A DNA stretch of 64,000 bases from Candidatus Poribacteria bacterium (GTDB lineage Bacteria > Poribacteria > WGA-4E > WGA-3G): the NCBI GenBank assembly GCA_965261115.1, contig OZ253447.1, positions 3,402,011 to 3,466,010 on the forward strand, given 5' to 3'. The notes under the pieces were generated by a model. The model did not search any database. It had not been told where the DNA came from and was given only the letters and a program-made list of their open reading frames with translations. Position 1 is the first letter of the stretch; each line of letters opens with the position of its first letter. A program made the translations under genes and the position numbers. This document shows, one piece after another, positions 1 through 64,000 of the stretch.

Positions 1-388
1 TGCTGGATTTATGATGGATCGGTTCGGTCGGCGATTTGCGACAGTCCCTGGGATTTGCATTTTTGCGACTGGCATGGTTTTGATGCCGTTTACAGGCTCA
101 TTTACGTGGTTGTTGCTTGCAGCGATCCTAATGCGACTCGGCAACGGTATCGCTTCAGGGACAATGATGACACTCGGTGCCGACTTAGCACCGCGAGAAG
201 GGACGGGTGAGTTCTTAGGTCTGTGGCGGCTCACAGGAGATTTTGGGGGTTCGGCGGGACCGGTTGTCGTCGGGAATCTGGCAGATTTGTTTGGGTTAAG
301 TTATTCCGGTTTCGCGTTGGGCGGTATCGGTTATCTCGCAGTGGGGATTTTCTTGTGGTTGGTCCCCGAAACGTTGCAAAGAGAATGA
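1..388 (+). CDS. MFS transporter, C-terminal fragment (gene starts upstream of window)
   Basis: ORF open to the window edge. Hydrophobic TM segments and a DRFGRR motif like MFS motif A. Stops at 386-388. Confidence 0.6.
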   Translation, partial: AGFMMDRFGRRFATVPGICIFATGMVLMPFTGSFTWLLLAAILMRLGNGIASGTMMTLGADLAPREGTGEFLGLWRLTGDFGGSAGPVVVGNLADLFGLSYSGFALGGIGYLAVGIFLWLVPETLQRE

Positions 389-612
389 CGATCTCTATCT
401 TCGATCTATAGGCAAGAGGATGCCCACACGAAGGATAGTGAACACCTTGTAGGTTTCACCTTCGGGTTAGATACCTTCCGGATAAGTTAAGTGTTCGGTT
501 TCCCTATAGACCTCTGTAGGAGAGACAGCAACATCCTCCATCAAGTTATGATAACCCAAGTTGCTACTAAGGGATTTTGAGCGTTTCAACACAGTTTTTT
601 AGACACTTTCCC

Positions 613-690
613 AACCCCCAGAGGGGTGATATATCTATAGAAACAGTGTATTTAAGCGACCGCACCCCAGAGGGGTGCTATGTCTATAAA
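613..690. repeat. two hairpin-repeat units (CACCCC-AGA-GGGGTG + TATRTCTATA tail), cluster 1 of a window-wide family
   Basis: Perfect palindrome CACCCCAGAGGGGTG at 663-677 followed by CTATGTCTATA. Imperfect copy at 614-640 followed by ATATATCTATA. The same architecture recurs at 58930-59000 and 63421-63590. Confidence 0.6.
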
Positions 691-833
691 TAGGTGGCAA
701 CTTGCGTTATTATAGTAGATCCCGTAATTATTTATACACTTGACATCGGTTCGGTTAGGAAACCGAACTACCGAGGGTTGAAAGTGTGTATTTATTTTTG
801 GGATTTACTATAAAGGTAGGTGACGTTTGAAAC

Positions 834-1670
834 TTACTCATCATTGTTTTCAGGTGGTATGATATCGTCAATATTCACATTCTTGAATGGAATACCGTCG
901 GCTTTTGCCTTTTGGTACCTTTTAAGGAGACGCTTTCCTATCTCATCTTCGGGATCAAGATGGACAACTGCTTCAAGATAGTTGAGGAATTCATCGTCTG
1001 TTATAGGTTGGCCGAGAAGCCATTTTAGATCATAATCGACTTTAGTATGAACTTGTGGGATATCGCCGTGTTCTTGGATGAGTCGTTCACGTTCAAGTTT
1101 TGCCCACAACTGGGGATTTTCCGTTTGGAGTTGATCATTTTTCGATTGGGGGGAGAGTTCTGGCGTGTTTTTTTGGCGGTTTCGAGCGGTTTCGAGGGTG
1201 CGCCGCGTGACATCGCTGGGCCAAAGGTGGAGTTGTGCCTCAAGAAAAGCAATGTATTCATCCAGCGGGACCCGAGTTATTCCCATCGGAACTTTCAGAT
1301 GCCATTCCGCGACGGTGTGAACCTGCGGGATATCGCCAAACTGTTTGACGAGTTGGGCGCGTAAGTATTCGGCGCGTAAAATAGGATCTTCTGTGGTATA
1401 CCAGTCAGGTGGAATTTTTCTTTTTCCGGTGCTGAGTTCGTCTCGAAAATTTTTGGCACGCAGCCGGACAACTTCCATCTCTTGGGTACTTAGATTCGTT
1501 TCATAGGTGGCGAGCGTAGGATCCCAAATTGGTTGGCTTTCCATCTCTACTGTGATTAAATCCAAAGGTGTTACTGTTTCAGGGGCATCCTCCGTGCTTC
1601 CGCAGCCGGTCAAGAGTAAAAAACTGAGAAGGCATTTAAAACAAAAAAGGGAAATCAAAGTCTCTTTCAT
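834..1670 (-). CDS. lipoprotein of unknown function with internal tandem duplication
   Basis: Signal peptide with lipobox LLTGC. Two repeated modules (GDIPQVHT..W..EYIAFLEAQLHLWP and GDIPQVHT..W..EFLNYLEAVVHLDP). Confidence 0.6.
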   Translation of the reverse strand: MKETLISLFCFKCLLSFLLLTGCGSTEDAPETVTPLDLITVEMESQPIWDPTLATYETNLSTQEMEVVRLRAKNFRDELSTGKRKIPPDWYTTEDPILRAEYLRAQLVKQFGDIPQVHTVAEWHLKVPMGITRVPLDEYIAFLEAQLHLWPSDVTRRTLETARNRQKNTPELSPQSKNDQLQTENPQLWAKLERERLIQEHGDIPQVHTKVDYDLKWLLGQPITDDEFLNYLEAVVHLDPEDEIGKRLLKRYQKAKADGIPFKNVNIDDIIPPENNDE

Positions 1671-1783
1671 TTTAAATTCACCTCCATCTGTTGTAGTTGG
1701 TTCTGCTGCCTTGGAACGCGGTTTGACACCATGTGGATCGTTACCGCTATGGCTGTGATGAATATCTTATATTCTTTTGTAGA

Positions 1784-1869
1784 TGCCGGGAAAGGGGCTC
1801 GAACCCTTACGCGCATAATGCACACTAGACCCTGAACCTAGCCTGTCTACCAAATTCCAGCATCCCGGC
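1784..1869 (-). tRNA. tRNA-Leu (anticodon CAG), 86 nt with long variable arm, CCA not encoded
   Basis: Reverse complement folds as a cloverleaf. Acceptor stem GCCGGGA/TCCCGGC. D-loop with GG. Anticodon stem CTAGG/TCTAG with loop TTCAGGG. 16-nt variable arm. T-arm AAGGG-TTCGAGC-CCCTT. Discriminator A. Confidence 0.85.
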
Positions 1870-2072
1870 GAGCAATTATAGTATACCCTAATTTCCGTCC
1901 CTTGTCAAATTATATTTGGTTCCTCAAACTTCAAATACGCTTAGTTCGGAAATCGGATTAAACTTGTAATGCACTTGGCAAGTCTAATGTAATTAATACA
2001 TCAATCACACTTCTGCTAATGGGGCGGTTTGTGGTCGTGACACTTTGTACAGCAAAAAAGGAGTACGAACCT

Positions 2073-2726
2073 ATGAGCGTAAAAATATTGCTATGCGCGA
2101 TACTCGTGCTAAGTCTGGCTGTTAATTACAGTCAAGCCGAGATTGATCCGGACAAGATTGTCGGTGTCTGGTTATTGGACGAAGGCAAGGGGGATACCGC
2201 TGAAGACGCATCCGAAAACGGGCGTAAAGGCACAATTACCAACAGCAAATGGGTGGACGGGAAAGTCGATGGTGCCCTTGAAATCAAGAAGGGTGGAACC
2301 GTTACCATTCCGCTTGGGAAAGGTATAATTGAAGATAAAGTCACCTTCACACTCTGGATAAACTTTACCGACATCGGGGGGCAACAGAACTACTTCTCGA
2401 TATGGGATCAGAGCAACAACCGCTATGTCCCTTACAAGGAGGGGGCAAATGTCCTCCGTAGTTGGACGAACACTTGGAATGTTACCAGTGGTGTGACTGT
2501 TAAGGCGGGGACATGGTATCATGTCGCCAATGTCTACGATGGAGAAACCTGCAAAATCTACGTTGATGGCGAAGAGAAAGTCTCACAAAAGGTGCCGAAG
2601 TTCCAACTTCAAGATCAGGATCAGACGGCGTGGCTCGCTACGGATAAAGGAACCGGTTTCCAATCTGCCACTATTATGGACGAGGTCGGTCTTTTCAACG
2701 ATGGACTCACCGAAGACGAAGTTTAG
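2073..2726 (+). CDS. secreted LamG-like (concanavalin A-like lectin/glucanase) domain protein
   Basis: AAGGAG RBS 8 nt upstream of the ATG at 2073. Signal peptide MSVKILLCAILVLSLAVNYSQA. LamG_3-like motifs (W.H.A.VYDG..IYVDGE). Confidence 0.75.
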   Translation: MSVKILLCAILVLSLAVNYSQAEIDPDKIVGVWLLDEGKGDTAEDASENGRKGTITNSKWVDGKVDGALEIKKGGTVTIPLGKGIIEDKVTFTLWINFTDIGGQQNYFSIWDQSNNRYVPYKEGANVLRSWTNTWNVTSGVTVKAGTWYHVANVYDGETCKIYVDGEEKVSQKVPKFQLQDQDQTAWLATDKGTGFQSATIMDEVGLFNDGLTEDEV

Positions 2727-2878
2727 GGTATTATGAACGACGGTATCCTTTTCACCGCTTTCGCTGTGGATCCGTCGGATAAACTGCCTGTGGTGTGGGG
2801 CAAACTGAAGGCACAATAGCGATAATTTTGCGGTCCCTTTGCTTTACTTGGGACCGCTTTCACAGAAGGAGGGTGCCG

Positions 2879-3367
2879 ATGCAATACTTTGCGTACGGGT
2901 CCAACATGAACGTCTCCCAGACGCAACAACGGTGCCCTGGAATCACTCGTATAGGGACATTTCGACTTGAAGGCTTTCGTCTTATCTTTAACTACCATGC
3001 CGATATTGTTCCCGCGGAGGCGTGTATCGTTCACGGTGGACTCTGGAATATCACAGGAGACCACGAAGTCGCTCTCGATATGTACGAAGGCTACCCTACA
3101 TACTACGGCAAATATTACGAAGACGATGTCATGTTCTATCGCATGAGAGATGCGTCTGAGGATTTACTGCCACCGTCAAAATGGTATCTACAAACCGTCA
3201 TCCAAGGATACAAGGATTTTGGGTTAACACAAGAAAACTTTGAAGAGAGCCTCGGTGTCCAGCAACTTGGGTTAACGCAAACCGACCTTGAAGCGCGGCT
3301 CGGCGTGTCAATGGATGAGCTTGAACAATTATTCTCTCGCGTGGCAACCTCTCCTGTCTATCGGTGA
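2879..3367 (+). CDS. gamma-glutamyl cyclotransferase / AIG2-like family protein
   Basis: N-terminal YFAYGSNM motif typical of GGCT/AIG2-like proteins. AGGAGGG RBS before the ATG at 2879. Confidence 0.7.
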   Translation: MQYFAYGSNMNVSQTQQRCPGITRIGTFRLEGFRLIFNYHADIVPAEACIVHGGLWNITGDHEVALDMYEGYPTYYGKYYEDDVMFYRMRDASEDLLPPSKWYLQTVIQGYKDFGLTQENFEESLGVQQLGLTQTDLEARLGVSMDELEQLFSRVATSPVYR

Positions 3368-3379
3368 ACTCCGCCGTTC

Positions 3380-5110
3380 TTAGATCACCCGTTTCACATA
3401 CACATAATATGCCCCAATAGCCAGTTCACCGGATTCGTCTGTGAACTCGGTGTGCATGCGTGTCTGACCGGCGGTAAGATCGAACGTAAATGTCACACCT
3501 TTCGCATTGGGTGGAATCGCTTGTGTAGCTATCTGCTCTCCAACTCGAATTTGCGCTGTCGTTAACGCTAACGCCTTTCCACCGTTGTAAAGATCGATGT
3601 GCTCACCGGGGATGCCATCCGTTATCGCTCTGTCTTCGGCGAGGGGCCATCGACGCAGTTCAAAACTGTACTGACCATCTTCTGGTACCTCGATCGCCCA
3701 ATAACCGTTGCACTCCATGCCGCGGCGAATCATGCCTTGATTCCACGCGTGTGCTTCCCCGTGCCAATCGTGCGTTGTGATACACGTCACGGGTTCGTTC
3801 TGCGTTCCGATGACAATTGGGCAGTCTTCATCAAATCGCCTTGAAACCAGTTCCCACCACGCTTCATAATGTTCTCGGAGTTCCGCAACGACCTCTGGAT
3901 GTGCGTCGGCAATGTCGTGCTGCTGTCCCGGATCGGCTTGAATATCATAGAGTTCTTTGCCGTTGATGAGTCGCCACTGTTGCGACATCGTCGCGCTGTC
4001 TTTCCACTTGATTGGGTTTTCGACGCGCTGTGAATCGGTAACGATCACCCGTTCTTTCCACACCTCCGTCTCATTCTTCAGCAACGGGGCAATACTGGTG
4101 CCGTGGAAAGTCGTATTTTCGGAGATTTCGAGATCGCAAACGTCTATCAGTGTTGGGAGCAGGTCAATGTTTGCGGTGAGTTCGTGAACCTCTTGCTTTT
4201 CGGTGAACCCGCCGCTGGGCCAATGCATGAACAACGGCACACGATGCCCGCCTTCGTAAGGAGATCCTTTTTTGCCCCGCATCCCTGCGTTATAACCGTC
4301 CCTAACGAACTGTTGAGCATCCAGATTACATCCCATTGCGGAACCGTTATCGGTCATGAAGATAAGGATCGTGTTTTCCTCAAGTCCCAAGACTCGGAGG
4401 TGGTGTCGCAATCGCGCCATATTGTCGTCAATATTGGTTATCATGCCATAGAAATTCGCACGTTCTCCCGGTACGTCTTTCCTTCGGTAAACGTCGCCGT
4501 AAGCATCGGGGACGCGGAACGGACCGTGCGGCGCATTCGTCGAGAGATAGCAAAAAAACGGACGGTTCTGATCGCCTTCAGCCTGACGCTCAATAAACGA
4601 CATTGCTTCCTGAAACCAGACATCGGTGCAGTAACCCTCAAAGGGTTGCTCGGAACCGTTGCGGAAATAGGTGTCGTCGAAATAGTCGTTGCCCCAATAG
4701 TCGGGGGTTTGACTGATACCGCCGCCACCGTGATAGAGTGCCTCATCAAAGCCTCTGTCGTGTGGACGGAAGGGATAATTGTCGCCGAGGTGCCACTTGC
4801 CGAACATAGCCGTCTTATAGCCGTTGCGTCGGAAGATATCTGCCATCGTGACTTCGTCACTGCGGAGAAGCGAACGTCCACCGATGGTATGCCACACGCC
4901 TGTGGAGTTGCAGTAGTGTCCCGTCATGATACCCGCCCGCGTCGGTGAACAGGTGGGCCCGACGTGTAGATTCTGTAGTTGCACACTCTCATTAGCGAGC
5001 GCGTCGAGATTCGGCGTATTGATCACGGGGTTCCCGGTGCATCCTAAATCGCCGTAGCCTTGGTCATCTGTAATGACGAAAACGAGGTTCGGTGTATTCT
5101 GCTGTGCCAC
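3380..5110 (-). CDS. sulfatase (arylsulfatase family, formylglycine-dependent)
   Basis: N-terminal LVFVITDDQGYGDLG. C-x-P-x-R formylglycine motif PTCSPTRAGIMTG. GKWHLG motif. Confidence 0.9.
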   Translation of the reverse strand: MAQQNTPNLVFVITDDQGYGDLGCTGNPVINTPNLDALANESVQLQNLHVGPTCSPTRAGIMTGHYCNSTGVWHTIGGRSLLRSDEVTMADIFRRNGYKTAMFGKWHLGDNYPFRPHDRGFDEALYHGGGGISQTPDYWGNDYFDDTYFRNGSEQPFEGYCTDVWFQEAMSFIERQAEGDQNRPFFCYLSTNAPHGPFRVPDAYGDVYRRKDVPGERANFYGMITNIDDNMARLRHHLRVLGLEENTILIFMTDNGSAMGCNLDAQQFVRDGYNAGMRGKKGSPYEGGHRVPLFMHWPSGGFTEKQEVHELTANIDLLPTLIDVCDLEISENTTFHGTSIAPLLKNETEVWKERVIVTDSQRVENPIKWKDSATMSQQWRLINGKELYDIQADPGQQHDIADAHPEVVAELREHYEAWWELVSRRFDEDCPIVIGTQNEPVTCITTHDWHGEAHAWNQGMIRRGMECNGYWAIEVPEDGQYSFELRRWPLAEDRAITDGIPGEHIDLYNGGKALALTTAQIRVGEQIATQAIPPNAKGVTFTFDLTAGQTRMHTEFTDESGELAIGAYYVYVKRVI

Positions 5111-5217
5111 GATTAGTATCTCCTATATGTGCTTAAAAGGCACGCCTACCAGTGATCTGGCGGCGTGCCTAAACGTATGCAACGTTAACAATGCTATAAG
5201 ACAAGATTGATAAAGCT

Positions 5218-6405
5218 TTAGGCTAATGCCTTTTTGATGCGATCCAATCCGCGATTGATCTCTGTCAATGAGGTAGCAAAAGAGAGTCGTAGATGGTTAT
5301 CGGCCCCGAATCCATTGCCCGGCACAACGCCGACACCTGCCGAATTGAGCAGGTAATCGGTAATATCCATCGAACCTTCAATCTTCTGTCCACCGATTGT
5401 TCTGCCGTAGTGGTCAGAGAAATCGGGGAAGATGTAGAACGCGCCTTGTGGTTTGACATAACTGACACCGTTAATCTCGTCGAAACGCTGACAGATGACG
5501 TCTCGGCGTTCTTCAAACGCTTTCCGCATCTCTTCAACAGCGTCTTGCGGTTCATTCAATGCGACCACCGCAGCTTTCTGTGCAATAGATGTCGGGTTTG
5601 AAGTGCTGTGCGATTGGATACGCGACATCGCTGAGATTGCGTCTTCGGGACCCGCGGTATACCCAATCCGCCACCCCGTCATTGAGTAGGCTTTAGAGAC
5701 ACCGTTGACAACAAAGGTAATCGCTTTTGTCTCTTCGTTGAAGGAAGCCGGACTCTGATGCGTCGCATCGTCATAAAGCAGTGCCTCATAAATTTCATCG
5801 GAGATGAGGTAGACCTGATGTTTAACGGCAAGTGCAGCGATCGCTTTAAGGGTGTCCAGATCGTAGGTGGTACCGGTCGGATTGCTCGGACTGTTAACGA
5901 GGATCGCCTTTGTCTTTGCGGTTATCGCTGCTTCGACTTGATCCGGTGCCATACAGAAGTTCTGCGTCGGTGTCGTCTCGATGACGCGCGGTACTGCGCC
6001 TGCAAGTTTAATCTGTTCTGGATAACTTACCCAATACGGCGCGGCGAAGATGACCTCGTCACCCGGATCGCAGATGGCTTGTAAGATGTTATAGATGGTA
6101 TGCTTGGCACCGCAGGAGACGATAACTTCGGAGGATTGATAACTCAATCCGTTATCCCGTTTGAACTTCTCGGTGATTGCCTCTCGGAGTTCGGGGGTAC
6201 CGGGGACAGGGGTGTATTTCGTGAACCCGGCATCGAGTGCGGCGATTGCGGCGGCTTTGATATAATCGGGTGTATCAAAATCGGGTTCACCAGCCCCGAA
6301 TTTGACGACATCTACGCCATCAGCGATCAACGCATTAATCTTCGCGGTGATCGCCAAAGTGGACGATGGCGTTACATTTTGACTCCGTTGTGATAATGAG
6401 ATCAT
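5218..6405 (-). CDS. PLP-dependent aminotransferase class I (aspartate aminotransferase-like)
   Basis: Fold-type I aminotransferase motifs including the PLP lysine region SKAYSMTGWRIGY. Confidence 0.9.
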   Translation of the reverse strand: MISLSQRSQNVTPSSTLAITAKINALIADGVDVVKFGAGEPDFDTPDYIKAAAIAALDAGFTKYTPVPGTPELREAITEKFKRDNGLSYQSSEVIVSCGAKHTIYNILQAICDPGDEVIFAAPYWVSYPEQIKLAGAVPRVIETTPTQNFCMAPDQVEAAITAKTKAILVNSPSNPTGTTYDLDTLKAIAALAVKHQVYLISDEIYEALLYDDATHQSPASFNEETKAITFVVNGVSKAYSMTGWRIGYTAGPEDAISAMSRIQSHSTSNPTSIAQKAAVVALNEPQDAVEEMRKAFEERRDVICQRFDEINGVSYVKPQGAFYIFPDFSDHYGRTIGGQKIEGSMDITDYLLNSAGVGVVPGNGFGADNHLRLSFATSLTEINRGLDRIKKALA

Positions 6406-6430
6406 TCGTTCTCCTTACTTTTAATAAGTC

Positions 6431-6691
6431 TTATTCGTTTCTTAAATAGTATCGGGCGCGAGACTTAGCGAGACGCATCAGATGTTCAAGTTGTAAACAG
6501 TGATTGAGTTCTGCCGTTTCTTTAGAAGTTAGCCCTATTGTTTTTTCTCGGTGGATGAGATCTGCAATGCGCTCCTTTGCATCCTCGGATGGACAAAAGT
6601 CTATTAAATTTTGAGGGGTCGTTCCCGCTGCAATAAAATCAACAATTTCTTGATATGCAGGTGATGTATACATTCTCTGCTTCCTCATCAA
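6431..6691 (-). CDS. small hypothetical protein, partner of the overlapping DUF433-like gene (possible TA-like pair)
   Basis: 86-aa ORF that overlaps the upstream small gene by about 50 nt on the same strand. No recognisable family. Confidence 0.4.
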   Translation of the reverse strand: MMRKQRMYTSPAYQEIVDFIAAGTTPQNLIDFCPSEDAKERIADLIHREKTIGLTSKETAELNHCLQLEHLMRLAKSRARYYLRNE

Positions 6692-6839
6692 GTTGCCTCA
6701 CACGTTCAAGATACGCCTCCACTTCCTCCGTTTTCGCCAAATAGTAGAGGATAGTTGCGTGTATCTTTTCAAGGCTTAAAGTCGGATAGCATAGCAAAAT
6801 TTCTTCGGGACTCGCGCCCTCCAGATAATCTTCCAACAC
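6639..6839 (-). CDS. DUF433-like small protein (canonical start codon missing; reading frame stays open further upstream)
   Basis: IRIKGNRIDIEIVLEDYLEGASPEEILLCYPTLSLEKIHATILYY matches the DUF433 pattern (GTRI..V..IL..G.s.eeIl..YP.Lt.e.I.aal.Y). The in-frame upstream extension has no ATG/GTG/TTG. Confidence 0.45.
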   Translation of the reverse strand: MLEDYLEGASPEEILLCYPTLSLEKIHATILYYLAKTEEVEAYLERVRQLDEEAENVYITCISRNC

Positions 6840-7004
6840 AATCTCAATATCAATGCGATTTCCTTTAATCCGGATGACATCTTCTTGAACGAAGTCAAAA
6901 TAATCTTCCAGTCCATTGCTACGCTCCGTCGAATTTTTACATCTGCTTGTAGAGAATAGAGAGCGTTCCGTACAAGCAGGGATACATATTTCTCCTACGC
7001 AGAT

Positions 7005-7969
7005 TCAACTCCCATGTGATGCCAAAAGGGTTTTGAATTCATCAAGGCTATTTACCTGCATCGCGGCACGGCGTAAATCTTTGAGGTGCTGTAATTCTTC
7101 AATGGATTCAAGCATCGGTTTTAACGTTTGCCCACCAATCTCGTCGAATTGAATCTCTAATGCCTCAAGAATACCTTCAATGGTACTTTCTCGTGCACCT
7201 TGTTCAATGCCTTGTTCAATGCCTTGTTCAATGCCTTGTTCAATGCCTTGTTCAATGCCTTGCTGTAGGATATATCGGTAAGTCGATGATTCTAACATGG
7301 GGCCCTCCAACAGATGGCGAATTTCGGCAGGATCAACGATCAAACCGCTCAAAATCCATTGCCATATTAGTAAATTATTCTGCAGATCCGGTGTAAGCGG
7401 ACGAGCAAGCGTCATCCGATTACACTGCTCAACCCACTCAACTCTGGATACACCTTCCGGGGGTTGCATCAGCGGCGTAAACGCCATCAGACTGGTCTGA
7501 TCAGTATCAAAAATAGTTTGTCCATCAAACTCACTCAGCCGGATCACCTGATACTCTATTAGCACATTGTGTCCGGGAAAATCTTGGTTATACTCGCCCG
7601 GGTCATTCCCACCGGCATCTGAACGGAGATAGATAGTAAAAGACAGAATCGGCAAGCCATATCTTTCAAAGCACCTTCCGAAATAGCCGACTTTGCGCTT
7701 TAGTATCTCTGGTGTACTCTCACGACTCACTTGGAACTCAATATCACCAAGACTTCTCTACCGTCCACCTCTGCTTTTGACAAAGTATCCATGCGCCGTA
7801 TCTCAACGGTCGGCAGTTCTGTCTCAAGTTGTTCTATGAACTTCAGTCCGGGGATATTGGTCAGTTTCCGCAATAAATCTTCGGTGAAGGTCCCGAAGAT
7901 GTCCTTACTCACAATATCGAATCGGTTGTGCGGTAAGTTTTCAAAGAATTCGTGCAAACTCTTCTGCAT
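7005..7969 (-). pseudogene. Rpn-family recombination-promoting nuclease/putative transposase (PD-(D/E)XK N-domain + DUF4351 C-domain), frameshifted near 7728-7732
   Basis: ORF 7727-7969 encodes the N-terminal Rpn region (..FDIVSKD..GREVLVIL). It continues into ORF 7005-7730 (EFQVSRES..) after a 1-nt shift. The C-terminus has DUF4351-like ..EGILEALEIQFDEIG..LQHLKDL.. Confidence 0.6.
7196..7262. repeat. perfect 12-bp tandem repeat (TTGTTCAATGCC) x5.5 encoding (GIEQ)n inside the Rpn-like gene
   Basis: Direct reading of the sequence. It translates to QQGIEQGIEQGIEQGIEQGIEQG on the minus strand. Confidence 0.9.
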
Positions 7970-8085
7970 ACAAAGATCCTACACCGACTTATTGATGAAT
8001 GTCAACATTTTTATCGCCTGACTCACGATTATGTGGTGTTGAAGGCAAGGAAACTTAACACTGTCTTGGTACTGGTTGGCTTGTG

Positions 8086-8961
8086 TCACAGCGTCTTATC
8101 AAGTTCTTTCAGCAGATTCCGTTGTTTTCGGGATAAAGACTTTGGAATCTCCACGACCAACCGTACCCGCAAATCACCCTTCCGTCCAGAAGCATCTGCA
8201 GCACCTTGCCCACGCAAGCGGAGTTGTTGCCCAGGTTGCGCGCCTGCTGGAACTTTCAGATCCACATCACCCGTTAGGGTTTGGACTCGAATGGAACCGC
8301 CTAATGCCGCCGTTGTCATAGAGATTTTGGCATCTGTCAACAAGTCGGCACCCTCGCGTGTCAATGTCGGATGCGATTGTACAGCGACTGTTACCAGTAG
8401 ATCACCAGAATTGCCGACACCGAGTGTTTCACCGTGCCCACGGATACGCAGGGTTTGCCCGTCTTGAATGCCGGACGGGATAGTAAGGGTAATACGTTTT
8501 CCTTGGACATTGACCTCTTTCTTACAGCCCAACACCGCATCCGCGAACGAGATACTGAGGTCCATCCGGATGTCGCGTCCACGGGTAGGCCCCGTCGTGC
8601 GCCGCTGCCCGAACGCATCGCCGAATGCATCGTCGAATCTACCGAACCCACCGAATCCGCCGAACCCGCGCCCAAAAATATCGTCCAAGTTTATATGCGT
8701 GAAAATATCGTCCATAGTCCGGTAGCCTTCAAACCCCATCCCGTGAACACCCGCATGCCCATGGGTATCATAAGCACGCTTTTTTTCAGGGTCAGAGAGT
8801 ACCGAATAGGCGTTTGATGCCTCTTTGAACTTCTCTTCTGCCGCTTTGTCGCCAGGATTCTTGTCTGGATGGTACTGGACTGCGAGTTTGCGATAGGCTT
8901 TCTTGATTTCTTCAGGAGTAGCACCCCGATCTACGCCGAGGATTTCATAGTAGTCTCTCAT
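8086..8961 (-). CDS. J-domain chaperone, DnaJ class II / CbpA-like (no zinc-finger CxxCxGxG)
   Basis: N-terminal J domain with HPD ([20 protein letters not shown]). G/F-rich linker. DnaJ C-terminal domains. Confidence 0.85.
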
Positions 8962-9002
8962 GGTATTTTCTGAAGTCGGTACGATGTATACTTATTTTTT
9001 AA

Positions 9003-10139
9003 TTACAGCATCGCAATGACTGACGCGATATCACGTAAAAACTGGTGCTGTTTGACAAGTGTTGTTCCGAATTGGAGTGCTGCCTTTTCTACGCTTAATT
9101 TCCGAGAAAGATCAACAATACCTTCTATATCTTTGACGTGTGCGGCACCGATGAGACGGCGTAGCATTTCCAGTCCGGCAAATCCGATAGCATCTCGGAA
9201 GATGTTTTGTAATGTCTGCGCTTTCAATTCGCTATCAACTAATTTGAATTCAACCGTATAAGTCTGCCATGTTTGCACAATCGCTGTTTTAAGTGCGGAT
9301 TGCACATGTGAAGTCCCTTGATGCGAAAAAAAGGACAAGAGATAGTTTGCCCAATATAATCCGAGGTCAAATCCTACGGGACCATAAAAGGCAAATTCGG
9401 CATCAATAACTTTGGCTGTGTTGTCTTGGACGAGAACACTGCCTGTATGTAGGTCACCGTGGGTTACGCCTTGCTGTGCCGTTAGAAAAATGTGCTTGAG
9501 ATGCGCCGCTTGCTGCAAAAAGTCGGTATCCGCTTTTAACTGCCGGACATCGGGTTCTAATCCGGAGGTACAGAAGTTTGTCTCATGCTCGGTAAACGGG
9601 AAGGTGAACACATAATCGGCGGTTATCGACTGCATAGTCGTGTTCGCAAATTGCTGGCTATAGTGTTGGGCAGTCGCTTTTGGAACGTTATCAACATAGG
9701 TTTGACTATGTACGATACCCATAAACCGCCCAACCTGTTCAGCGATAGAGGGGTCTACTTTGCCAGCAATCAGATCATCCCGTAGCACGCTTGCATCTCG
9801 GAGGTCCTCCATCGCTATGACTGACATCGCCGCATCAAAATCGTATTGTGCAGGCACGGTACCGCTTACCAATTGATTGTAAATCTCAAGGGCACGAGAT
9901 TCATAAGTCAAGCGTTCCGTGGACAGCGGATAATCGGGACCCAATATCTTAATGTACGGCGGGGCATGCTTCAAGACAAGCGAACGCTCTGGATGTGCCG
10001 CATCCAAGACACGATACACCGTATTGAGGTTCCCATCGCCAATTTCTTCTATACGGAGGGGAACCTCCGGCTCAAATATACGGATTTTTTCGTGTCGTTG
10101 ATGCAGGTAGTCCGGCAGCGTGGCAAGATTGAGTTCCAT
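9003..10139 (-). CDS. mtnK: S-methyl-5-thioribose kinase
   Basis: EIGDGNLNTVYRV motif characteristic of MtnK. APH-like kinase fold motifs (HGDLHTGSV, DAEFA). Confidence 0.8.
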   Translation of the reverse strand: MELNLATLPDYLHQRHEKIRIFEPEVPLRIEEIGDGNLNTVYRVLDAAHPERSLVLKHAPPYIKILGPDYPLSTERLTYESRALEIYNQLVSGTVPAQYDFDAAMSVIAMEDLRDASVLRDDLIAGKVDPSIAEQVGRFMGIVHSQTYVDNVPKATAQHYSQQFANTTMQSITADYVFTFPFTEHETNFCTSGLEPDVRQLKADTDFLQQAAHLKHIFLTAQQGVTHGDLHTGSVLVQDNTAKVIDAEFAFYGPVGFDLGLYWANYLLSFFSHQGTSHVQSALKTAIVQTWQTYTVEFKLVDSELKAQTLQNIFRDAIGFAGLEMLRRLIGAAHVKDIEGIVDLSRKLSVEKAALQFGTTLVKQHQFLRDIASVIAML

Positions 10140-10154
10140 ATATCGTTAGCAGCG

Positions 10155-11153
10155 TTACAGCAGGTTTTCGGCTATCTGGATAGCATTCAAGGCAGCACCT
10201 TTGCGGAGATTATCCGCGACGACCCAGAGATTCAAACCGTTTTCTATGGACGCATCATCTCGAATCCGACCTACGTAAACATCATCTTTACCAGCGACAT
10301 CGACAGCGAGCGGATACTGCTGATTGCTCGGATCGTCCACAAGCGTTACACCCGGTGCATCAGCGAGGCACTCTCTGGCTTCTGCTGCGGTGAGTTTCTT
10401 GTGGGTTTCAACGTTTATTGATTCGGAATGCGCGAAAAAGACAGGAACTCGAACGGTTGTCGCGGAAACTCCGATTGTATCGTCGTTGAGTATTTTCCGC
10501 GTCTCATTGATCATTTTGACTTCTTCTTCGTTGTCGCCACTGTCTAAGAAGGGCCAATCAAATGCGACATTGAACGCCATCTGGTGTGGGAATTTATCCA
10601 AGGTGATCGGTTTGCCTTCGAGGGCTTCGGTTGTTTGTTGGACGAGTTCCAAGACAGCCCGTCCACTCTTACCAGAGACACTCTGATAGGTGGAAACAAC
10701 GATCCGTTTGATGCCAGCTGTATCGTAAATTGGTTTAAGTGCCACCATCATTTGGATAGTGGAGCAATTCGGATTAGCGATGAGCCCATTGTGGGTACGT
10801 GCGGCATCCATATTGACTTCTGGAACAACTAAGGGTGTGTTCGCGTCCATACGGAATGCACTGGTATTGTCAATGACAAGTGCCCCTTTTTCTACAGCTG
10901 TGGGGATGAATTCGCGGCTGACGGATGCACCCGCTGATGAAAACACAACATCCACATCTTCAAAGGAGTCGTGTGTTAATTCCTCAACGACAACGGGATC
11001 ATTTTTAAACGACAGGATTTCACCAGCAGAGCGGTGCGATGCCAGAAGTTTCAAGGAAGCAACAGGAAACGATCGCTCTTCGAGAAGTTGCAACATAGTA
11101 TTTCCAACAGCACCGGTCGCGCCGACAACCGCTACACGATAACTCTCACGCAT
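10155..11153 (-). CDS. asd: aspartate-semialdehyde dehydrogenase
   Basis: VAVVGATGAVG Rossmann motif. Catalytic NCSTIQMM. Overall ASD architecture. Confidence 0.9.
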   Translation of the reverse strand: MRESYRVAVVGATGAVGNTMLQLLEERSFPVASLKLLASHRSAGEILSFKNDPVVVEELTHDSFEDVDVVFSSAGASVSREFIPTAVEKGALVIDNTSAFRMDANTPLVVPEVNMDAARTHNGLIANPNCSTIQMMVALKPIYDTAGIKRIVVSTYQSVSGKSGRAVLELVQQTTEALEGKPITLDKFPHQMAFNVAFDWPFLDSGDNEEEVKMINETRKILNDDTIGVSATTVRVPVFFAHSESINVETHKKLTAAEARECLADAPGVTLVDDPSNQQYPLAVDVAGKDDVYVGRIRDDASIENGLNLWVVADNLRKGAALNAIQIAENLL

Positions 11154-11303
11154 TTCTGATATTTTCCTCTATTCTGCTATTCAAGCAGAATTGTTTCTAA
11201 GATTTAATTTATAATTTTACCACAAACATACCCTTTAAAGCAAATATTTCGGTGGAGCCCGACATTATGTAAGGAAAAAGTCACTATTTTGCAAGAAAAA
11301 ACT

Positions 11304-11332
11304 TGACAAATTGCGTGATCTATGGTATTAAT
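11304..11332 (+). promoter_or_regulatory. sigma70-like promoter (TTGACA-17-TATTAA)
   Basis: TTGACA at 11304-11309, 17-nt spacer, TATTAA at 11327-11332. No obvious protein gene downstream for about 650 bp. Confidence 0.35.
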
Positions 11333-11844
11333 TTTAAACGCCCTTCTGTCAAATCTCCATGCTTCAGTTTGCGGGATGTAGACGACATAGGGGTTGATAG
11401 TCCAAATAACCTAAACTGTTTTCAAAACAAATCGTCGGTTGTGATTGATGTGTTGTCGGAACGCTCGTCAATTGAGACGATCACGTAAAAGCCCGCACAC
11501 CTCTTCGGGCATCCGTTGCATGTATAGGGTAGCAGGTGTAAAAACGGCACCCCTTGATAAATCACATGTTGCATAAGATCAAGCACTTCGGGACATAGCT
11601 GGCTTGGCAGCTATTGTGGAGCGACACTAAGACGGTGGACTCTCAGAGAAAACCGCATGCCTCGCAATGAGAGTATGAAGCACAAGTCCTAACCTTCAGG
11701 TTGTGGGTGCCTTGACAAAATAGACGTATTATGTCAGGGAACCTTTATTGGATATACTTCTGTTTCTGGTAGAGCAGTGTAGGTTGAACTGATGCCTATA
11801 TTTAATAATTTTAGGCTAATTTTTTAGTATGAGTCAGATTTTTC

Positions 11845-11873
11845 TTGACATATCTATATCTGTGTAGTATAAT
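11845..11873 (+). promoter_or_regulatory. consensus sigma70 promoter (TTGACA-17-TATAAT) upstream of HU gene
   Basis: TTGACA 11845-11850, 17-nt spacer, TATAAT 11868-11873. About 120 nt upstream of the HU start. Confidence 0.55.
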
Positions 11874-11995
11874 ATAATTACTATTAGTTTTTTGTTAAAT
11901 CCATTTTATGTCTGAGGTTAGGGACTGCAATTTCCAGATTGCCGAGAAAAAGCGGTATTTTCTTACTCAGACAAAAAATTAGAGGAACATTTGAC

Positions 11996-12283
11996 ATGGC
12001 AAAATTAATGAAGAACGATGTCGTCAGCAGTATCGTTGATGCAACAGACCTCAGCAAGAAAGAGGCGAACGCCGCTGTTGACGCTTTTGCTGCGACTATT
12101 TGCGAAGCTTTGAGTAACGGCGACTCCGTTGGTTTAATCGGTTTTGGAACGTTTGAAGCCAAACTCCGTCCTGCCCGTACAGGGCGCAACCCGCAGACTG
12201 GCGATCCGATTGACATTCCGGAGAAAACGGTTCCTGTTTTCAAAGCTGGCAAGAAACTTCGCGATGCCGCCGCCTCGGATTAG
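11996..12283 (+). CDS. hup: DNA-binding protein HU
   Basis: MAKLMKNDVVSS..GFGTFEAKLRPARTGRNPQTGDPIDIPEKTVPVFKAGKKL is the classic HU/IHF fold sequence. Start chosen at the internal ATG that has an AGAGGA RBS. Confidence 0.9.
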   Translation: MAKLMKNDVVSSIVDATDLSKKEANAAVDAFAATICEALSNGDSVGLIGFGTFEAKLRPARTGRNPQTGDPIDIPEKTVPVFKAGKKLRDAAASD

Positions 12284-12305
12284 CGGTTATTTCGCTCAGT
12301 TTCTC

Positions 12306-12360
12306 GGAAAAGCCGCGAGGCTATGTCTCGTTTTGAATCGGGGGTAGCTGCGGCTTTTCC
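12306..12360 (+). terminator. long inverted repeat downstream of HU (GAAAAGCCGC ... GCGGCTTTTC), terminator-like
   Basis: 10-bp perfect inverted repeat arms at 12307-12316 and 12350-12359 with an internal small hairpin. No clear U-tract. Confidence 0.3.
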
Positions 12361-12655
12361 ACATTTACACCTACTCATTAGGGTGTGCTGGTGCTGACAA
12401 TTCGGTGCGTATTGTCTATTATAATTATATCATACACGCACAGAAGGATCGTATTTTGCATGAGGCGCAATCCATGCTCTAATATGCGTGCGATCCGATA
12501 TTATCCTCGCCATCGGTTCGGTGGAGAGGTAAAACGCCTGCGGAGTCCGCGCGAGACCCTGCACGCGGGGGCAGTGGACGATGAAACAGGAACACTAAAA
12601 CAAGATATGTCCACTTTTATAGAGATGTATCAAGTTTTGAAGGAACAGACGCGTC

Positions 12656-13714
12656 ATGTTAATCCGCACGAGAGCCCCAGTCCGCATCGATTTTGCTGGT
12701 GGGTGGAGTGATGTTGCCCTCTTCACCGAAGATTCGAAGGGTCTCGTCGTTAATGGGGCTATTAACCGATACGCTTATGCAACGCTCCGCTGTGAACGCC
12801 AGATCGCACAAGATAAATCCGTTGAACTGCAACGGATTTTGGATAAAAGCATACGTATCTACTCTGCGGATTTCGACACCTTTATTGAAGCAGACGATGT
12901 ACGTCAACTCGAATATGACGGGAACATTGACTTGGTAAAGGCGGCTGTGCGGCAAATGTCGATACAGATTGGCGGGTTCGACCTGATTACGCAGTCCACC
13001 GCACCGCCAGGTAGCGGATTAGGGACTTCGGCATCAATGGGTGTAGCACTTGTCGGTGCGCTTGGCACGCTTAAGGACGCTACCTATCTTCCATACGAGT
13101 ATGCTGAACTCGCGAGTACTATTGAACGTCATGAACTCGGAATACTCGGCGGAAAACAGGACCATTACGCAAGCGCAATCGGTGGCATCCACTTTATGGA
13201 ATTTCAGGGAGAAGAGGTGAAAACTTCACCCTTGAGATTTCCACCACACATCCGCTATGAACTTGAAAAGAACCTTGTCCTCTGTTACACAGGAAAGTCC
13301 CGTCTCTCTGGCAATATACATCAAAATGTTACCGATGCCTATAAAAGTGGTCAACCGAGTGTTCGTGAAGCATTAGAATCCCTCAAAGCGACCGCCGAAG
13401 CAACAAAAACCGCGTTGATGCGTGGCCGTCTGACTGAATTCGGTGAACTCCTCACCCAAAATTGGCATAATCAGAAAAAGTTGCATCCCTCTGTTACAAA
13501 TGAGCAGATCGAATCGCTCTTTAAAATCGCAACGGCTCATGGCGCGATTGGCGGGAAAGCTTGTGGCGCAGGCGGCGGCGGATGTCTCCTGTTTTACTGC
13601 GAACCGACACGCGAACACAACGTCCGCCAAAAACTCGAAGACGCAGGGGCTCACGTTATTGATGTCAACTTCGATTTTGATGGACTTCAAATGTGGAAAA
13701 TTTCAAACGATTAA
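12656..13714 (+). CDS. GHMP-family sugar kinase (heptose-7-phosphate kinase / fucokinase-like)
   Basis: N-terminal RAPVRIDFAGGWSDV. GHMP ATP-binding PPGSGLGTSASMGVALVGAL motif. Confidence 0.8.
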   Translation: MLIRTRAPVRIDFAGGWSDVALFTEDSKGLVVNGAINRYAYATLRCERQIAQDKSVELQRILDKSIRIYSADFDTFIEADDVRQLEYDGNIDLVKAAVRQMSIQIGGFDLITQSTAPPGSGLGTSASMGVALVGALGTLKDATYLPYEYAELASTIERHELGILGGKQDHYASAIGGIHFMEFQGEEVKTSPLRFPPHIRYELEKNLVLCYTGKSRLSGNIHQNVTDAYKSGQPSVREALESLKATAEATKTALMRGRLTEFGELLTQNWHNQKKLHPSVTNEQIESLFKIATAHGAIGGKACGAGGGGCLLFYCEPTREHNVRQKLEDAGAHVIDVNFDFDGLQMWKISND

Positions 13715-13722
13715 AGTAAAAT

Positions 13723-14742
13723 ATGGAAAATAATACGCAAACCCCGGAAGTCATCACTGATATGGAAGCCGCTGAAACTCTGAAAACGGCAAGAGAAAAT
13801 ATTTTAGGAGAACTCAAAAAGCGCATCATCGGGCAAAACGAGGTAATAGAACAACTCCTCATTGCCCTTTTCTCACAGGGACACTGCTTACTGGTGGGTG
13901 TGCCTGGGTTAGCGAAAACACTACTAATTAGCACGTTTGCGCAGATCCTCGAACTCCCTTTCAACCGCATTCAATTTACACCAGACCTAATGCCATCTGA
14001 CATCATCGGTACTGACATTATTGAAGAAGGCGAGGCTGGAAAACGCGCCTTTCGATTTATCAAGGGACCGGTCTTCGCGAATATTGTTCTCGCCGATGAG
14101 ATCAATCGAACACCGCCTAAAACACAAGCCGCACTTTTACAAGCCATGCAGGAATATAAGGTCACGGCAGGCGGTAGAACTTATGCATTGGAACGTCCTT
14201 TTTTTGTCTTAGCGACACAGAATCCCATTGAGCAGGAGGGGACATATCCGCTACCTGAAGCACAACTCGACCGGTTTATGTTCCACATCACAATTGATTA
14301 TCCCGATAAAGATGCCGAAAAAGAGATCGTGATGACGACCACCGCGGCTTATGAACCGGAGATAAAAGCCGTTATCACAGGCGAAGAGGTGCTACAAATA
14401 CAACAGACAGTCCGGAAAGTTCCTATTGCAGAGGCGATTGTAGACTATGCCGTGGAATTGAACCGACAGACACGTCCTACAACCGATGCGCTTGATTTTA
14501 TCCAAGATTGGGTACAATGGGGCGCCGGCCCCAGAGCATCACAGTATCTTGTGCTCGGCGCAAAGGCACGTGCGATTCTCCACGGACGCTATCATGTCTC
14601 ATACGAAGATATCAAGGCGGTCGCTATACCGGTACTACGGCACCGGATTTTGACCAATTTCAATGCGGAAGCCGACGGTATCACCAGTTTGGATATTATC
14701 AGTAGATTGTTGGAAAGGGTTGAACCGCCTGCGGTGCAATAA
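13723..14742 (+). CDS. MoxR-family AAA+ ATPase
   Basis: IIGQNEVIEQLLIALFSQGHCLLVGVPGLAKT Walker A region. MoxR-type C-terminal region. The gene follows the GHMP kinase by 9 nt. Confidence 0.9.
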   Translation: MENNTQTPEVITDMEAAETLKTARENILGELKKRIIGQNEVIEQLLIALFSQGHCLLVGVPGLAKTLLISTFAQILELPFNRIQFTPDLMPSDIIGTDIIEEGEAGKRAFRFIKGPVFANIVLADEINRTPPKTQAALLQAMQEYKVTAGGRTYALERPFFVLATQNPIEQEGTYPLPEAQLDRFMFHITIDYPDKDAEKEIVMTTTAAYEPEIKAVITGEEVLQIQQTVRKVPIAEAIVDYAVELNRQTRPTTDALDFIQDWVQWGAGPRASQYLVLGAKARAILHGRYHVSYEDIKAVAIPVLRHRILTNFNAEADGITSLDIISRLLERVEPPAVQ

Positions 14743-14759
14743 ACACAGTCATCCAACCG

Positions 14760-14784
14760 CAGGCGAGGTTTGAAACCTCGCCTG
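14760..14784 (+). terminator. perfect 10-bp stem / 5-nt loop hairpin (CAGGCGAGGT-TTGAA-ACCTCGCCTG) after MoxR stop
   Basis: Seen directly in the sequence. No U-tract follows, so its function as an intrinsic terminator is uncertain. Confidence 0.35.
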
Positions 14785-14803
14785 GTGAACCCTCAGCCAC
14801 TCA

Positions 14804-15046
14804 ATGGACAAGGGGTGTATAAAAACAATGCGTGCAATTGACACCTTTAAAGTGGATAAGGAAGAGTTCTCTGTACTCTCCTCTTTTGAAGAAGCCGATG
14901 CAGCTGACAAAGCATATTGGCATTCTAAAACGCCGCAAGAACGCATGGCAGCCCTCGAATTGATGCGGCAGATTAATTATGGCTACGATCCAACTACCGA
15001 ACGACTTCAAAGAGTTCTTGAAGTTGCTGAATTCACACCGAGTTGA
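14804..15046 (+). CDS. small hypothetical protein
   Basis: 80-aa ORF between MoxR and ugd on the same strand. No family recognised. Confidence 0.35.
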   Translation: MDKGCIKTMRAIDTFKVDKEEFSVLSSFEEADAADKAYWHSKTPQERMAALELMRQINYGYDPTTERLQRVLEVAEFTPS

Positions 15047-15143
15047 GTATCTTCTCATTTGAAACTTAAATCCTGAAAGTGAACCACGGAAGGAGTATGG
15101 CTCGTTTTCCCTTGTTTTAAGACTTGGTGTTCGCGGGCCATTT

Positions 15144-16523
15144 TTGATGAAAATCGCAATTATAGGGACAGGATACGTCGGTTTAACCACAGCGGTGGTA
15201 CTCTCTTATCTCAACCACGATGTCGCCGCAGTGGATAAAGATGAGAGCAAATTAGACCTTTTGCACGAAGGGAAAAGCCCGATCCATGAACCCGGCATCC
15301 AGAACCTCCTTGATGAAGTTTGGCACACGATCCGTTTCACACCCAGCGTGGCTGAAGTCGTCCCAGAAGCAGAATTAATTCTGATTGCTGTCGGAACTCC
15401 ACCGAAGCAGAACGGTGAAGCAGATACGCGACATGTTGAACAAGCCGCGAGGGAAGTTGCACAGGTCTGCCTGCCCGATAGACATTACACGCTCGTTGTC
15501 AAATCCACGGTTCCAATAGGCACGAACCAGCGTGTTGTTGAAGTTGTGGAAGATGTCTTTTCGGCGCGTGGAATTCGCGGGAACATCTCCGTTGCTTCAA
15601 ATCCTGAGTTCTTGCAGGAGGGATTGGCACTACAAGGTGCATTCTACCCCGATCGGATTGTCGTCGGTGCAAACAGTGATGAAGCGATTGATACATTACG
15701 CCGTCTCTATCAACCGATCCTCGAACAGACATTTGACCCGCCAAGCGAGTTTCCACGTCCGTCCGCTTACCATCTACCCCCAATGATGACAACGGATCCG
15801 AACAGTGCTGAGATGATTAAATACGCAGCAAACACCTTTCTCGCGCTTAAGATCAGTTTTATTAATGAAATTGCTGGACTTTGTGAGGAAGTTGATGCAG
15901 ACGTGACAGAAGTCGCACGCGGGATTGGGCTTGACGCGCGTATCGGACCCCAATTTCTCCGTGCGGGCCTCGGCTGGGGTGGCAGCTGCTATCCTAAAGA
16001 CACTGCGGCACTGTTAGGCGTCGCAGCGCAATCAGGATACAAGATGCCGATCACGGAAGCCGCACGGACCGTTAACTTCCGTCAACGCGAACGTATCGTT
16101 GAAAAGTTACGAGATACATTGGGGAGGCTCAAAGGCAAAAGCATCGGTATCCTGGGGCTTGCCTTCAAGCCAAACACAGATGATGTTCGCGAAGCACCAG
16201 CACTCGACATTATCCGAGAATTGCTTGCCGAGGGTGCCGTTGTCCGCGCACACGATCCGATTGCGATTGCAAACGCACGTCGTGCTTTAAATGAAACGCA
16301 CGAAATTGACAACAGACTGCACTTTATCGAAGATGTATACGAACTTTCGTACGACACAGACGCATTGGTGCTTGTCACCGAATGGGAACCCTATCACAAA
16401 CTCGAACTCCGTAGACTCGCCAAACAGATGAAAACCCCTATTCTTATTGACGGTCGTAACGTCTATTCGCCAGAAGAAGCGAGAATCGCCGGTTTTCATT
16501 ACATCGGGGTCGGCAGAGTGTAA
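15144..16523 (+). CDS. UDP-glucose/GDP-mannose dehydrogenase family (likely UDP-glucose 6-dehydrogenase)
   Basis: MKIAIIGTGYVGL NAD-binding motif. Catalytic GGSCYPKD motif. Confidence 0.9.
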   Translation: MMKIAIIGTGYVGLTTAVVLSYLNHDVAAVDKDESKLDLLHEGKSPIHEPGIQNLLDEVWHTIRFTPSVAEVVPEAELILIAVGTPPKQNGEADTRHVEQAAREVAQVCLPDRHYTLVVKSTVPIGTNQRVVEVVEDVFSARGIRGNISVASNPEFLQEGLALQGAFYPDRIVVGANSDEAIDTLRRLYQPILEQTFDPPSEFPRPSAYHLPPMMTTDPNSAEMIKYAANTFLALKISFINEIAGLCEEVDADVTEVARGIGLDARIGPQFLRAGLGWGGSCYPKDTAALLGVAAQSGYKMPITEAARTVNFRQRERIVEKLRDTLGRLKGKSIGILGLAFKPNTDDVREAPALDIIRELLAEGAVVRAHDPIAIANARRALNETHEIDNRLHFIEDVYELSYDTDALVLVTEWEPYHKLELRRLAKQMKTPILIDGRNVYSPEEARIAGFHYIGVGRV

Positions 16524-16535
16524 CCCGTTAACAAT

Positions 16536-17105
16536 ATGGACACTTTTAAACAACCCAAACCCTTTGATGTAAAATGGCAACGATATTTGACACAAAAGCC
16601 GTTTCCACCGTACCGCCATATACCGGGTGTTACGCCGCATCCGATTCGTGACCCGCTCGGACACAGTTACGGGATGGAAGAGACACACGATGCCGAACCG
16701 CTGCCCCCGGAACTCTGGCGACAAAACGAGGATTATCTCTACGGTGTGGATCTCTACAATTTCGCTTATTGGTGGGAGGCACATGAGGCGTGGGAAGGGT
16801 TGTGGCATCAAGCAGAAGATACGTACCGCCTCTTTCTCCAAGGATTAATTCAGGTGTCAGCATCCCTTATCAAGTATCACATGCGAATGCTACGTCCACT
16901 GCGTACGCTTTCCACCGCCGGACGCGATAAATTACGGCAGGTTGTGGCTGAATGCGAGGATACAGATGGGAATTACATGGGGCTGAATCTACCAGCCTTT
17001 TTGAGTGCTGCTGATACATTTTTTGCCCCTTTTTTTGCCGACGTGGTTCCAGAGAGCACCTATTGTGAAGTATCAGTTAAACCACTAATACTGCTGGAAA
17101 ATTGA
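16536..17105 (+). CDS. DUF309 domain protein
   Basis: YNFAYWWEAHEAWEGLW matches the DUF309 signature (..EAHE.wE.lW). Confidence 0.7.
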   Translation: MDTFKQPKPFDVKWQRYLTQKPFPPYRHIPGVTPHPIRDPLGHSYGMEETHDAEPLPPELWRQNEDYLYGVDLYNFAYWWEAHEAWEGLWHQAEDTYRLFLQGLIQVSASLIKYHMRMLRPLRTLSTAGRDKLRQVVAECEDTDGNYMGLNLPAFLSAADTFFAPFFADVVPESTYCEVSVKPLILLEN

Positions 17106-17141
17106 CGTAGATTATCGCCTATCTATTTTGAGGAAAGCAAC

Positions 17142-17432
17142 ATGCCAGCATTCCTGCCTTTTCTCATCTTTAGTTGTGTATGTGTTTTCATTATAGTGCT
17201 GTTGTTTGTCCTGTTTAAGATAGGCGCGTATTTTGGCAGAAGCGATGTTGATGAATTTCGAGCTGTTCGGTGTCCGCAATGTCAAACCCGACGGAAACCC
17301 GAAAAAACAGGCAAAATTAGAAATCTCGTCGAACTCGAATTACGTTGTCCGCGTTGCGGGTACATCTCATGGGATATACCGCCGAAAACAAACCTATCTA
17401 CACGTCCCACTGACCGCAATAACATGCCATAA
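17142..17432 (+). CDS. small membrane protein with C-terminal zinc-ribbon (CPQC..CPRC)
   Basis: N-terminal hydrophobic helix and two CxxC pairs. No family assigned. Confidence 0.45.
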   Translation: MPAFLPFLIFSCVCVFIIVLLFVLFKIGAYFGRSDVDEFRAVRCPQCQTRRKPEKTGKIRNLVELELRCPRCGYISWDIPPKTNLSTRPTDRNNMP

Positions 17433-17439
17433 GAATTCA

Positions 17440-18564
17440 TCAAAAATCAGCAAAAGCCCCGTCGTCCGAATGCCAGAACATCCCACGCAACCGAAAGGTC
17501 TCATCTCGCACGGATTCGATAGCAGCGTCGTCCATATCCACACCGAGTCCGGGAGCCGTCGGCAGTTCGATAAACCCGTCTTTGAATACCAGCGGCGTTG
17601 AAAATAGTCCTTCGCCTCGTCGGTGTCCACCCTCGCAGATTAGCAAGTTCGGCACAGTTGCCATGACATGTACCGATGCTGCGACCCCGATGGGACCCGC
17701 AGCGTTGTGCGGTGCGATTGCCATATTGTGGATTTCCGCCATCGCCGAAATCTTTTTCAGTTCCAATATCCCGCCGCAGTGTCGGATGTCCGGTTGTAAA
17801 ATCGCGCACATCTCACGCTCAATTATCTCTCGGAACCCCCATCGTGTCAAATGCCGTTCACCCGTCGCGATCGGCACCGTCGTTGATTGAGATAAAGTCA
17901 GCAGGGGTTCGTTGTTTTCCGGATGGCACGGCTCTTCGGCAAACAGGAGTCGGAACGGTTCTAATGCTTTCACGAGGATTACCGCCATCGTCGGACTTAA
18001 TCGCCGGTGCAAATCAACCGCAATATCTATCTCGTCCCCAACTGCTTCGCGTACTGCTGCGACGCGTGCCACCATTGCCTCAATTACCTTCGGTGTGTCC
18101 ACAAATCGCACAGGTTGCGGTGAGGCTCCCATTTTCACTGCACGGAATCCCGCTGCGACCGCTTTTTTAGCACTCCCCGCACACTCGTCAGGCGTTGTGC
18201 CGCCTATCCCTGTATAGACGCGAATCCGGTTTCGCACCGAACCGCCCAGCAACTTCCAGACGGGTAGACCGACAACTTTACCGAATACATCCCACATTGC
18301 CATCTCAATGCCGCTTAGGGCACCCACCAACACAGGCATACTCCGGCTATAACTTGACCTGTACATCGCCTGCCAGTGGTCTTCAATCTGTAGCGGGTCT
18401 TTGCCGACCAAATATTCCGCCATGTCATCCACGGCTTGGGCAACGACACGCCAATGCTCGTAGTTCATCGGTTCGCCGTAGCCGATAATCCCTTCGTCGG
18501 TGAACATTTTTAGGACCATTGCGCGTCCTTGGATGGGTATCGTCTCGAATCCAGTAATTTTCAT
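17440..18564 (-). CDS. enolase-superfamily mandelate racemase/muconate lactonizing enzyme (sugar-acid dehydratase-like)
   Basis: MKITGFETIP..GYGE..KDP..IE..W N-terminal capping domain and a barrel domain. Start at the internal ATG 18564, which has an AGGA RBS and avoids overlap with the upstream gene. Confidence 0.85.
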   Translation of the reverse strand: MKITGFETIPIQGRAMVLKMFTDEGIIGYGEPMNYEHWRVVAQAVDDMAEYLVGKDPLQIEDHWQAMYRSSYSRSMPVLVGALSGIEMAMWDVFGKVVGLPVWKLLGGSVRNRIRVYTGIGGTTPDECAGSAKKAVAAGFRAVKMGASPQPVRFVDTPKVIEAMVARVAAVREAVGDEIDIAVDLHRRLSPTMAVILVKALEPFRLLFAEEPCHPENNEPLLTLSQSTTVPIATGERHLTRWGFREIIEREMCAILQPDIRHCGGILELKKISAMAEIHNMAIAPHNAAGPIGVAASVHVMATVPNLLICEGGHRRGEGLFSTPLVFKDGFIELPTAPGLGVDMDDAAIESVRDETFRLRGMFWHSDDGAFADF

Positions 18565-18577
18565 AGTGTTTTGTGTC

Positions 18578-19705
18578 CTAAATCGGTCGCCACCGGATGA
18601 TACAGAAATGTGAGTTCCCTGTAGCGTTCTCCCATTTGCTGACATCACCATAGCAGGAACCGATGAAAGTCAATATCTCTTCACCGTCTAAACTGACGTG
18701 TCGCGGGAAACCTGCGACGTGTCCGTGACAGAGATAGTAGATTTCATCTGACCAAGTTTTGCCGTTATCGTCGCTTACCATCGCACGACCGCTGCCGAGT
18801 TCGCGTGGATAACGGTGGTCGTACGCTACGACAGCACGGTTATTAGAAAGCCCAACAGCAGCACCGTGGCATTGTCCGTGTACACTCGTCAATTGACGCA
18901 GATCCGTCCATGTAGCACCGTTGTCTACTGAGTCAGCAAGAAAAACAGTTTTGTTCGTGTGGGGTTGGTCTGGCGGTCCAGGTTGGTAACGAATGACACC
19001 GAGCAGCTGCCTTGGGAAAAGTTCTGCGATGTTGACCTCATTGCCGTAGTCCGACAGCAAAAAGCGGGTTGAGAAGGTGTAGCCGTCATCGTCAGAAACG
19101 AAGACGTAAGTCGGATTCGTGCCTTCCTCAAACGGATCATCACGTCTTTTGATCGGGAGGAGAAGCGTTCCATCGCTGAGACGGGTTAGGCTTGAACCCG
19201 CAACAGTTTTCTGAAACGGTGCGACATCTATCTCGCTCGTCTGTTCCCATGTTTCACCTTCATCATCGGACATCCAGACAGTGGGCGGTTGTTCTTCACC
19301 CTGTTGACTTACGTTAATCAGGTGCCCGTGACGATTGGCTTGCAGCAACCATCCGTTGAAACCGAACGCAGAAGGATCTCTATTGAGGTGTTCCCAAGTT
19401 TTACCACCATCCGTGGATTTAGAGATGATAGTGTGCTGGACTGCATAGATAGTGTTATCGGGAGCCAACACAAGATTTAATCCCTGATAATGCGCTTGTG
19501 GGTCCAAAGGCATGCGGGTTTTCTCTACTGCTATCTTGTTCAGAACACCATCGCGGGCATGGAGAATATAATCATCCGCTTGCATATCGCTCAATTGGTT
19601 TGGGGTGACGACAGCACCGCCCATGTTTTCGGTTGACAGCATTAGTGGTTCCTCCTGGGCTATCCCAATTGCGGAAGTAATAGAAAATGGCACAGATTTA
19701 CTCAT
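18578..19705 (-). CDS. BNR/Asp-box repeat glycoside hydrolase (sialidase-like)
   Basis: Five Asp-box motifs (STDGGKTW, SDDEGETW, SDDDGYTF, SVDNGATW, SDDNGKTW). The ATG at 19705 overlaps the upstream TGA (ATGA coupling). Confidence 0.8.
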   Translation of the reverse strand: MSKSVPFSITSAIGIAQEEPLMLSTENMGGAVVTPNQLSDMQADDYILHARDGVLNKIAVEKTRMPLDPQAHYQGLNLVLAPDNTIYAVQHTIISKSTDGGKTWEHLNRDPSAFGFNGWLLQANRHGHLINVSQQGEEQPPTVWMSDDEGETWEQTSEIDVAPFQKTVAGSSLTRLSDGTLLLPIKRRDDPFEEGTNPTYVFVSDDDGYTFSTRFLLSDYGNEVNIAELFPRQLLGVIRYQPGPPDQPHTNKTVFLADSVDNGATWTDLRQLTSVHGQCHGAAVGLSNNRAVVAYDHRYPRELGSGRAMVSDDNGKTWSDEIYYLCHGHVAGFPRHVSLDGEEILTFIGSCYGDVSKWENATGNSHFCIIRWRPI

Positions 19706-21312
19706 TGATTTGCCGTCTCGGGATCTTCCGTTGAAATGTAATAATAACCCTGCATGATGCACATTTCATCCTCAGATGTTAATCCGAATCGAAGCGGTAC
19801 ATCCGTATCGTAGTTGCTGTGAGTGCACTGAAAACGGAGGCCATCGTTGTGATCCAGTATTAAGGGCGGATCGAATAGATTTGGAAACGAGGTGTCGTAA
19901 GAAATGCTCCGATGCAGCAATTCCCCTGTGAATAGCCGATTGATTTCAAAGAGTTCTCCGTGCCGATGCATGTGAGAACTCACGGAGATCAGATGCAAAC
20001 GCGCATTAGGTGGAAATCCGTGTTGAGCGAGTTCATTTTTAACGTGCCAGTCTGCTCCTGTCACACGAGTTGTTCCAGGTGGAACGTTAATATTATAATT
20101 ATGGACAAGGAAAACCTTCGCTTCATACTTTACCTCTTCGGGCGGAATCGTATAGATATTCACATAGACCTCACCGTGCATCGTTTCAGTGCCAAGTAAA
20201 TTGATGTAATGTGAGTTGAGGTCGTAGACAGCATTCCCCGGAAGCCGAAGCGCTACACCTTTTGGAAATCGGAAACTTGTGTCAGTCGTTTGCGACCCCG
20301 CGATGAGAAAACGCTCAACACCGATTATTCCGAACGTTCCGATATGCGCGAGGTCGAATAGCCTGAAGGTATCGTTTGGGTCAACACCGATCCCTGGTGT
20401 CGCTCCAATCTCTAATAAACCTCTTTCAATAGCGGCATCCGTCAGATAAAATATAGCGAAGTGGTGGCTCCCGACGGGATAGTATATTTCTACACCGTTC
20501 ACGAAAATATCTTCCTGAATGGGTTGCCCGTTTTCGTCAACGATTTGTGTTGCATAGTAAACCTCGCGCTCTGTTCCGGGTTCAATCTTGAAAGATGGTA
20601 AATGGAGTTGATAGCCTTGCCCCGGTGGTGGCCGTACTGGCGGTTCAAATACCTCAAGTGGATCGCGTAGGACGGAAAGATCGCCAATCCCGTCCAGTAT
20701 CCCTTCTTGTGGGGCACCTGCGGTAATCCAAGTCCGAATTGCATCTATCTTGCCAGAATGAAGTGTTCCAGCGTTGAAAGGCATTCGCGCCCCTTGTTCA
20801 GGTGTAGGATCCATCAGTTTTTTCAAAAGAAAGCTATTCTCTGGGTTGCCCGGATCTATCAACTTCATACCCGCCGCAACGGCTGCAGGGTTCTGTGGAA
20901 CGCGACCGACCAAATCTTGATACGAAAGTTCATAAGTGAGGTTCAAATTACCGGCATTTGCAGGGGCAGCATGGCAAGCACTATTCGCACAACTCTTATC
21001 GAAGATGTAGTCCTGAATTTCGTGATATGTTGAATTGTCATTTACCTCTGTTTTACCGAAACTGTTACTTACCCGAACCAGATCCAGCACGTTGACTATT
21101 CCGTCCCGATTGACATCGGGACTCTGTAAAGCGTTTCGATCTCCGGGTTGCCCGAGGGCAGCAGCGACGAGTACTAACTCTTGGATATTCACGGTCCCGT
21201 CTTTGTTGACATCCTCTAACAGGGTAGAAGTATCGTCGTGCGCGAACGCAAAGAAGGATACTCCACTCAGAAATAAAAAGAGCAGCATGGAATGAATCGT
21301 TTGTTTCAACAT
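19702..21312 (-). CDS. secreted copper type II ascorbate-dependent monooxygenase-like protein (PHM/DBH-like N and C domains) with two N-terminal dockerin-type repeats and a C..CH cytochrome-like motif
   Basis: Signal peptide. DVNKDGTVNIQELVLVA and DVNRDGIVNVLDLVRV dockerin repeats. HHF and SHMHRHGE histidine motifs. C-terminal SEDEMCIMQGYYY typical of Cu2_monoox_C. An alternative start lies at 21351. Confidence 0.7.
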   Translation of the reverse strand: MLKQTIHSMLLFLFLSGVSFFAFAHDDTSTLLEDVNKDGTVNIQELVLVAAALGQPGDRNALQSPDVNRDGIVNVLDLVRVSNSFGKTEVNDNSTYHEIQDYIFDKSCANSACHAAPANAGNLNLTYELSYQDLVGRVPQNPAAVAAGMKLIDPGNPENSFLLKKLMDPTPEQGARMPFNAGTLHSGKIDAIRTWITAGAPQEGILDGIGDLSVLRDPLEVFEPPVRPPPGQGYQLHLPSFKIEPGTEREVYYATQIVDENGQPIQEDIFVNGVEIYYPVGSHHFAIFYLTDAAIERGLLEIGATPGIGVDPNDTFRLFDLAHIGTFGIIGVERFLIAGSQTTDTSFRFPKGVALRLPGNAVYDLNSHYINLLGTETMHGEVYVNIYTIPPEEVKYEAKVFLVHNYNINVPPGTTRVTGADWHVKNELAQHGFPPNARLHLISVSSHMHRHGELFEINRLFTGELLHRSISYDTSFPNLFDPPLILDHNDGLRFQCTHSNYDTDVPLRFGLTSEDEMCIMQGYYYISTEDPETANQ

Positions 21313-21468
21313 GATTAACAACCCCCAATTCTTTAGCGTATAAACAGACAAGTCAGAAACTTTCTCTTGTCTGATATGATGAATTATGGCAAAATGTTTG
21401 ATGCCTCTTATTCGATTAGTTTACACGATGGAACCGTACAAAGCAAGCGATTTTAAAGAAAAACAGAT

Positions 21469-22146
21469 ATGAATATATTTGATGCGACTCAAAAACATTA
21501 CAACGCGGCGGGTGTTCACCCGACAACCGATCCTGATGACCCGAGATCACAATTTGCTGTTGACAGATACAAAGACCATTTACCGAAACTCATAAAACCC
21601 GGCATGCGTGCATTAGACTTAGGCTGCAATGCAGGACGGTTCACTTTTGCTATGGAAGACATGGGTGCCATAGCAACAGGTATTGACTTCGCAGAAATTC
21701 CACTCCGCCACGCCAAAAAGGTCGCAGAAAAAAGAAAGAGTCAATGCCAGTTTAATATCGGGGATATGGCTGCGCTACCTTACAAAGCGAATTCTTTCGA
21801 CCTCGCGTTCCTCCCTCAAAATAATGGCTACTTATCATATCAAATGCTGGAGAATTTAACCGTTCAACTTAAAGATATCCTATCGGACAACGGTATTTTC
21901 GTGGTAATTATGCATGATGAATTGGTCAAGAGAACGGGAGAGGAAACCCTTCCAGAGCGATACGATGTCCAGAGCGGTTTGATAGGAGGAAGGCGTACAA
22001 TTCCAGACAAAGGAACGTACGCGTCGCCATGGTACTTTTGGACAGTCGCTTTTGCCAAGTACATTGTTGAGAAGCATCTCCCTTTAGAACAGGTCGAGCA
22101 GATAGAAGAAAATAGATTTATGTTGGTATTCTGTAATAAAAAGTGA
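21469..22146 (+). CDS. class I SAM-dependent methyltransferase
   Basis: Motif I ALDLGCNAGRFT. Motif post-I acidic residue. Confidence 0.8.
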   Translation: MNIFDATQKHYNAAGVHPTTDPDDPRSQFAVDRYKDHLPKLIKPGMRALDLGCNAGRFTFAMEDMGAIATGIDFAEIPLRHAKKVAEKRKSQCQFNIGDMAALPYKANSFDLAFLPQNNGYLSYQMLENLTVQLKDILSDNGIFVVIMHDELVKRTGEETLPERYDVQSGLIGGRRTIPDKGTYASPWYFWTVAFAKYIVEKHLPLEQVEQIEENRFMLVFCNKK

Positions 22147-22161
22147 AGAGGAGTTCAGTAA

Positions 22162-22914
22162 ATGGCAGAAAAAAACGCAATAGAACATCTCGAAACATTC
22201 GGATATTGCTTAATTGAAGATGCGATTCCTGCAGCGCAAGCAGATGCGATGGCGGAGAAGTATTTTCAACTTCATCAAGACCCAACGAATCAACAGGCTT
22301 TTCAGGATCCGAATGCCGAACTGTATCAAACCCTTTTCGGTGTGGTCAACCTTGATGAGATGTGTTGGGAATGTATCGCACATCCACAAGTATTAGGGGT
22401 TGTCCGTCATTTTCTCGGCGACAGCGCACGGTTGGGTGAGGCGTGTACGAAATGGGTCAAGCCGCGTGCACCGCAGGGCGGTATCCATTCCGATTCGACG
22501 CATGATCTACCCGCGCGTTTGCCCGAAACACCGTGGATGATTAATTCCATCTGGATGATAACGGATTTTACGGTTGAGAACGGGGCAACGATTGTTGTAC
22601 CGTTTAGCCATCGCGCACGGCGTAGACCTTCGCAGTCCGATATTGCAGAGAGTCATCCAGTATCGGTCTGTGGAAAACGTGGTTCTGTGCTATTATGGCA
22701 TGGTGGTACATGGCACGGGCAAGGCGCGAACACAACGGACGATCAACATCGTATGGCGTTGAATATCGCTTACTATCCGGCTTGGTGGAACCTGATGCGT
22801 GAGGGTGGACACCAACCCGTTTTTCCCGAAACCTTCGCAAAAATGCCGGAAGACCTACAAGCACTCGTTCGACATAAGGTCGCAAAACGGCGTGCAGATA
22901 TCTATGAGTTTTGA
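22162..22914 (+). CDS. phytanoyl-CoA dioxygenase (PhyH) family Fe(II)/2OG oxygenase
   Basis: HxD..H facial triad context (GGIHSDSTHD, WHGQGANT). PhyH-like length. Confidence 0.8.
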   Translation: MAEKNAIEHLETFGYCLIEDAIPAAQADAMAEKYFQLHQDPTNQQAFQDPNAELYQTLFGVVNLDEMCWECIAHPQVLGVVRHFLGDSARLGEACTKWVKPRAPQGGIHSDSTHDLPARLPETPWMINSIWMITDFTVENGATIVVPFSHRARRRPSQSDIAESHPVSVCGKRGSVLLWHGGTWHGQGANTTDDQHRMALNIAYYPAWWNLMREGGHQPVFPETFAKMPEDLQALVRHKVAKRRADIYEF

Positions 22915-22935
22915 TCTGACTAAGTGTTTACGTTA

Positions 22936-23397
22936 TTATTGCGATACAGTCTTGAGAACCGCCTTGGTAGCGTCTGAGATGTTAAGCGTTGTGAATGCTG
23001 CATCGGACAACGCAACCCAATAGTATGCTTGATGTTCACTGGGACTGAGTTTGATCTCACCCGCCTTGACCTCAACAAAAAAATTGAAATGTCTCGTTTT
23101 TTTGCCCGAACTGGATATCCAATCAAAGGATCCGAGATATTCGAGGACTAATGTTACGAGAAGTCCCGTCTCTTCTTGGACTTCTCGAGCGAGTGCTGTA
23201 AGTAGACCTTCCCCCACCTCCACGGTGCCACTCGGAATTCCAACAAACCCACCCATAGAGTCAGATGGAACTCGCTCCAGAAGCAAGAACTTGTTATTTT
23301 TACAGATGACAGCACCCACAACCAGTTTTTGGATGCCATCTTTTTGAGAATCGGTGTGCAATTGCTGAATGATAGTAGGCGCGATGTTTGACTGCAT
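22936..23397 (-). CDS. NUDIX hydrolase
   Basis: Nudix box GIPSGTVEVGEGLLTALAREVQEETGL. Confidence 0.85.
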   Translation of the reverse strand: MQSNIAPTIIQQLHTDSQKDGIQKLVVGAVICKNNKFLLLERVPSDSMGGFVGIPSGTVEVGEGLLTALAREVQEETGLLVTLVLEYLGSFDWISSSGKKTRHFNFFVEVKAGEIKLSPSEHQAYYWVALSDAAFTTLNISDATKAVLKTVSQ

Positions 23398-23405
23398 AGT
23401 GTGGT

Positions 23406-24659
23406 TTATTTCACGCGTTGCCCTGCTTGAAAGACTGCGGTTACTCGGCTAACGGCATCTACATCCTTGGTTGGATCGCTCTCAAAAGCGACGAGATCCG
23501 CGATTTTGCCCGGTGCAATGGTCCCAATGTCATCTGCCATTCCGATCGCCTCCGCGGAAATACGGGTCGCTGAGATGAGTGCCTCTGCAGGTGTAAATCC
23601 GACTTGGACAAGCAGTTGCAAATCGTAGTCGAGATGCCCAAACGCGAGATTGCCAACGCCTGAATCGGTGCCGGGGACAATCCGATCCCGAAGATCGTAG
23701 TCGAGCATACGGCGCATCACATCTAAGCGGGTTTCTGCGCGTGCCTCAAGTTGTTGCAATTCGGTTGTTTCATCAGCAGAAATCACCCCGCTATCACGTT
23801 TCGCACGGAGTTCAACGATGCGTGGATAGCCTGTCCACGCTTGGAGGGTCGGACTAATCCAGATGCCAGATTCCGCCATCATCTCGGCAATTTTAGGGTC
23901 AAACCGGAGTTCGCCATCTGGGTCGAGAAACTCTGCATGTTCCATCAAGTCGATGCCAGCTTCAACAGCGCGTACCATTGATTCTTTCGCTCGGCAGTGC
24001 GCTACCGTGAGCCGATGAAAGTGGTGTGCCTCGTGGACAGCGGCGTGCAATTCAGCGACGGAATAACTGGCGCGTCCTGGAATCGTTCCAGCAGTACCAC
24101 CCCCTGATGCCATAATCTTGATGTAGTCTGCACCTTCGTGAACCAACCGACGGACCGAGCGTCGCATCTCAGCCTCACCGTCTGCTGTTTCGTTACACAT
24201 GTGGAAATGTCCACCCGTGCAAGTGATGGGGCGTCCACTCACTAAAGCGCGGGGACCGGGAATGTAACCGCGTTCAAGTCCTTCCTTGAGCGTAAATCCT
24301 ACCTTATTTCTCGCGCCATGTTCACGGATCGTCGTAATCCCTGCGGCGAGATGGCGTTGCAGATTCATCGCACCGGTTAGCACCATCATCTCATCGGTTT
24401 CAGAGAACATCTGGACGTAGTTCCGTCCATCACCTGCAAGACTCAGATGCGTGTGTCCGTCAATGAGCCCTGGTGCGAGGCACGCATCGTCGAGATCGAT
24501 AAACTGCGCGTCAGGCGGTACCTGTTTCGCAATCTCTTTTTGATGCCCGACAGCATCAATCCGTCCGTTGGTTACGAGAATCGCCTGATCGGTTTTAGCG
24601 GACGTGCTTATCCCGTCAACAAGCAGTGCTGCGCAGATGTGAACGGTTTTACTTGTCAT
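23406..24659 (-). CDS. amidohydrolase-family metal-dependent hydrolase
   Basis: HTHLS metal-binding motif and an amidohydrolase barrel. Start moved to the ATG at 24659, which has an AAAGGAG RBS. The 15-codon upstream extension is a translated repeat element. Confidence 0.8.
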   Translation of the reverse strand: MTSKTVHICAALLVDGISTSAKTDQAILVTNGRIDAVGHQKEIAKQVPPDAQFIDLDDACLAPGLIDGHTHLSLAGDGRNYVQMFSETDEMMVLTGAMNLQRHLAAGITTIREHGARNKVGFTLKEGLERGYIPGPRALVSGRPITCTGGHFHMCNETADGEAEMRRSVRRLVHEGADYIKIMASGGGTAGTIPGRASYSVAELHAAVHEAHHFHRLTVAHCRAKESMVRAVEAGIDLMEHAEFLDPDGELRFDPKIAEMMAESGIWISPTLQAWTGYPRIVELRAKRDSGVISADETTELQQLEARAETRLDVMRRMLDYDLRDRIVPGTDSGVGNLAFGHLDYDLQLLVQVGFTPAEALISATRISAEAIGMADDIGTIAPGKIADLVAFESDPTKDVDAVSRVTAVFQAGQRVK

Positions 24660-24678
24660 GAATTCAACTCCTTTAATG

Positions 24679-24770
24679 GCTATCGGCTGTCGGCTATCAG
24701 CCATCAGTGGAAAAGACGTTCGGTTAACCGAGAACCTCTTTGCTGACCGCTGATAACTGACGGCTGATTT
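24679..24770. repeat. inverted tandem-heptad element (CTATCGG/CTGTCGG/CTATCAG/CCATCAG ... CTGACCG/CTGATAA/CTGACGG/CTGATTT)
   Basis: Heptad arrays in inverted orientation flank a roughly 30-bp core. The core is related to that of the copy at 30602-30709. Confidence 0.5.
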
Positions 24771-25612
24771 CAGACTTTCACAACAAATTCACACCCTTGA
24801 CGAAACCATTCTCGAAGGATGGTGTCTTCGTTGTAAGTCCGTTTCGCTTGCGAACCTGATGCCTTTGAGAGGTCTATTGTTGCCGAAACGATGTCGTCCC
24901 CGAAAAATCCAGCCTCTGTGATAACGTTGCCATCCGGATGCACAATCTTCGAGTTTCCGTGTGATGATCCGGGTGACCGAAAATCATCTGGGTTTGCTGG
25001 CGTATTCGCCATTGCAAGGTAAATCCCGTTCTCCGTCGCGCGTGAGATCGGCATCGCACGATACGCCGACAACTTATATTCCGATAACAAACCTGCCTCA
25101 CACGAGCAGAAAATGCAGAGTTGCGCGCCCATCGCTGCGGGTAACTTGACCAATTCTGGATAGCGCACATCGTGGCAGATGATAAAACAACAGTCAATAC
25201 CTGCCAGTTTCACGATAGGTAGTTTACCACGATTGTTGATACACCATTTCTCCCCCGCGAGAAAGGTCTTGCCGTACCGGTATTTAAGGCTCCCTTGTTG
25301 ATCGAAGATCGCTAAATCGTTGTGCCAGTTTTCGCCATCGTGGTGTGCAGAACCGACGACAACAGCCATGGAGTGCCGGCGCGCAGCCTCGGCAATCTTC
25401 GCTTCGCCTTCTTTAAAAACTTGTGGCGAGATGCGTTCCCAATAATCTGTCCGACAACAATAGCCGAACAGACACCCTTCCGGGAATACTGCAATCTGGA
25501 TCCCCATCTCCGCACACGCTTCAATCTGTTGCAGGACTTTCGCGGTACTTGCGGAAACATCTTCGCTTGTGAGCAATTGACACGCTGCTATTTTAATCTG
25601 GTTTTCAGCCAT
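24770..25612 (-). CDS. carbon-nitrogen hydrolase (nitrilase superfamily)
   Basis: IKIAACQL, VFPEG (Glu), CHDVRYPE (Cys) motifs. Confidence 0.85.
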   Translation of the reverse strand: MAENQIKIAACQLLTSEDVSASTAKVLQQIEACAEMGIQIAVFPEGCLFGYCCRTDYWERISPQVFKEGEAKIAEAARRHSMAVVVGSAHHDGENWHNDLAIFDQQGSLKYRYGKTFLAGEKWCINNRGKLPIVKLAGIDCCFIICHDVRYPELVKLPAAMGAQLCIFCSCEAGLLSEYKLSAYRAMPISRATENGIYLAMANTPANPDDFRSPGSSHGNSKIVHPDGNVITEAGFFGDDIVSATIDLSKASGSQAKRTYNEDTILREWFRQGCEFVVKV

Positions 25613-25702
25613 CTGAATGTCCCCCTTTGCGTTTTTGGCATTGTATCACATCCGCCTATTTGATTCAAGCGTTGAAGGTATTTGGTAACATGCAGAAACC
25701 TG

Positions 25703-25731
25703 TTGACATGCGCCGCGCAATTTGATATAAG
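25703..25731 (+). promoter_or_regulatory. sigma70-like promoter (TTGACA-17-TATAAG) upstream of enolase gene
   Basis: TTGACA 25703-25708, 17-nt spacer, TATAAG 25726-25731. The gene starts at 25774. Confidence 0.4.
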
Positions 25732-25773
25732 AGTTAGGTATTCACTACAAAGTCAGCACAGGAGAAATGGATT

Positions 25774-26937
25774 ATGAAAATTACCGACATCAAACCGTAT
25801 CCCGTTTGGGTGGGACACAGAAATCAACACATTGTTAAAGTAGAGACCGATGAAGGCATTTATGGTTGGGGTGAATCCGGGCTTTCGAGCCGAGAATTAG
25901 CAGTGGTGGGTGCAGTTAAGCACTATCGAGAATTCTTGATTGGGCGCGATCCGATGCAGATCAGCGGGTTGTGGCAGGAGATGTACCGGAGTCAGTATTT
26001 TGAGGGCGGTCGTGCGTTAACAGGCGCGATCTCAGCGATTGACATTGCCCTCCACGATATTGTAGGAAAGGCGTTGAACGTACCGGTTTACCAGTTACTC
26101 GGTGGAAAGTTACGTGATGCTGTTCCGTGCTTCGCAACAACGGGTGCAGGGACAGTTGAGCAATTAATCGAAAACGCCCAATTATTGCTGGATAACGGCT
26201 GGAACGTCATCCGCACAAACGTGTTGTATCGTGCCAAACCGGGTGATGCGGAAAACATCTTTGAGCCACGTGAGTCTATCAGTCTTGCAGCGGAGTGGTT
26301 GACGGCACTTCGGGAAGCCATCGGATCCGAACCTGTGCTTGGCATTGATTACCATCACCGACTCAGCGTCGCGGAAGCCGCATCGTTCTGCCAGCGTATG
26401 CCCTCCGGCACACTCGACTTTTTGGAAGAGCCGATCCGAGATGAGACCCCAGAGGCGTATGAATCACTACGGACGATGGTGGATGTGCCGTTTGCTATTG
26501 GCGAGGAGTTCTCCAGCAAATGGCAGTTTCTACCCTATCTGGAGCGTGGGATCACGAACTTCGCCCGGCTTGACGTATGCAATGTCGGTGGATTGACGGA
26601 ATCGATGAAGGTTGCTGGCTTGGCAGAGGCGCACTATATTGACCTAATGCCACACAATCCGTTAGGTCCCATCTGCACGGCTGCGACGGTTCATCTGGCA
26701 GCGGCGGTTACGAACTTCGCATGGTTAGAAATCCGCGTTTCCCCAACAGAAAAATCTGGACATTATGATGACGATCTGTTTCCTGTGCAACATAGACTTG
26801 AAGGTGCATCTATACCAGTACCGGACGGTCCCGGCTTGGGGGTCGAAGTTAATGAAGAACTGGTCACGTCCCAGACATTCAAATTCGCGGAACCGCCACA
26901 TTTGCGTCGACGCGACGGTTCACATACGAATTGGTAG
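25774..26937 (+). CDS. enolase-superfamily mandelate racemase/muconate lactonizing enzyme (galactonate dehydratase-like)
   Basis: MKITDIKPYPV..GIYGWGE..GRDP..IS..W N-domain and a metal-binding barrel. Confidence 0.85.
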   Translation: MKITDIKPYPVWVGHRNQHIVKVETDEGIYGWGESGLSSRELAVVGAVKHYREFLIGRDPMQISGLWQEMYRSQYFEGGRALTGAISAIDIALHDIVGKALNVPVYQLLGGKLRDAVPCFATTGAGTVEQLIENAQLLLDNGWNVIRTNVLYRAKPGDAENIFEPRESISLAAEWLTALREAIGSEPVLGIDYHHRLSVAEAASFCQRMPSGTLDFLEEPIRDETPEAYESLRTMVDVPFAIGEEFSSKWQFLPYLERGITNFARLDVCNVGGLTESMKVAGLAEAHYIDLMPHNPLGPICTAATVHLAAAVTNFAWLEIRVSPTEKSGHYDDDLFPVQHRLEGASIPVPDGPGLGVEVNEELVTSQTFKFAEPPHLRRRDGSHTNW

Positions 26938-27141
26938 TATGCCGTCCGAGAAGCTGCGTGAAGTGCTGCAAGTTAATGATGCGTTATCAAAACTCCGAGA
27001 CTAAAACTCCCGTGCTTTAGCAGGGAGATACAGTCTCGCCCTCGTTAATTAGACCACGGGTCTACATTGAAAATAAATTTGATCTTCTAACCTTTTTGTG
27101 GTATAATACCTGTATAATCTAACATAAAAAAGGTTTTTAGA

Positions 27142-27555
27142 ATGAGATTAGAAACACCAGATTTAGTATATCAAACAACCAGATATTCTACATACGCCTG
27201 TGAGTATCATATCATTTGGTGTACGAAATATAGACGATCTGCTCTGTCTGATGAAATTCAAGCACGTTTCAAAGAACTTGTATTAGAATCAGAAGAGAAA
27301 TACGGATTCATTGTTCGTGCTATAGAGACAATGGCTGACCACGTGCATTTGTTGATGAGTATTCCACCAACCGAAAATGTAAGTATCATGGTTGGCAAAA
27401 TAAAAAGCATGACAGCCAAAGTATTGCGTGAAGAGTTTCCTCACCTAAAGTCAAGGTTGCCTAACCTGTGGACGCGTTCCTATTTTGTAGCCTCTACCGG
27501 GGGCGTGACATTAGAAGCTTTAAAGCAATATGTAGCATCTCAAAAAGGTGTCTAA
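27142..27555 (+). CDS. tnpA: IS200-type HuH Y1 transposase TnpA
   Basis: 137 aa. HVHLL HuH motif and a C-terminal Y (YFVASTGG). Classic IS200 length. Confidence 0.9.
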   Translation: MRLETPDLVYQTTRYSTYACEYHIIWCTKYRRSALSDEIQARFKELVLESEEKYGFIVRAIETMADHVHLLMSIPPTENVSIMVGKIKSMTAKVLREEFPHLKSRLPNLWTRSYFVASTGGVTLEALKQYVASQKGV

Positions 27556-28320
27556 TGCCAAGTTTCTACCGAACAAAAACACTGAAAATAGAAGAACAAC
27601 CGATATTCTCTGAAGTGAACGCTGCGTCTGCTAACATTAACGGGACAAGAAGTCGTAGGCGTTGATATAGGCGAAATACACCCGATTGTCTCTCACGACG
27701 GGCAAGACACACATATCTACAATGGACGGTATATTAGATCACTATACCGCTATAGAAATAAAGTGCTTGCCGAGTTTAGTCAGACGATCCGTCGGTGTAA
27801 ACGCCATTCAAAACGCTGGTGGAGATTGACGCGTCGGAAGTGGAAACGCATACGAAAGATTGATAACCAAATCAAAGACGCACTCCATAAACAGACGACA
27901 AAGTTTGTGAAATACTGCGAAGTGAAAGGTATTGGTACGATAATACTCGGCGACCTCACAGGTATCCGAAACACTATCAACTATGGCAAACGTGCGAATC
28001 AGAAACTCCACCAGTGGGCTTTCAGTAAGATAGGGGAGTTGATAACCTACAAAGCAAAATGTTTAGGTATCAAAGTCAAAACGATTGACGAATCCTATAC
28101 TTCGCAAACTTGTCCAAAATGCGGTAACCGAAAGAAACCAACACATAGAAACTATACCTGCACATGCGGATTTGAATATCACCGCGACGGTGTAGGTGCG
28201 CTGAATATCAGACGAAAGTATCTGGGCCACTTCGGTGTCCCCGTAGTGGCGGAAATGGGATTTTCCCGCATGACACCGCCCTTGGGCTTTCGCTTGGAAG
28301 TCCCTGTTGCCTCGTCTTAA
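27555..28320 (+). pseudogene. tnpB: TnpB (IS605 OrfB) remnant: internally deleted and frameshifted
   Basis: A TnpB-like N-terminus (YRTKTLKIEEQ) runs straight into the RuvC-I region (GVDIGEIHPIV) in another frame. The C-terminal zinc finger CPKCG..CTCG and RuvC-III (HRDGVGALNI) are retained. Total coding is about 250 aa, against about 400 aa expected. Confidence 0.65.
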
Positions 28321-28416
28321 ACACGAGGAATGTTTCTAAAAGGAACAAAAGAACCACCCTTGTTTTAGCTGGGTGAGTATGTCAGTGAACTGATGTAAGA
28401 AGAGGTATATCAAAAG

Positions 28417-29346
28417 ATGAAAACGCAAACGATTAGGTATGGAGAAAACGGTGGGGTCGAAATCATTGATATTGATGTATCCGATCCGCAGGCGGGTGAA
28501 GTGCAGGTTCGGCATGCCGCGTGTGGGGTCTGTGCATGGGATTTAGCGACCTTTCAGGAGGGTGGTTATGCCCCTCCAGGTCATGAAGGTGTCGGTTATG
28601 TCACAAAAGTTGGGAGCGGTGTCCGAGATATTGCAGAAGGAATGCGCGTTGCGAGTGTAGAATTAGGGTTCGATGGTATTAAGAATTGCTCGACCGACGA
28701 CGTATATGTACTTCCAGAATCGGACATTGCAGACGAATACTGGCTTGTTGAACCGGTCTCATGTGTCGTAACGGGTCTTGACAACGCACCCTTACGACCT
28801 GCCGACAACGTCGCAGTTATCGGATGCGGTTTTATGGGGCTTATGTTCGTCCAAGCACTGAGTCGATTCTACACGAATGACCTTATCGCTATTGATCTCG
28901 TTGCGGAACGTCTGAAACTGGCAAAATCGCAGGGTGCTCAACGCACGTATAATCCCAAAGAAATTGATGCCTCCGAGTTGGTATCGGAGCTAAGGGCACG
29001 TTCAATTGACGTGGTGTTTGACTGCTCTGGTAAGGCTGCAGGCTTAAATCTCGCGACGAAGATTGTTCGTCAAGGTGGACATATTAATCTTTTCGGTTGT
29101 ATTCGCGAGGAAGTGACGTTCAACGGTGCCGAATGGCACGGCGGCGCGTTTAACTTAGTAAGTTCATCGCCGGGTGCAAAGCTTCGGGATCCGTTTCCGC
29201 CAGCGATCCGATTCCTCGAACGCGGCCACATTGACCTCAGACCGCTTATAACACACATCGTTCCGCTTGAGGACTATCCTGCACTTCTTAAAGAAGCGAC
29301 AAGTGGCAGCGGAAGCTACATCAAAGGGGTCGTGACAGCAGTGTAG
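28417..29346 (+). CDS. zinc-dependent alcohol dehydrogenase (MDR family; sorbitol/threonine dehydrogenase-like)
   Basis: GHEGVGYV zinc-ligand motif. Rossmann VIGCGFMG. Confidence 0.85.
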   Translation: MKTQTIRYGENGGVEIIDIDVSDPQAGEVQVRHAACGVCAWDLATFQEGGYAPPGHEGVGYVTKVGSGVRDIAEGMRVASVELGFDGIKNCSTDDVYVLPESDIADEYWLVEPVSCVVTGLDNAPLRPADNVAVIGCGFMGLMFVQALSRFYTNDLIAIDLVAERLKLAKSQGAQRTYNPKEIDASELVSELRARSIDVVFDCSGKAAGLNLATKIVRQGGHINLFGCIREEVTFNGAEWHGGAFNLVSSSPGAKLRDPFPPAIRFLERGHIDLRPLITHIVPLEDYPALLKEATSGSGSYIKGVVTAV

Positions 29347-29444
29347 AGGTATGGATACTGAGCGATAATTGATAAGGCATCACGCGGGCTTACCCATACA
29401 CAAAGGTCTCCGCCGTCACTTGTGCTTTTGTTGTAGTTACACGC

Positions 29445-30572
29445 CTATCCAAATAGATATTTCTCCACAATATCTTCCCGGACCGTGACACCCAGTCCTG
29501 GAACGTCGCGGACAGCAACATAACCGTCCTCTTGTATCCATGGGTCGCTGACCAATTCATGCTGCATTGGGGATTCGTGGGGCTTAAAATCCGTGCAATC
29601 GGCATGCGTCGAGCTTGCCAACATGTGCAGACTCGCAGCAGTGTTTAAGGCACTGCTCCATGAATGCGCACTGAACTGAAGACCCTCCGCCTCAACCAGT
29701 TTGATGACATGTCGGCTGCCGGTGAGTCCGTGGCAACGTCCCGGATCAATCTGTACGATATCAACGCCGCCGGACTGGATGAGCCGTTTGTAACTTTCGA
29801 CGTTCCACTCATCTTCACCTGTACCGATGGGAGTCATGATCGCTGATCGCAATTGGGCATAAGCTTCAAAGTTTTCAGGCGGAAGCGGTTGCTCAATCCA
29901 TTTGAGCCGATAGGGTTCAAAATCTCGGATGCGTCGAATGGCTGTTGGGACATCCCAAATACGATGATGCCCAGGCGTGTCAACGACCAACTCAAGTTCG
30001 TCTCCGATGACATCACGCAAGCGACGAATCAACGCAACATCACGCTGGCGATCAAGACCAAATACCGCCTCTGGTCGCATCCCCCAACCCCCTTTCACAA
30101 CGCGGTAGTTCTGCTCTCGCAACCACCGAAATTCGTTGAGTGTCCAGTCGAAGTCTTCCATATCGAAGATGATGGATGCCATCGCTACGATTTTATCGTG
30201 TATTTGACCGCCAAGGAGTTGGCAAACAGGTAAACCGAGTGCATGTCCCTTTAAGTCCCATAACGCCATATCCACAGCACTGACAGCGAATGCTGCGATG
30301 CCTTCAGGACCATACCACCAGATACGGTCAAGCATTTTTTGCCAGTGCCGTTCCACATCTAAACCATTTTCACCGATAAGCAGCGGTGCAAATCCCTGCT
30401 CAATAATGATCTTTGTCGCGAGTGTGGCTTCTCGAAATTGTGAGATACATTCCCCCCAACCCACAAGACCATCATCAGTCTCCACGCGAGCGAGCGTGAT
30501 GTAGCGTTCGATACCTTTGTAGTGTGGCTCCGGATAGGCGAGCGGAAACGCCTGAATTTTTTGTATCTTCAT
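29445..30572 (-). CDS. enolase-superfamily mandelate racemase/muconate lactonizing enzyme
   Basis: MKIQKIQAF..GWGE N-domain. Start moved to the ATG at 30572, which has an AAGGAG RBS. The upstream 13 codons overlap the repeat element. Confidence 0.85.
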   Translation of the reverse strand: MKIQKIQAFPLAYPEPHYKGIERYITLARVETDDGLVGWGECISQFREATLATKIIIEQGFAPLLIGENGLDVERHWQKMLDRIWWYGPEGIAAFAVSAVDMALWDLKGHALGLPVCQLLGGQIHDKIVAMASIIFDMEDFDWTLNEFRWLREQNYRVVKGGWGMRPEAVFGLDRQRDVALIRRLRDVIGDELELVVDTPGHHRIWDVPTAIRRIRDFEPYRLKWIEQPLPPENFEAYAQLRSAIMTPIGTGEDEWNVESYKRLIQSGGVDIVQIDPGRCHGLTGSRHVIKLVEAEGLQFSAHSWSSALNTAASLHMLASSTHADCTDFKPHESPMQHELVSDPWIQEDGYVAVRDVPGLGVTVREDIVEKYLFG

Positions 30573-30601
30573 ATTGCTTTTATCTCCTTTCAGAGTATTA
30601 G

Positions 30602-30709
30602 CCATCAGCAATCAGCAATCGGCAATCAGTAGGCGTTGTCAACACCGAAACCCTTTTCGAGAAAGAAAAACCGTCGTCTACGGAGACTGACTGCTGACTG
30701 CTGACCGCC
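30602..30709. repeat. inverted tandem-heptad element (ATCAGCA x3-4 ... GACTGAC/TGCTGAC x3), second copy of family
   Basis: Left arm 30602-30630, right arm 30685-30709. The core CGTTGTCAACACCGAAACCC resembles the core of the 24679-24770 copy. Confidence 0.5.
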
Positions 30710-30723
30710 ATTTACCTATTATA

Positions 30724-32676
30724 CTACGGCCAAATCCCATAAGTCGGTATATTAAACAGCATGCCCAATATTGTCCACAGACTCCCGACGGTAAATTGTC
30801 CTAATATCAACCCAAGAAAAAACGGCATCGCCTTTCGATGGGCGTTTCTCCCGCCGTATTTCAGCAGAATCAGTTTCAGTCCCCACGCCACAAACAGCGT
30901 AAACCAAATATAATTGACCGCCCAACTCCCACACACGGCGGCGTAGGCTGCCGGATGAAAAGGGAACCAGAAAAACTTCATCCGCATCAACATAAGGAAC
31001 AGCGAGAAGAGTAGGCCGATGCCGGTAAATCCTAACGCCCAATAGTCTGGATCCAGCGGATGTGCTAACCAGTTCTGCAGCTGCCGCCACGGTTCAGCAC
31101 CGTATATCAATGGGACGTGGGACATCTGGTGTATGGCACCGAGTCGATAGGGTATAGATATCAGTGCCCAAAATTGTGAGAGGATGCCGACGAACAGTGC
31201 CGCAAGGATCGCAAATAACATGAAACGACTTCGGATGCCTGACGTTGAGGCAAGTTTGAAGCCTTCGAGTTGATGCGGCATCGGATGCGAATCGAAGGTA
31301 CGCGTAAAAAACCAGAAAAAAGAGAACATCGAAAGATTATTCGGTCCCAATGAACGAGTGCCGACAGCGGCGACCATGACCCGTTCGGGGCCGGTATAGT
31401 GCAAGTCGTGCATCGGCGATCCGAGTTCGGCGCGCATCCGGGAAACCGCTGTTGAAAAAGCAAAATAGAGTCCGAAGAAGACCAGAATCGCCCAAAGCGA
31501 CATACCCGCTTTCAAACAAAAAAAGATTAGAAACGCAACGCCAGCAATCAATGCGAGAATAAGAGTCCGATGCGATACCGGTTCATCCCGCGCGGACGTA
31601 GCACTAACTTTCGTTCCCGATAAATTATGCAGGTATTTTCTGCCCCTCCAAACCGCAATCAGAAAAATACCCATATATGCCCCAAATCCCTGATAGTTGA
31701 TATAAGGATAGCCTGTTCCTTCTAAGCCTGCAACACTTCCCATGAGTTGTTGCATCTTCCACAGCCAAAAGAAAAACCAGCTCGAAAACAACAGATCCAA
31801 CGGAATTAGAAATCCGATGCCTAAAACAAAAGGGTAAATCCCCAATCTCAGCCACCCCATTGCAGAGAAGGGTTTCTCTGTGAATCTGAAGCGGTATTCT
31901 TTCTCGAATACGGAGGGTATTGCGGGAAAGATGTGGTGCAAGCCGTTAATGGTATCGAAAGCCACCATCAGTCCGAAAGCGATCCACATCAGTCGATTCG
32001 TGAAGAAACCTTCGGTCGTCATTCGTGCCGGAAGTTGGATAATCGGATACGCCAGTTTCTCATCTTCCGTCCACGGTTTCCGCACAATAAGCGTGATGCA
32101 AACCATAACGAAAAGCATTGCAAAAAGGAAGCCAAACCAACTCATCACAGGCGTTAACCAACCCGACAGATGCTGCTTTGTGTAGAGTGTAGAATCTCCC
32201 TCGTAGTACCCCGAAAGAACGTCCTTGTCTGCCACCGCAAGCCATCTCGGAATATACCGCCAAAACAGATCTTTCCAATCGTTCTCTGGTGTCGCGAACC
32301 AGAAAGCGTGTCCCAACGTGGAAACCAGAATCTCCATCATGCTGTGTCCTGCGGTCGCTGAGGCGACAGATAACATGACATAGATGACCAAGAGTTCACC
32401 TTGAGATAGTGCCAACCGTGGCAGGAATCGCTTCAATATTCGGTTGAATCCTATCAACACAAGGACGTTGAAAACAACCGTGAAAATAAGCGAGACGATG
32501 GTGGGCTGCGCGGAATATTGGACGAGTTCAATATAGGTAATCCAATAACAATTGATAGGGATTAGAAGAAGTCCAATTGCTATAGACCACCAGCGGATTG
32601 ACGGACGCGGTTTCGATGGGTATAGGGTCGGTTTTGTGTGCGGCATTTCGGATCTGTTTTGGAAATTCTGACCCAC
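30724..32676 (-). CDS. large polytopic integral membrane protein of unknown function
   Basis: 650 aa with more than 12 predicted hydrophobic helices. No enzymatic motif recognised. Confidence 0.6.
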   Translation of the reverse strand: MGQNFQNRSEMPHTKPTLYPSKPRPSIRWWSIAIGLLLIPINCYWITYIELVQYSAQPTIVSLIFTVVFNVLVLIGFNRILKRFLPRLALSQGELLVIYVMLSVASATAGHSMMEILVSTLGHAFWFATPENDWKDLFWRYIPRWLAVADKDVLSGYYEGDSTLYTKQHLSGWLTPVMSWFGFLFAMLFVMVCITLIVRKPWTEDEKLAYPIIQLPARMTTEGFFTNRLMWIAFGLMVAFDTINGLHHIFPAIPSVFEKEYRFRFTEKPFSAMGWLRLGIYPFVLGIGFLIPLDLLFSSWFFFWLWKMQQLMGSVAGLEGTGYPYINYQGFGAYMGIFLIAVWRGRKYLHNLSGTKVSATSARDEPVSHRTLILALIAGVAFLIFFCLKAGMSLWAILVFFGLYFAFSTAVSRMRAELGSPMHDLHYTGPERVMVAAVGTRSLGPNNLSMFSFFWFFTRTFDSHPMPHQLEGFKLASTSGIRSRFMLFAILAALFVGILSQFWALISIPYRLGAIHQMSHVPLIYGAEPWRQLQNWLAHPLDPDYWALGFTGIGLLFSLFLMLMRMKFFWFPFHPAAYAAVCGSWAVNYIWFTLFVAWGLKLILLKYGGRNAHRKAMPFFLGLILGQFTVGSLWTILGMLFNIPTYGIWP

Positions 32677-32749
32677 AAATTAGAAAAATTATGACGCCTC
32701 TTAGATGGACGCGCATTCGGCAAACACGCCATCCGTCGTCCCTAACGCC

Positions 32750-33160
32750 TTATAAATTCTTGTTATATTTGATAAAAATCGCTTTAACCTGTAATACGCT
32801 TTTGGTGTCCGTGTTGACGATCTCTACGTCCCCTATGTCATTGACTATGGTTTGTTCTCCGGTCTTTACCCGATCAAATCCTTCAAATATGATTCCATCA
32901 GCACCGCTCTCGCGTGCCTTCTCTATTAACGTTTCTTGTAACGCCTCTGTGTCACCTCCGTCTGCAGCAGCGTGTCCCATCACCAGATAGCCTTCGGTTA
33001 CATCATCTTCTGAAAAGTAAACATCTACATGAGAAGTAGGCGTATAGGAATCTCCAAGATAATCGACATCAATATCATCACCACCGCAAGCGGTAAGAAA
33101 TAAGTTTAATACCACCATAAGCAAAACGATGATTTTTCCATTCACGCTTGCATTCAACAT
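32750..33160 (-). CDS. lipoprotein of unknown function
   Basis: Start at the ATG at 33160, which has a GGAG RBS. Signal peptide with lipobox LTAC-G. The longer annotated ORF overlaps the neighbouring gene. Confidence 0.55.
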   Translation of the reverse strand: MLNASVNGKIIVLLMVVLNLFLTACGGDDIDVDYLGDSYTPTSHVDVYFSEDDVTEGYLVMGHAAADGGDTEALQETLIEKARESGADGIIFEGFDRVKTGEQTIVNDIGDVEIVNTDTKSVLQVKAIFIKYNKNL

Positions 33161-33188
33161 GAGGAACTCCTTATATTTGATTTTCGGT

Positions 33189-34013
33189 TTAAGACTTATC
33201 TGACAATGGACCCCCATCTCCGTATGAAAAAACCAATGGTAGGTGCGCATCATCTGCCAACACGTCACCGGCTTTCAACTTCGCGTACACTTCATCAGGC
33301 AACGCGCTTTTTTTACCATTGAATGTAGCATCCTCCGGCATAAAGAGCATCGCAAACGCACGACGGGGGTATGTCGTCATATTCGGTCCCGCCGCATGCG
33401 CGACCATCCCACTGATGAATACGCCGTCTCCGGCTCTCATCTCAGCTGGATATGGTTCAATCTCTGCCCACTCTGGATATTCGCGGAACAACTCACCGAT
33501 GCCGACTTCTCCGAGACTGCCACCAACCTCAAAACCGCTCGTCTTGTGTGTACCGGGTAGAAAATACAGACAGCCGTTCTGAATCGTTGCATCGTCAAGT
33601 GCTACCCAGAACATGATTGCCTGATGCGAATAAAATGGATCGTAGGGATTATCGACATGGAAATTCGTCGGGTTTGCCCACGGTTGCTTAAACATGGCGT
33701 GGTCGTGATACAATCGCACACCTGAAGTGCCAGCGAGATCTGCCGCCATCCTACCCAACTCTGGCGCGAGAATCAACGCTTTAACCTTCTCGCTCATCTT
33801 CCACAAATTGACGCATTGAACGAAGACGTTCCCGTAGTAACTGTCTCCTTTCTGATTGTGATACATATCATCGCGCTTCATAAACTGTGCGACAGCCGCG
33901 TCAACAGCATCCTGCCACGATGACAATTCTGATCCTTTCAGAAAATCGTCAATAACCAGAAATCCGTTTTCACGGTAAGATTCAACCTGATCGCTCGTAA
34001 GTTGTGTATTCAT
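33189..34013 (-). CDS. phytanoyl-CoA dioxygenase (PhyH) family oxygenase
   Basis: HVDNPYD HxD motif. PhyH-like N-terminal LTSDQVESYRENGFLVIDDFL. Confidence 0.8.
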   Translation of the reverse strand: MNTQLTSDQVESYRENGFLVIDDFLKGSELSSWQDAVDAAVAQFMKRDDMYHNQKGDSYYGNVFVQCVNLWKMSEKVKALILAPELGRMAADLAGTSGVRLYHDHAMFKQPWANPTNFHVDNPYDPFYSHQAIMFWVALDDATIQNGCLYFLPGTHKTSGFEVGGSLGEVGIGELFREYPEWAEIEPYPAEMRAGDGVFISGMVAHAAGPNMTTYPRRAFAMLFMPEDATFNGKKSALPDEVYAKLKAGDVLADDAHLPLVFSYGDGGPLSDKS

Positions 34014-34107
34014 AGCATGTTAGGTGATCGGAAAATCGAAGGATTCTTCAAAGTTAAGTTGGGATATAAGTAGTTTCTATAGGAACTGTCCCTGACGCGG
34101 TCCTTGG

Positions 34108-34716
34108 TCAAAGTGTCTCCATGTCATACAATCCAATAGAGGATGGTCTATTTTTAAGCCATTCAATTACTTTATCAGCGGAACACCTAAAAAATTCCCT
34201 ATGTTCATTAATCCGGTATTGTTTAAACTTTTTATGTAATATATCTTCAAGAATTTCAGGGTATTGAGACGGAATTGAGTAGGCGATCGAAAAGGGTTCT
34301 GGAACCCCCGTTGTATAAAGTTCCTCCGCCCGTTCATGAGCAGTTTTTTCTGTCTTTCCTATTTTTATTAAACCCGGCATGGATGGGTTTGTTAAGATAT
34401 ATACACAATTCCTTTGGTCGTTTTTGTTTGTTCCAAACCTTTCCCTAATCAGACGCTTGCGCTGATTCCAGACGATAGTTTTCCCGCCGTCATTGGGATT
34501 AGGTATACCTAACATCTCTGCCAGTTGCCTATCAGGAATATGGTTAAACAGGAATAGATTGTTTTCATCCTTTTTCAGATTCATGCGTCCTAGAACATGA
34601 TATGCCGCATCAGCATTTTTATCTTGTTTTACCATGAGCTTTGCTTCTTCAAGCAGTTTTCTAAACTCTGGATTCTTGAGATTAGCTTCAATTTGGCGGT
34701 TAGTGTCTCTTGCCAT
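34108..34716 (-). CDS. T5orf172 (GIY-YIG-like) domain protein
   Basis: C-terminal CVYILTNPSMPGLIKIGKTEKTAHERAEELYTTGVPEPFSIAY matches the T5orf172/MUG113 GIY-YIG-like pattern. Confidence 0.6.
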   Translation of the reverse strand: MARDTNRQIEANLKNPEFRKLLEEAKLMVKQDKNADAAYHVLGRMNLKKDENNLFLFNHIPDRQLAEMLGIPNPNDGGKTIVWNQRKRLIRERFGTNKNDQRNCVYILTNPSMPGLIKIGKTEKTAHERAEELYTTGVPEPFSIAYSIPSQYPEILEDILHKKFKQYRINEHREFFRCSADKVIEWLKNRPSSIGLYDMETL

Positions 34717-35223
34717 AATTCTCCTTACCAGGCAGAATTTAAAGATATTACTAATGGGCGCGCAACTCGTAGAAATAGCGAGTTGGAGCTCATTCCTACA
34801 AGAAAGGGGTCTGTAATTTAAACCATTTTACTCACAATTTATTTTACTCACAATTTAAAAGTTGACAAAGCACTATTTATAGTTTGTATCAAATGACCCC
34901 ATGAGTTACACTAAAAGTAACCCAAGTTGCCACTTGCAACATGTTCACCGAGTTGATTCCTGCCATCCCAATATGCGGCACGGCTACGACGTTAGTCTCC
35001 TTAATGCTTTTTGCAATGGGTCCGTTTGGGGACCCGTTGAGTTTTGCGTGAAAGTTACTGGTCATTGATCCCATCTTTGATAGCTTGGAGTTCATCAGAA
35101 AGGTGCCATGATAAATCAGAGATCAACGGTGTTTTCGCCATAGAATCCAGCGTAAAAGAGAACTCAGGATTGCAGGCGTGCAATATTGAATACGTGACGG
35201 AAATTTCTGCTAATCTGGCGGAT

Positions 35224-35922
35224 CTAGCCTAGCAGCCTGGATATGCTCACAGGGAAGTTAAATCCATATTTGTGTACAACCGATTTAACAGTTTCTGTTA
35301 TCCATTTCTCCTTCCTAGTATATGGGGATGTGACCACTTCGTTAATTAATGTCTTAAGATCAAATTTATGGTACTGACCAATTTCACAAATATCTTGAGG
35401 GGAATGATCAGATATAAATTGGTGAGTGTCAACGATGATACGTACCTCGCGTTCAGCTCTATATACCTCTCTTTTATAGAAATACCTATGGAAATTCCGC
35501 GTATACATCTTGTTTATCTCTGATATATCTTGTGGAACTTCAAATTCATATTGATCAGTGTAATTGACTCTGCCTATAAACACGTGAGGGGATTTGGGCA
35601 GACTTTTCTTCAAATTGCCCATAGTCGTTTTTATTGCTATACCACCATTATGCAGCCTATACCGCTCCCACATTAACATTGCTTTTGGCTCACTGTGATG
35701 CCAACAATTACACAGGATGTATCTGCCGAAGTTATTAACTCGCTCTACTACCGGCTCTACTTGCGGAGGTATAGATCCTTCAAATGGATCTTCAAACTTA
35801 TCAGATCTTGTGAAAAATAAAGATTCTTTTGCTAAAATATTGACGAATTTTTCAAAACTCATGAATCTCCATAAAACATCACGGTCTTCAGGCAATTCTA
35901 TACCTGGGAGTTCTTTATGCAT
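35224..35922 (-). CDS. DUF2971 family protein
   Basis: LWRFMSFEKFVNILAKESLFFTRSDKFEDPFEG matches the DUF2971 N-terminal signature. Start at the ATG at 35922, which has an AAGGA RBS. Confidence 0.65.
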   Translation of the reverse strand: MHKELPGIELPEDRDVLWRFMSFEKFVNILAKESLFFTRSDKFEDPFEGSIPPQVEPVVERVNNFGRYILCNCWHHSEPKAMLMWERYRLHNGGIAIKTTMGNLKKSLPKSPHVFIGRVNYTDQYEFEVPQDISEINKMYTRNFHRYFYKREVYRAEREVRIIVDTHQFISDHSPQDICEIGQYHKFDLKTLINEVVTSPYTRKEKWITETVKSVVHKYGFNFPVSISRLLG

Positions 35923-35981
35923 GTAATATCCTTTCGCAACGTAATAAAAACCGTTAACTGAAAATGAATCTATCCGCAAAA

Positions 35982-36200
35982 CTACTTATTGGGTAATTGT
36001 ATGAGTCGTCGCGCGTGGGCGTTTCGCGGGCGTGCCATCATTGCAGGTCGCTGGATAGTCAGACCTGTCAACTCTTGGAGTTGGTCTACAGTTAGGTTCT
36101 TGCCGTCTCGCCATCGGAGCATCTTCTGCACCCCCTGTTGATTTTCGGTATGGTATATTTTGGCTGTCAACCTGACAACTGCCGTCACTTCATGACCCAC
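35982..36200 (-). CDS. small hypothetical protein (may be spurious)
   Basis: 72-aa ORF between the DUF2971 gene and the lipoprotein gene on the same strand. Confidence 0.25.
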   Translation of the reverse strand: MGHEVTAVVRLTAKIYHTENQQGVQKMLRWRDGKNLTVDQLQELTGLTIQRPAMMARPRNAHARRLIQLPNK

Positions 36201-36245
36201 CTTGTAGTGCGATAAACGCGGGGTCTATGATTTTCATAAGGTCTC

Positions 36246-36665
36246 CTACTTGATATTGTCGTCAAAGACACCCCCGAAATCGCCCAAGTAGGCATTCACG
36301 CGAAGGGTATACGTTGACGGTGGGTCAAACTCCATTCTCGCACCACGTAGATAAATTTTTTCATTGAGTGGTGTGAGTGTATGACGATAAACTTCCTTAT
36401 CACGATTGTAAACTACAAAATCTTTACCCTCTACATCAACTATTACGTGCGTTGGGTCAAGCGTTCCCTTTTGCCACGTAAAATAGAGATAATGTGCACC
36501 ACGTGTTTGATTGGTAAGGTTTTTAGAGAGTGCAACAGTGAATACGGACAAGGTGTCAACTTCGGGCTGTTCTTTCACGGTTTGGGCTACAGATTCTTTG
36601 ACGGGTTGATTATCTTGACAACCTAAAACTATTATCACGAGCATCAAAACGAAAATCGTTCTCAT
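36246..36665 (-). CDS. lipoprotein of unknown function
   Basis: Signal peptide with lipobox VLGC. Confidence 0.55.
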   Translation of the reverse strand: MRTIFVLMLVIIVLGCQDNQPVKESVAQTVKEQPEVDTLSVFTVALSKNLTNQTRGAHYLYFTWQKGTLDPTHVIVDVEGKDFVVYNRDKEVYRHTLTPLNEKIYLRGARMEFDPPSTYTLRVNAYLGDFGGVFDDNIK

Positions 36666-36865
36666 AATATCACCTCTAAAGCAATTTTTTTTGCTAAAAT
36701 AATTTCTAAATCAGGCGGGTCTTTCCGCCTGTTCTCCCTGCCCTAAAAATCAGTAGAATACAATATGTTACCTTATTCCCTCCTTTTGGGAGCATCTATC
36801 CATTGATAACCGCGTGATGAAATATTCCTATCCGCGGATTGCCTTTGATCAGGAAAGAGCGCAAT

Positions 36866-37054
36866 TTATTGATCGGTAGCGGTATCGTGAATCCAAACGC
36901 CGAGAGTACCGGCACCGGCAAGCCGTGTGCTATCCAGCGAGTATTGAATTTCAAATAGCCAGCCTTTACCGAGCCGTGCTATCGCGCCTTCGGGGAGATG
37001 CCATTGTAGTGAATCTTCAGCGATACTATCGTTCGAGAAAAAGAGAACCGGCAA
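36866..37054 (-). pseudogene. WD40-repeat protein fragment (single blade remnant)
   Basis: ..IQYSLDSTRLAGAGTLGVWIHD resembles one WD40 blade (FSPDGTRLASGSDGTVRLWD). Only 62 codons remain. Confidence 0.3.
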
Positions 37055-37226
37055 ACAGAGAACGGTGAATGTGAAAAAAATGTAGTTTTCATTGTTATTC
37101 TCCTTTGAAATTTATATATCCCACTGAATATACTTTTTTGACAAAATAGAAATGCTGGTCCCCATTAAGGATAGACCGGGAAGCCAATAAACATCGGATC
37201 TCCAGCCATCCTATGGTCATTTGATA

Positions 37227-39740
37227 CTATTTCAAGATTAACATCTTCCGCGTTGCGGTGAAATCGCCTGCAGTGAGGGTATAAAAATAGACACCGCTCG
37301 CGACCCTTTCACCAAATGCGTTTTTACCATCCCAATACGCTGCACGACTTCGGTGCTGATACATACCCGCTGGTTGATACCCAAGTGCCAATGCTCGCAC
37401 CAATACTCCATTTACCGAATAGATGTGCAATGTGACATCGACGGGCTTCGCCAACTGATACGGTATCCATGTTTCTGGATTAAACGGGTTCGGATAATTC
37501 GCAAGTAGTGCCGTCTCTTTCGGTATCAACGTCACGAGGAGTTTTTGTAAAAACAGGATCCCGCGTAGTGATGTTGTATCCATGAGATTCAATTGCTGTG
37601 CAGCGGAAAGCCACTGTTTGACGTCTGTAGCAGCGAGCATTTCTGAGGCTTGAGGATTTAGAGAAGGTGCGGCGGCATTATTGCCTAATGCTCCAGCAAC
37701 CAAGACGAGATCCGCAATGTTGACCTGTCCATCGCCATTGACATCTGCAGTATTCTGTCCTGTCTCGCCGAGATTTGAAGCGACTAATACCAAATCCGCA
37801 ATGTTGACAGTCCCATCACCGTTAACATCTCCTTTGAGTTTAGTGGGTTCAGTTATCTCTGCGTTTTCAATCTGAGGGAGAAATGTCTCGCCTGCTCTGT
37901 TTGAAAGCAGCACATCAGATAAGGTTAGAGTGGATGCTTTCGCTGTGATAACCTCAAAGGTAAGAGTAGCGAGGGGACCATCTCCATCACTTTCTCCGGC
38001 GAGCGATGCAGCGTTGAGTTTTACGAGATTGCCCTCCACTTTCGGCTCTACAAAGAACGCATCCGCTGGTAAAAAATCACCATTCATACCTGAAACAAAT
38101 CGGAGGGCTGTATCATCAAACTGCACGGTTGCCTGATAGCCTGCGACATTTTCGCCGTTAGCAATTTTCAGGGACAATTTGAGTTGTTGACCGATATTAG
38201 GGGACTGCACACTTGCAGGCGAGAGACTCACCGTATCTGATCGGTCCCCTGTATTGTAATCAGTAATTGATTCAACAGACGGCAACGAAACTTTGTCGTT
38301 ATTTCCTAAAAGGAAGTTAGCGATTAGTTCAGCAGCAACCTTGCCTTTAGGGTTTACCTCGTTAAAGGTTTGATAGACAATACCAATCCTTCCACGATTA
38401 CCATCCCGGACAATAACCGGATCCGCTCTGGTGGCTTGTGAGGTACCTGTATCACTCGCAAGAACCTTTTCAGCAAACCAGTCCCCGGTAAGTTCATCAA
38501 GGTGAAAGGCCCTATCGGATTTAAAATTCATAAGGCTTGGAGTAACCTCTTTGCCATCTTTCGTTACTACCATTGGGGTATTATTTTCCACCCCGAAGTC
38601 CCACATTGTGATATGTGGAATATCCATAATGGCTTGTAAAGCTTGGACATCATTATGCACGTTGCCACTGGACACATAACCAAAGTAATCACCATGGTTA
38701 AGAATAGTATTTCCGTCAGTTGATTCAATCCAATTTTCTGCCACAGAACCGTCCGGTTGACTATTAGGAGACGGGTAAATAGAAGTTGGTAGGGTCCCGT
38801 AGAGGATTAAAACATCTACGTTACCATCTGAAGTTGTTTGAAGCATCCAGTCTCTAACAGAATCTTCGGTTTGAACAATTTCGGCTTGAATACCTTCTGA
38901 AGAAAGCAATTGCTTTGTGATTTGAGATTGCCGATTGGCATCATCATGGCTTATCCAACTAACAGTCCCTGTATACATCAGAACGTTTATGTTTTCATAA
39001 GGTTTTGGAGGATCTTCTTGCAGATTGATTTTTCTGAAAATTGGACGGCTATCTAACACAATTGCGTCTTCTTTTGTCATTCGCATTCTATCACCCCAAT
39101 CTTCAGTAGTATCTCCCCAAGCTTGGACAGTTCCATTTAAAGATTCACCATTATTATAGTTGTTATGTCCCGGGTCCAGTCCGAAAGCGTGGCCCAATTC
39201 GTGTGCTACTACACTAAGATAGTGATGCGGGAAATCATCTATCATATCCATAGTTACTATTGCATTACCGCCCCATCTATCACCGTGCCATGTATGCCCC
39301 CAAGCAAAACCTCGTCCCCATTGACCATGCATTTGTAAACCGCCCAAGATAATTAAATGCACATTATCACGAGAATCCCAATTGAGATCATTGTTGAATT
39401 TGTATGGGAGTTCGGATCTAACTGAATTCCAATTGTCGTTGGCATTCGTATCATAGTGATCAGTGTTGTGTTTAGCGTTAATTGTATGTATAACAAGTTT
39501 TCCATTTTCATCTGTTTCTAATGGAAATGTTTTATCAGTAAAATCGTGTCGCGTCATTTCTGACTGATAATATTTCTGAATATCTTTCATTATTTTATCA
39601 TGGTATTCATGATCTATGTCTGGAGCATCTATTGGTTTAAAATACAGAACATGAACATCGAATTTAGCAATGGATGACAGAGACGATACTGAAATTAATA
39701 TTAGGATCAAAAACGTTAGTAGAAGTCGGAAGTGTTTCAT
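37227..39740 (-). CDS. secreted zinc metalloprotease (HEXXH zincin) with two dockerin-type repeats and T9SS-type C-terminal sorting domain
   Basis: Signal peptide from the ATG at 39740. VVAHELGHAFGLDPGH zincin motif. DVNGDGTVNIADLVLVA and DVNGDGQVNIADLVLVA dockerin repeats. C-terminal NYPNPFNPET..IYSVNGVLV..GVYFYTL matches the Por/T9SS CTD. Confidence 0.75.
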   Translation of the reverse strand: MKHFRLLLTFLILILISVSSLSSIAKFDVHVLYFKPIDAPDIDHEYHDKIMKDIQKYYQSEMTRHDFTDKTFPLETDENGKLVIHTINAKHNTDHYDTNANDNWNSVRSELPYKFNNDLNWDSRDNVHLIILGGLQMHGQWGRGFAWGHTWHGDRWGGNAIVTMDMIDDFPHHYLSVVAHELGHAFGLDPGHNNYNNGESLNGTVQAWGDTTEDWGDRMRMTKEDAIVLDSRPIFRKINLQEDPPKPYENINVLMYTGTVSWISHDDANRQSQITKQLLSSEGIQAEIVQTEDSVRDWMLQTTSDGNVDVLILYGTLPTSIYPSPNSQPDGSVAENWIESTDGNTILNHGDYFGYVSSGNVHNDVQALQAIMDIPHITMWDFGVENNTPMVVTKDGKEVTPSLMNFKSDRAFHLDELTGDWFAEKVLASDTGTSQATRADPVIVRDGNRGRIGIVYQTFNEVNPKGKVAAELIANFLLGNNDKVSLPSVESITDYNTGDRSDTVSLSPASVQSPNIGQQLKLSLKIANGENVAGYQATVQFDDTALRFVSGMNGDFLPADAFFVEPKVEGNLVKLNAASLAGESDGDGPLATLTFEVITAKASTLTLSDVLLSNRAGETFLPQIENAEITEPTKLKGDVNGDGTVNIADLVLVASNLGETGQNTADVNGDGQVNIADLVLVAGALGNNAAAPSLNPQASEMLAATDVKQWLSAAQQLNLMDTTSLRGILFLQKLLVTLIPKETALLANYPNPFNPETWIPYQLAKPVDVTLHIYSVNGVLVRALALGYQPAGMYQHRSRAAYWDGKNAFGERVASGVYFYTLTAGDFTATRKMLILK

Positions 39741-39790
39741 GAGGGTTCCGTCTGTTACATACTTAGAGTCTATCATGATTGTAAAAAACC

Positions 39791-40594
39791 TTAATCATAA
39801 TTGCTTGGTCGATGATCGCCGAGGAGTCGTCTCTGCCGAGGGCTCGCTTGGGCGAGAATGGATGCATCAAACTGAAACTTATTCAGATAGGGCGGATATT
39901 TCTGTGTAATCATCCGCATGGCATAGTGGACTTGCATGAGATAGCGGACTTCATTACTCGTATTGGCAGAGCCGCGATGCCAGACTTCGCTGCGGAAAAG
40001 CACGACATCCCCGGCATTACATAAGATACTCTCTTCTCCGCGGTTATTCCACTCGGTTGCACCGTTTGGGGAACACCCAGAGAAATGGCTGCCCGGAACA
40101 AACTTCGTCGGTCCCAATTCTTCATACATATCGTTGAGATAGTAATGGGCAGTGGTGATGAAGATTGGGATTTTGACGCGCGGATCAGAACGAACGTCTG
40201 CCGGTAGAGAGATTGGCAGCCAATCGGTATGTAATCCCTGATCTGGACGGTCGGGTCCTGTCAGCCACGAATGCATACCGATGCAGTGGCAATCCTCGCC
40301 GTGCGCCGCCTCGGCAACTTCAATAACAGGCGATCTGTCAAGGTATTGGAGATACAACGGATCCCGATTAAACGAGTTGCTGATGAGCTTGTGAAGGAAT
40401 GCGTTGCCATTTTGCGGGGTTTCATCCCGGTCATGAGATTCTGGGATCGCCTCTAATCGATCCATAGTCGCTCGTAATTCAGCGATTTCATCGGCGTCAA
40501 GCACGCTGGGGAAATAGACATAACCATCCCTTTCGAGTGCTTCAACTTGACTTTCTAAGTCGTCGTATGCAACGAGTGAAAGAGCTTTCGCCAC
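39791..40594 (-). CDS. PhyH-family Fe(II)/2OG dioxygenase (tandem paralog 1)
   Basis: GLHTDWLP HxD motif. GTG start at 40594 with an AAGGAG RBS. Highly similar to the adjacent gene. Confidence 0.8.
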   Translation of the reverse strand: MAKALSLVAYDDLESQVEALERDGYVYFPSVLDADEIAELRATMDRLEAIPESHDRDETPQNGNAFLHKLISNSFNRDPLYLQYLDRSPVIEVAEAAHGEDCHCIGMHSWLTGPDRPDQGLHTDWLPISLPADVRSDPRVKIPIFITTAHYYLNDMYEELGPTKFVPGSHFSGCSPNGATEWNNRGEESILCNAGDVVLFRSEVWHRGSANTSNEVRYLMQVHYAMRMITQKYPPYLNKFQFDASILAQASPRQRRLLGDHRPSNYD

Positions 40595-40662
40595 TTTTGG
40601 TACTCCTTTCAGATAGCTGACAACCAAGCCCACAAGGACACACCTCAAATTATGTGTCACCT

Positions 40663-41466
40663 TTAATCATAATTGCTTGGCCGATGATCGCCGAGGAGCC
40701 GTCGCTGTTGAGGATTCGCTTGGGCAAGGATCGATGCGTCAAACTGAAACTTATTCAGGTAAGGCGGGTATTTCTGTGTAATCATCCGTTGTGCATAATG
40801 GACTTGCAAGAGGTAACGGGTTTCGTCAGCCGTATTGGCGGAACCCCGGTGCCAGACTTCACTGCGGAAAAGCACCACGTCCCCAGCATTGCATAAGATA
40901 CTTTCTTCCGTTCTGCCTTTCCACTCGGTTTGCCCGTTCGGAGAACACCCAGAGTAATGACTACCTGGGACAAACTTCGTCGGTCCCAGTGCTTCATACA
41001 TATCGTTGAGATAGTAGTGGGCAGTGGTGATGAAGATTGGGACTTTGACGCGTGGGGCAGAACGGATATCTGCTGGCAGCGCAATTGGTAGCCAATCGGT
41101 ATGTAACCCCTGATCCGGACGTCCCGGTCCTGTCAACCACGATTGCATCCCGATACAATGACAATCCTCGCCGTGCGTCGCTTCAGCAACTTCAATAATC
41201 GGTGATTTGTCAAGGAATTCGAGATAGAGTGGATCTCGATTAAACGAGTTGTTGATGATTTTATTGAGGAATCCGCCGCCATTTTGAGGCGTTTGGTGTC
41301 GATCCAAGCACTCTGGGATCGTTTCTAATCGATCCATAGTCGCTCGCAACTCAGCGACTTCCTCAGCATCAAGCACGTTGGGGAAATAGACATAACCATC
41401 TCTTTCCAGTGCTTCCACTTGGCTTTCTAAATCGTTGTATGCAATAAGTGAAAGGGCTTTCGCCAT
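40663..41466 (-). CDS. PhyH-family Fe(II)/2OG dioxygenase (tandem paralog 2)
   Basis: Same motifs. ATG at 41466 with an AAGGAG RBS. Near-identical length (267 aa) and sequence to paralog 1. Confidence 0.8.
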   Translation of the reverse strand: MAKALSLIAYNDLESQVEALERDGYVYFPNVLDAEEVAELRATMDRLETIPECLDRHQTPQNGGGFLNKIINNSFNRDPLYLEFLDKSPIIEVAEATHGEDCHCIGMQSWLTGPGRPDQGLHTDWLPIALPADIRSAPRVKVPIFITTAHYYLNDMYEALGPTKFVPGSHYSGCSPNGQTEWKGRTEESILCNAGDVVLFRSEVWHRGSANTADETRYLLQVHYAQRMITQKYPPYLNKFQFDASILAQANPQQRRLLGDHRPSNYD

Positions 41467-41625
41467 TTTTGGTACTCCTTTCGGACGATAGCAATAGGTC
41501 AACGCTTCTCGCTATGATATGTTAACCGCAACGAAGTTGTCAATGAAAAAATATGTCGGAGTTGGATTTCAAGCGTCCGGATTTCCTTTAAGCTCCACCA
41601 CAAAGCGATTGCCTCAATACCTCAG

Positions 41626-43792
41626 TTATACTGCCTTGAGTTTTCGCCATAGAGTTGTACGACTGATCCCCAAACGTTGTGCAGCGAGCTGTGGCTTCCC
41701 ATCAGACGCCTCCAAAACTCTTTGAACCAATTCACGTTCCAATGCGGCAAGTGGGTTGCTTTCCCTGAGTGCCTGCGTAACAATATCATCTCTCGACGAA
41801 ATAAGGTCGAGCGGTAAATGTTGCTTTTCAATGCTTCCACCCTGACATTTGACGAATGCATGCTCTATAATATTTTCCAACTCTCGCACATTGCCGGGGT
41901 AGGTATAATCCATTAAGATTTCAAGGGCATCGGGTGCGATCCGATGAATAGATTTTTGGGTCTGTTGACTGAATTTTTCAATGAAGTGTTCAATGAGGAG
42001 TGGAATGTCATCTCGTCTTTCACGGAGTGGCGGCGGCGTAATCGGGACGACGTTGAGCCTGTAGTATAAATCCTCGCGGAAACGTCCAGCATCAATTTCT
42101 GTTTTCAGGATTCGATTTGTCGCTGCAATGACGCGGACATCTACTTGCTTTGTATCAGTTGAACCAACCATTTCATATTCGCCTTCTTGCAAGACGCGAA
42201 GCAACTTTGCTTGTGTACTGAGACTTAACTCGCCGATTTCATCAAGAAAAAGGGTACCACCGTCCGCAGCTGCAAATCGTCCTTCACGCGTTGTGATGGC
42301 ATCGGTAAACGCACCTTTGACATGTCCAAAGAGTTCACTCTCCAGCAGATTATCAACTAAGCCTGCGCAATTGACGCGAATGAAGGGCTTTTTTGCCCGA
42401 TCGCTATTGTAGTGGATCGCGTGAGCAATCGGTTCTTTGCCGGTACCCGCTTTCGCCTTGAATCAGGACAGTTGTTTTCATGGGGGCGACGAGTTGAATC
42501 AACTCGAAAATCTCCTGCATTTTCCGATTTTTTCCGATGAGATTCCCAAACGAATGGCGCGCCTTGAGTTGGGCACTGAGTGCCTTTACCTCCGAAAGAT
42601 CACGGGCGAATCCCTGGATAAATTCCCGCTCGTCATGCACAATTGGGACCGCGCGAATTTCCAATGGTAAGCGGCTTTTATTTTTATGCGACAGCTCCGT
42701 TTGGAAAGTAATCGGGTTCTGTTGACCGAGGCCTTTAAGCATTTCGTCGGTGTTTTGAAATTCATCGGGAGGCATTAGGTCGCGCAGCGACAGATTGACG
42801 AGTTCTTGGTGTGTGTAACCAAGCCAGGCACAGAAATTTTCGTTTACGGTAACAAATGCTTCTGTCAGTGATGGACAAATGAAGATTGCGTCATTGGACA
42901 TCTCAAAGAGTGTGCGGTATCGTTTGTTGTTTTCGGCGAGTTTGTCTGTCCAATTCCCTTTTTCAATCAGAATTGAGAGTTGCCCAGCAATCGGTTTCAG
43001 TCGTCTAATATGTGCCTCGGAGAATGCTCGGGGTTGTTCACTGGTGAAAAAGACGACCCCAATCGGTTTACCTTGCACCTTGAGCGGAAGTGTTAGATTT
43101 GAGCGCATCCCTTCTTGAACCATGAGTCTTGTCCAGTGCGTCGGTCTTTTTGCGAGAGTTTCCTTAAAATCGTCGATAATTCGTGCTTCGCCTGAATTGA
43201 GAATAGGTTCAAGACTTGACCCTTTGATTTTTGCTGAGAACCCGTTGTCCAGCAAGATTTTTCTGTTGGATTTCGTTTTGCACTGCACTAAGTCACCGGA
43301 GAATTCGTCAATGAGTGCGATGCCTAACCGGTTATGTGGCACTATGCGCTGAAGTCCAGCGTGGATATTCTCAAAGACTTCATCGAGCGTCTTTCCAAGT
43401 TGAATCTGCTCAAGGATTCCATAGATATGATCAGCTTCAACAGTTTGGTTAAAAACAGTATCTTCGAGTCTATCACTCATTGGTGCTTCAGGAGTGACTG
43501 CGATCTGAAGGGTATCTCCATCAAGCCGGAGCGGATAGGTTCGGACATTCGGCGTCGTAATAGGGCATCCACTTTTCAGATCGTATTGCCAACCGTGCCA
43601 GGGGCAGGTAACAACTTCACCCTCCAGTGTTCCTTCGTTGAGTGGTCCTCCCAGATGTGGACAGGCATTATTGATAGCATAAAATCTTTTACCCGTGTTG
43701 AAGATTGCGATGCTTTTATTGTCTAATTTGATGACAATGCTCTGTCCCGGTTCGATTGCAGATGTTTTAACGACATTCATCCACTTCACCAT
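41626..43792 (-). pseudogene. sigma54-dependent transcriptional activator with N-terminal Rieske [2Fe-2S] domain (Rieske-GAF-PAS-AAA+-HTH), +1 frameshift inside Walker A near 42444
   Basis: Rieske CPHLGG..CPWHGW. GAF and PAS regions. The Walker A reads GESG then shifts frame to [12 protein letters not shown].. (expected GESGTGKE). The downstream frame carries GAFTDA, the ESELFGH-type motif, RVIAATN, a Fis-type HTH ([14 protein letters not shown]). Confidence 0.75.
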
Positions 43793-43872
43793 CTTTCCTC
43801 CACGCGTTAGCAGGATTTGTTACCTATAGGTCATAGATTATCACATGATGGAGCAAATGTCAAGAATTTTGT

Positions 43873-43902
43873 TTCATTTATGAACATTGTTTCATTTATG
43901 AA
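43873..43902. promoter_or_regulatory. two copies of the palindrome TTTCATTTATGAA 17 bp apart; candidate enhancer (UAS) sites
   Basis: Direct reading of the sequence. They lie about 150 bp upstream of the -24/-12 promoter. Confidence 0.4.
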
Positions 43903-43946
43903 GTAATCTTTATTTTTGTGATTCTTGGGCAATTCGTTTAGATTTT

Positions 43947-43982
43947 GTTTCAGATTTGAAATGCGGCAGTAAAATCTGAAAC
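43947..43982. promoter_or_regulatory. 11-bp inverted repeat GTTTCAGATTT-N14-AAATCTGAAAC; candidate activator binding site
   Basis: Direct reading of the sequence. It is centred about 85 bp upstream of the -24 element. Confidence 0.35.
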
Positions 43983-44039
43983 TTCACTTTAACCCATAAA
44001 ACACTGATATATTTCAATTGTATATAGGTTCTGAATGTT

Positions 44040-44055
44040 TGGCACGAAACTTGCA
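44040..44055 (+). promoter_or_regulatory. sigma54 (-24/-12) promoter TGGCACGAAACTTGCA
   Basis: Exact match to the TGGCAC-N5-TTGCA consensus, about 78 nt upstream of the cupin gene start. Confidence 0.6.
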
Positions 44056-44132
44056 ATGCAATAATGTGTAAGCAGGACTTAATTGCTAAACACTTGGCTT
44101 CTAAACACTTCTAACCTACGAAAGGGATTATA

Positions 44133-44522
44133 ATGAACACAGCATTTGACAGACCTTACAGACCTGTGGATCTGAACACATCACTCACCGAGGCATTTTC
44201 ACTTACCTCTATGGCTGAACAGTTGATGGAAGAAGCTACATCTGCCACTTCTGGTAGAGCTTCGTTGACATTAGCCCGTGGAGATGAAATGACTGTTATC
44301 CTGATTACCTTAAAAGCAGAATACACGCTTGACGAACATCCAGCGCCTGCCGCTGCGACGGTTGTTATGCTTAGTGGCAGCATTATCTTTAAAACCAGTA
44401 CTAAAAATATCACGATCGTCCAAGGTGAATCGGTGACCTTTACGGCTGACATTCTTCACTCAGTTCACGCGAACGAGGATAGTACATTTCTTGTCATTAT
44501 CGGTGGCAAGCATGCTGAGTGA
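44133..44522 (+). CDS. cupin-domain protein
   Basis: Small beta-barrel protein with a cupin-like pattern (..LSGSIIFKT..TIVQGESVTF..HSVHANED). First gene downstream of the sigma54 promoter. Confidence 0.55.
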   Translation: MNTAFDRPYRPVDLNTSLTEAFSLTSMAEQLMEEATSATSGRASLTLARGDEMTVILITLKAEYTLDEHPAPAAATVVMLSGSIIFKTSTKNITIVQGESVTFTADILHSVHANEDSTFLVIIGGKHAE

Positions 44523-44618
44523 GTATTGAAAACGGTAAGCACGAAGCACTGTCATCCAGATTCTCCTAATGTTGTTTGATAAGACTCAATTTTAGTTGAC
44601 TAATTGGAGGATTAAAAA

Positions 44619-45029
44619 ATGAACCGTTATCTTGAACACGCCAATATGACCGTGAATGACCTTGAAAAAGCGATCGATTTTCTAACAACTGCCTTTCCAG
44701 ATTTTCGAGTCAGGGGCGGTGGCGATAACGCCAATGGAACGAAATGGTGTCATCTTGGGACTGACGATTTTTATATTGCGCTCTCAGATCGGAAGCATCC
44801 CTTCACGGGTGACCGTAAGGGGAGTTACGTAAACCATCTCGGTTTTGCTGTTGATGACGCTGAAGGTATCCGAGAACGCTTGCTCGCTGCGGGATATAAA
44901 GAAGGGTATAAGGTTGGACCGCATCCCCACCGAAAACGAATCTATTTCGTTTATGCGGACGGTTTTGAATGGGAGTTCGTCGAATACTTCACGGATGACC
45001 CAGCAAAACGGAACGACTATTCACAATGA
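44619..45029 (+). CDS. VOC-family (glyoxalase/bleomycin resistance/dioxygenase) protein
   Basis: LEHANMTVNDLEKAIDFL and HLGFAVDD motifs typical of the VOC fold. Confidence 0.75.
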   Translation: MNRYLEHANMTVNDLEKAIDFLTTAFPDFRVRGGGDNANGTKWCHLGTDDFYIALSDRKHPFTGDRKGSYVNHLGFAVDDAEGIRERLLAAGYKEGYKVGPHPHRKRIYFVYADGFEWEFVEYFTDDPAKRNDYSQ

Positions 45030-45131
45030 AAATAACTTTCGTTCGGGACGCAATGCTTGTTAAAACAAAACTTGTAGGGTTAAGACATGGTGCTTGCCCT
45101 ACAAGTTTTTGGTGCCTTGCTAGATGTTTCA

Positions 45132-46949
45132 TCAATCTTCATCAATAGACCAGGTGCAGTTGATATGACTGTCCTTGTAAAATTGCTTGAGTGCTGGCTT
45201 ATCAAACCACAGTTGAATTTCTTTACCCACAATATGTCCAACGCTGCTCACCTTGAGGTAAAGACCACCCGCTGTCCACTCAGGCATGATGTTATATTGT
45301 CCGGTCTGTGCGGCGTAGAGGCTGAGCAGTGCCAACGGCTCCATCGCGTCGAGATTCGCGGTTCTATGGGTATCCTGCAGAAGTTCAGCCACACTTCTCC
45401 CTTCATGTCCCTCTTGTAGTTCCGGTTTATCCATGACCTTGCTGTGGAGGATAAAGTCATCTTCAAGCGTGAAAAGACCGCTATCGGGGTGTTGTCTACC
45501 TTGCAGCAGATTATCGCCTATCCGTTCCGCCATCGCCAGAAATTCTGCCTTCGGTTCTATTCGGTACAGATCCACCAATGCGAAGATATAAGCAGGTTCC
45601 AAGGTGGTTGTGTCAAAATTCAAGGACGGCGGCGAGTTTTTATCGGTACCGATGTCTCCGATCCCAAAGGCTTTAAACATCATGCGTAGATAGTCCCTAA
45701 ACGCACTTTTGCCACCAGAAACCCTATACCCACGGGCACAGACGGAAGTAAAGAGCGGCGTAATGTTTTGTGGTAAGAATGCGCCGCCTTCTTTCGCACC
45801 AAAGTATAACTTTGCATCTCTGAAAGGTCCCTTTATCCGAAAGCCTGTGAGATCCGTCCCATCAATAACGATGCTTTTCAATGTATTGTTTTTCGGATCG
45901 TAGGAAGCGTCTAAGAAATCGATGATGTGTTGTTCAACCGCTGCTTTGATGTGCGCCATTTCGCCGATACGTCCGTATTTTTCGGCGTTTTCTACGATGG
46001 TCAGCATCCCCATCATCTGCGTAATGGTGTGGTTCAACTGGTTGCCGACATAGACCCTCGGTTCGGTCGCTTGCGGATATTTTCTGCCGAAGACGTTCAA
46101 CCCGCGTTTGCCACTTTGCGGATGCACCAGATTGGGCCAGATCCCAGTCTCTGGAGCTCGCTGCTTTATAATCAGATTTAAAAGGCGTTCCGCCCAGATT
46201 CGCGGTGCCTCTTCCTGCTTTTGGTAGCCCAAGCTGTAACCTGCGTAAGCGAGATCCAATGCCACACTGATGAACGAGAGATCGCCACTGATTACAGGGT
46301 CTTTGTATCCATTCCAAGGTCTGTTCCAAGTATTAGCATGATCAACCTGCTTTTTGAAATCACCGTGTCGGTTGTAGTGTAAGGCATCCCAATCCTTGAT
46401 ATTCGCTTCCCAAATCCCTTTCATCAGCATCTCACCGCGATCGGGATTCACGGCTCTCAGCAATTCCCAGTACGGATATACATCCTCTATTTCGTGGACA
46501 ACGCCTTTCATGCCGTACCGATTACCAGTCACCAAATCTACATAGCCGTGTCCACCCCAATGCAGAACGCCACTCTCTGGATACCAGTAGTGGTTGAACA
46601 TATATTCGGCGGCTTCTCCCGCGGCATGGACGTATTTGCCGTCCCCAGTGAACTGACTTAAAGAGGCAAGCAACCGCATCAAGTTCTGCTGATTCTGAAA
46701 GAAACTCCAGACCGCTGGTTTCGGTTCGGTGCCTGTGCGGTGAGATGTCATAGATCTGGGTGCTTTCACATGGTCGGTATGGAGGCAATCCGCAAAGAGC
46801 GGCATCTCTTTGCCACTATATCTATCTCTCCCGTATTGGATAGCTGTCCCTGCGAAGAGACTGGCAGCTTTTAAGAAGCGGTTATTCTCTATTTCGTCCA
46901 GATGCAATCGGTTTCTGCCAATCCATCGATCCAATCGATTCATGCTCAT
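45132..46949 (-). CDS. hypothetical protein (605 aa), possibly a carbohydrate-active alpha/alpha-barrel enzyme
   Basis: Long ORF in which I recognise no family. The 4-nt overlap with the following membrane-protein gene suggests co-transcription. Confidence 0.6.
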   Translation of the reverse strand: MSMNRLDRWIGRNRLHLDEIENNRFLKAASLFAGTAIQYGRDRYSGKEMPLFADCLHTDHVKAPRSMTSHRTGTEPKPAVWSFFQNQQNLMRLLASLSQFTGDGKYVHAAGEAAEYMFNHYWYPESGVLHWGGHGYVDLVTGNRYGMKGVVHEIEDVYPYWELLRAVNPDRGEMLMKGIWEANIKDWDALHYNRHGDFKKQVDHANTWNRPWNGYKDPVISGDLSFISVALDLAYAGYSLGYQKQEEAPRIWAERLLNLIIKQRAPETGIWPNLVHPQSGKRGLNVFGRKYPQATEPRVYVGNQLNHTITQMMGMLTIVENAEKYGRIGEMAHIKAAVEQHIIDFLDASYDPKNNTLKSIVIDGTDLTGFRIKGPFRDAKLYFGAKEGGAFLPQNITPLFTSVCARGYRVSGGKSAFRDYLRMMFKAFGIGDIGTDKNSPPSLNFDTTTLEPAYIFALVDLYRIEPKAEFLAMAERIGDNLLQGRQHPDSGLFTLEDDFILHSKVMDKPELQEGHEGRSVAELLQDTHRTANLDAMEPLALLSLYAAQTGQYNIMPEWTAGGLYLKVSSVGHIVGKEIQLWFDKPALKQFYKDSHINCTWSIDED

Positions 46950-48322
46950 AGTCCCTCCATGCTATTTTTTGTTTGTTTTTTTCTCCACGCGATGACTGCA
47001 GATCCAAACACGGCGAAGCCGAAGAGCGTAAACGGCATCTGCCACAGCAGAAAACTCATGTGTGTATGGATGTACGAGTGTGCCTTGAAGATGACATGCC
47101 ACGATAGAGGTGCCAGAATTGAGAACCACGTCGTCCAGACTAAGGCGATATAATGGTGTCGTCGTTCTGCATTACCACGCCACAACAGCAGCGCAGACAT
47201 CGCGATAAAAAGGACTATCAGATAATAATAGCGGATTTTCAATAGGAGGTTAGAGACGAAGGCGTTCAGGTCAGGTAGATAGTTATTGAGATCAAAGAAA
47301 ATACCGTTCATGTAAGTGATAACTACGCCTATCGTTCCTGCTTCGAGGCTGGCAGCATATACGGGTGGAAAGTCCGCCGCCTCTCCATACGTGCGCTTAC
47401 CAAAAGACCAGATGATATGTTCAACCCCATCCATAAACCCGTCCTTGGCAGCACCAATCTGGAAACACAGCATGATAAAACTCAAAAAAATTGCTACGCC
47501 TGATCCGAGTCCGGCTGCAAGCGTCCACTTCACGCATTGGCGGCGGCTCCATTTGTCGAGAATAACATAATAGACGAACGGCACCATCATCATGACCAGC
47601 GTAGTTGTAATATACTCATAGCCGTTGATGAAACACTTGATGGAAACCGCGATGAAGATAACAATGCCAAACCGGATGAGTTGTCGGTCCAATGTTTCTC
47701 TGTAGCGTTTAAGGAAGTACATGACGACAATCATCGGCAGATAGAATGCCCACAGACTCCACCAAAGATTCTTACCAAAGACCGTCAACCATTGAGACAA
47801 CACAGCCGAAACGATAACGCATATCGCCACCCACCCACCAAATTCCTCATAGAACCAACCTACGATGCATGTCAACGCGCCTGCAGAAAGTAAAGCCGTC
47901 AATATATAGAATAACGTTAATTTGATTTGCGACGATAATGGAATGAGTCTATCCAGTACGCTAAAGACCATCCCTTGACCGCCAGGTTGTGAATTGTACG
48001 TTGAAAATTTATCGAAGGAGAGGTTGTAAAGATAAGCCGTATATTGGGGTCCCCGTTCTATTGGAGGTATCCATTCCGCATCCGTACTTTTCGCGGTTCC
48101 CCAACCATTCAGACCCCCCGCTGAGAAGATACCATCTTGGCGAGATTTGACCATTCTTCCCATGACATGCGCTTCGGTGTCTTTCTGATGTTTGGCGAAC
48201 CAATTCTGATCAGCGACGCGCCATGTGTTAGCGAAAAACCCGAAAAACAAGAGTCCGATTGATAGTGCCCATAAGGCTATCTTCCTTACGAGTTCCGATT
48301 GACTGAGATGTTTAAGTTGCAT
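46946..48322 (-). CDS. polytopic membrane protein of unknown function
   Basis: 458 aa with multiple hydrophobic helices. Confidence 0.6.
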   Translation of the reverse strand: MQLKHLSQSELVRKIALWALSIGLLFFGFFANTWRVADQNWFAKHQKDTEAHVMGRMVKSRQDGIFSAGGLNGWGTAKSTDAEWIPPIERGPQYTAYLYNLSFDKFSTYNSQPGGQGMVFSVLDRLIPLSSQIKLTLFYILTALLSAGALTCIVGWFYEEFGGWVAICVIVSAVLSQWLTVFGKNLWWSLWAFYLPMIVVMYFLKRYRETLDRQLIRFGIVIFIAVSIKCFINGYEYITTTLVMMMVPFVYYVILDKWSRRQCVKWTLAAGLGSGVAIFLSFIMLCFQIGAAKDGFMDGVEHIIWSFGKRTYGEAADFPPVYAASLEAGTIGVVITYMNGIFFDLNNYLPDLNAFVSNLLLKIRYYYLIVLFIAMSALLLWRGNAERRHHYIALVWTTWFSILAPLSWHVIFKAHSYIHTHMSFLLWQMPFTLFGFAVFGSAVIAWRKKQTKNSMEGL

Positions 48323-48498
48323 ATTGACATACGTCCCTGCTTTGGTGGGTGGAATAAGTTAAATTGGACTTACGCATAATGGAGATATTGAGAGGGAAGT
48401 ATGGAAGGAGCGGAAGGATGGTGGGATGTTCGCCCAGCCTTCCAATCTTCCAGTCTTCCAAGTCCACAAACAAATGATTGGATTTTACGTAAGTTCTA

Positions 48499-49395
48499 TT
48501 AAAGTATCCGCCCTTTCTTAGGCACTTGCGAGTTAGGATACCAGCGAGAATCGGAGGGCGGCACCGGCTCAGGGGGTTGTACGGAAGCGAATTCAGACAA
48601 CTTAGGTCGGATCTCGTCTTCCCAAATCCCTTCCACATCATCAAACGTCAAGGGTGTGTGGTTAGACACTTCCGCTTCATAAGCCGATAGCAACTCCTTT
48701 GTTTTTTCACCGAAATGCGCCACAATATCCGCCACCATCTGTTCCCCGACTTGACGACTGGAGGATTCGTTGAAAGACCCCATTGCGAAATGAGGTGCGC
48801 GTGTGTCATCCGTCGGCATCCGCGACATATCCACACAATCGGGTGCCACTGCCCAAAGCACGGACGTTTCACCGCGCCCAGCGTGCCCACCCAATCCTTT
48901 ACCGTCCTCGAAACGTTCGATATCCGCGCCGATGCTCATCGTCGAATACATCCGAACCCCGACGTGTGCCTGCATAATTTCAATCACCACCGGCACGTCT
49001 AACCGATGCGGACCCGAATGCCCCGAAAACAGAATCGCGCCGTGAAAACCGAGCGCATCCACTGCCCGAATGTGATAACACATATTCTTCAAAAACATCC
49101 AAGGCGGTATCGCTGTCAGCCAGGGTCGTTCTTGGTTCACTTGGTTGTGTCCCCATGAACCGTAGCCGCCAATTTCATGGCAGTGCCAATAAAACGGCGG
49201 TGCGACGATCCCACCGTGCGCTTGCGCCGCCTGACACGAGCATTCGTGCGCCCGAATCGCATCCATCCCAACCGCATTGTGCCAACCGTGCGGTTCACAC
49301 AACCCATAAGGCAGATACACCATCGAACACGCCTCGAACGCCGCTTCTAATTCATCGGGAAACATCCGTTCCCATCGCACCTCATTGTGTCCCAT
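48499..49395 (-). CDS. creatininase (creatinine amidohydrolase) family protein
   Basis: LPYGLCEPHGWH resembles the creatininase LPvGS.EQHGpH motif, and the size matches. Confidence 0.7.
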   Translation of the reverse strand: MGHNEVRWERMFPDELEAAFEACSMVYLPYGLCEPHGWHNAVGMDAIRAHECSCQAAQAHGGIVAPPFYWHCHEIGGYGSWGHNQVNQERPWLTAIPPWMFLKNMCYHIRAVDALGFHGAILFSGHSGPHRLDVPVVIEIMQAHVGVRMYSTMSIGADIERFEDGKGLGGHAGRGETSVLWAVAPDCVDMSRMPTDDTRAPHFAMGSFNESSSRQVGEQMVADIVAHFGEKTKELLSAYEAEVSNHTPLTFDDVEGIWEDEIRPKLSEFASVQPPEPVPPSDSRWYPNSQVPKKGRIL

Positions 49396-49413
49396 TATGA
49401 TATTCCCTTCCGA

Positions 49414-51243
49414 TTATTCGCGTTTTTCACCGGGTTTTCGTCGAAGTTTTGAGGCATAACTATCGCCTTCAGGATCGTAGGAAACGAACACTTGTCCGTC
49501 TTCTACAACCAGTCGCGGTACAGTCCGATGACGACCATCGCGTTCGGGACCTCGCATGACAGCAAACTGTGCCTCGGTCATATCTTCAACCATATCACCC
49601 CATCGGTCCTGAGGATCAAGCACACCACCGCCCCAATTTACGTTTTTCGATTGATACTTAATCAGGACCCCGCGTCTGGGGATCGGATTCTTCCACACCA
49701 AGGCACCGTGCGTGCAACCGCCGTCCATAAAGAAAAGCACATCCCCTGCCTTCATAACGGGTTGTACCACCAAGCCCATCGTGTCGTCACACGTCCGAAT
49801 CCCGCGTGGCATAGAGTACTGCGTCTTATGGGAACCGGGTACACACGCGAAGCCGCCGAGTCCGGGTTCGACATCGCGCAATTGCCATGTAATCGTGACA
49901 GTCTCAGCATAACTGCGTCCGTTCTTAAAAGCATAACCGCGTGAGGGTGTCATCGGTTCATTTCCATCGTGCAGTGAGTGTCCCGATGTGCCTTGAACGG
50001 CGCAGAATACGGTCGCGCCCCCCATGCGATAGCCGCTACCGCCCATCCAATTCATTCGCTGCACAACCTCAGGATGCGCAATCATGCGTCGAAATGGCGC
50101 GTTATAAGGATCCGGTAGGTCTAACAAGCCCGGCAGGAGCGGACGACCTGTTCCTGCTTGGCTGATTGATCCGCGCGCCAGTTCCTCGCCTACGACGATA
50201 CGATCTTGGAATTTATCCACAGCCTCATTGGCTTCTGCCAGCCACTGCTCGTCCATCAGACCGCGCACCACCAGATACCCGTTTAGGTCCCAAAAATAGA
50301 ACTCTTTCTCATCAATGCCTGAATTCGGGTCGCGCATATAAATTGATGGATGAACGATGGACGAATCTTCCTCTACCCACGTCTCTTCGCCATCTGTGTT
50401 TAGTACAGGTGGCGGACTCGAACCCTTATATCCGGGAACATACATGACCGCCTTTTGTGCAGGTGTCGCTTCGTCCGCCCATCTGGGTAAAGATTCAGTT
50501 TCCGAGTAAGGTCCAGGTGGATTGGATTGAACCGCTGCACGCGCGGCATACCAATAACTCAACAATCTTTTCGGTTCGTTTTTCCAGGGGCGAACGCCTT
50601 GGAGCGTAGGTACCGCGACCAAAAATAGATCGCCTGCCTTGAGTTCTGGCTGCACCAGTACCCCCATATCATCAACGCCGGTTGCCAAATCGTCGGGTGT
50701 TTCAACGTTGCTCTTGTGGCTCGCCTGAACAACAACGAATCCACCGTCGCCTTCGGAAACATCTTCCAATGCCCAGACCGCTTTCACACCTTGGCAACGC
50801 CTCTGACCGTTTTGTTGGCGATATGCCAAGGACGGATTCCTCGGTTCATCGCCGCCGACGAGCGGTGCCTCTACTTCACCTTCCCGCTGCCCTAACAACC
50901 GTGGTGCCTGATCGAGCCGGAAACCATGTCCCACAATCTGGTTCAAATACCAGACTAATTTGGGTTGTACCAGTAGGTCGCGGAACAATTCGCGGTGCGG
51001 ACTGTCCCCGCCTAACAGCATCTCACTATCTTCAATTGCATCTAATGCCTCATTGAGTGCTGCGACCTCTTCTTGACTGAGAACACCTGGGATGTGTAGG
51101 TAGCCTGCTACATCAAAAGCGTAATTCTCTTCGTTGGTCATAAGTTCATTATCCATTTGTTCCTCCTTTTCATCATTCATTGAAGTTCTTCGTGCTGTGA
51201 ATAGATCTAACAATTCCTTTACCGAGATGTGTTTATCCAACAA
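49414..51243 (-). CDS. protein with two PhyH-like dioxygenase domains
   Basis: Two similar motifs, GGFVVVQASHKSN and GGFACVPGSHKTQ, each in a PhyH-like context. 609 aa is about twice the PhyH length. Confidence 0.6.
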   Translation of the reverse strand: MLDKHISVKELLDLFTARRTSMNDEKEEQMDNELMTNEENYAFDVAGYLHIPGVLSQEEVAALNEALDAIEDSEMLLGGDSPHRELFRDLLVQPKLVWYLNQIVGHGFRLDQAPRLLGQREGEVEAPLVGGDEPRNPSLAYRQQNGQRRCQGVKAVWALEDVSEGDGGFVVVQASHKSNVETPDDLATGVDDMGVLVQPELKAGDLFLVAVPTLQGVRPWKNEPKRLLSYWYAARAAVQSNPPGPYSETESLPRWADEATPAQKAVMYVPGYKGSSPPPVLNTDGEETWVEEDSSIVHPSIYMRDPNSGIDEKEFYFWDLNGYLVVRGLMDEQWLAEANEAVDKFQDRIVVGEELARGSISQAGTGRPLLPGLLDLPDPYNAPFRRMIAHPEVVQRMNWMGGSGYRMGGATVFCAVQGTSGHSLHDGNEPMTPSRGYAFKNGRSYAETVTITWQLRDVEPGLGGFACVPGSHKTQYSMPRGIRTCDDTMGLVVQPVMKAGDVLFFMDGGCTHGALVWKNPIPRRGVLIKYQSKNVNWGGGVLDPQDRWGDMVEDMTEAQFAVMRGPERDGRHRTVPRLVVEDGQVFVSYDPEGDSYASKLRRKPGEKRE

Positions 51244-51371
51244 AATCGTATTTATGAGATATGCTATAGTGATTCTGACAAAAGGTCTGTTTCGTCAAGT
51301 CTACCCCAGAAGCACAGCCGCTAAGAGTATGAATAGAATACATATAATAAAACAACTAAGGAAGCCGTTTA

Positions 51372-52172
51372 TTACAATGCAAGAGTGAGAACCTGTCTGA
51401 TTTTACTATGACTCTCTTCTAACGGATAACAGTCGTCAGCGACGGTTCGGAAGTAATCTATTGACTTCCGACTGACTTTTGTTCGATCTCGTATGATCCC
51501 AACAGAGCGAAAATCAGGGAGCTTCCATGCTTTAAATTCATAGAGAGCGATTGTTGCTTGATTGACTTTTCTATCCGTGGGCAGGGCGTAGACGAAAAGC
51601 GGCGTTCTCATCCCGTTTATTCGGCAGTCTACTTTATATCTACCATCAGGGTCATGTTCTTTGTGAAACCAGTCCAATTCAATACGATCTTTTGAAACGA
51701 CGCTATACATCATCTTTTTAAACTCACTCATGAATGTTTTTCCATGGGCATTTTTCCAAGGTATAGATGTCACGCTCGTTATCTTCAGCAGTGACTGCGC
51801 AAATGCGTATAGGGCATCTCCATAATCGGTGCCCCTAATTTCAAGTATCAATTCGCCGTCTCGATCCTTAACTCCGAACGCAGAAAGGGCTCTTGATATA
51901 ATATCTTGACGGATACCTCTAAAGAGTTGCTGCTCATCTATGTCATAGGTCAGATGCATGTAGGTATGCCCTTCATCAGAAAGTATCCACCCTTCAGATT
52001 CTTTCTTTAAAATAATAGAGATGTGGTCCCCGTCGTTGAATCTGAACGGCGTATACACGTAGAAACGGTCTTTCCCATCAGGGACAAGTTCTATCTCTGT
52101 TGAAATGCTATCAATAAAATCCTTCTCTATAGTCCCAATAGACATGATTTTACCTCCTGTGATACTACCCAA
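51372..52172 (-). CDS. hypothetical protein adjacent to TnpB right end
   Basis: 266-aa ORF in which I recognise no family. Its start lies 119 bp downstream of the tnpB stop. Confidence 0.55.
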   Translation of the reverse strand: MGSITGGKIMSIGTIEKDFIDSISTEIELVPDGKDRFYVYTPFRFNDGDHISIILKKESEGWILSDEGHTYMHLTYDIDEQQLFRGIRQDIISRALSAFGVKDRDGELILEIRGTDYGDALYAFAQSLLKITSVTSIPWKNAHGKTFMSEFKKMMYSVVSKDRIELDWFHKEHDPDGRYKVDCRINGMRTPLFVYALPTDRKVNQATIALYEFKAWKLPDFRSVGIIRDRTKVSRKSIDYFRTVADDCYPLEESHSKIRQVLTLAL

Positions 52173-52174
52173 CG

Positions 52175-52400
52175 CTTAAAGGCGTGGGCTTCGGTTTCAT
52201 AGCGACTGCGGTTTTCGCTCAAGCGTCCACCGTCTTATTATCGCTCCACCAGCAGGCGATTAGTCCGAATCAGATCGGCATTATCGTGGCTTAGGTCACG
52301 GGTATCCCCGCCCGCAAGATATTTTTAGCAGCGTTTATGTCTCTGTCGTGGTGTGAACCACATTCGGGGCATGTCCACTGCCTATCAGAAAGCGTTAGGT
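52175..52400 (-). ncRNA. candidate TnpB-associated omega-RNA (right-end element RNA)
   Basis: Inference from the general IS605 architecture, in which the omega-RNA overlaps the tnpB 3' end and extends past the stop to the RE boundary. Not validated by structure. Confidence 0.3.
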
Positions 52401-53403
52401 TTTCGTTGTGGTAGCCACAATCAGAGCAAGGCTTCGTTGTCGCTGTCCACTGTCCCGCTTTCAATAATGTTTTGCCATATTTGGCACAGGTCCATTGAAG
52501 TATTGATGAGAACTCACCGAAGGCAAGGTCAGATGTTTTGCGTCCCCAAAGCTTTTTCATGCCTTCAAGGTTGAGCGTCTCTATCGCGATTCTATCGTAT
52601 CTACGGACAAGACGAAGTGCGAGTTTGAAAAACCAGTCCCGTCTTTTTTCTCTGATTTTTTTATGCAGACGGGCAAGGTGTCGTTTCGCACGATACCACG
52701 CATTTGAACCTTTTTGCTTTCGGGAGAGTGCTTTATTTGCTGAACGGATAGCATTTAGCATGCGTTTATAGAACTCTGGCGACTCTATTTTAATGCCGTC
52801 TGAAAGTGTGAGAAATGTTTTCATACCGAAATCTGCCCCTGCCTCATGACTGGTCAGTGGGAGTTTTTCGGAAGTCTCACAATCTTCACACGATAGATAT
52901 AAATAGTAATCTCCTACATTATCACGTTTGATCGTTATAGTTTTGATAGTGCCAGTCCACTTACGGTGTTTCCAAAATGTAAAGGATTTGTCTAAACAGT
53001 TGATTTTTATACGATTGCCTTCAATCTCATATCCTGCTTGTGTGAACGTCAATGAGTTATATTTGTGGCTCGGTTTGATTTTAGGCTTGCCTACTTTGCG
53101 AGGGGACAATCCTTTCTTTTTCGCTTTAAGATAATCAAAAAACTTTTCATAACCGAGGTGAATACGTTTGGCAACTTGTTGTATCACTTGACTCGGCAGT
53201 TGATTCCAATGCGGTTTTGTTGTTCGCTTCAACTTCGTTATATGACGGCAGATACGACCAAAACCGGCATACTTGCCATACATACGATAATAACGCCTCT
53301 GCAATAAAATCAAGTGAACATGCACGTCATGCAAATCGTCAAGCAGATTGCCAATCTGTATCATATTAGACTGATGATAAAACTCATATTCATAGGTTGT
53401 CAT
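52291..53403 (-). CDS. tnpB: full-length TnpB (IS605 OrfB / IS1341-type RNA-guided nuclease), no adjacent TnpA
   Basis: 370 aa. RuvC-I ADFGMKTF, RuvC-II IETLNLEGM, zinc finger CSDCG..CPECG, RuvC-III HHDRDINAAKNI. Confidence 0.9.
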   Translation of the reverse strand: MTTYEYEFYHQSNMIQIGNLLDDLHDVHVHLILLQRRYYRMYGKYAGFGRICRHITKLKRTTKPHWNQLPSQVIQQVAKRIHLGYEKFFDYLKAKKKGLSPRKVGKPKIKPSHKYNSLTFTQAGYEIEGNRIKINCLDKSFTFWKHRKWTGTIKTITIKRDNVGDYYLYLSCEDCETSEKLPLTSHEAGADFGMKTFLTLSDGIKIESPEFYKRMLNAIRSANKALSRKQKGSNAWYRAKRHLARLHKKIREKRRDWFFKLALRLVRRYDRIAIETLNLEGMKKLWGRKTSDLAFGEFSSILQWTCAKYGKTLLKAGQWTATTKPCSDCGYHNENLTLSDRQWTCPECGSHHDRDINAAKNILRAGIPVT

Positions 53404-53500
53404 GGTATATCAAGTATCAAGTCCTTAACCCCTTCACAGTGGGTAGGCAGACACGTAACCTTGCGATTACGCTGTGAATGTCTGCCAACTTGATACTATA
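53404..53500. repeat. IS605-type left-end subterminal hairpins upstream of tnpB
   Basis: Nested inverted repeats TCAAGTATCAAGT..ACTTGATACT and GGCAGACA-N25-TGTCTGCC immediately upstream of the tnpB start. Confidence 0.45.
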
Positions 53501-53922
53501 ATTAGACTACACTTCGTAGGTGAATATCAAATTTATTTTTTAACATTTACACAATTAGCGGGAAACCTATATCACAAAGCTAAAGCATTGGGCTTTACGC
53601 CCGAATGCCCGTAAAAACCACTGAAGAAAAACACATATTCTGATTAGGGTCAAACAAATTCTTAAGCACGATTTACCTAATGTCTTTCATTTTTTAAGTT
53701 CTTCCGATGTCCCAGTCCGTTTTATCCCCTGCAAAGCTGAGAGGGTAGCAGACGCACCGTGCGGTATGCTTCGCAGTGCCACCCGAACTGGTTTAAACGG
53801 TATAACACAAAAGCAAAAGATTGCCAATTTAGGTTATGCATGGTTCATATAAAAATAGTATTTACAATCAGGAATATCGTCAAATGGGAGATGGACACAA
53901 CTAACCCTTGGTGAGCTTGTGG

Positions 53923-55350
53923 CTACAAACACCATTCGTAAGGACCGGGACCTGTCCGGCAAACCATCTCGCTAATTTGCTGTCGCATCTGCGCGATGCG
54001 GTTCTGGTGTTCCGGACGATCTGAAACGTTTCGCATTTCGTCCGGGTCTGTCTTTAAGTCGTACAGTTCATCAATATCAAAACGGTTCCGAATATATTTC
54101 CAGTGTCCATCTTTTACCATCACACACGCTGCCAGTTCTTCGGGTGCATCGGCATTGTGATAGATCGCATCGAGGCTGGCGATTTCAGCGAAGATCGGTT
54201 GACGTTCCGGTTGTTGTCCGTTCAAAATTGCCTCCGCAACGGATCGCCCATCAATTGGCGTTTCCGGCACCTGATCCGCGAAACGCAACAACGTCGGCAT
54301 CAGATCCACACCCGCCAGCGGAGTTGTGACTCGAAAGCCGGACGGCAAATGGTGCTGCCATGAGAGCAGACACGGCACCCGCACCGAACCTTCATACATC
54401 AGACACTTCTCGGTAAAGCCGTGGTCGCCGAGCAACTCACCGTGATCACTCATAAAGGCGACAACCGTATTCGTTCCCTCAAGCGCATTCAGCAAACGAC
54501 CGACTTGATTGTCAATGTGCGTAATTAGGGCATAATAGTAAGTCATCATTCTCTGGAATTCAGCGTCAGTGACCGTTGAAGGGATACGAAATTTGCCTCG
54601 CGTTTGGAATTCGGGTTTCCCATCAAGTGGATCGCGCAACGAAGGGGATAGCGGCACCTCTTCTTCTCGATAGCGTGCCGGCAGGTCCGACGGCACGAGA
54701 ATACGAGGGTGCGGGTCTTTGATACTGGCAAATAGGAAGAACGGAACATCATCATCTTGTTGCTGAATGAATTCGAGTGAACGGTCGATTGTCCAAGTGG
54801 TGCGTTGCTGTCGAGGATCGGTGATTGTCCCAAATTCCAAGATATTTCCGTACTGTGTCATTCCGGGTGCCTTTGAACGATAGAGGTTTTCAACACCTTC
54901 TGTTTCAAAATAATCAAAGAGTGGGTCTGGATGGTCTCCAAGATAACGATAGGTACACCAGAAATCAGAAAACCCGTGTTGTGGACGATGGTCGTCCCCC
55001 AGATGCCACGGTCCAACGATACCACAGCGATAGCCAGCACGTTTAAGCACATCCCCGATAGTGATGCGGTCATGCGGCAGGTAGCCGCCGAATTCACCCA
55101 TCCTTTGGGTCCCATAGTTTCGCAGTTGCAAATGGGCATGTGGATAGAGTCCAGTCAACCAACTTGCCCGTGCCGGTGAGCAGACCGGTGACGCACAGTA
55201 AGCATTTTCAAAACAGACCCCGCCCGCTGCCAACCGATCCAGATGTGGCGTTTGAACGATCGAACTACCAGCGAACCCAGCGGCATCCCACCGCATCTGA
55301 TCACACATAATGAGTACGATATTGGGTCGAGAGGTCGTCGTGCTGTCCAT
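53923..55350 (-). CDS. sulfatase (formylglycine-dependent)
   Basis: C-x-P-x-R motif PVCSPARASWLTG. N-terminal IVLIMCDQMRWD. Confidence 0.9.
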   Translation of the reverse strand: MDSTTTSRPNIVLIMCDQMRWDAAGFAGSSIVQTPHLDRLAAGGVCFENAYCASPVCSPARASWLTGLYPHAHLQLRNYGTQRMGEFGGYLPHDRITIGDVLKRAGYRCGIVGPWHLGDDHRPQHGFSDFWCTYRYLGDHPDPLFDYFETEGVENLYRSKAPGMTQYGNILEFGTITDPRQQRTTWTIDRSLEFIQQQDDDVPFFLFASIKDPHPRILVPSDLPARYREEEVPLSPSLRDPLDGKPEFQTRGKFRIPSTVTDAEFQRMMTYYYALITHIDNQVGRLLNALEGTNTVVAFMSDHGELLGDHGFTEKCLMYEGSVRVPCLLSWQHHLPSGFRVTTPLAGVDLMPTLLRFADQVPETPIDGRSVAEAILNGQQPERQPIFAEIASLDAIYHNADAPEELAACVMVKDGHWKYIRNRFDIDELYDLKTDPDEMRNVSDRPEHQNRIAQMRQQISEMVCRTGPGPYEWCL

Positions 55351-55472
55351 TTTTTGTTAAATTTCCCTATAGTTGCGTATACGGGTTGTATTCTTTACCG
55401 ACAATATGGTAGCATTATACTATATTTTGACATCCAAACCAACAAAAAAGAGGTAGGGGTTTCAGCCCAAGA

Positions 55473-56843
55473 GTGATGAACATCGTCTTTCTATTTTCAG
55501 ATGAACACGCCGGGCCTGTGATGCGGAATAGCGGGCATCCAGTCGTCCAAACGCCGCATCTTGACCGCCTTTCGGAGCAGAGTTACACCTTCGATAACGC
55601 CTATTGCAATAGCCCAATCTGTACGCCTTCACGCTTGTCGCTGCTCACGGGACGCTATCCGCATCAGATTGAAGCATGGGATTTAGGGGCAATTTTGGAG
55701 CGGCAGCACCAGACCTGGGGCGATTATTTAACGGAAGCGGGTTATGAAACCGTGTTGTGTGGACGGACGCATTTCAACGGGACTGACCGCCTTCTCGGCT
55801 TTTCGGATCGTCTACTGGATGACCTACCTCGGTGGAGGCACACAACCGGTCGTCCGCCACGGCGTACGCCGGACGCGCGTCGAGGCTCCAATTCACACGT
55901 CACCGAATGCGGACCGGGGGACCACGAACACACGAGATATGACCGAAACGTTACAGACTTGGCAGTTGACTTCCTTCACGAAAAAGCAGCTGCATCAGAC
56001 GACAAACCATTTCTGCTGTATTGCGGGTTCATGCATCCACATTTCCCGCTGATCGCACCGCCCGAATTCTATTCACAGTACGACCCGGACACCCTTGTGC
56101 TGCCTGATACATGGAACGAACCGCTTGAATCTCAACACCCTATAATCCAGCACCACCGTTGGGCGTGGCGGAACGACATCCCACCGCCAGAAGCCACTGT
56201 GCGTTGTGCATTAGCCTCGTACTACGCGCTCATTTCGTCACTCGATGCTCAGATTGGGCGGATACTTGAGGCGATTGACACATCTCCGTTGGTGGAAGAT
56301 ACAGTTGTCATCTATACCAGCGATCACGGTGAGATGGCAGGACACCACGGAAATTGGCAGAAGCAGTGCTTCTATGAACCGGCAGTAAAAGTGCCGTTAA
56401 TGCTGCGACTACCGTCAGGTGAGACTTGTCGCGTGGCACAAAACGTCTCTTTGGTGGATGTCTTGCCGACTTTGTTGGAAATCGCTGATTTGGAAACGCC
56501 GTCTGATTTACCCGGCGATAGTCTGTTGGAGATCGCCCGAAACCAACCGGATGAAACAACGCGCCCTGTCTTCTCAGAGTACCATCACATGGGGATGTGC
56601 AACGCCGGTTTTATGCTCAAGCGTGGAGATTACAAATTGTGCCATTACGTCGACAACGAGCCGCAATTGTTCAATGTGAAGATTGACCCGTTGGAGGACG
56701 ACGATTTGGCACCAAAACCTGAGTATGCGGCAAGACGTAGCGAATTGGAAGTTGCCTTGCGCGCGATTGTCGATCCAGAGCTGACAGACGCGCGGGCAAA
56801 AGAGAACCAAAGAATGCGTAGAGCCAAAGGTAGAAATACCTAA
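55473..56843 (+). CDS. sulfatase (formylglycine-dependent)
   Basis: C-x-P-x-R motif PICTPSRLSLLTGRY. Divergent from the neighbouring sulfatase. Confidence 0.9.
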   Translation: MMNIVFLFSDEHAGPVMRNSGHPVVQTPHLDRLSEQSYTFDNAYCNSPICTPSRLSLLTGRYPHQIEAWDLGAILERQHQTWGDYLTEAGYETVLCGRTHFNGTDRLLGFSDRLLDDLPRWRHTTGRPPRRTPDARRGSNSHVTECGPGDHEHTRYDRNVTDLAVDFLHEKAAASDDKPFLLYCGFMHPHFPLIAPPEFYSQYDPDTLVLPDTWNEPLESQHPIIQHHRWAWRNDIPPPEATVRCALASYYALISSLDAQIGRILEAIDTSPLVEDTVVIYTSDHGEMAGHHGNWQKQCFYEPAVKVPLMLRLPSGETCRVAQNVSLVDVLPTLLEIADLETPSDLPGDSLLEIARNQPDETTRPVFSEYHHMGMCNAGFMLKRGDYKLCHYVDNEPQLFNVKIDPLEDDDLAPKPEYAARRSELEVALRAIVDPELTDARAKENQRMRRAKGRNT

Positions 56844-56846
56844 CTA

Positions 56847-57908
56847 TTAGACCTCGCCATCCCAATAACTCAGACTTGGATCTTTACGGTAAATCTTTCC
56901 GACGACATAAGGCAACACTTTGTTAGAATCTGGGTATTCACTCACATCGTGTGGTGTAGTAGTTCCGAGAATGAAGAACACAACGGGCGCATCGGTATTA
57001 TTTACGAACTTATGCGCGCCGATGGTGCCGGGCGGAAACGCGATGAAATCCCCTTCCGTTACTTCCACATCGCCGCGTGGGGTTTTAAGCGTACAACTCC
57101 CTTCCATCACGTAGCACATCTCCTCACCGAAGTTGTGAAAATGCATCGGAAAACTCATCTTACCGGCTTGAAGACGGATAATACGGTATCCCAAATTCTT
57201 TCCACCGATGAGTGGGTCAATGTCTTTGTCCTCAAAATCATAGGGGGGTGGCGCGTTTTTATACTGCCATTCAATTTCGTCAATATGGATTCGGTTGATA
57301 TAGATATCGCGCCGTGCCTGTAGACAATCAAGGAGGTGTTGACGTGCATCCTTGAAGATGGAGTGTCCATCACCGACGAGGATCGTGTTGAAGCGGAGTG
57401 CTAAAATTTTGCGGAGTTCAAGTGCCGCTTTCGGAGGGTCGCTGAGTTTAGTATCAGCCAGTAAAGTCAATGCCCCCATCGGTTCGCCTACCACCAAATC
57501 CCCAAAGAGGACGGTCTGTTTTTCTGGAAAATAGAGTGCGATTTCACCCAGACTTTTCCCGTGGCTGAGATGGATCGCATGTAAGCCCGGCACAATCGCC
57601 TCACGGTCTTGAACTGTTCGGGTCGGTGTGATGTTCAATGCGTCGGCATCGGCTTCATGCACAATTACGTCAGCACCCGTCCATTCTTGAAAAATAGCGG
57701 CTTCGCGTTCGTGATCAGCATTCGTCAGCACAATGGACTTCGCGCCGCCGAGTGCTGTCAAGTGTTCCTGATCGGCATCGGACATCGGGACTGGATCTAT
57801 CAAAATGTTTCCGTCCGGACGCACCCACAAATGTCCGTTAAAATCTATCTGTCGCTCCGGACTAAAGACACTCCAACTGTACATATCTTCAAAAATCAGA
57901 CGTTTCAT
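56847..57908 (-). CDS. MBL-fold metallo-hydrolase fused to C-terminal cupin domain
   Basis: TNADHEREA..H..D pattern in the N-terminal half. Cupin-like C-terminal half (..GEEMCYVMEGS..GDFIAFPPG..H). Confidence 0.65.
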   Translation of the reverse strand: MKRLIFEDMYSWSVFSPERQIDFNGHLWVRPDGNILIDPVPMSDADQEHLTALGGAKSIVLTNADHEREAAIFQEWTGADVIVHEADADALNITPTRTVQDREAIVPGLHAIHLSHGKSLGEIALYFPEKQTVLFGDLVVGEPMGALTLLADTKLSDPPKAALELRKILALRFNTILVGDGHSIFKDARQHLLDCLQARRDIYINRIHIDEIEWQYKNAPPPYDFEDKDIDPLIGGKNLGYRIIRLQAGKMSFPMHFHNFGEEMCYVMEGSCTLKTPRGDVEVTEGDFIAFPPGTIGAHKFVNNTDAPVVFFILGTTTPHDVSEYPDSNKVLPYVVGKIYRKDPSLSYWDGEV

Positions 57909-58438
57909 TCTTGTTTTTCCTTCGAGACAAGTCCGTAGACCTCAAGTTCGTGTATGAAGGCTCTCCCTAACTTTATTTGCGGGACGATTGTGCCACGCCT
58001 CGGATCAAACCGATTGGCTGCTTTTTTATCATCGGTGGTGCCGCTGATGTAGATGCGGATGGCATCTGTCACAACAGCATTGACGCGCATTTTAATAACC
58101 GGACTTTCATTGTTCTGAATCTGCATAATTGCACGCCAACGTCCTTCACCTTCCATTTTCTCGTATATCATGGCGTTTATAATATTTGTCCCGTTGATGG
58201 TAATCCGATGAATCGCCTTTTGTGTAGGCAGATTTAGGTGAATCCACCTGCCATCAGCGTATCCTCTTGTCTTTAAATCGCCGTCTATCATTCCGGGTGA
58301 CGTACAGGTGACACCTTCCGTGACGGCGTAGTTGTACAGTTCCTGCGGTTCAAACACCATTTGCAGCACCTTGGATTGGCATCCTGAAAGGAGTACAATT
58401 GCAAGGAACATTATAGAAATAGAAAAGTAACGTCGCAT
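57905..58438 (-). CDS. lipoprotein of unknown function
   Basis: Signal peptide with lipobox LLSGC. ATGA overlap with the upstream gene. Confidence 0.55.
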   Translation of the reverse strand: MRRYFSISIMFLAIVLLSGCQSKVLQMVFEPQELYNYAVTEGVTCTSPGMIDGDLKTRGYADGRWIHLNLPTQKAIHRITINGTNIINAMIYEKMEGEGRWRAIMQIQNNESPVIKMRVNAVVTDAIRIYISGTTDDKKAANRFDPRRGTIVPQIKLGRAFIHELEVYGLVSKEKQE

Positions 58439-58835
58439 CTTTTCTTCCTCCTCTCTGTCTCCGCTTTTCAGGATATTATATCACATTTCCGATTTTCTTC
58501 TAAAGCGGAATTCTATAGGGCTATTTAGTTTTCGGTTTTTCGTCCAATTTTGGCCCCCCAGGACCGGTAGGTGCGTGTTTCTAACCGCACCGGATCTGTA
58601 ACAGAAAACATAAAACCCGAGAATTTCTTAAAACTAAATCACCCTGTGGAATTCTACGAAAAGTGTTGCTTTAAAACCGAACGCCACATATAATGCATTA
58701 TCTGTATTCAGAAGGACTTACGCATTTTTCTATGATAACTATGTATTACGCACTGCAGGGTTTTTGCTTGGGTATTTCTTCGAGGGTTTTAAACCCCGCC
58801 TGCAAGGGGGCTGCGTAAGTCCTATTCAGACTCAA

Positions 58836-59063
58836 GTTTGGACAATTCTTATACCGTGAGCATTGAGTTTCCAAAGGAGTGCCTATTTTTCGCTAAGTTT
58901 CTCATGTTCACGGAACTCGTCCAAAAATCCCTCACTCCGTAAGAGTATAATGTCTATAAAAAACGGGCCCCGCGGCACCCCTCACTCCGTAGGAGTGCTA
59001 TGTGTTTTTCGTTGGGAGCGGGTTTCAAATTTCTCCACTGAAAATTGTCCAAAGTTTAGTATA
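58836..59063. repeat. MITE-like segment bracketed by IS4-type IR-like sequences, containing hairpin-repeat cluster 2
   Basis: AAGTTTGGACAATTC (58836-58850) and AATTGTCCAAAGTTTAG (59043-59059) resemble the termini of the adjacent IS. Interior 58930-58997 carries CACTCC-GTA-RGAGTG hairpins. Confidence 0.4.
58930..58997. repeat. hairpin-repeat cluster 2 (CACTCCGTAAGAGT.. and CACTCCGTAGGAGTG + CTATGTGT tail)
   Basis: Perfect palindrome at 58983-58997. Degenerate copy at 58932-58950 followed by ATAATGTCTATAAA. Confidence 0.55.
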
Positions 59064-59067
59064 TAAA

Positions 59068-60468
59068 CTAAAGTTTGGACGATATTGTAAAGTTTATGCT
59101 GCCTTGTCGAAAGGCAGGGGCGTATCGGGTTGAAAATCGGTGCTAATATTCTGCGAGTTTGTTTTTCGCTTGAACTTGGCAGAAAATGATGCCACCGCCA
59201 TTTGCGAGCGGAGATAAGCCACCCGTAAGCCTTGTGTAAGTTTTTCAGGACGATACCAATGAATGTTGAGATGTTCACAGACCTTCTCAACACTTATCTC
59301 TTTGCACATAACAGTGCGCGTCGTGAATACCAACTTCGTCAGACTTGCTGCAACGAAACTCAGTTGGACGAACCGGTTGATGCTTTTCCGAGATTTCAAG
59401 CGATAGGCATCGAAACCGAAGTGCTGTTTGACGTCCCGAAAAGCTGTTTCTATTTGCCACCTTTGTCGATAATACGCAACGATCTTCGGTATCTCAAGCG
59501 TCAAGTCTGTTGTAAAGACGCAGAAATACCGATACGGTTTTGAGGCTTTCGGACGGTTGCGGATGACGACGATCCGAACCTGTGCGTCACACATTTTCGT
59601 CCGCACAACTTTTGAGGCGATTGAATAACTTTTTGCGTCTATGTCTATCGTCTCATACCGCAACCTGCGAATATCAAGCCGGTCTCCGTATTTCCGGGGT
59701 CTCCCGCGTTGCCGGCGTTTCGGTTGCTTCGGTAAACGATAGAAGACGGCATTAGATTTGGCGCGACATAAAATATGATGTCCAAAACTCAGTGCCATTG
59801 TAAAGACTTTTCGCCGTGCGAAGCCACGATCAAAGATGATAAGTCCCGGGAGGATCTTTGAACAGATGCGCTTTAGAACCGCTTGACTCTTATCGCGAAT
59901 CGTCTGTGGAACAATGAGTTTCACCCATACTGGGAAAAACTGCCACTCCGTGGGTGTCGGACACAGCAAACCGAGTGCGCCAAACTCGTGTCCGAAGTGA
60001 AACTTTGATTGATTCACGCGATGCTTTTGATAACCGCAGTTGCGAAAAAAATGTAAACCCCATTGGGTTTTGCCAGTCTTCAAGGCTTTGGTTTCGTCAT
60101 AGACATAAACCCAATCCTCAAAGACATCTTGGAGGCGTTTGATGAGCCGTGCAGCAACGGCATCCGCATTCCATCGCCCCCGGGAAAGGAACTTCGGAAA
60201 TGACCAATACTTCGTTTCTGAAGCACTACATTGATAAAGATCCGTCAGCGTTCCACTGCCTCTATTGGCGATGAATCCGAAGATAAACGCTTCAAAGAGT
60301 GCGAAGTTTTGTTGATTGAATAAAAGTCGAAAATCCGATAGAATATCTCCTAAGCAGAAAAGGAGGTTCATTTTTACGTTCCTTTCAAAACAGTGGTATG
60401 TTTTTATGAAAGGATACCTACTTTTCTGCTTTTTCGCATTATAATTCTAAAAATTGTCCAAACTATAG
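59068..60468 (-). mobile_element. IS4-family insertion sequence (approximate ends)
   Basis: Terminal inverted repeats ACTAAAGTTTGGACGATATT (59073-59092) and AATTGTCCAAACTATAGT (60451-60468) flank a DDE transposase gene. Confidence 0.7.
59094..60371 (-). CDS. IS4-family DDE transposase
   Basis: 425 aa. YRQRWQIETAFRDVKQHFG C-terminal signature of IS4/IS701-group transposases. Confidence 0.85.
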   Translation of the reverse strand: MNLLFCLGDILSDFRLLFNQQNFALFEAFIFGFIANRGSGTLTDLYQCSASETKYWSFPKFLSRGRWNADAVAARLIKRLQDVFEDWVYVYDETKALKTGKTQWGLHFFRNCGYQKHRVNQSKFHFGHEFGALGLLCPTPTEWQFFPVWVKLIVPQTIRDKSQAVLKRICSKILPGLIIFDRGFARRKVFTMALSFGHHILCRAKSNAVFYRLPKQPKRRQRGRPRKYGDRLDIRRLRYETIDIDAKSYSIASKVVRTKMCDAQVRIVVIRNRPKASKPYRYFCVFTTDLTLEIPKIVAYYRQRWQIETAFRDVKQHFGFDAYRLKSRKSINRFVQLSFVAASLTKLVFTTRTVMCKEISVEKVCEHLNIHWYRPEKLTQGLRVAYLRSQMAVASFSAKFKRKTNSQNISTDFQPDTPLPFDKAA

Positions 60469-60493
60469 TATTCAGAAGGAGAAGGAGAAAAAT

Positions 60494-61531
60494 ATGTACA
60501 AAAGTGCGATTTTAGGGTGTCGGGGACGTGCGCGCGGGCACGCCCGTGCCTACGAACACGTCAAAGGCGGGAAACTGTCCGCTATCTGTGATATGAAGGA
60601 AGATCTGCTTAACGATTTCGGGGACGAATTCGGGATTGATGCCCGCTACACTGATCTTGATGAGATGCTCTCCAAAGAGAAACCGGATCTGCTACACATC
60701 GTTACCGCACCTGTGCTACGCGGCAGCAATGAACGTATCCGCTACCCGCTGATGAACCAAGCCTCTGAACACGGTGTGCCTGCAGCAATCGTCGAAAAAC
60801 CGATCGCCGTTGAAAGCGAAGACTGGCGGCAAATCTCCGAGCTTGCAGAACGCACTAAAACCAAATTCGTCGTCAACACACAACTCAATTTCCATCCGGA
60901 GAACCTCACACTCAAGCAGGATGTCGCTGAAGGCAAAATCGGTGCGATCAAATTTATTGAGGCAAGCGCGCGTAACCCACCCGTAGACCAAGCACCGCAC
61001 GTCCTACAACTCGTGTCCTCTTATATCGATAACTCGCGACCCGCAAAGGTACATGGACAAATATCAGGCGCAGGGCAGCTGGATTCTGCACAACCTTCAC
61101 CCGCAAACGCCACAGCACTTGTGACTTACGCAAACGGCGTGCAAGCCTCGGTCGCATTCGGTCCCGAAATGGCGCCACGTGTACTCCCGGATACCGGAAA
61201 CAACCGACACAAACGCGTCTGCGTGTTCGGTGAAACAGGATTCGTCCACTGGCGATTTGAAAGTTGGGAACGGAATCTACCCGGCAGCGGTTATGAAGGT
61301 GGGGACATGAGCTACGGCGGACAAGATGTCATCGCCCAAGGCGGACTCACCGATGCTGTGTTTGAATGGCTTGATGATGAAAGCAAAGTCCATCCGACGC
61401 ATCTCAAGCAATCTCTCGCCGAATTCAACCTGCTTTTGGGAATTTATTATAGCGGTCTGACAAACACCGTCGTCGAATTACCGTTTGATCCACCTGATGG
61501 CATGATGGATATGTTCAGAGAACGGCTTTAA
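60494..61531 (+). CDS. Gfo/Idh/MocA-family oxidoreductase
   Basis: N-terminal Rossmann ILGCRGRARGHARAY. EKP motif (VEKPIAV). Confidence 0.85.
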   Translation: MYKSAILGCRGRARGHARAYEHVKGGKLSAICDMKEDLLNDFGDEFGIDARYTDLDEMLSKEKPDLLHIVTAPVLRGSNERIRYPLMNQASEHGVPAAIVEKPIAVESEDWRQISELAERTKTKFVVNTQLNFHPENLTLKQDVAEGKIGAIKFIEASARNPPVDQAPHVLQLVSSYIDNSRPAKVHGQISGAGQLDSAQPSPANATALVTYANGVQASVAFGPEMAPRVLPDTGNNRHKRVCVFGETGFVHWRFESWERNLPGSGYEGGDMSYGGQDVIAQGGLTDAVFEWLDDESKVHPTHLKQSLAEFNLLLGIYYSGLTNTVVELPFDPPDGMMDMFRERL

Positions 61532-61608
61532 AGGTAGTAGGCACGCGCCGTGTGCCGTCCACTGTTTTCTTCGGATGCCTTTCACGTGTCCTAAAACGGA
61601 TAACCCTC

Positions 61609-62760
61609 ATGAACAATATCATCTACATGGACAACCATGCCACAACGCCGATTGCGCCTGAAGTGTTAGAGACGATGATGCCTTATCTAACGACGCATTT
61701 CGGGAACGCTTCCAGCACGCACCCATTTGGCATCACCGCGAAGGATGCTGTGGAAAAAGCACGCTACCAAGTCGCCGACTTGCTCGGTTGTTCAGTAGAA
61801 GAGATTATCTTCACGAGTGGCGCGACGGAATCGGACAATCTTGCCATCAGAGGGATCGCTTACGCTTGTCGCGAAAAGGGAAACCACATCATCACAAGCA
61901 CCGCAGAGCATCACGCGATCCTTGATGCATGCCACGCTTTGGAAACAGAAGGATTTGAGACCACATACCTTCCAGTGGACACGTATGGAAGGGTGAGTCC
62001 TGACGATGTAGAAGCTGCTATTACGCCGAAAACCGTTCTGATGAGTTTCATGTATGCGAATAACGAAGTGGGTACGATAAATCCGATCACCGATATTGCC
62101 ACTGTTGCTGCTAAACACGGTGTGCTTTTCCACTCGGATGCGGTGCAGGGGATCGGGCAGCTGCCTTCAAATATGGAGATGCTCGGTGTAGATCTCGCTT
62201 CTCTGACGGCGCACAAAATTTACGGTCCGAAGGGGATCGGCGCGCTTTATATCCGTCGGGATACCTCTCAACCCCATTCGCTTTTCCACGGCGGTGGGCA
62301 GGAAGCAGGGGTTCGCCCGGGGACTTTGAACGTCGCCGGGATTGTCGGCTTAGGTGCGGCGTGTGAACGCTCTAAAAATTACATGGAGTCGGCGAAAAAT
62401 CGCGTCGCAAATTTACGCGACGCGCTGCATCAGAAGTTAAACGCGTGTTTGGCGGAGCTTCATCTCAATGGACATCCTGAACAGCGACTACCGGGCAATC
62501 TGAATCTCTGTTTTGCGGGTGTGCAAAGCCACGCTCTACTGACGGGACTTAAGAGTGTCGCGGTTTCCACGGGGTCGGCATGCGATTCTGAATCGGTGAA
62601 GGCATCGCATGTCTTGGTTGCAATGGGGGTTCCGAATGAACTGGCATTGACTGCCGTCCGTTTCGGTTTAGGACGCTACAACACAGCGGAGGAGGTTGAC
62701 ATCGTCGCTGATGAAGTCGTAAAGGTCGTTAATCGGTTGCGAGCATTGGCACCTGAATAG
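61609..62760 (+). CDS. cysteine desulfurase (NifS/IscS family)
   Basis: IYMDNHATTP N-terminus. PLP lysine HKIYGPKGIGALYIR. Active-site SGSACDS. Start at the internal ATG at 61609. Confidence 0.85.
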   Translation: MNNIIYMDNHATTPIAPEVLETMMPYLTTHFGNASSTHPFGITAKDAVEKARYQVADLLGCSVEEIIFTSGATESDNLAIRGIAYACREKGNHIITSTAEHHAILDACHALETEGFETTYLPVDTYGRVSPDDVEAAITPKTVLMSFMYANNEVGTINPITDIATVAAKHGVLFHSDAVQGIGQLPSNMEMLGVDLASLTAHKIYGPKGIGALYIRRDTSQPHSLFHGGGQEAGVRPGTLNVAGIVGLGAACERSKNYMESAKNRVANLRDALHQKLNACLAELHLNGHPEQRLPGNLNLCFAGVQSHALLTGLKSVAVSTGSACDSESVKASHVLVAMGVPNELALTAVRFGLGRYNTAEEVDIVADEVVKVVNRLRALAPE

Positions 62761-62767
62761 TAATATT

Positions 62768-62998
62768 TTAAGTCCGTTGCTCCGCTTTCGGGTGATTTTG
62801 GGCTGCATGTTTGGCAATCAATTCACGCACCGCTGGCACCAATTCTATGGGCACTTCTATCAGCATGCTGGGTTCGTCCTCAAATGCCGCTTCATCTTCG
62901 ACAACAGCTTCATCCTCCGTCTGTTGCTCGTAGTGGGCAATAACGCTCTGGACACGTTCTTCATCCCAACCAGGGGGAAATTCATTCTGTTTTTTCAT
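62768..62998 (-). CDS. small acidic hypothetical protein
   Basis: 76-aa ORF. The opposite-strand ORF over the same region has implausible composition. Confidence 0.4.
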   Translation of the reverse strand: MKKQNEFPPGWDEERVQSVIAHYEQQTEDEAVVEDEAAFEDEPSMLIEVPIELVPAVRELIAKHAAQNHPKAEQRT

Positions 62999-63117
62999 CG
63001 TCTGCCTTTCCTTCGTCGTCGCCGACGGTATGCTGTCAAAGGTTTTCCGCTCAATTGCTACCTAACTATTTAATTGATAATTGAAATAAAATTATAGCAT
63101 AGATTAGATTCAATTGC

Positions 63118-63285
63118 CAAGTGTTTTTGCTTAGGGGTCAGAGCCATTCAATTCTCTGAAAAAACCATTAGATCCTGAATCAGTTTCGGATAGCGAATAT
63201 CTTAAAATCCGCGTCCTCCGCGTCCTCCGCGTCCTCCGTGATTCAGACAATTTAACAATTGAATGGTTCTGCTTAGGGGGTTCTT
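63118..63285. repeat. inverted repeat (TGCTTAGGGGTCAGAGCCATTCAATTC / GAATTGAATGGTTCTGCTTAGGGGG) enclosing a (CCGCGTCCT)x3 tandem
   Basis: Direct reading of the sequence. Intergenic position. Confidence 0.4.
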
Positions 63286-63358
63286 ATCGCTCGCGATCTT
63301 TTGAAAAAACGTTAACACCTATAAACGAAAACCAAAGTCAAAACCGAAAACTAAATCG

Positions 63359-63631
63359 GGGTGTGTAAAGTTTTTGACAGCATATTGATTTTTTCAAAGC
63401 GGACAGGTTTGCGGACATAGCACTCCGCTGGAGTGCGAGAGAAGCGAGCTATCGGTTTCTATAGATATATTGCTCCGCTGGAGCAAAGAGAGTTCTCGGA
63501 GGCCGGTTTCTCCTCACGCCAGAGGCGTGATATATCTATAGGGGTAGAAGTCAGCGATAAATGCACTCCAGCGGAGTGCTATGTCTTGGATCACTCCGAT
63601 ATGGTAACGTTGCCAGAATATTTACACACCC
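63359..63631. mobile_element. 273-bp MITE-like element with 11-bp TIRs (GGGGTGTGTAAA / TTTACACACCC) and 9-bp flanking direct repeat ACTAAATCG, carrying hairpin-repeat cluster 3
   Basis: TIRs at 63359-63370 and 63621-63631. Identical 9-mers at 63350-63358 and 63632-63640. Interior holds four covarying palindromes (63421-63435, 63471-63484 inverted, 63515-63529, 63563-63579). Confidence 0.6.
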
Positions 63632-63878
63632 ACTAAATCGTCCTGGTATAATTTGCTTTTCCCCTGAAAGTATACTATAATTTATAGTTACTATAGGTTT
63701 TTTTATTTTTTATTTGAAAAAAAATAAGATTTGACCTATTATAACTGGATAAGTGTGTCAATTGCTACGCGATGCGCAGTGCGAAGCGGATATCAAACAT
63801 TTGTCCTACAGGTTAACGGTTGACTACGGTTTATTCTCAAACTCACGTTTCTAATCACACTAAACTTGGAGAAGAGTG

Positions 63879-64000
63879 ATGAAGAAAATTAAGAATGTGC
63901 CAGCCGTGGAAAGAATCAATAACTTTCTCACCAAAGCCGGTGAGAGCTGGACGACAACCCTGCTGGCTATGCTCCTCATCTGTGGAGGGATAATTGGCTG
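63879..64000 (+). CDS. hypothetical protein, N-terminal fragment (continues past window end)
   Basis: ATG at 63879 with an upstream GGAG. The ORF is open to the window edge. A hydrophobic segment near the end suggests a membrane or secreted protein. Confidence 0.4.
   Translation, partial: MKKIKNVPAVERINNFLTKAGESWTTTLLAMLLICGGIIG

What the first reader, a model, noticed from the sequence alone, without database searches (positions are those of the whole stretch)
63350..63640. Clear MITE: 11-bp TIRs, 9-bp target-site duplication, interior made of four covarying hairpin repeats
GGGGTGTGTAAA (63359-63370) and TTTACACACCC (63621-63631) are perfect inverted repeats. Each is abutted on the outside by the identical 9-mer ACTAAATCG (63350-63358 and 63632-63640), the signature of a transposition-generated duplication. 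Inside are four hairpin units with different but self-complementary stems (CACTCC/GGAGTG; GCTCC/GGAGC inverted; CACGCC/GGCGTG; GCACTCC/GGAGTGC), each with the ATATATCTATA or TATGTCT tail. This ties the hairpin-repeat family to a mobile vehicle and could help identify the transposase that moves it.
Basis: seen in the sequence. Interest (0 to 1): 0.5.

Follow-up and report, generated by a model that had tools for sequence, protein, structure and literature searches.

The report
Promoter-seeking MITE carrying REP hairpins
This 273-bp stretch is a real miniature transposon of sponge-symbiont (Poribacteria) genomes, moved by a known type of promoter-targeting transposase, and the four hairpins inside it are passengers from a separate hairpin-repeat (REP) family that has its own, different transposase.

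Summary
Perfect 11-bp inverted ends (63359-63369 / 63621-63631) are abutted by the 9-mer ACTAAATCG on both sides, with four hairpin units between them. It is a true MITE. A scan of species-representative genomes for the paired ends found 59 elements, 58 of them in Candidatus Poribacteria, and many have 8-9-bp duplications that differ from copy to copy. The conserved end is 21 nt long. The autonomous partner is a ~1.46-kb ISKra4-family insertion sequence with the same ends and 9-bp duplications. As published for the ISKra4 group, the family sits about 16 bp upstream of the -35 box of sigma-70-type promoters.

The hairpins are not part of that machinery: 37 of 60 elements with the same ends carry none. 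The same hairpin units flank an IS200-like Y1 transposase gene in inverted orientation in all eight loci examined, and their stems covary. They therefore behave like REP elements with a RAYT-like gene. The window copy belongs to the largest subfamily (20 of 60), which carries a four-REP cluster as cargo.

No exact empty site was found, but three paralogous copies of the interrupted repeat carry the 9-mer region (exact in one, one base different in two) once, uninterrupted.

Verdict: real, well explained, and a new member of known kinds. Moderate interest.

The parts
63350..63358 (.). Left copy of the 9-bp target-site duplication ACTAAATCG
   Evidence: Paralogous uninterrupted sites carry the 9-mer (or a one-base variant) once.
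63359..63379 (+). Left terminal inverted repeat (21-nt family consensus; outer 11 nt perfect), GGGTGTGTAAAGTTTTTGACA
   Evidence: It matches the end of the autonomous IS, GGGTGTGTAAAGTTTTTGGCA, at 20 of 21 positions.
63414..63436 (-). REP unit 1 (type Z): stem-loop GCACTCC/GGAGTGC with tail TATGTC on the minus strand
   Evidence: The same unit type lies next to the Y1 transposase gene on both sides in L006 and L123-L128.
63455..63486 (-). REP unit 2 (type X): stem-loop TTGCTCC/GGAGCAA with tail TATATCTATAGAAAC on the minus strand
   Evidence: MITE positions 55-136 are 82% identical to the segment just downstream of the Y1 gene in L127.
63514..63541 (+). REP unit 3 (type Y): stem-loop TCACGCC/GGCGTGA with tail TATATCTATAG
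63563..63586 (+). REP unit 4 (type Z): stem-loop GCACTCC/GGAGTGC with tail TATGTCT
   Evidence: MITE positions 152-226 are 81% identical to the modules just upstream of the Y1 gene in L123-L125.
63611..63631 (-). Right terminal inverted repeat (read inward: GGGTGTGTAAATATTCTGGCA)
   Evidence: This is the 'TA' variant of positions 12-13, seen in 33-37 of 120 ends.
63632..63640 (.). Right copy of the 9-bp target-site duplication ACTAAATCG
63359..63631 (.). The whole 273-bp non-autonomous element (ISKra4-type MITE, REP-bearing subfamily)
   Evidence: Full-length copies at other sites in other Poribacteria genomes are 85-92% identical: L044, L058, L057, L014, L037, L016, L032, L002. As single-stranded DNA it folds at -64.7 kcal/mol, z = -9.5.
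63290..63358 (.). Left part of an older ~90-nt dispersed repeat that the MITE interrupted. It resumes at 63641; the exact extent on the right is uncertain.
   Evidence: L003 4877-4930 matches the reconstructed uninterrupted site at 52 of 54 positions. L002 (1674-1603) and L098 (4528-4556) also match.

Best explanation
The element at 63359-63631 is a non-autonomous transposon (MITE). It belongs to a Poribacteria-wide family that is mobilised in trans by the DDE transposase of a ~1.46-kb ISKra4-group insertion sequence (prokaryotic Mutator-like, 'p-MULT 4').

Inferred mechanism: the transposase recognises the 21-bp terminal inverted repeats and integrates the element with a 9-bp (sometimes 8-bp) staggered cut, which produced the ACTAAATCG duplication. 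The family prefers a site whose 9-bp target lies about 7 bp upstream of the -35 box of sigma-70-type promoters, so the element tip is about 16 bp from the -35 and the promoter points away from the element.

The interior of this copy is not needed for that reaction. It is a cluster of four REP-like hairpins, arranged as two inverted doublets (<-Z <-X Y-> Z->). These belong to a separate repeat family that flanks, and presumably is acted on by, an IS200-like Y1 (RAYT-like) transposase encoded elsewhere in Poribacteria genomes. A founder MITE acquired the cluster and then spread by DDE transposition, carrying the REPs as cargo.

Shown: the family, its ends, the duplications, the partner IS, the promoter phasing, the REP-Y1 gene association and the stem covariation. 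Inferred: trans-mobilisation, the action of the Y1 enzyme on the hairpins, and how the cargo was acquired.
For: - Family size and host range: 59 paired-end elements, 58 in Poribacteria.
- Duplications among 60 elements: 19 exact 9-bp, 6 exact 8-bp and 1 exact 7-bp. All differ in sequence, and several more are one mismatch away.
- The 21-nt end consensus stops abruptly at position 21.
- Partner IS: contig L119 runs exactly from end to end (1458 bp) and encodes a 407-aa transposase. Full copies lie in genomic context in L121 (1464 bp) and L122 (1459 bp).
- Transposase family: P0003, from L122, scores 231 bits against NCBIfam NF033572 (ISKra4; cutoff 205).
- Copy number: about 25 contigs of one sponge metagenome break 77-99 nt inside either IS end.
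- IS duplications: pairing the flanks of those contig ends gives 4 exact and 1 near-exact 9-bp duplications among about 156 comparisons.
- Deletion derivatives keep both IS subterminal regions: L081 463-793 and the L036 element.
- Promoter phasing: a promoter-like site with its -35 at offset 15-17 from the tip occurs in 56 of 194 unique flanks, against about 0.8 per other offset. Of 53 adjacent TTGACA-like hexamers, 45 have a -10 at 16-18 nt, against 13% (local control) and 8% (global control). This matches the published specificity of the ISKra4 group (PMC3942029).
- Cargo status: 37 of 60 elements lack hairpin units. The REP-bearing subfamily has 20 of 60 members, and its ten members with an exact 8- or 9-bp duplication all differ in that sequence.
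- Y1 gene association: the Y1 gene (Pfam PF01797, E = 1e-26) is flanked by the units in inverted orientation in L006 and L123-L129, and no ISKra4-type ends are present there.
- Stem covariation: 6 of 7 pairs show double changes, 80 cells against 24 +/- 7 in shuffles, and the slide controls are far lower.
- Paralogous uninterrupted sites exist for the window copy.
Against: - No exact empty-site allele was found: the 24-mer spanning the reconstructed site has no hit in the metagenome collection. The source genome itself was not found.
- The window copy does not sit at a textbook promoter. The right flank has a -10-like TATACT at the modal offset 39 but a poor -35. The left flank has TTGACT at offset 17 but no -10.
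- The two full-length IS copies seen in genomic context (L121, L122) lack duplications.
- About half of the MITE copies have no exact duplication.
- The REP units lack the canonical GTAG tag, and the Y1 protein scores below the cutoff of the RAYT-specific model (28.8 against 80) while passing the IS200/IS605 model.
- Neither transposase is encoded in the window.
- Mobility was not shown experimentally.
Confidence: 0.82

Rival explanations
1. The hairpin repeats are an integral, functional part of the end-bounded transposon, and the whole hairpin family is spread by the transposase that recognises GGGTGTGTAAA.
For: In the loci sampled through the end pattern, 37 of 64 detected units lie inside end-bounded elements. 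The REP-bearing subfamily is the largest, with 20 of 60 elements.
Against: That sample was selected by the end pattern, so it is biased. 37 of 60 elements with the same ends have no unit. Units occur alone at window 611-690, and inside a different element with IS4-type ends at 58830-59062. Dozens of units flank Y1 genes in loci with no ISKra4-type ends.
Confidence: 0.07
2. The hairpin units are the ends of an ordinary, active IS200/IS605-type insertion sequence and its gene-less derivatives (palindrome-associated transposable elements), not a REP/RAYT system.
For: The Y1 protein passes the NCBIfam IS200/IS605 transposase model (72.6 bits, cutoff 55) but not the RAYT model (28.8 bits, cutoff 80). 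The units lack a GTAG tag.
Against: The units flank the gene in inverted orientation rather than in the same orientation on one strand. Long tandem arrays of units lie next to the gene, e.g. about 30 units in L123. The gene keeps the same neighbours in three assemblies (L123-L125). Most close homologue clusters are seen on only 1-3 contigs. Stem sequences differ between Y1 lineages.
Confidence: 0.2
3. The REP cluster inserted into this particular MITE copy after it landed here (nested insertion in situ), rather than being inherited cargo.
For: REP-type elements are thought to be mobile (PMC3116915). Poribacteria intergenic regions show pile-ups of small elements.
Against: The same four-unit order and spacing is present in about 20 copies at different sites in many genomes, at 75-92% identity over the full 273 nt.
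Confidence: 0.03
4. The inverted repeat plus direct repeat is a coincidence, or the hairpins are a degenerate CRISPR-like mini-array.
For: The units recur at 49-50-nt spacing.
Against: Family-level evidence rules out coincidence. Against a CRISPR-like array: stems differ between neighbouring units, only 2-4 units occur per site, the spacers are about 18 nt, and Rfam gives no hit.
Confidence: 0.01

Closest known systems
[quoted passage not shown] 2014, PMC3942029)
   Same: The partner IS encodes a transposase that passes the ISKra4 NCBIfam model. Its two ends are near-perfect inverted repeats, and it makes 9-bp duplications. Insertions lie at a fixed distance of about 16 bp upstream of sigma-70-type -35 boxes, with promoters found on either or both sides, as the paper reports for ISKra2/4/5/6 and relatives.
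   Different: The host phylum, Poribacteria (sponge symbionts), is new for this group. The finding is a short non-autonomous derivative, not an IS, and the library search found no paper describing MITEs of this group. The L119 version of the transposase, which has a shorter N terminus, scores just under the curated cutoff (192 against 205).
Bacterial MITEs derived from DDE insertion sequences (e.g. Correia/NEMIS, RUP, Nezha; listed in PMC3733652)
   Same: Small size, no transposase gene, terminal inverted repeats shared with an autonomous IS, target-site duplication, many copies, intergenic location, and strong predicted secondary structure.
   Different: The same ends bound at least 25 unrelated interiors. 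The largest subfamily carries a REP cluster from a second mobile system.
REP elements, REPINs and REPtrons with RAYT (Nunvar 2010; Bertels and Rainey 2011, PMC3116915; Ton-Hoang 2012; Di Nocera 2013, PMC3733652)
   Same: Short G+C-rich palindromes with a conserved single-stranded tail, occurring as singlets, inverted doublets and arrays. A Y1 HUH transposase gene is flanked by them in inverted orientation. Repeat sequence varies with the transposase lineage.
   Different: The conserved tail is YATRTCTATAG(A/G)A rather than a GTAG or CGTC tag abutting the stem. The Y1 protein scores as IS200-like rather than RAYT in NCBIfam. Here a cluster of units also travels inside a DDE-type MITE.
[quoted passage not shown]
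   Same: Targeted insertion 15-17 bp upstream of sigma-A promoters. The transposase gives weak matches to the ISLre2 and Mbov_0401 models.
   Different: The family differs: scores are far below the ISLre2 cutoff. These elements insert in one orientation, whereas the elements here are found with promoters on either side.

Membership tests
MITE (non-autonomous DDE transposon) | Terminal inverted repeats | tested here: met
   11 of 11 positions perfect; the 21-nt consensus is conserved across 120 ends.
MITE (non-autonomous DDE transposon) | Target-site duplication of fixed length that differs between copies | tested here: met
   9 bp in the window copy. Among 60 elements, 19 have exact 9-bp and 6 exact 8-bp duplications, all different in sequence.
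MITE (non-autonomous DDE transposon) | Short, with no transposase gene | tested here: met
   273 bp. The only internal ORF is a 67-aa GTG-started frame running through the hairpins. There is no tblastn match to either transposase.
MITE (non-autonomous DDE transposon) | Ends shared with an autonomous IS in the same hosts | tested here: met
   L119, L121 and L122 are 1.46-kb ISs with the ends GGGTGTGTAAAGTTTTTGGCA.
MITE (non-autonomous DDE transposon) | Empty-site allele at the same locus | tested here: inconclusive
   The exact 24-mer was not found. Paralogous uninterrupted copies of the interrupted repeat exist in L003, L002 and L098.
ISKra4 group (p-MULT 4) | Transposase matches the family model above the curated cutoff | tested here: met
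   P0003 scores 231.3 bits and P0087 235.3 bits against a cutoff of 205. The shorter L119 and P0002 ORFs score 188-192 bits.
ISKra4 group (p-MULT 4) | Insertion 13-17 bp upstream of sigma-A promoters, on either side; near-perfect inverted ends (PMC3942029) | tested here: met
   The peak is at offset 16. 56 of 194 flanks carry such a site, 5 of 69 elements carry one on both sides, and 85% of adjacent -35-like hexamers have a -10.
ISKra4 group (p-MULT 4) | 9-bp direct repeats and ends starting GGG (ISfinder description, recalled from memory) | tested here: met
   Four exact 9-bp duplications for full-length copies; the ends start GGG. The family description itself was not checked against ISfinder.
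REP / REPtron (RAYT-associated) | Short palindromic unit repeated many times, mostly between genes | tested here: met
   104 tail-anchored units (58 distinct sequences) in the DNA held; 32 of the 58 distinct units form a full 7-bp stem.
REP / REPtron (RAYT-associated) | Y1 transposase gene flanked by the units in inverted orientation | tested here: met
   L006 and L123-L129: units point toward the gene from both sides, with type Z nearest the gene.
REP / REPtron (RAYT-associated) | GTAG (or CGTC) tetranucleotide tag at one end of the palindrome (PMC3733652) | tested here: not met
   The conserved flank is YATRTCTATAG(A/G)A. An ATAG lies 5 nt from the stem; GTAG appears only in some loops.
REP / REPtron (RAYT-associated) | Transposase of the RAYT type; single copy and vertically inherited | tested here: inconclusive
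   NF047646 scores 28.8 bits against a cutoff of 80, while the IS200 model is passed. The locus is syntenic in three assemblies. Copy number per genome was not counted.
IS200/IS605 and its gene-less derivatives | Left- and right-end hairpins in the same orientation on one strand | tested here: not met
   The flanking units are inverted relative to each other.
CRISPR array | Identical repeats at regular spacing with spacers of about 30 nt or more | tested here: not met
   Neighbouring units have different stems, the spacers are about 18 nt, and there are 2-4 units per site.

The most novel reading that the evidence does not exclude
The REP-loaded subfamily is the most successful lineage of a promoter-seeking MITE because its cargo matters. 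By carrying a four-hairpin REP cluster to a fixed position just upstream of promoters, it may deliver ready-made insulators or terminators against read-through from the upstream gene, or substrates for the Y1 enzyme. It may also seed new REP populations in genomes that the MITE reaches. That would be a functional partnership between a DDE transposon and a Y1/REP system, not an accidental chimera.
Probability: 0.15. Interest if true: 0.6.

Novelty: new member of a known kind. Interest (0 to 1): 0.35.

Why it matters
- It gives a full account of a conspicuous repeat in Poribacteria, an uncultured sponge-symbiont phylum: which enzyme moves it, where it lands and what it carries.
- It extends the promoter-upstream targeting of ISKra4-group transposases to a new phylum and to their miniature derivatives. 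Each insertion then marks a likely promoter, which helps annotate genomes that cannot be studied in culture.
- It separates two layers that look like one: DDE-type inverted ends and Y1-type REP hairpins. This prevents a wrong assignment of the hairpin family to the wrong transposase.
- Because the repeats break short-read assemblies (many contigs end 77-99 nt inside the IS), knowing them also helps in assembling these genomes.

Tried and rejected
- Rfam gave no match at gathering thresholds for the whole window and only chance-level matches around the element.
- Exact-protein look-ups of the two neighbouring genes found nothing on record, so the source genome and its close relatives could not be retrieved.
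- An exact search for the reconstructed empty site in the metagenome collection found nothing.
- The 59 genome loci contained no autonomous partner. Solo ends and '+ - -' end patterns in L002, L004, L005, L015, L030 and L043 enclosed no transposase. The end-like match in L005 lies inside a TnpB-like gene and is probably chance.
- From memory I first suspected IS1 or IS1595 (ends GGnnnTG, 8-9-bp duplication). I dropped this once the real partner proved to be ISKra4-type.
- A CRISPR-like mini-array was considered because of the 49-50-nt period and rejected (see the membership table).
- A hybrid promoter, with a -35-like TACACA in the right end plus TGGTATAAT in the flank, is a consensus match only. 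I did not pursue it once promoters at offset 16 proved to be a property of the target.
- Removing the neighbouring mini-MITE does not bring the element to 16 bp from the strong minus-strand promoter (my own arithmetic).
- No consistent orientation of the REP-bearing MITE relative to promoters was seen: 4 on the right, 3 on the left, 2 on both sides, 10 on neither.

Full report
**1. Observation**

The sequence is as described.
- GGGTGTGTAAA (63359-63369) and TTTACACACCC (63621-63631) are perfect inverted repeats.
- ACTAAATCG abuts both on the outside (63350-63358, 63632-63640). These are its only two occurrences in the window.
- Four hairpins lie inside:
  - GCACTCC/GGAGTGC at 63420-63436 (minus orientation).
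  - TTGCTCC/GGAGCAA at 63470-63486 (minus orientation).
  - TCACGCC/GGCGTGA at 63514-63530 (plus orientation).
  - GCACTCC/GGAGTGC at 63563-63579 (plus orientation).
- Each hairpin carries the tail TAT(A/G)TCT(ATAG) on its own strand.
- The two halves of the element are inverted copies of one two-hairpin module.
- The same module occurs at window 611-690 and at 58930-59010.

**2. It is a real, multi-copy transposon family**

I scanned one genome per bacterial and archaeal species for GGGTGTGTAAA-N(236-266)-TTTACACACCC. The scan returned 59 elements, 58 of them in Candidatus Poribacteria MAGs and closed genomes. My estimate of the chance expectation is about 2.
- Among 60 elements (including the window copy), 19 have an exact 9-bp duplication, 6 an exact 8-bp one and 1 a 7-bp one. 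All differ in sequence, and several more differ by one base.
- The conserved end is 21 nt: GGGTGTGTAAA(G/T)(T/A)TTTTG(G/T)CA. Conservation stops at position 21.
- The interiors are heterogeneous. Clustering gives one group of 20 (the window's group) and at least 24 other small groups or singletons.
- Full-length relatives of the window copy sit at different sites in other Poribacteria genomes, at 85-92% identity (L044, L058, L057, L014, L037, L016, L032, L002) and at about 75% (L040, L034, L013, L001).

**3. The autonomous partner**

I scanned the metagenome collection with the 21-nt end.
- It returned contig L119, which runs exactly from one end to the other (1458 bp) and encodes a 407-aa protein.
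- About 25 contigs of the same sponge metagenome assembly stop 77-99 nt inside one or the other end of this IS. That is the signature of a high-copy repeat.
- Homologues are abundant. Two were retrieved in genomic context, and both are bounded by the same ends: L121 2889-4352 and L122 2889-4347.
- The 439-aa version (P0003) scores 231 bits against the NCBIfam ISKra4 transposase model (cutoff 205). The shorter ORFs score 188-192 bits.
- Those two full copies show no duplication.
- However, pairing the flanks of contigs that end in the left IS end with those that end in the right IS end gives four exact and one near-exact 9-bp matches among about 156 comparisons. The full IS therefore makes 9-bp duplications, as the MITE does.
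- L081 463-793 and the L036 element keep both IS subterminal regions, so they are plain internal-deletion derivatives.

**4. Where the family lands**

The DNA outside the ends is not random.
- A -10-like hexamer peaks sharply 39 nt from the tip, and a TTGAC motif peaks at 16-20 nt.
- A promoter-like site (at least 9 of 12 matches) with its -35 at offset 15, 16 or 17 occurs in 14, 38 and 7 flanks respectively. That is 56 of 194 unique flanks, against about 0.8 at any other offset. Promoters pointing toward the element show no peak.
- Of 53 TTGACA-like hexamers at that offset, 45 have a -10 at 16-18 nt. The figures for controls are 13% nearby and 8% overall.
- Of 69 elements with both flanks available, 28 have such a promoter on at least one side and 5 on both sides.
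- This is the published behaviour of the ISKra4 group, TnGBS and ISLre2: insertion 13-17 bp upstream of sigma-A promoters, on both sides for elements with near-perfect ends (PMC3942029). It is therefore a confirmation in a new phylum, not a discovery.
- The window copy conforms only loosely. Its right flank has TATACT at the modal offset 39 with a poor -35. Its left flank has TTGACT at offset 17 with no -10.

**5. What the hairpins are**

The hairpins are not part of the DDE machinery.
- 37 of 60 elements with the same ends have no hairpin unit.
- Units also occur outside such elements.

In L006 the same two-hairpin module lies on both sides of a 163-aa gene, in inverted orientation, with a four-fold 121-nt tandem array on one side.
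- The protein is a Y1 HUH transposase: Pfam PF01797 at E = 1e-26, and the NCBIfam IS200/IS605 model at 72.6 bits (cutoff 55). The RAYT-specific model gives only 28.8 bits (cutoff 80).
- Four close homologues were looked up in seven further loci from several assemblies. All show the same layout: units pointing toward the gene from both sides, type Z nearest the gene, often with long arrays upstream, and no ISKra4-type ends anywhere.
- The stems differ between Y1 lineages. For example, L129 has CCGCTCC and TCGCTCC, and L126 has TCACCCC and GCACTCC with gta loops.

I tested covariation on units collected by their tail motif alone, to avoid circularity.
- 32 of the 58 distinct units form a full 7-bp stem.
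- 6 of 7 pairs show changes on both sides. That amounts to 80 cells against 24 +/- 7 in shuffles, and the slid controls fall to 4-27.

This is the anatomy of REP elements around a RAYT gene (a 'REPtron'; PMC3116915 and PMC3733652), with two departures: there is no GTAG tag, and the transposase scores as IS200-like.

Relation of the MITE interior to the Y1 gene flanks:
- The left half of the MITE interior is 82% identical to the segment just downstream of the Y1 gene in L127.
- The right half is 81% identical to the modules just upstream of the gene in L123-L125.
- The order inside the MITE (<-Z <-X Y-> Z->) is therefore the reverse of a simple gene deletion.
- The same four-unit order recurs within the arrays upstream of the Y1 gene. 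I read it as an ordinary REP cluster that a founder MITE acquired.

**6. Empty site**

No exact empty allele was found. However, the MITE sits inside another dispersed repeat of about 90 nt.
- L003 4877-4930 matches the reconstructed uninterrupted sequence at 52 of 54 positions across the junction, with ACTAAATCG present once.
- L002 (1674-1603) matches at 79% and extends 23 nt past the junction.
- L098 4528-4556 matches the junction region.
- These are paralogous sites, not allelic ones, but they show the 9-mer was single before the insertion.

**7. Mechanism and verdict**

The best-supported account has two layers.
- The ISKra4-group transposase, supplied in trans, binds the 21-bp ends and inserts the 273-bp element with a 9-bp stagger, usually next to a promoter.
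- The four hairpins are REP cargo from a Y1-associated repeat family.
- The cargo-bearing lineage has transposed at least ten times to different sites and is the commonest lineage in this size-restricted sample.
- Trans-mobilisation, the action of the Y1 enzyme on the hairpins, and any benefit of the cargo are inferences.

The finding is real and now largely explained. Each component belongs to a known kind. The combination and the host phylum are new, and I found no paper in the held library describing either in Poribacteria.

Noticed in passing
window 63138-63270 (direct repeats GCTTAGGGG at 63129-63137 and 63271-63279): A second, 133-bp MITE-like element with 15-nt inverted ends (CAGAGCCATTCAATT / AATTGAATGGTTCTG) and a 9-bp duplication; it contains a TCCGCGTCC tandem repeat. 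Its end lies 17 nt upstream of a strong minus-strand promoter-like site (TTGGCA-18-TATAAT, 63120..63091) in front of the 76-aa ORF. The same ends occur 31 times in the fetched loci, often only 7-12 nt from the ISKra4-type MITE, which suggests a second promoter-targeting family and pile-ups at the same sites.
   Followed up: partly
window 58830-59062 and 59064-60471: An IS with a 425-aa DDE_Tnp_1 transposase (59094-60371, minus strand) and ends of the form ACTAAAGTTTGGACAAT. It is directly abutted by a ~233-bp element with the same ends, and that element contains two REP hairpin units (58930-59010). This is a second, independent case of REP units inside a non-autonomous element.
   Followed up: partly
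window 27142-27555 and 27763-28320: A classical IS200/IS605-type tnpA (137 aa, only 26% identical to the REP-associated Y1 protein), followed by what looks like the C-terminal part of a tnpB. No REP hairpin units were detected beside it.
   Followed up: no
window 63290-63358 and 63641 onward; L003 4830-4945; L002 1603-1713; L040 26-88; L004 2091-2153: Another dispersed repeat of about 90 nt, beginning CCTGTAGGAGCGAGCTGTGCTCGCGAT. This is the sequence the MITE interrupted. In L004 its first 25-31 nt occur as an inverted pair, so it may itself be a small mobile element.
   Followed up: partly
L037 6829-7098 and L058 7078-7350 (both from MAG SB0101); L002 1244-1515: Two MITE copies in one MAG have reciprocal flanks: ATTCGCTGA-MITE-CTGACCAAT and CTGACCAAT-MITE-ATTCGCTGA. 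L002 has an intact ATTCGCTGA duplication. This fits an inversion by recombination between two inverted copies, or an assembly chimera across the repeat. It may explain part of the copies that lack a duplication.
   Followed up: no
L038 4863/4871, L043 371/381, L047 3476/3486, L039 7720/7730: Neighbouring elements of the family lie tip to tip, separated by only 7-9 nt. This is consistent with repeated insertion at the same promoter-upstream position.
   Followed up: no
window 63623-63652: The right end of the MITE supplies a -35-like TACACA, 18 nt from a resident extended -10 (TGGTATAAT). That forms a possible hybrid outward promoter toward the gene starting at 63880. It is a consensus match only.
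   Followed up: no
L005 4104-5216: A 370-aa TnpB-like ORF in a closed Poribacteria genome. The match to the 18-nt end inside it (3 mismatches) is probably chance.
   Followed up: no
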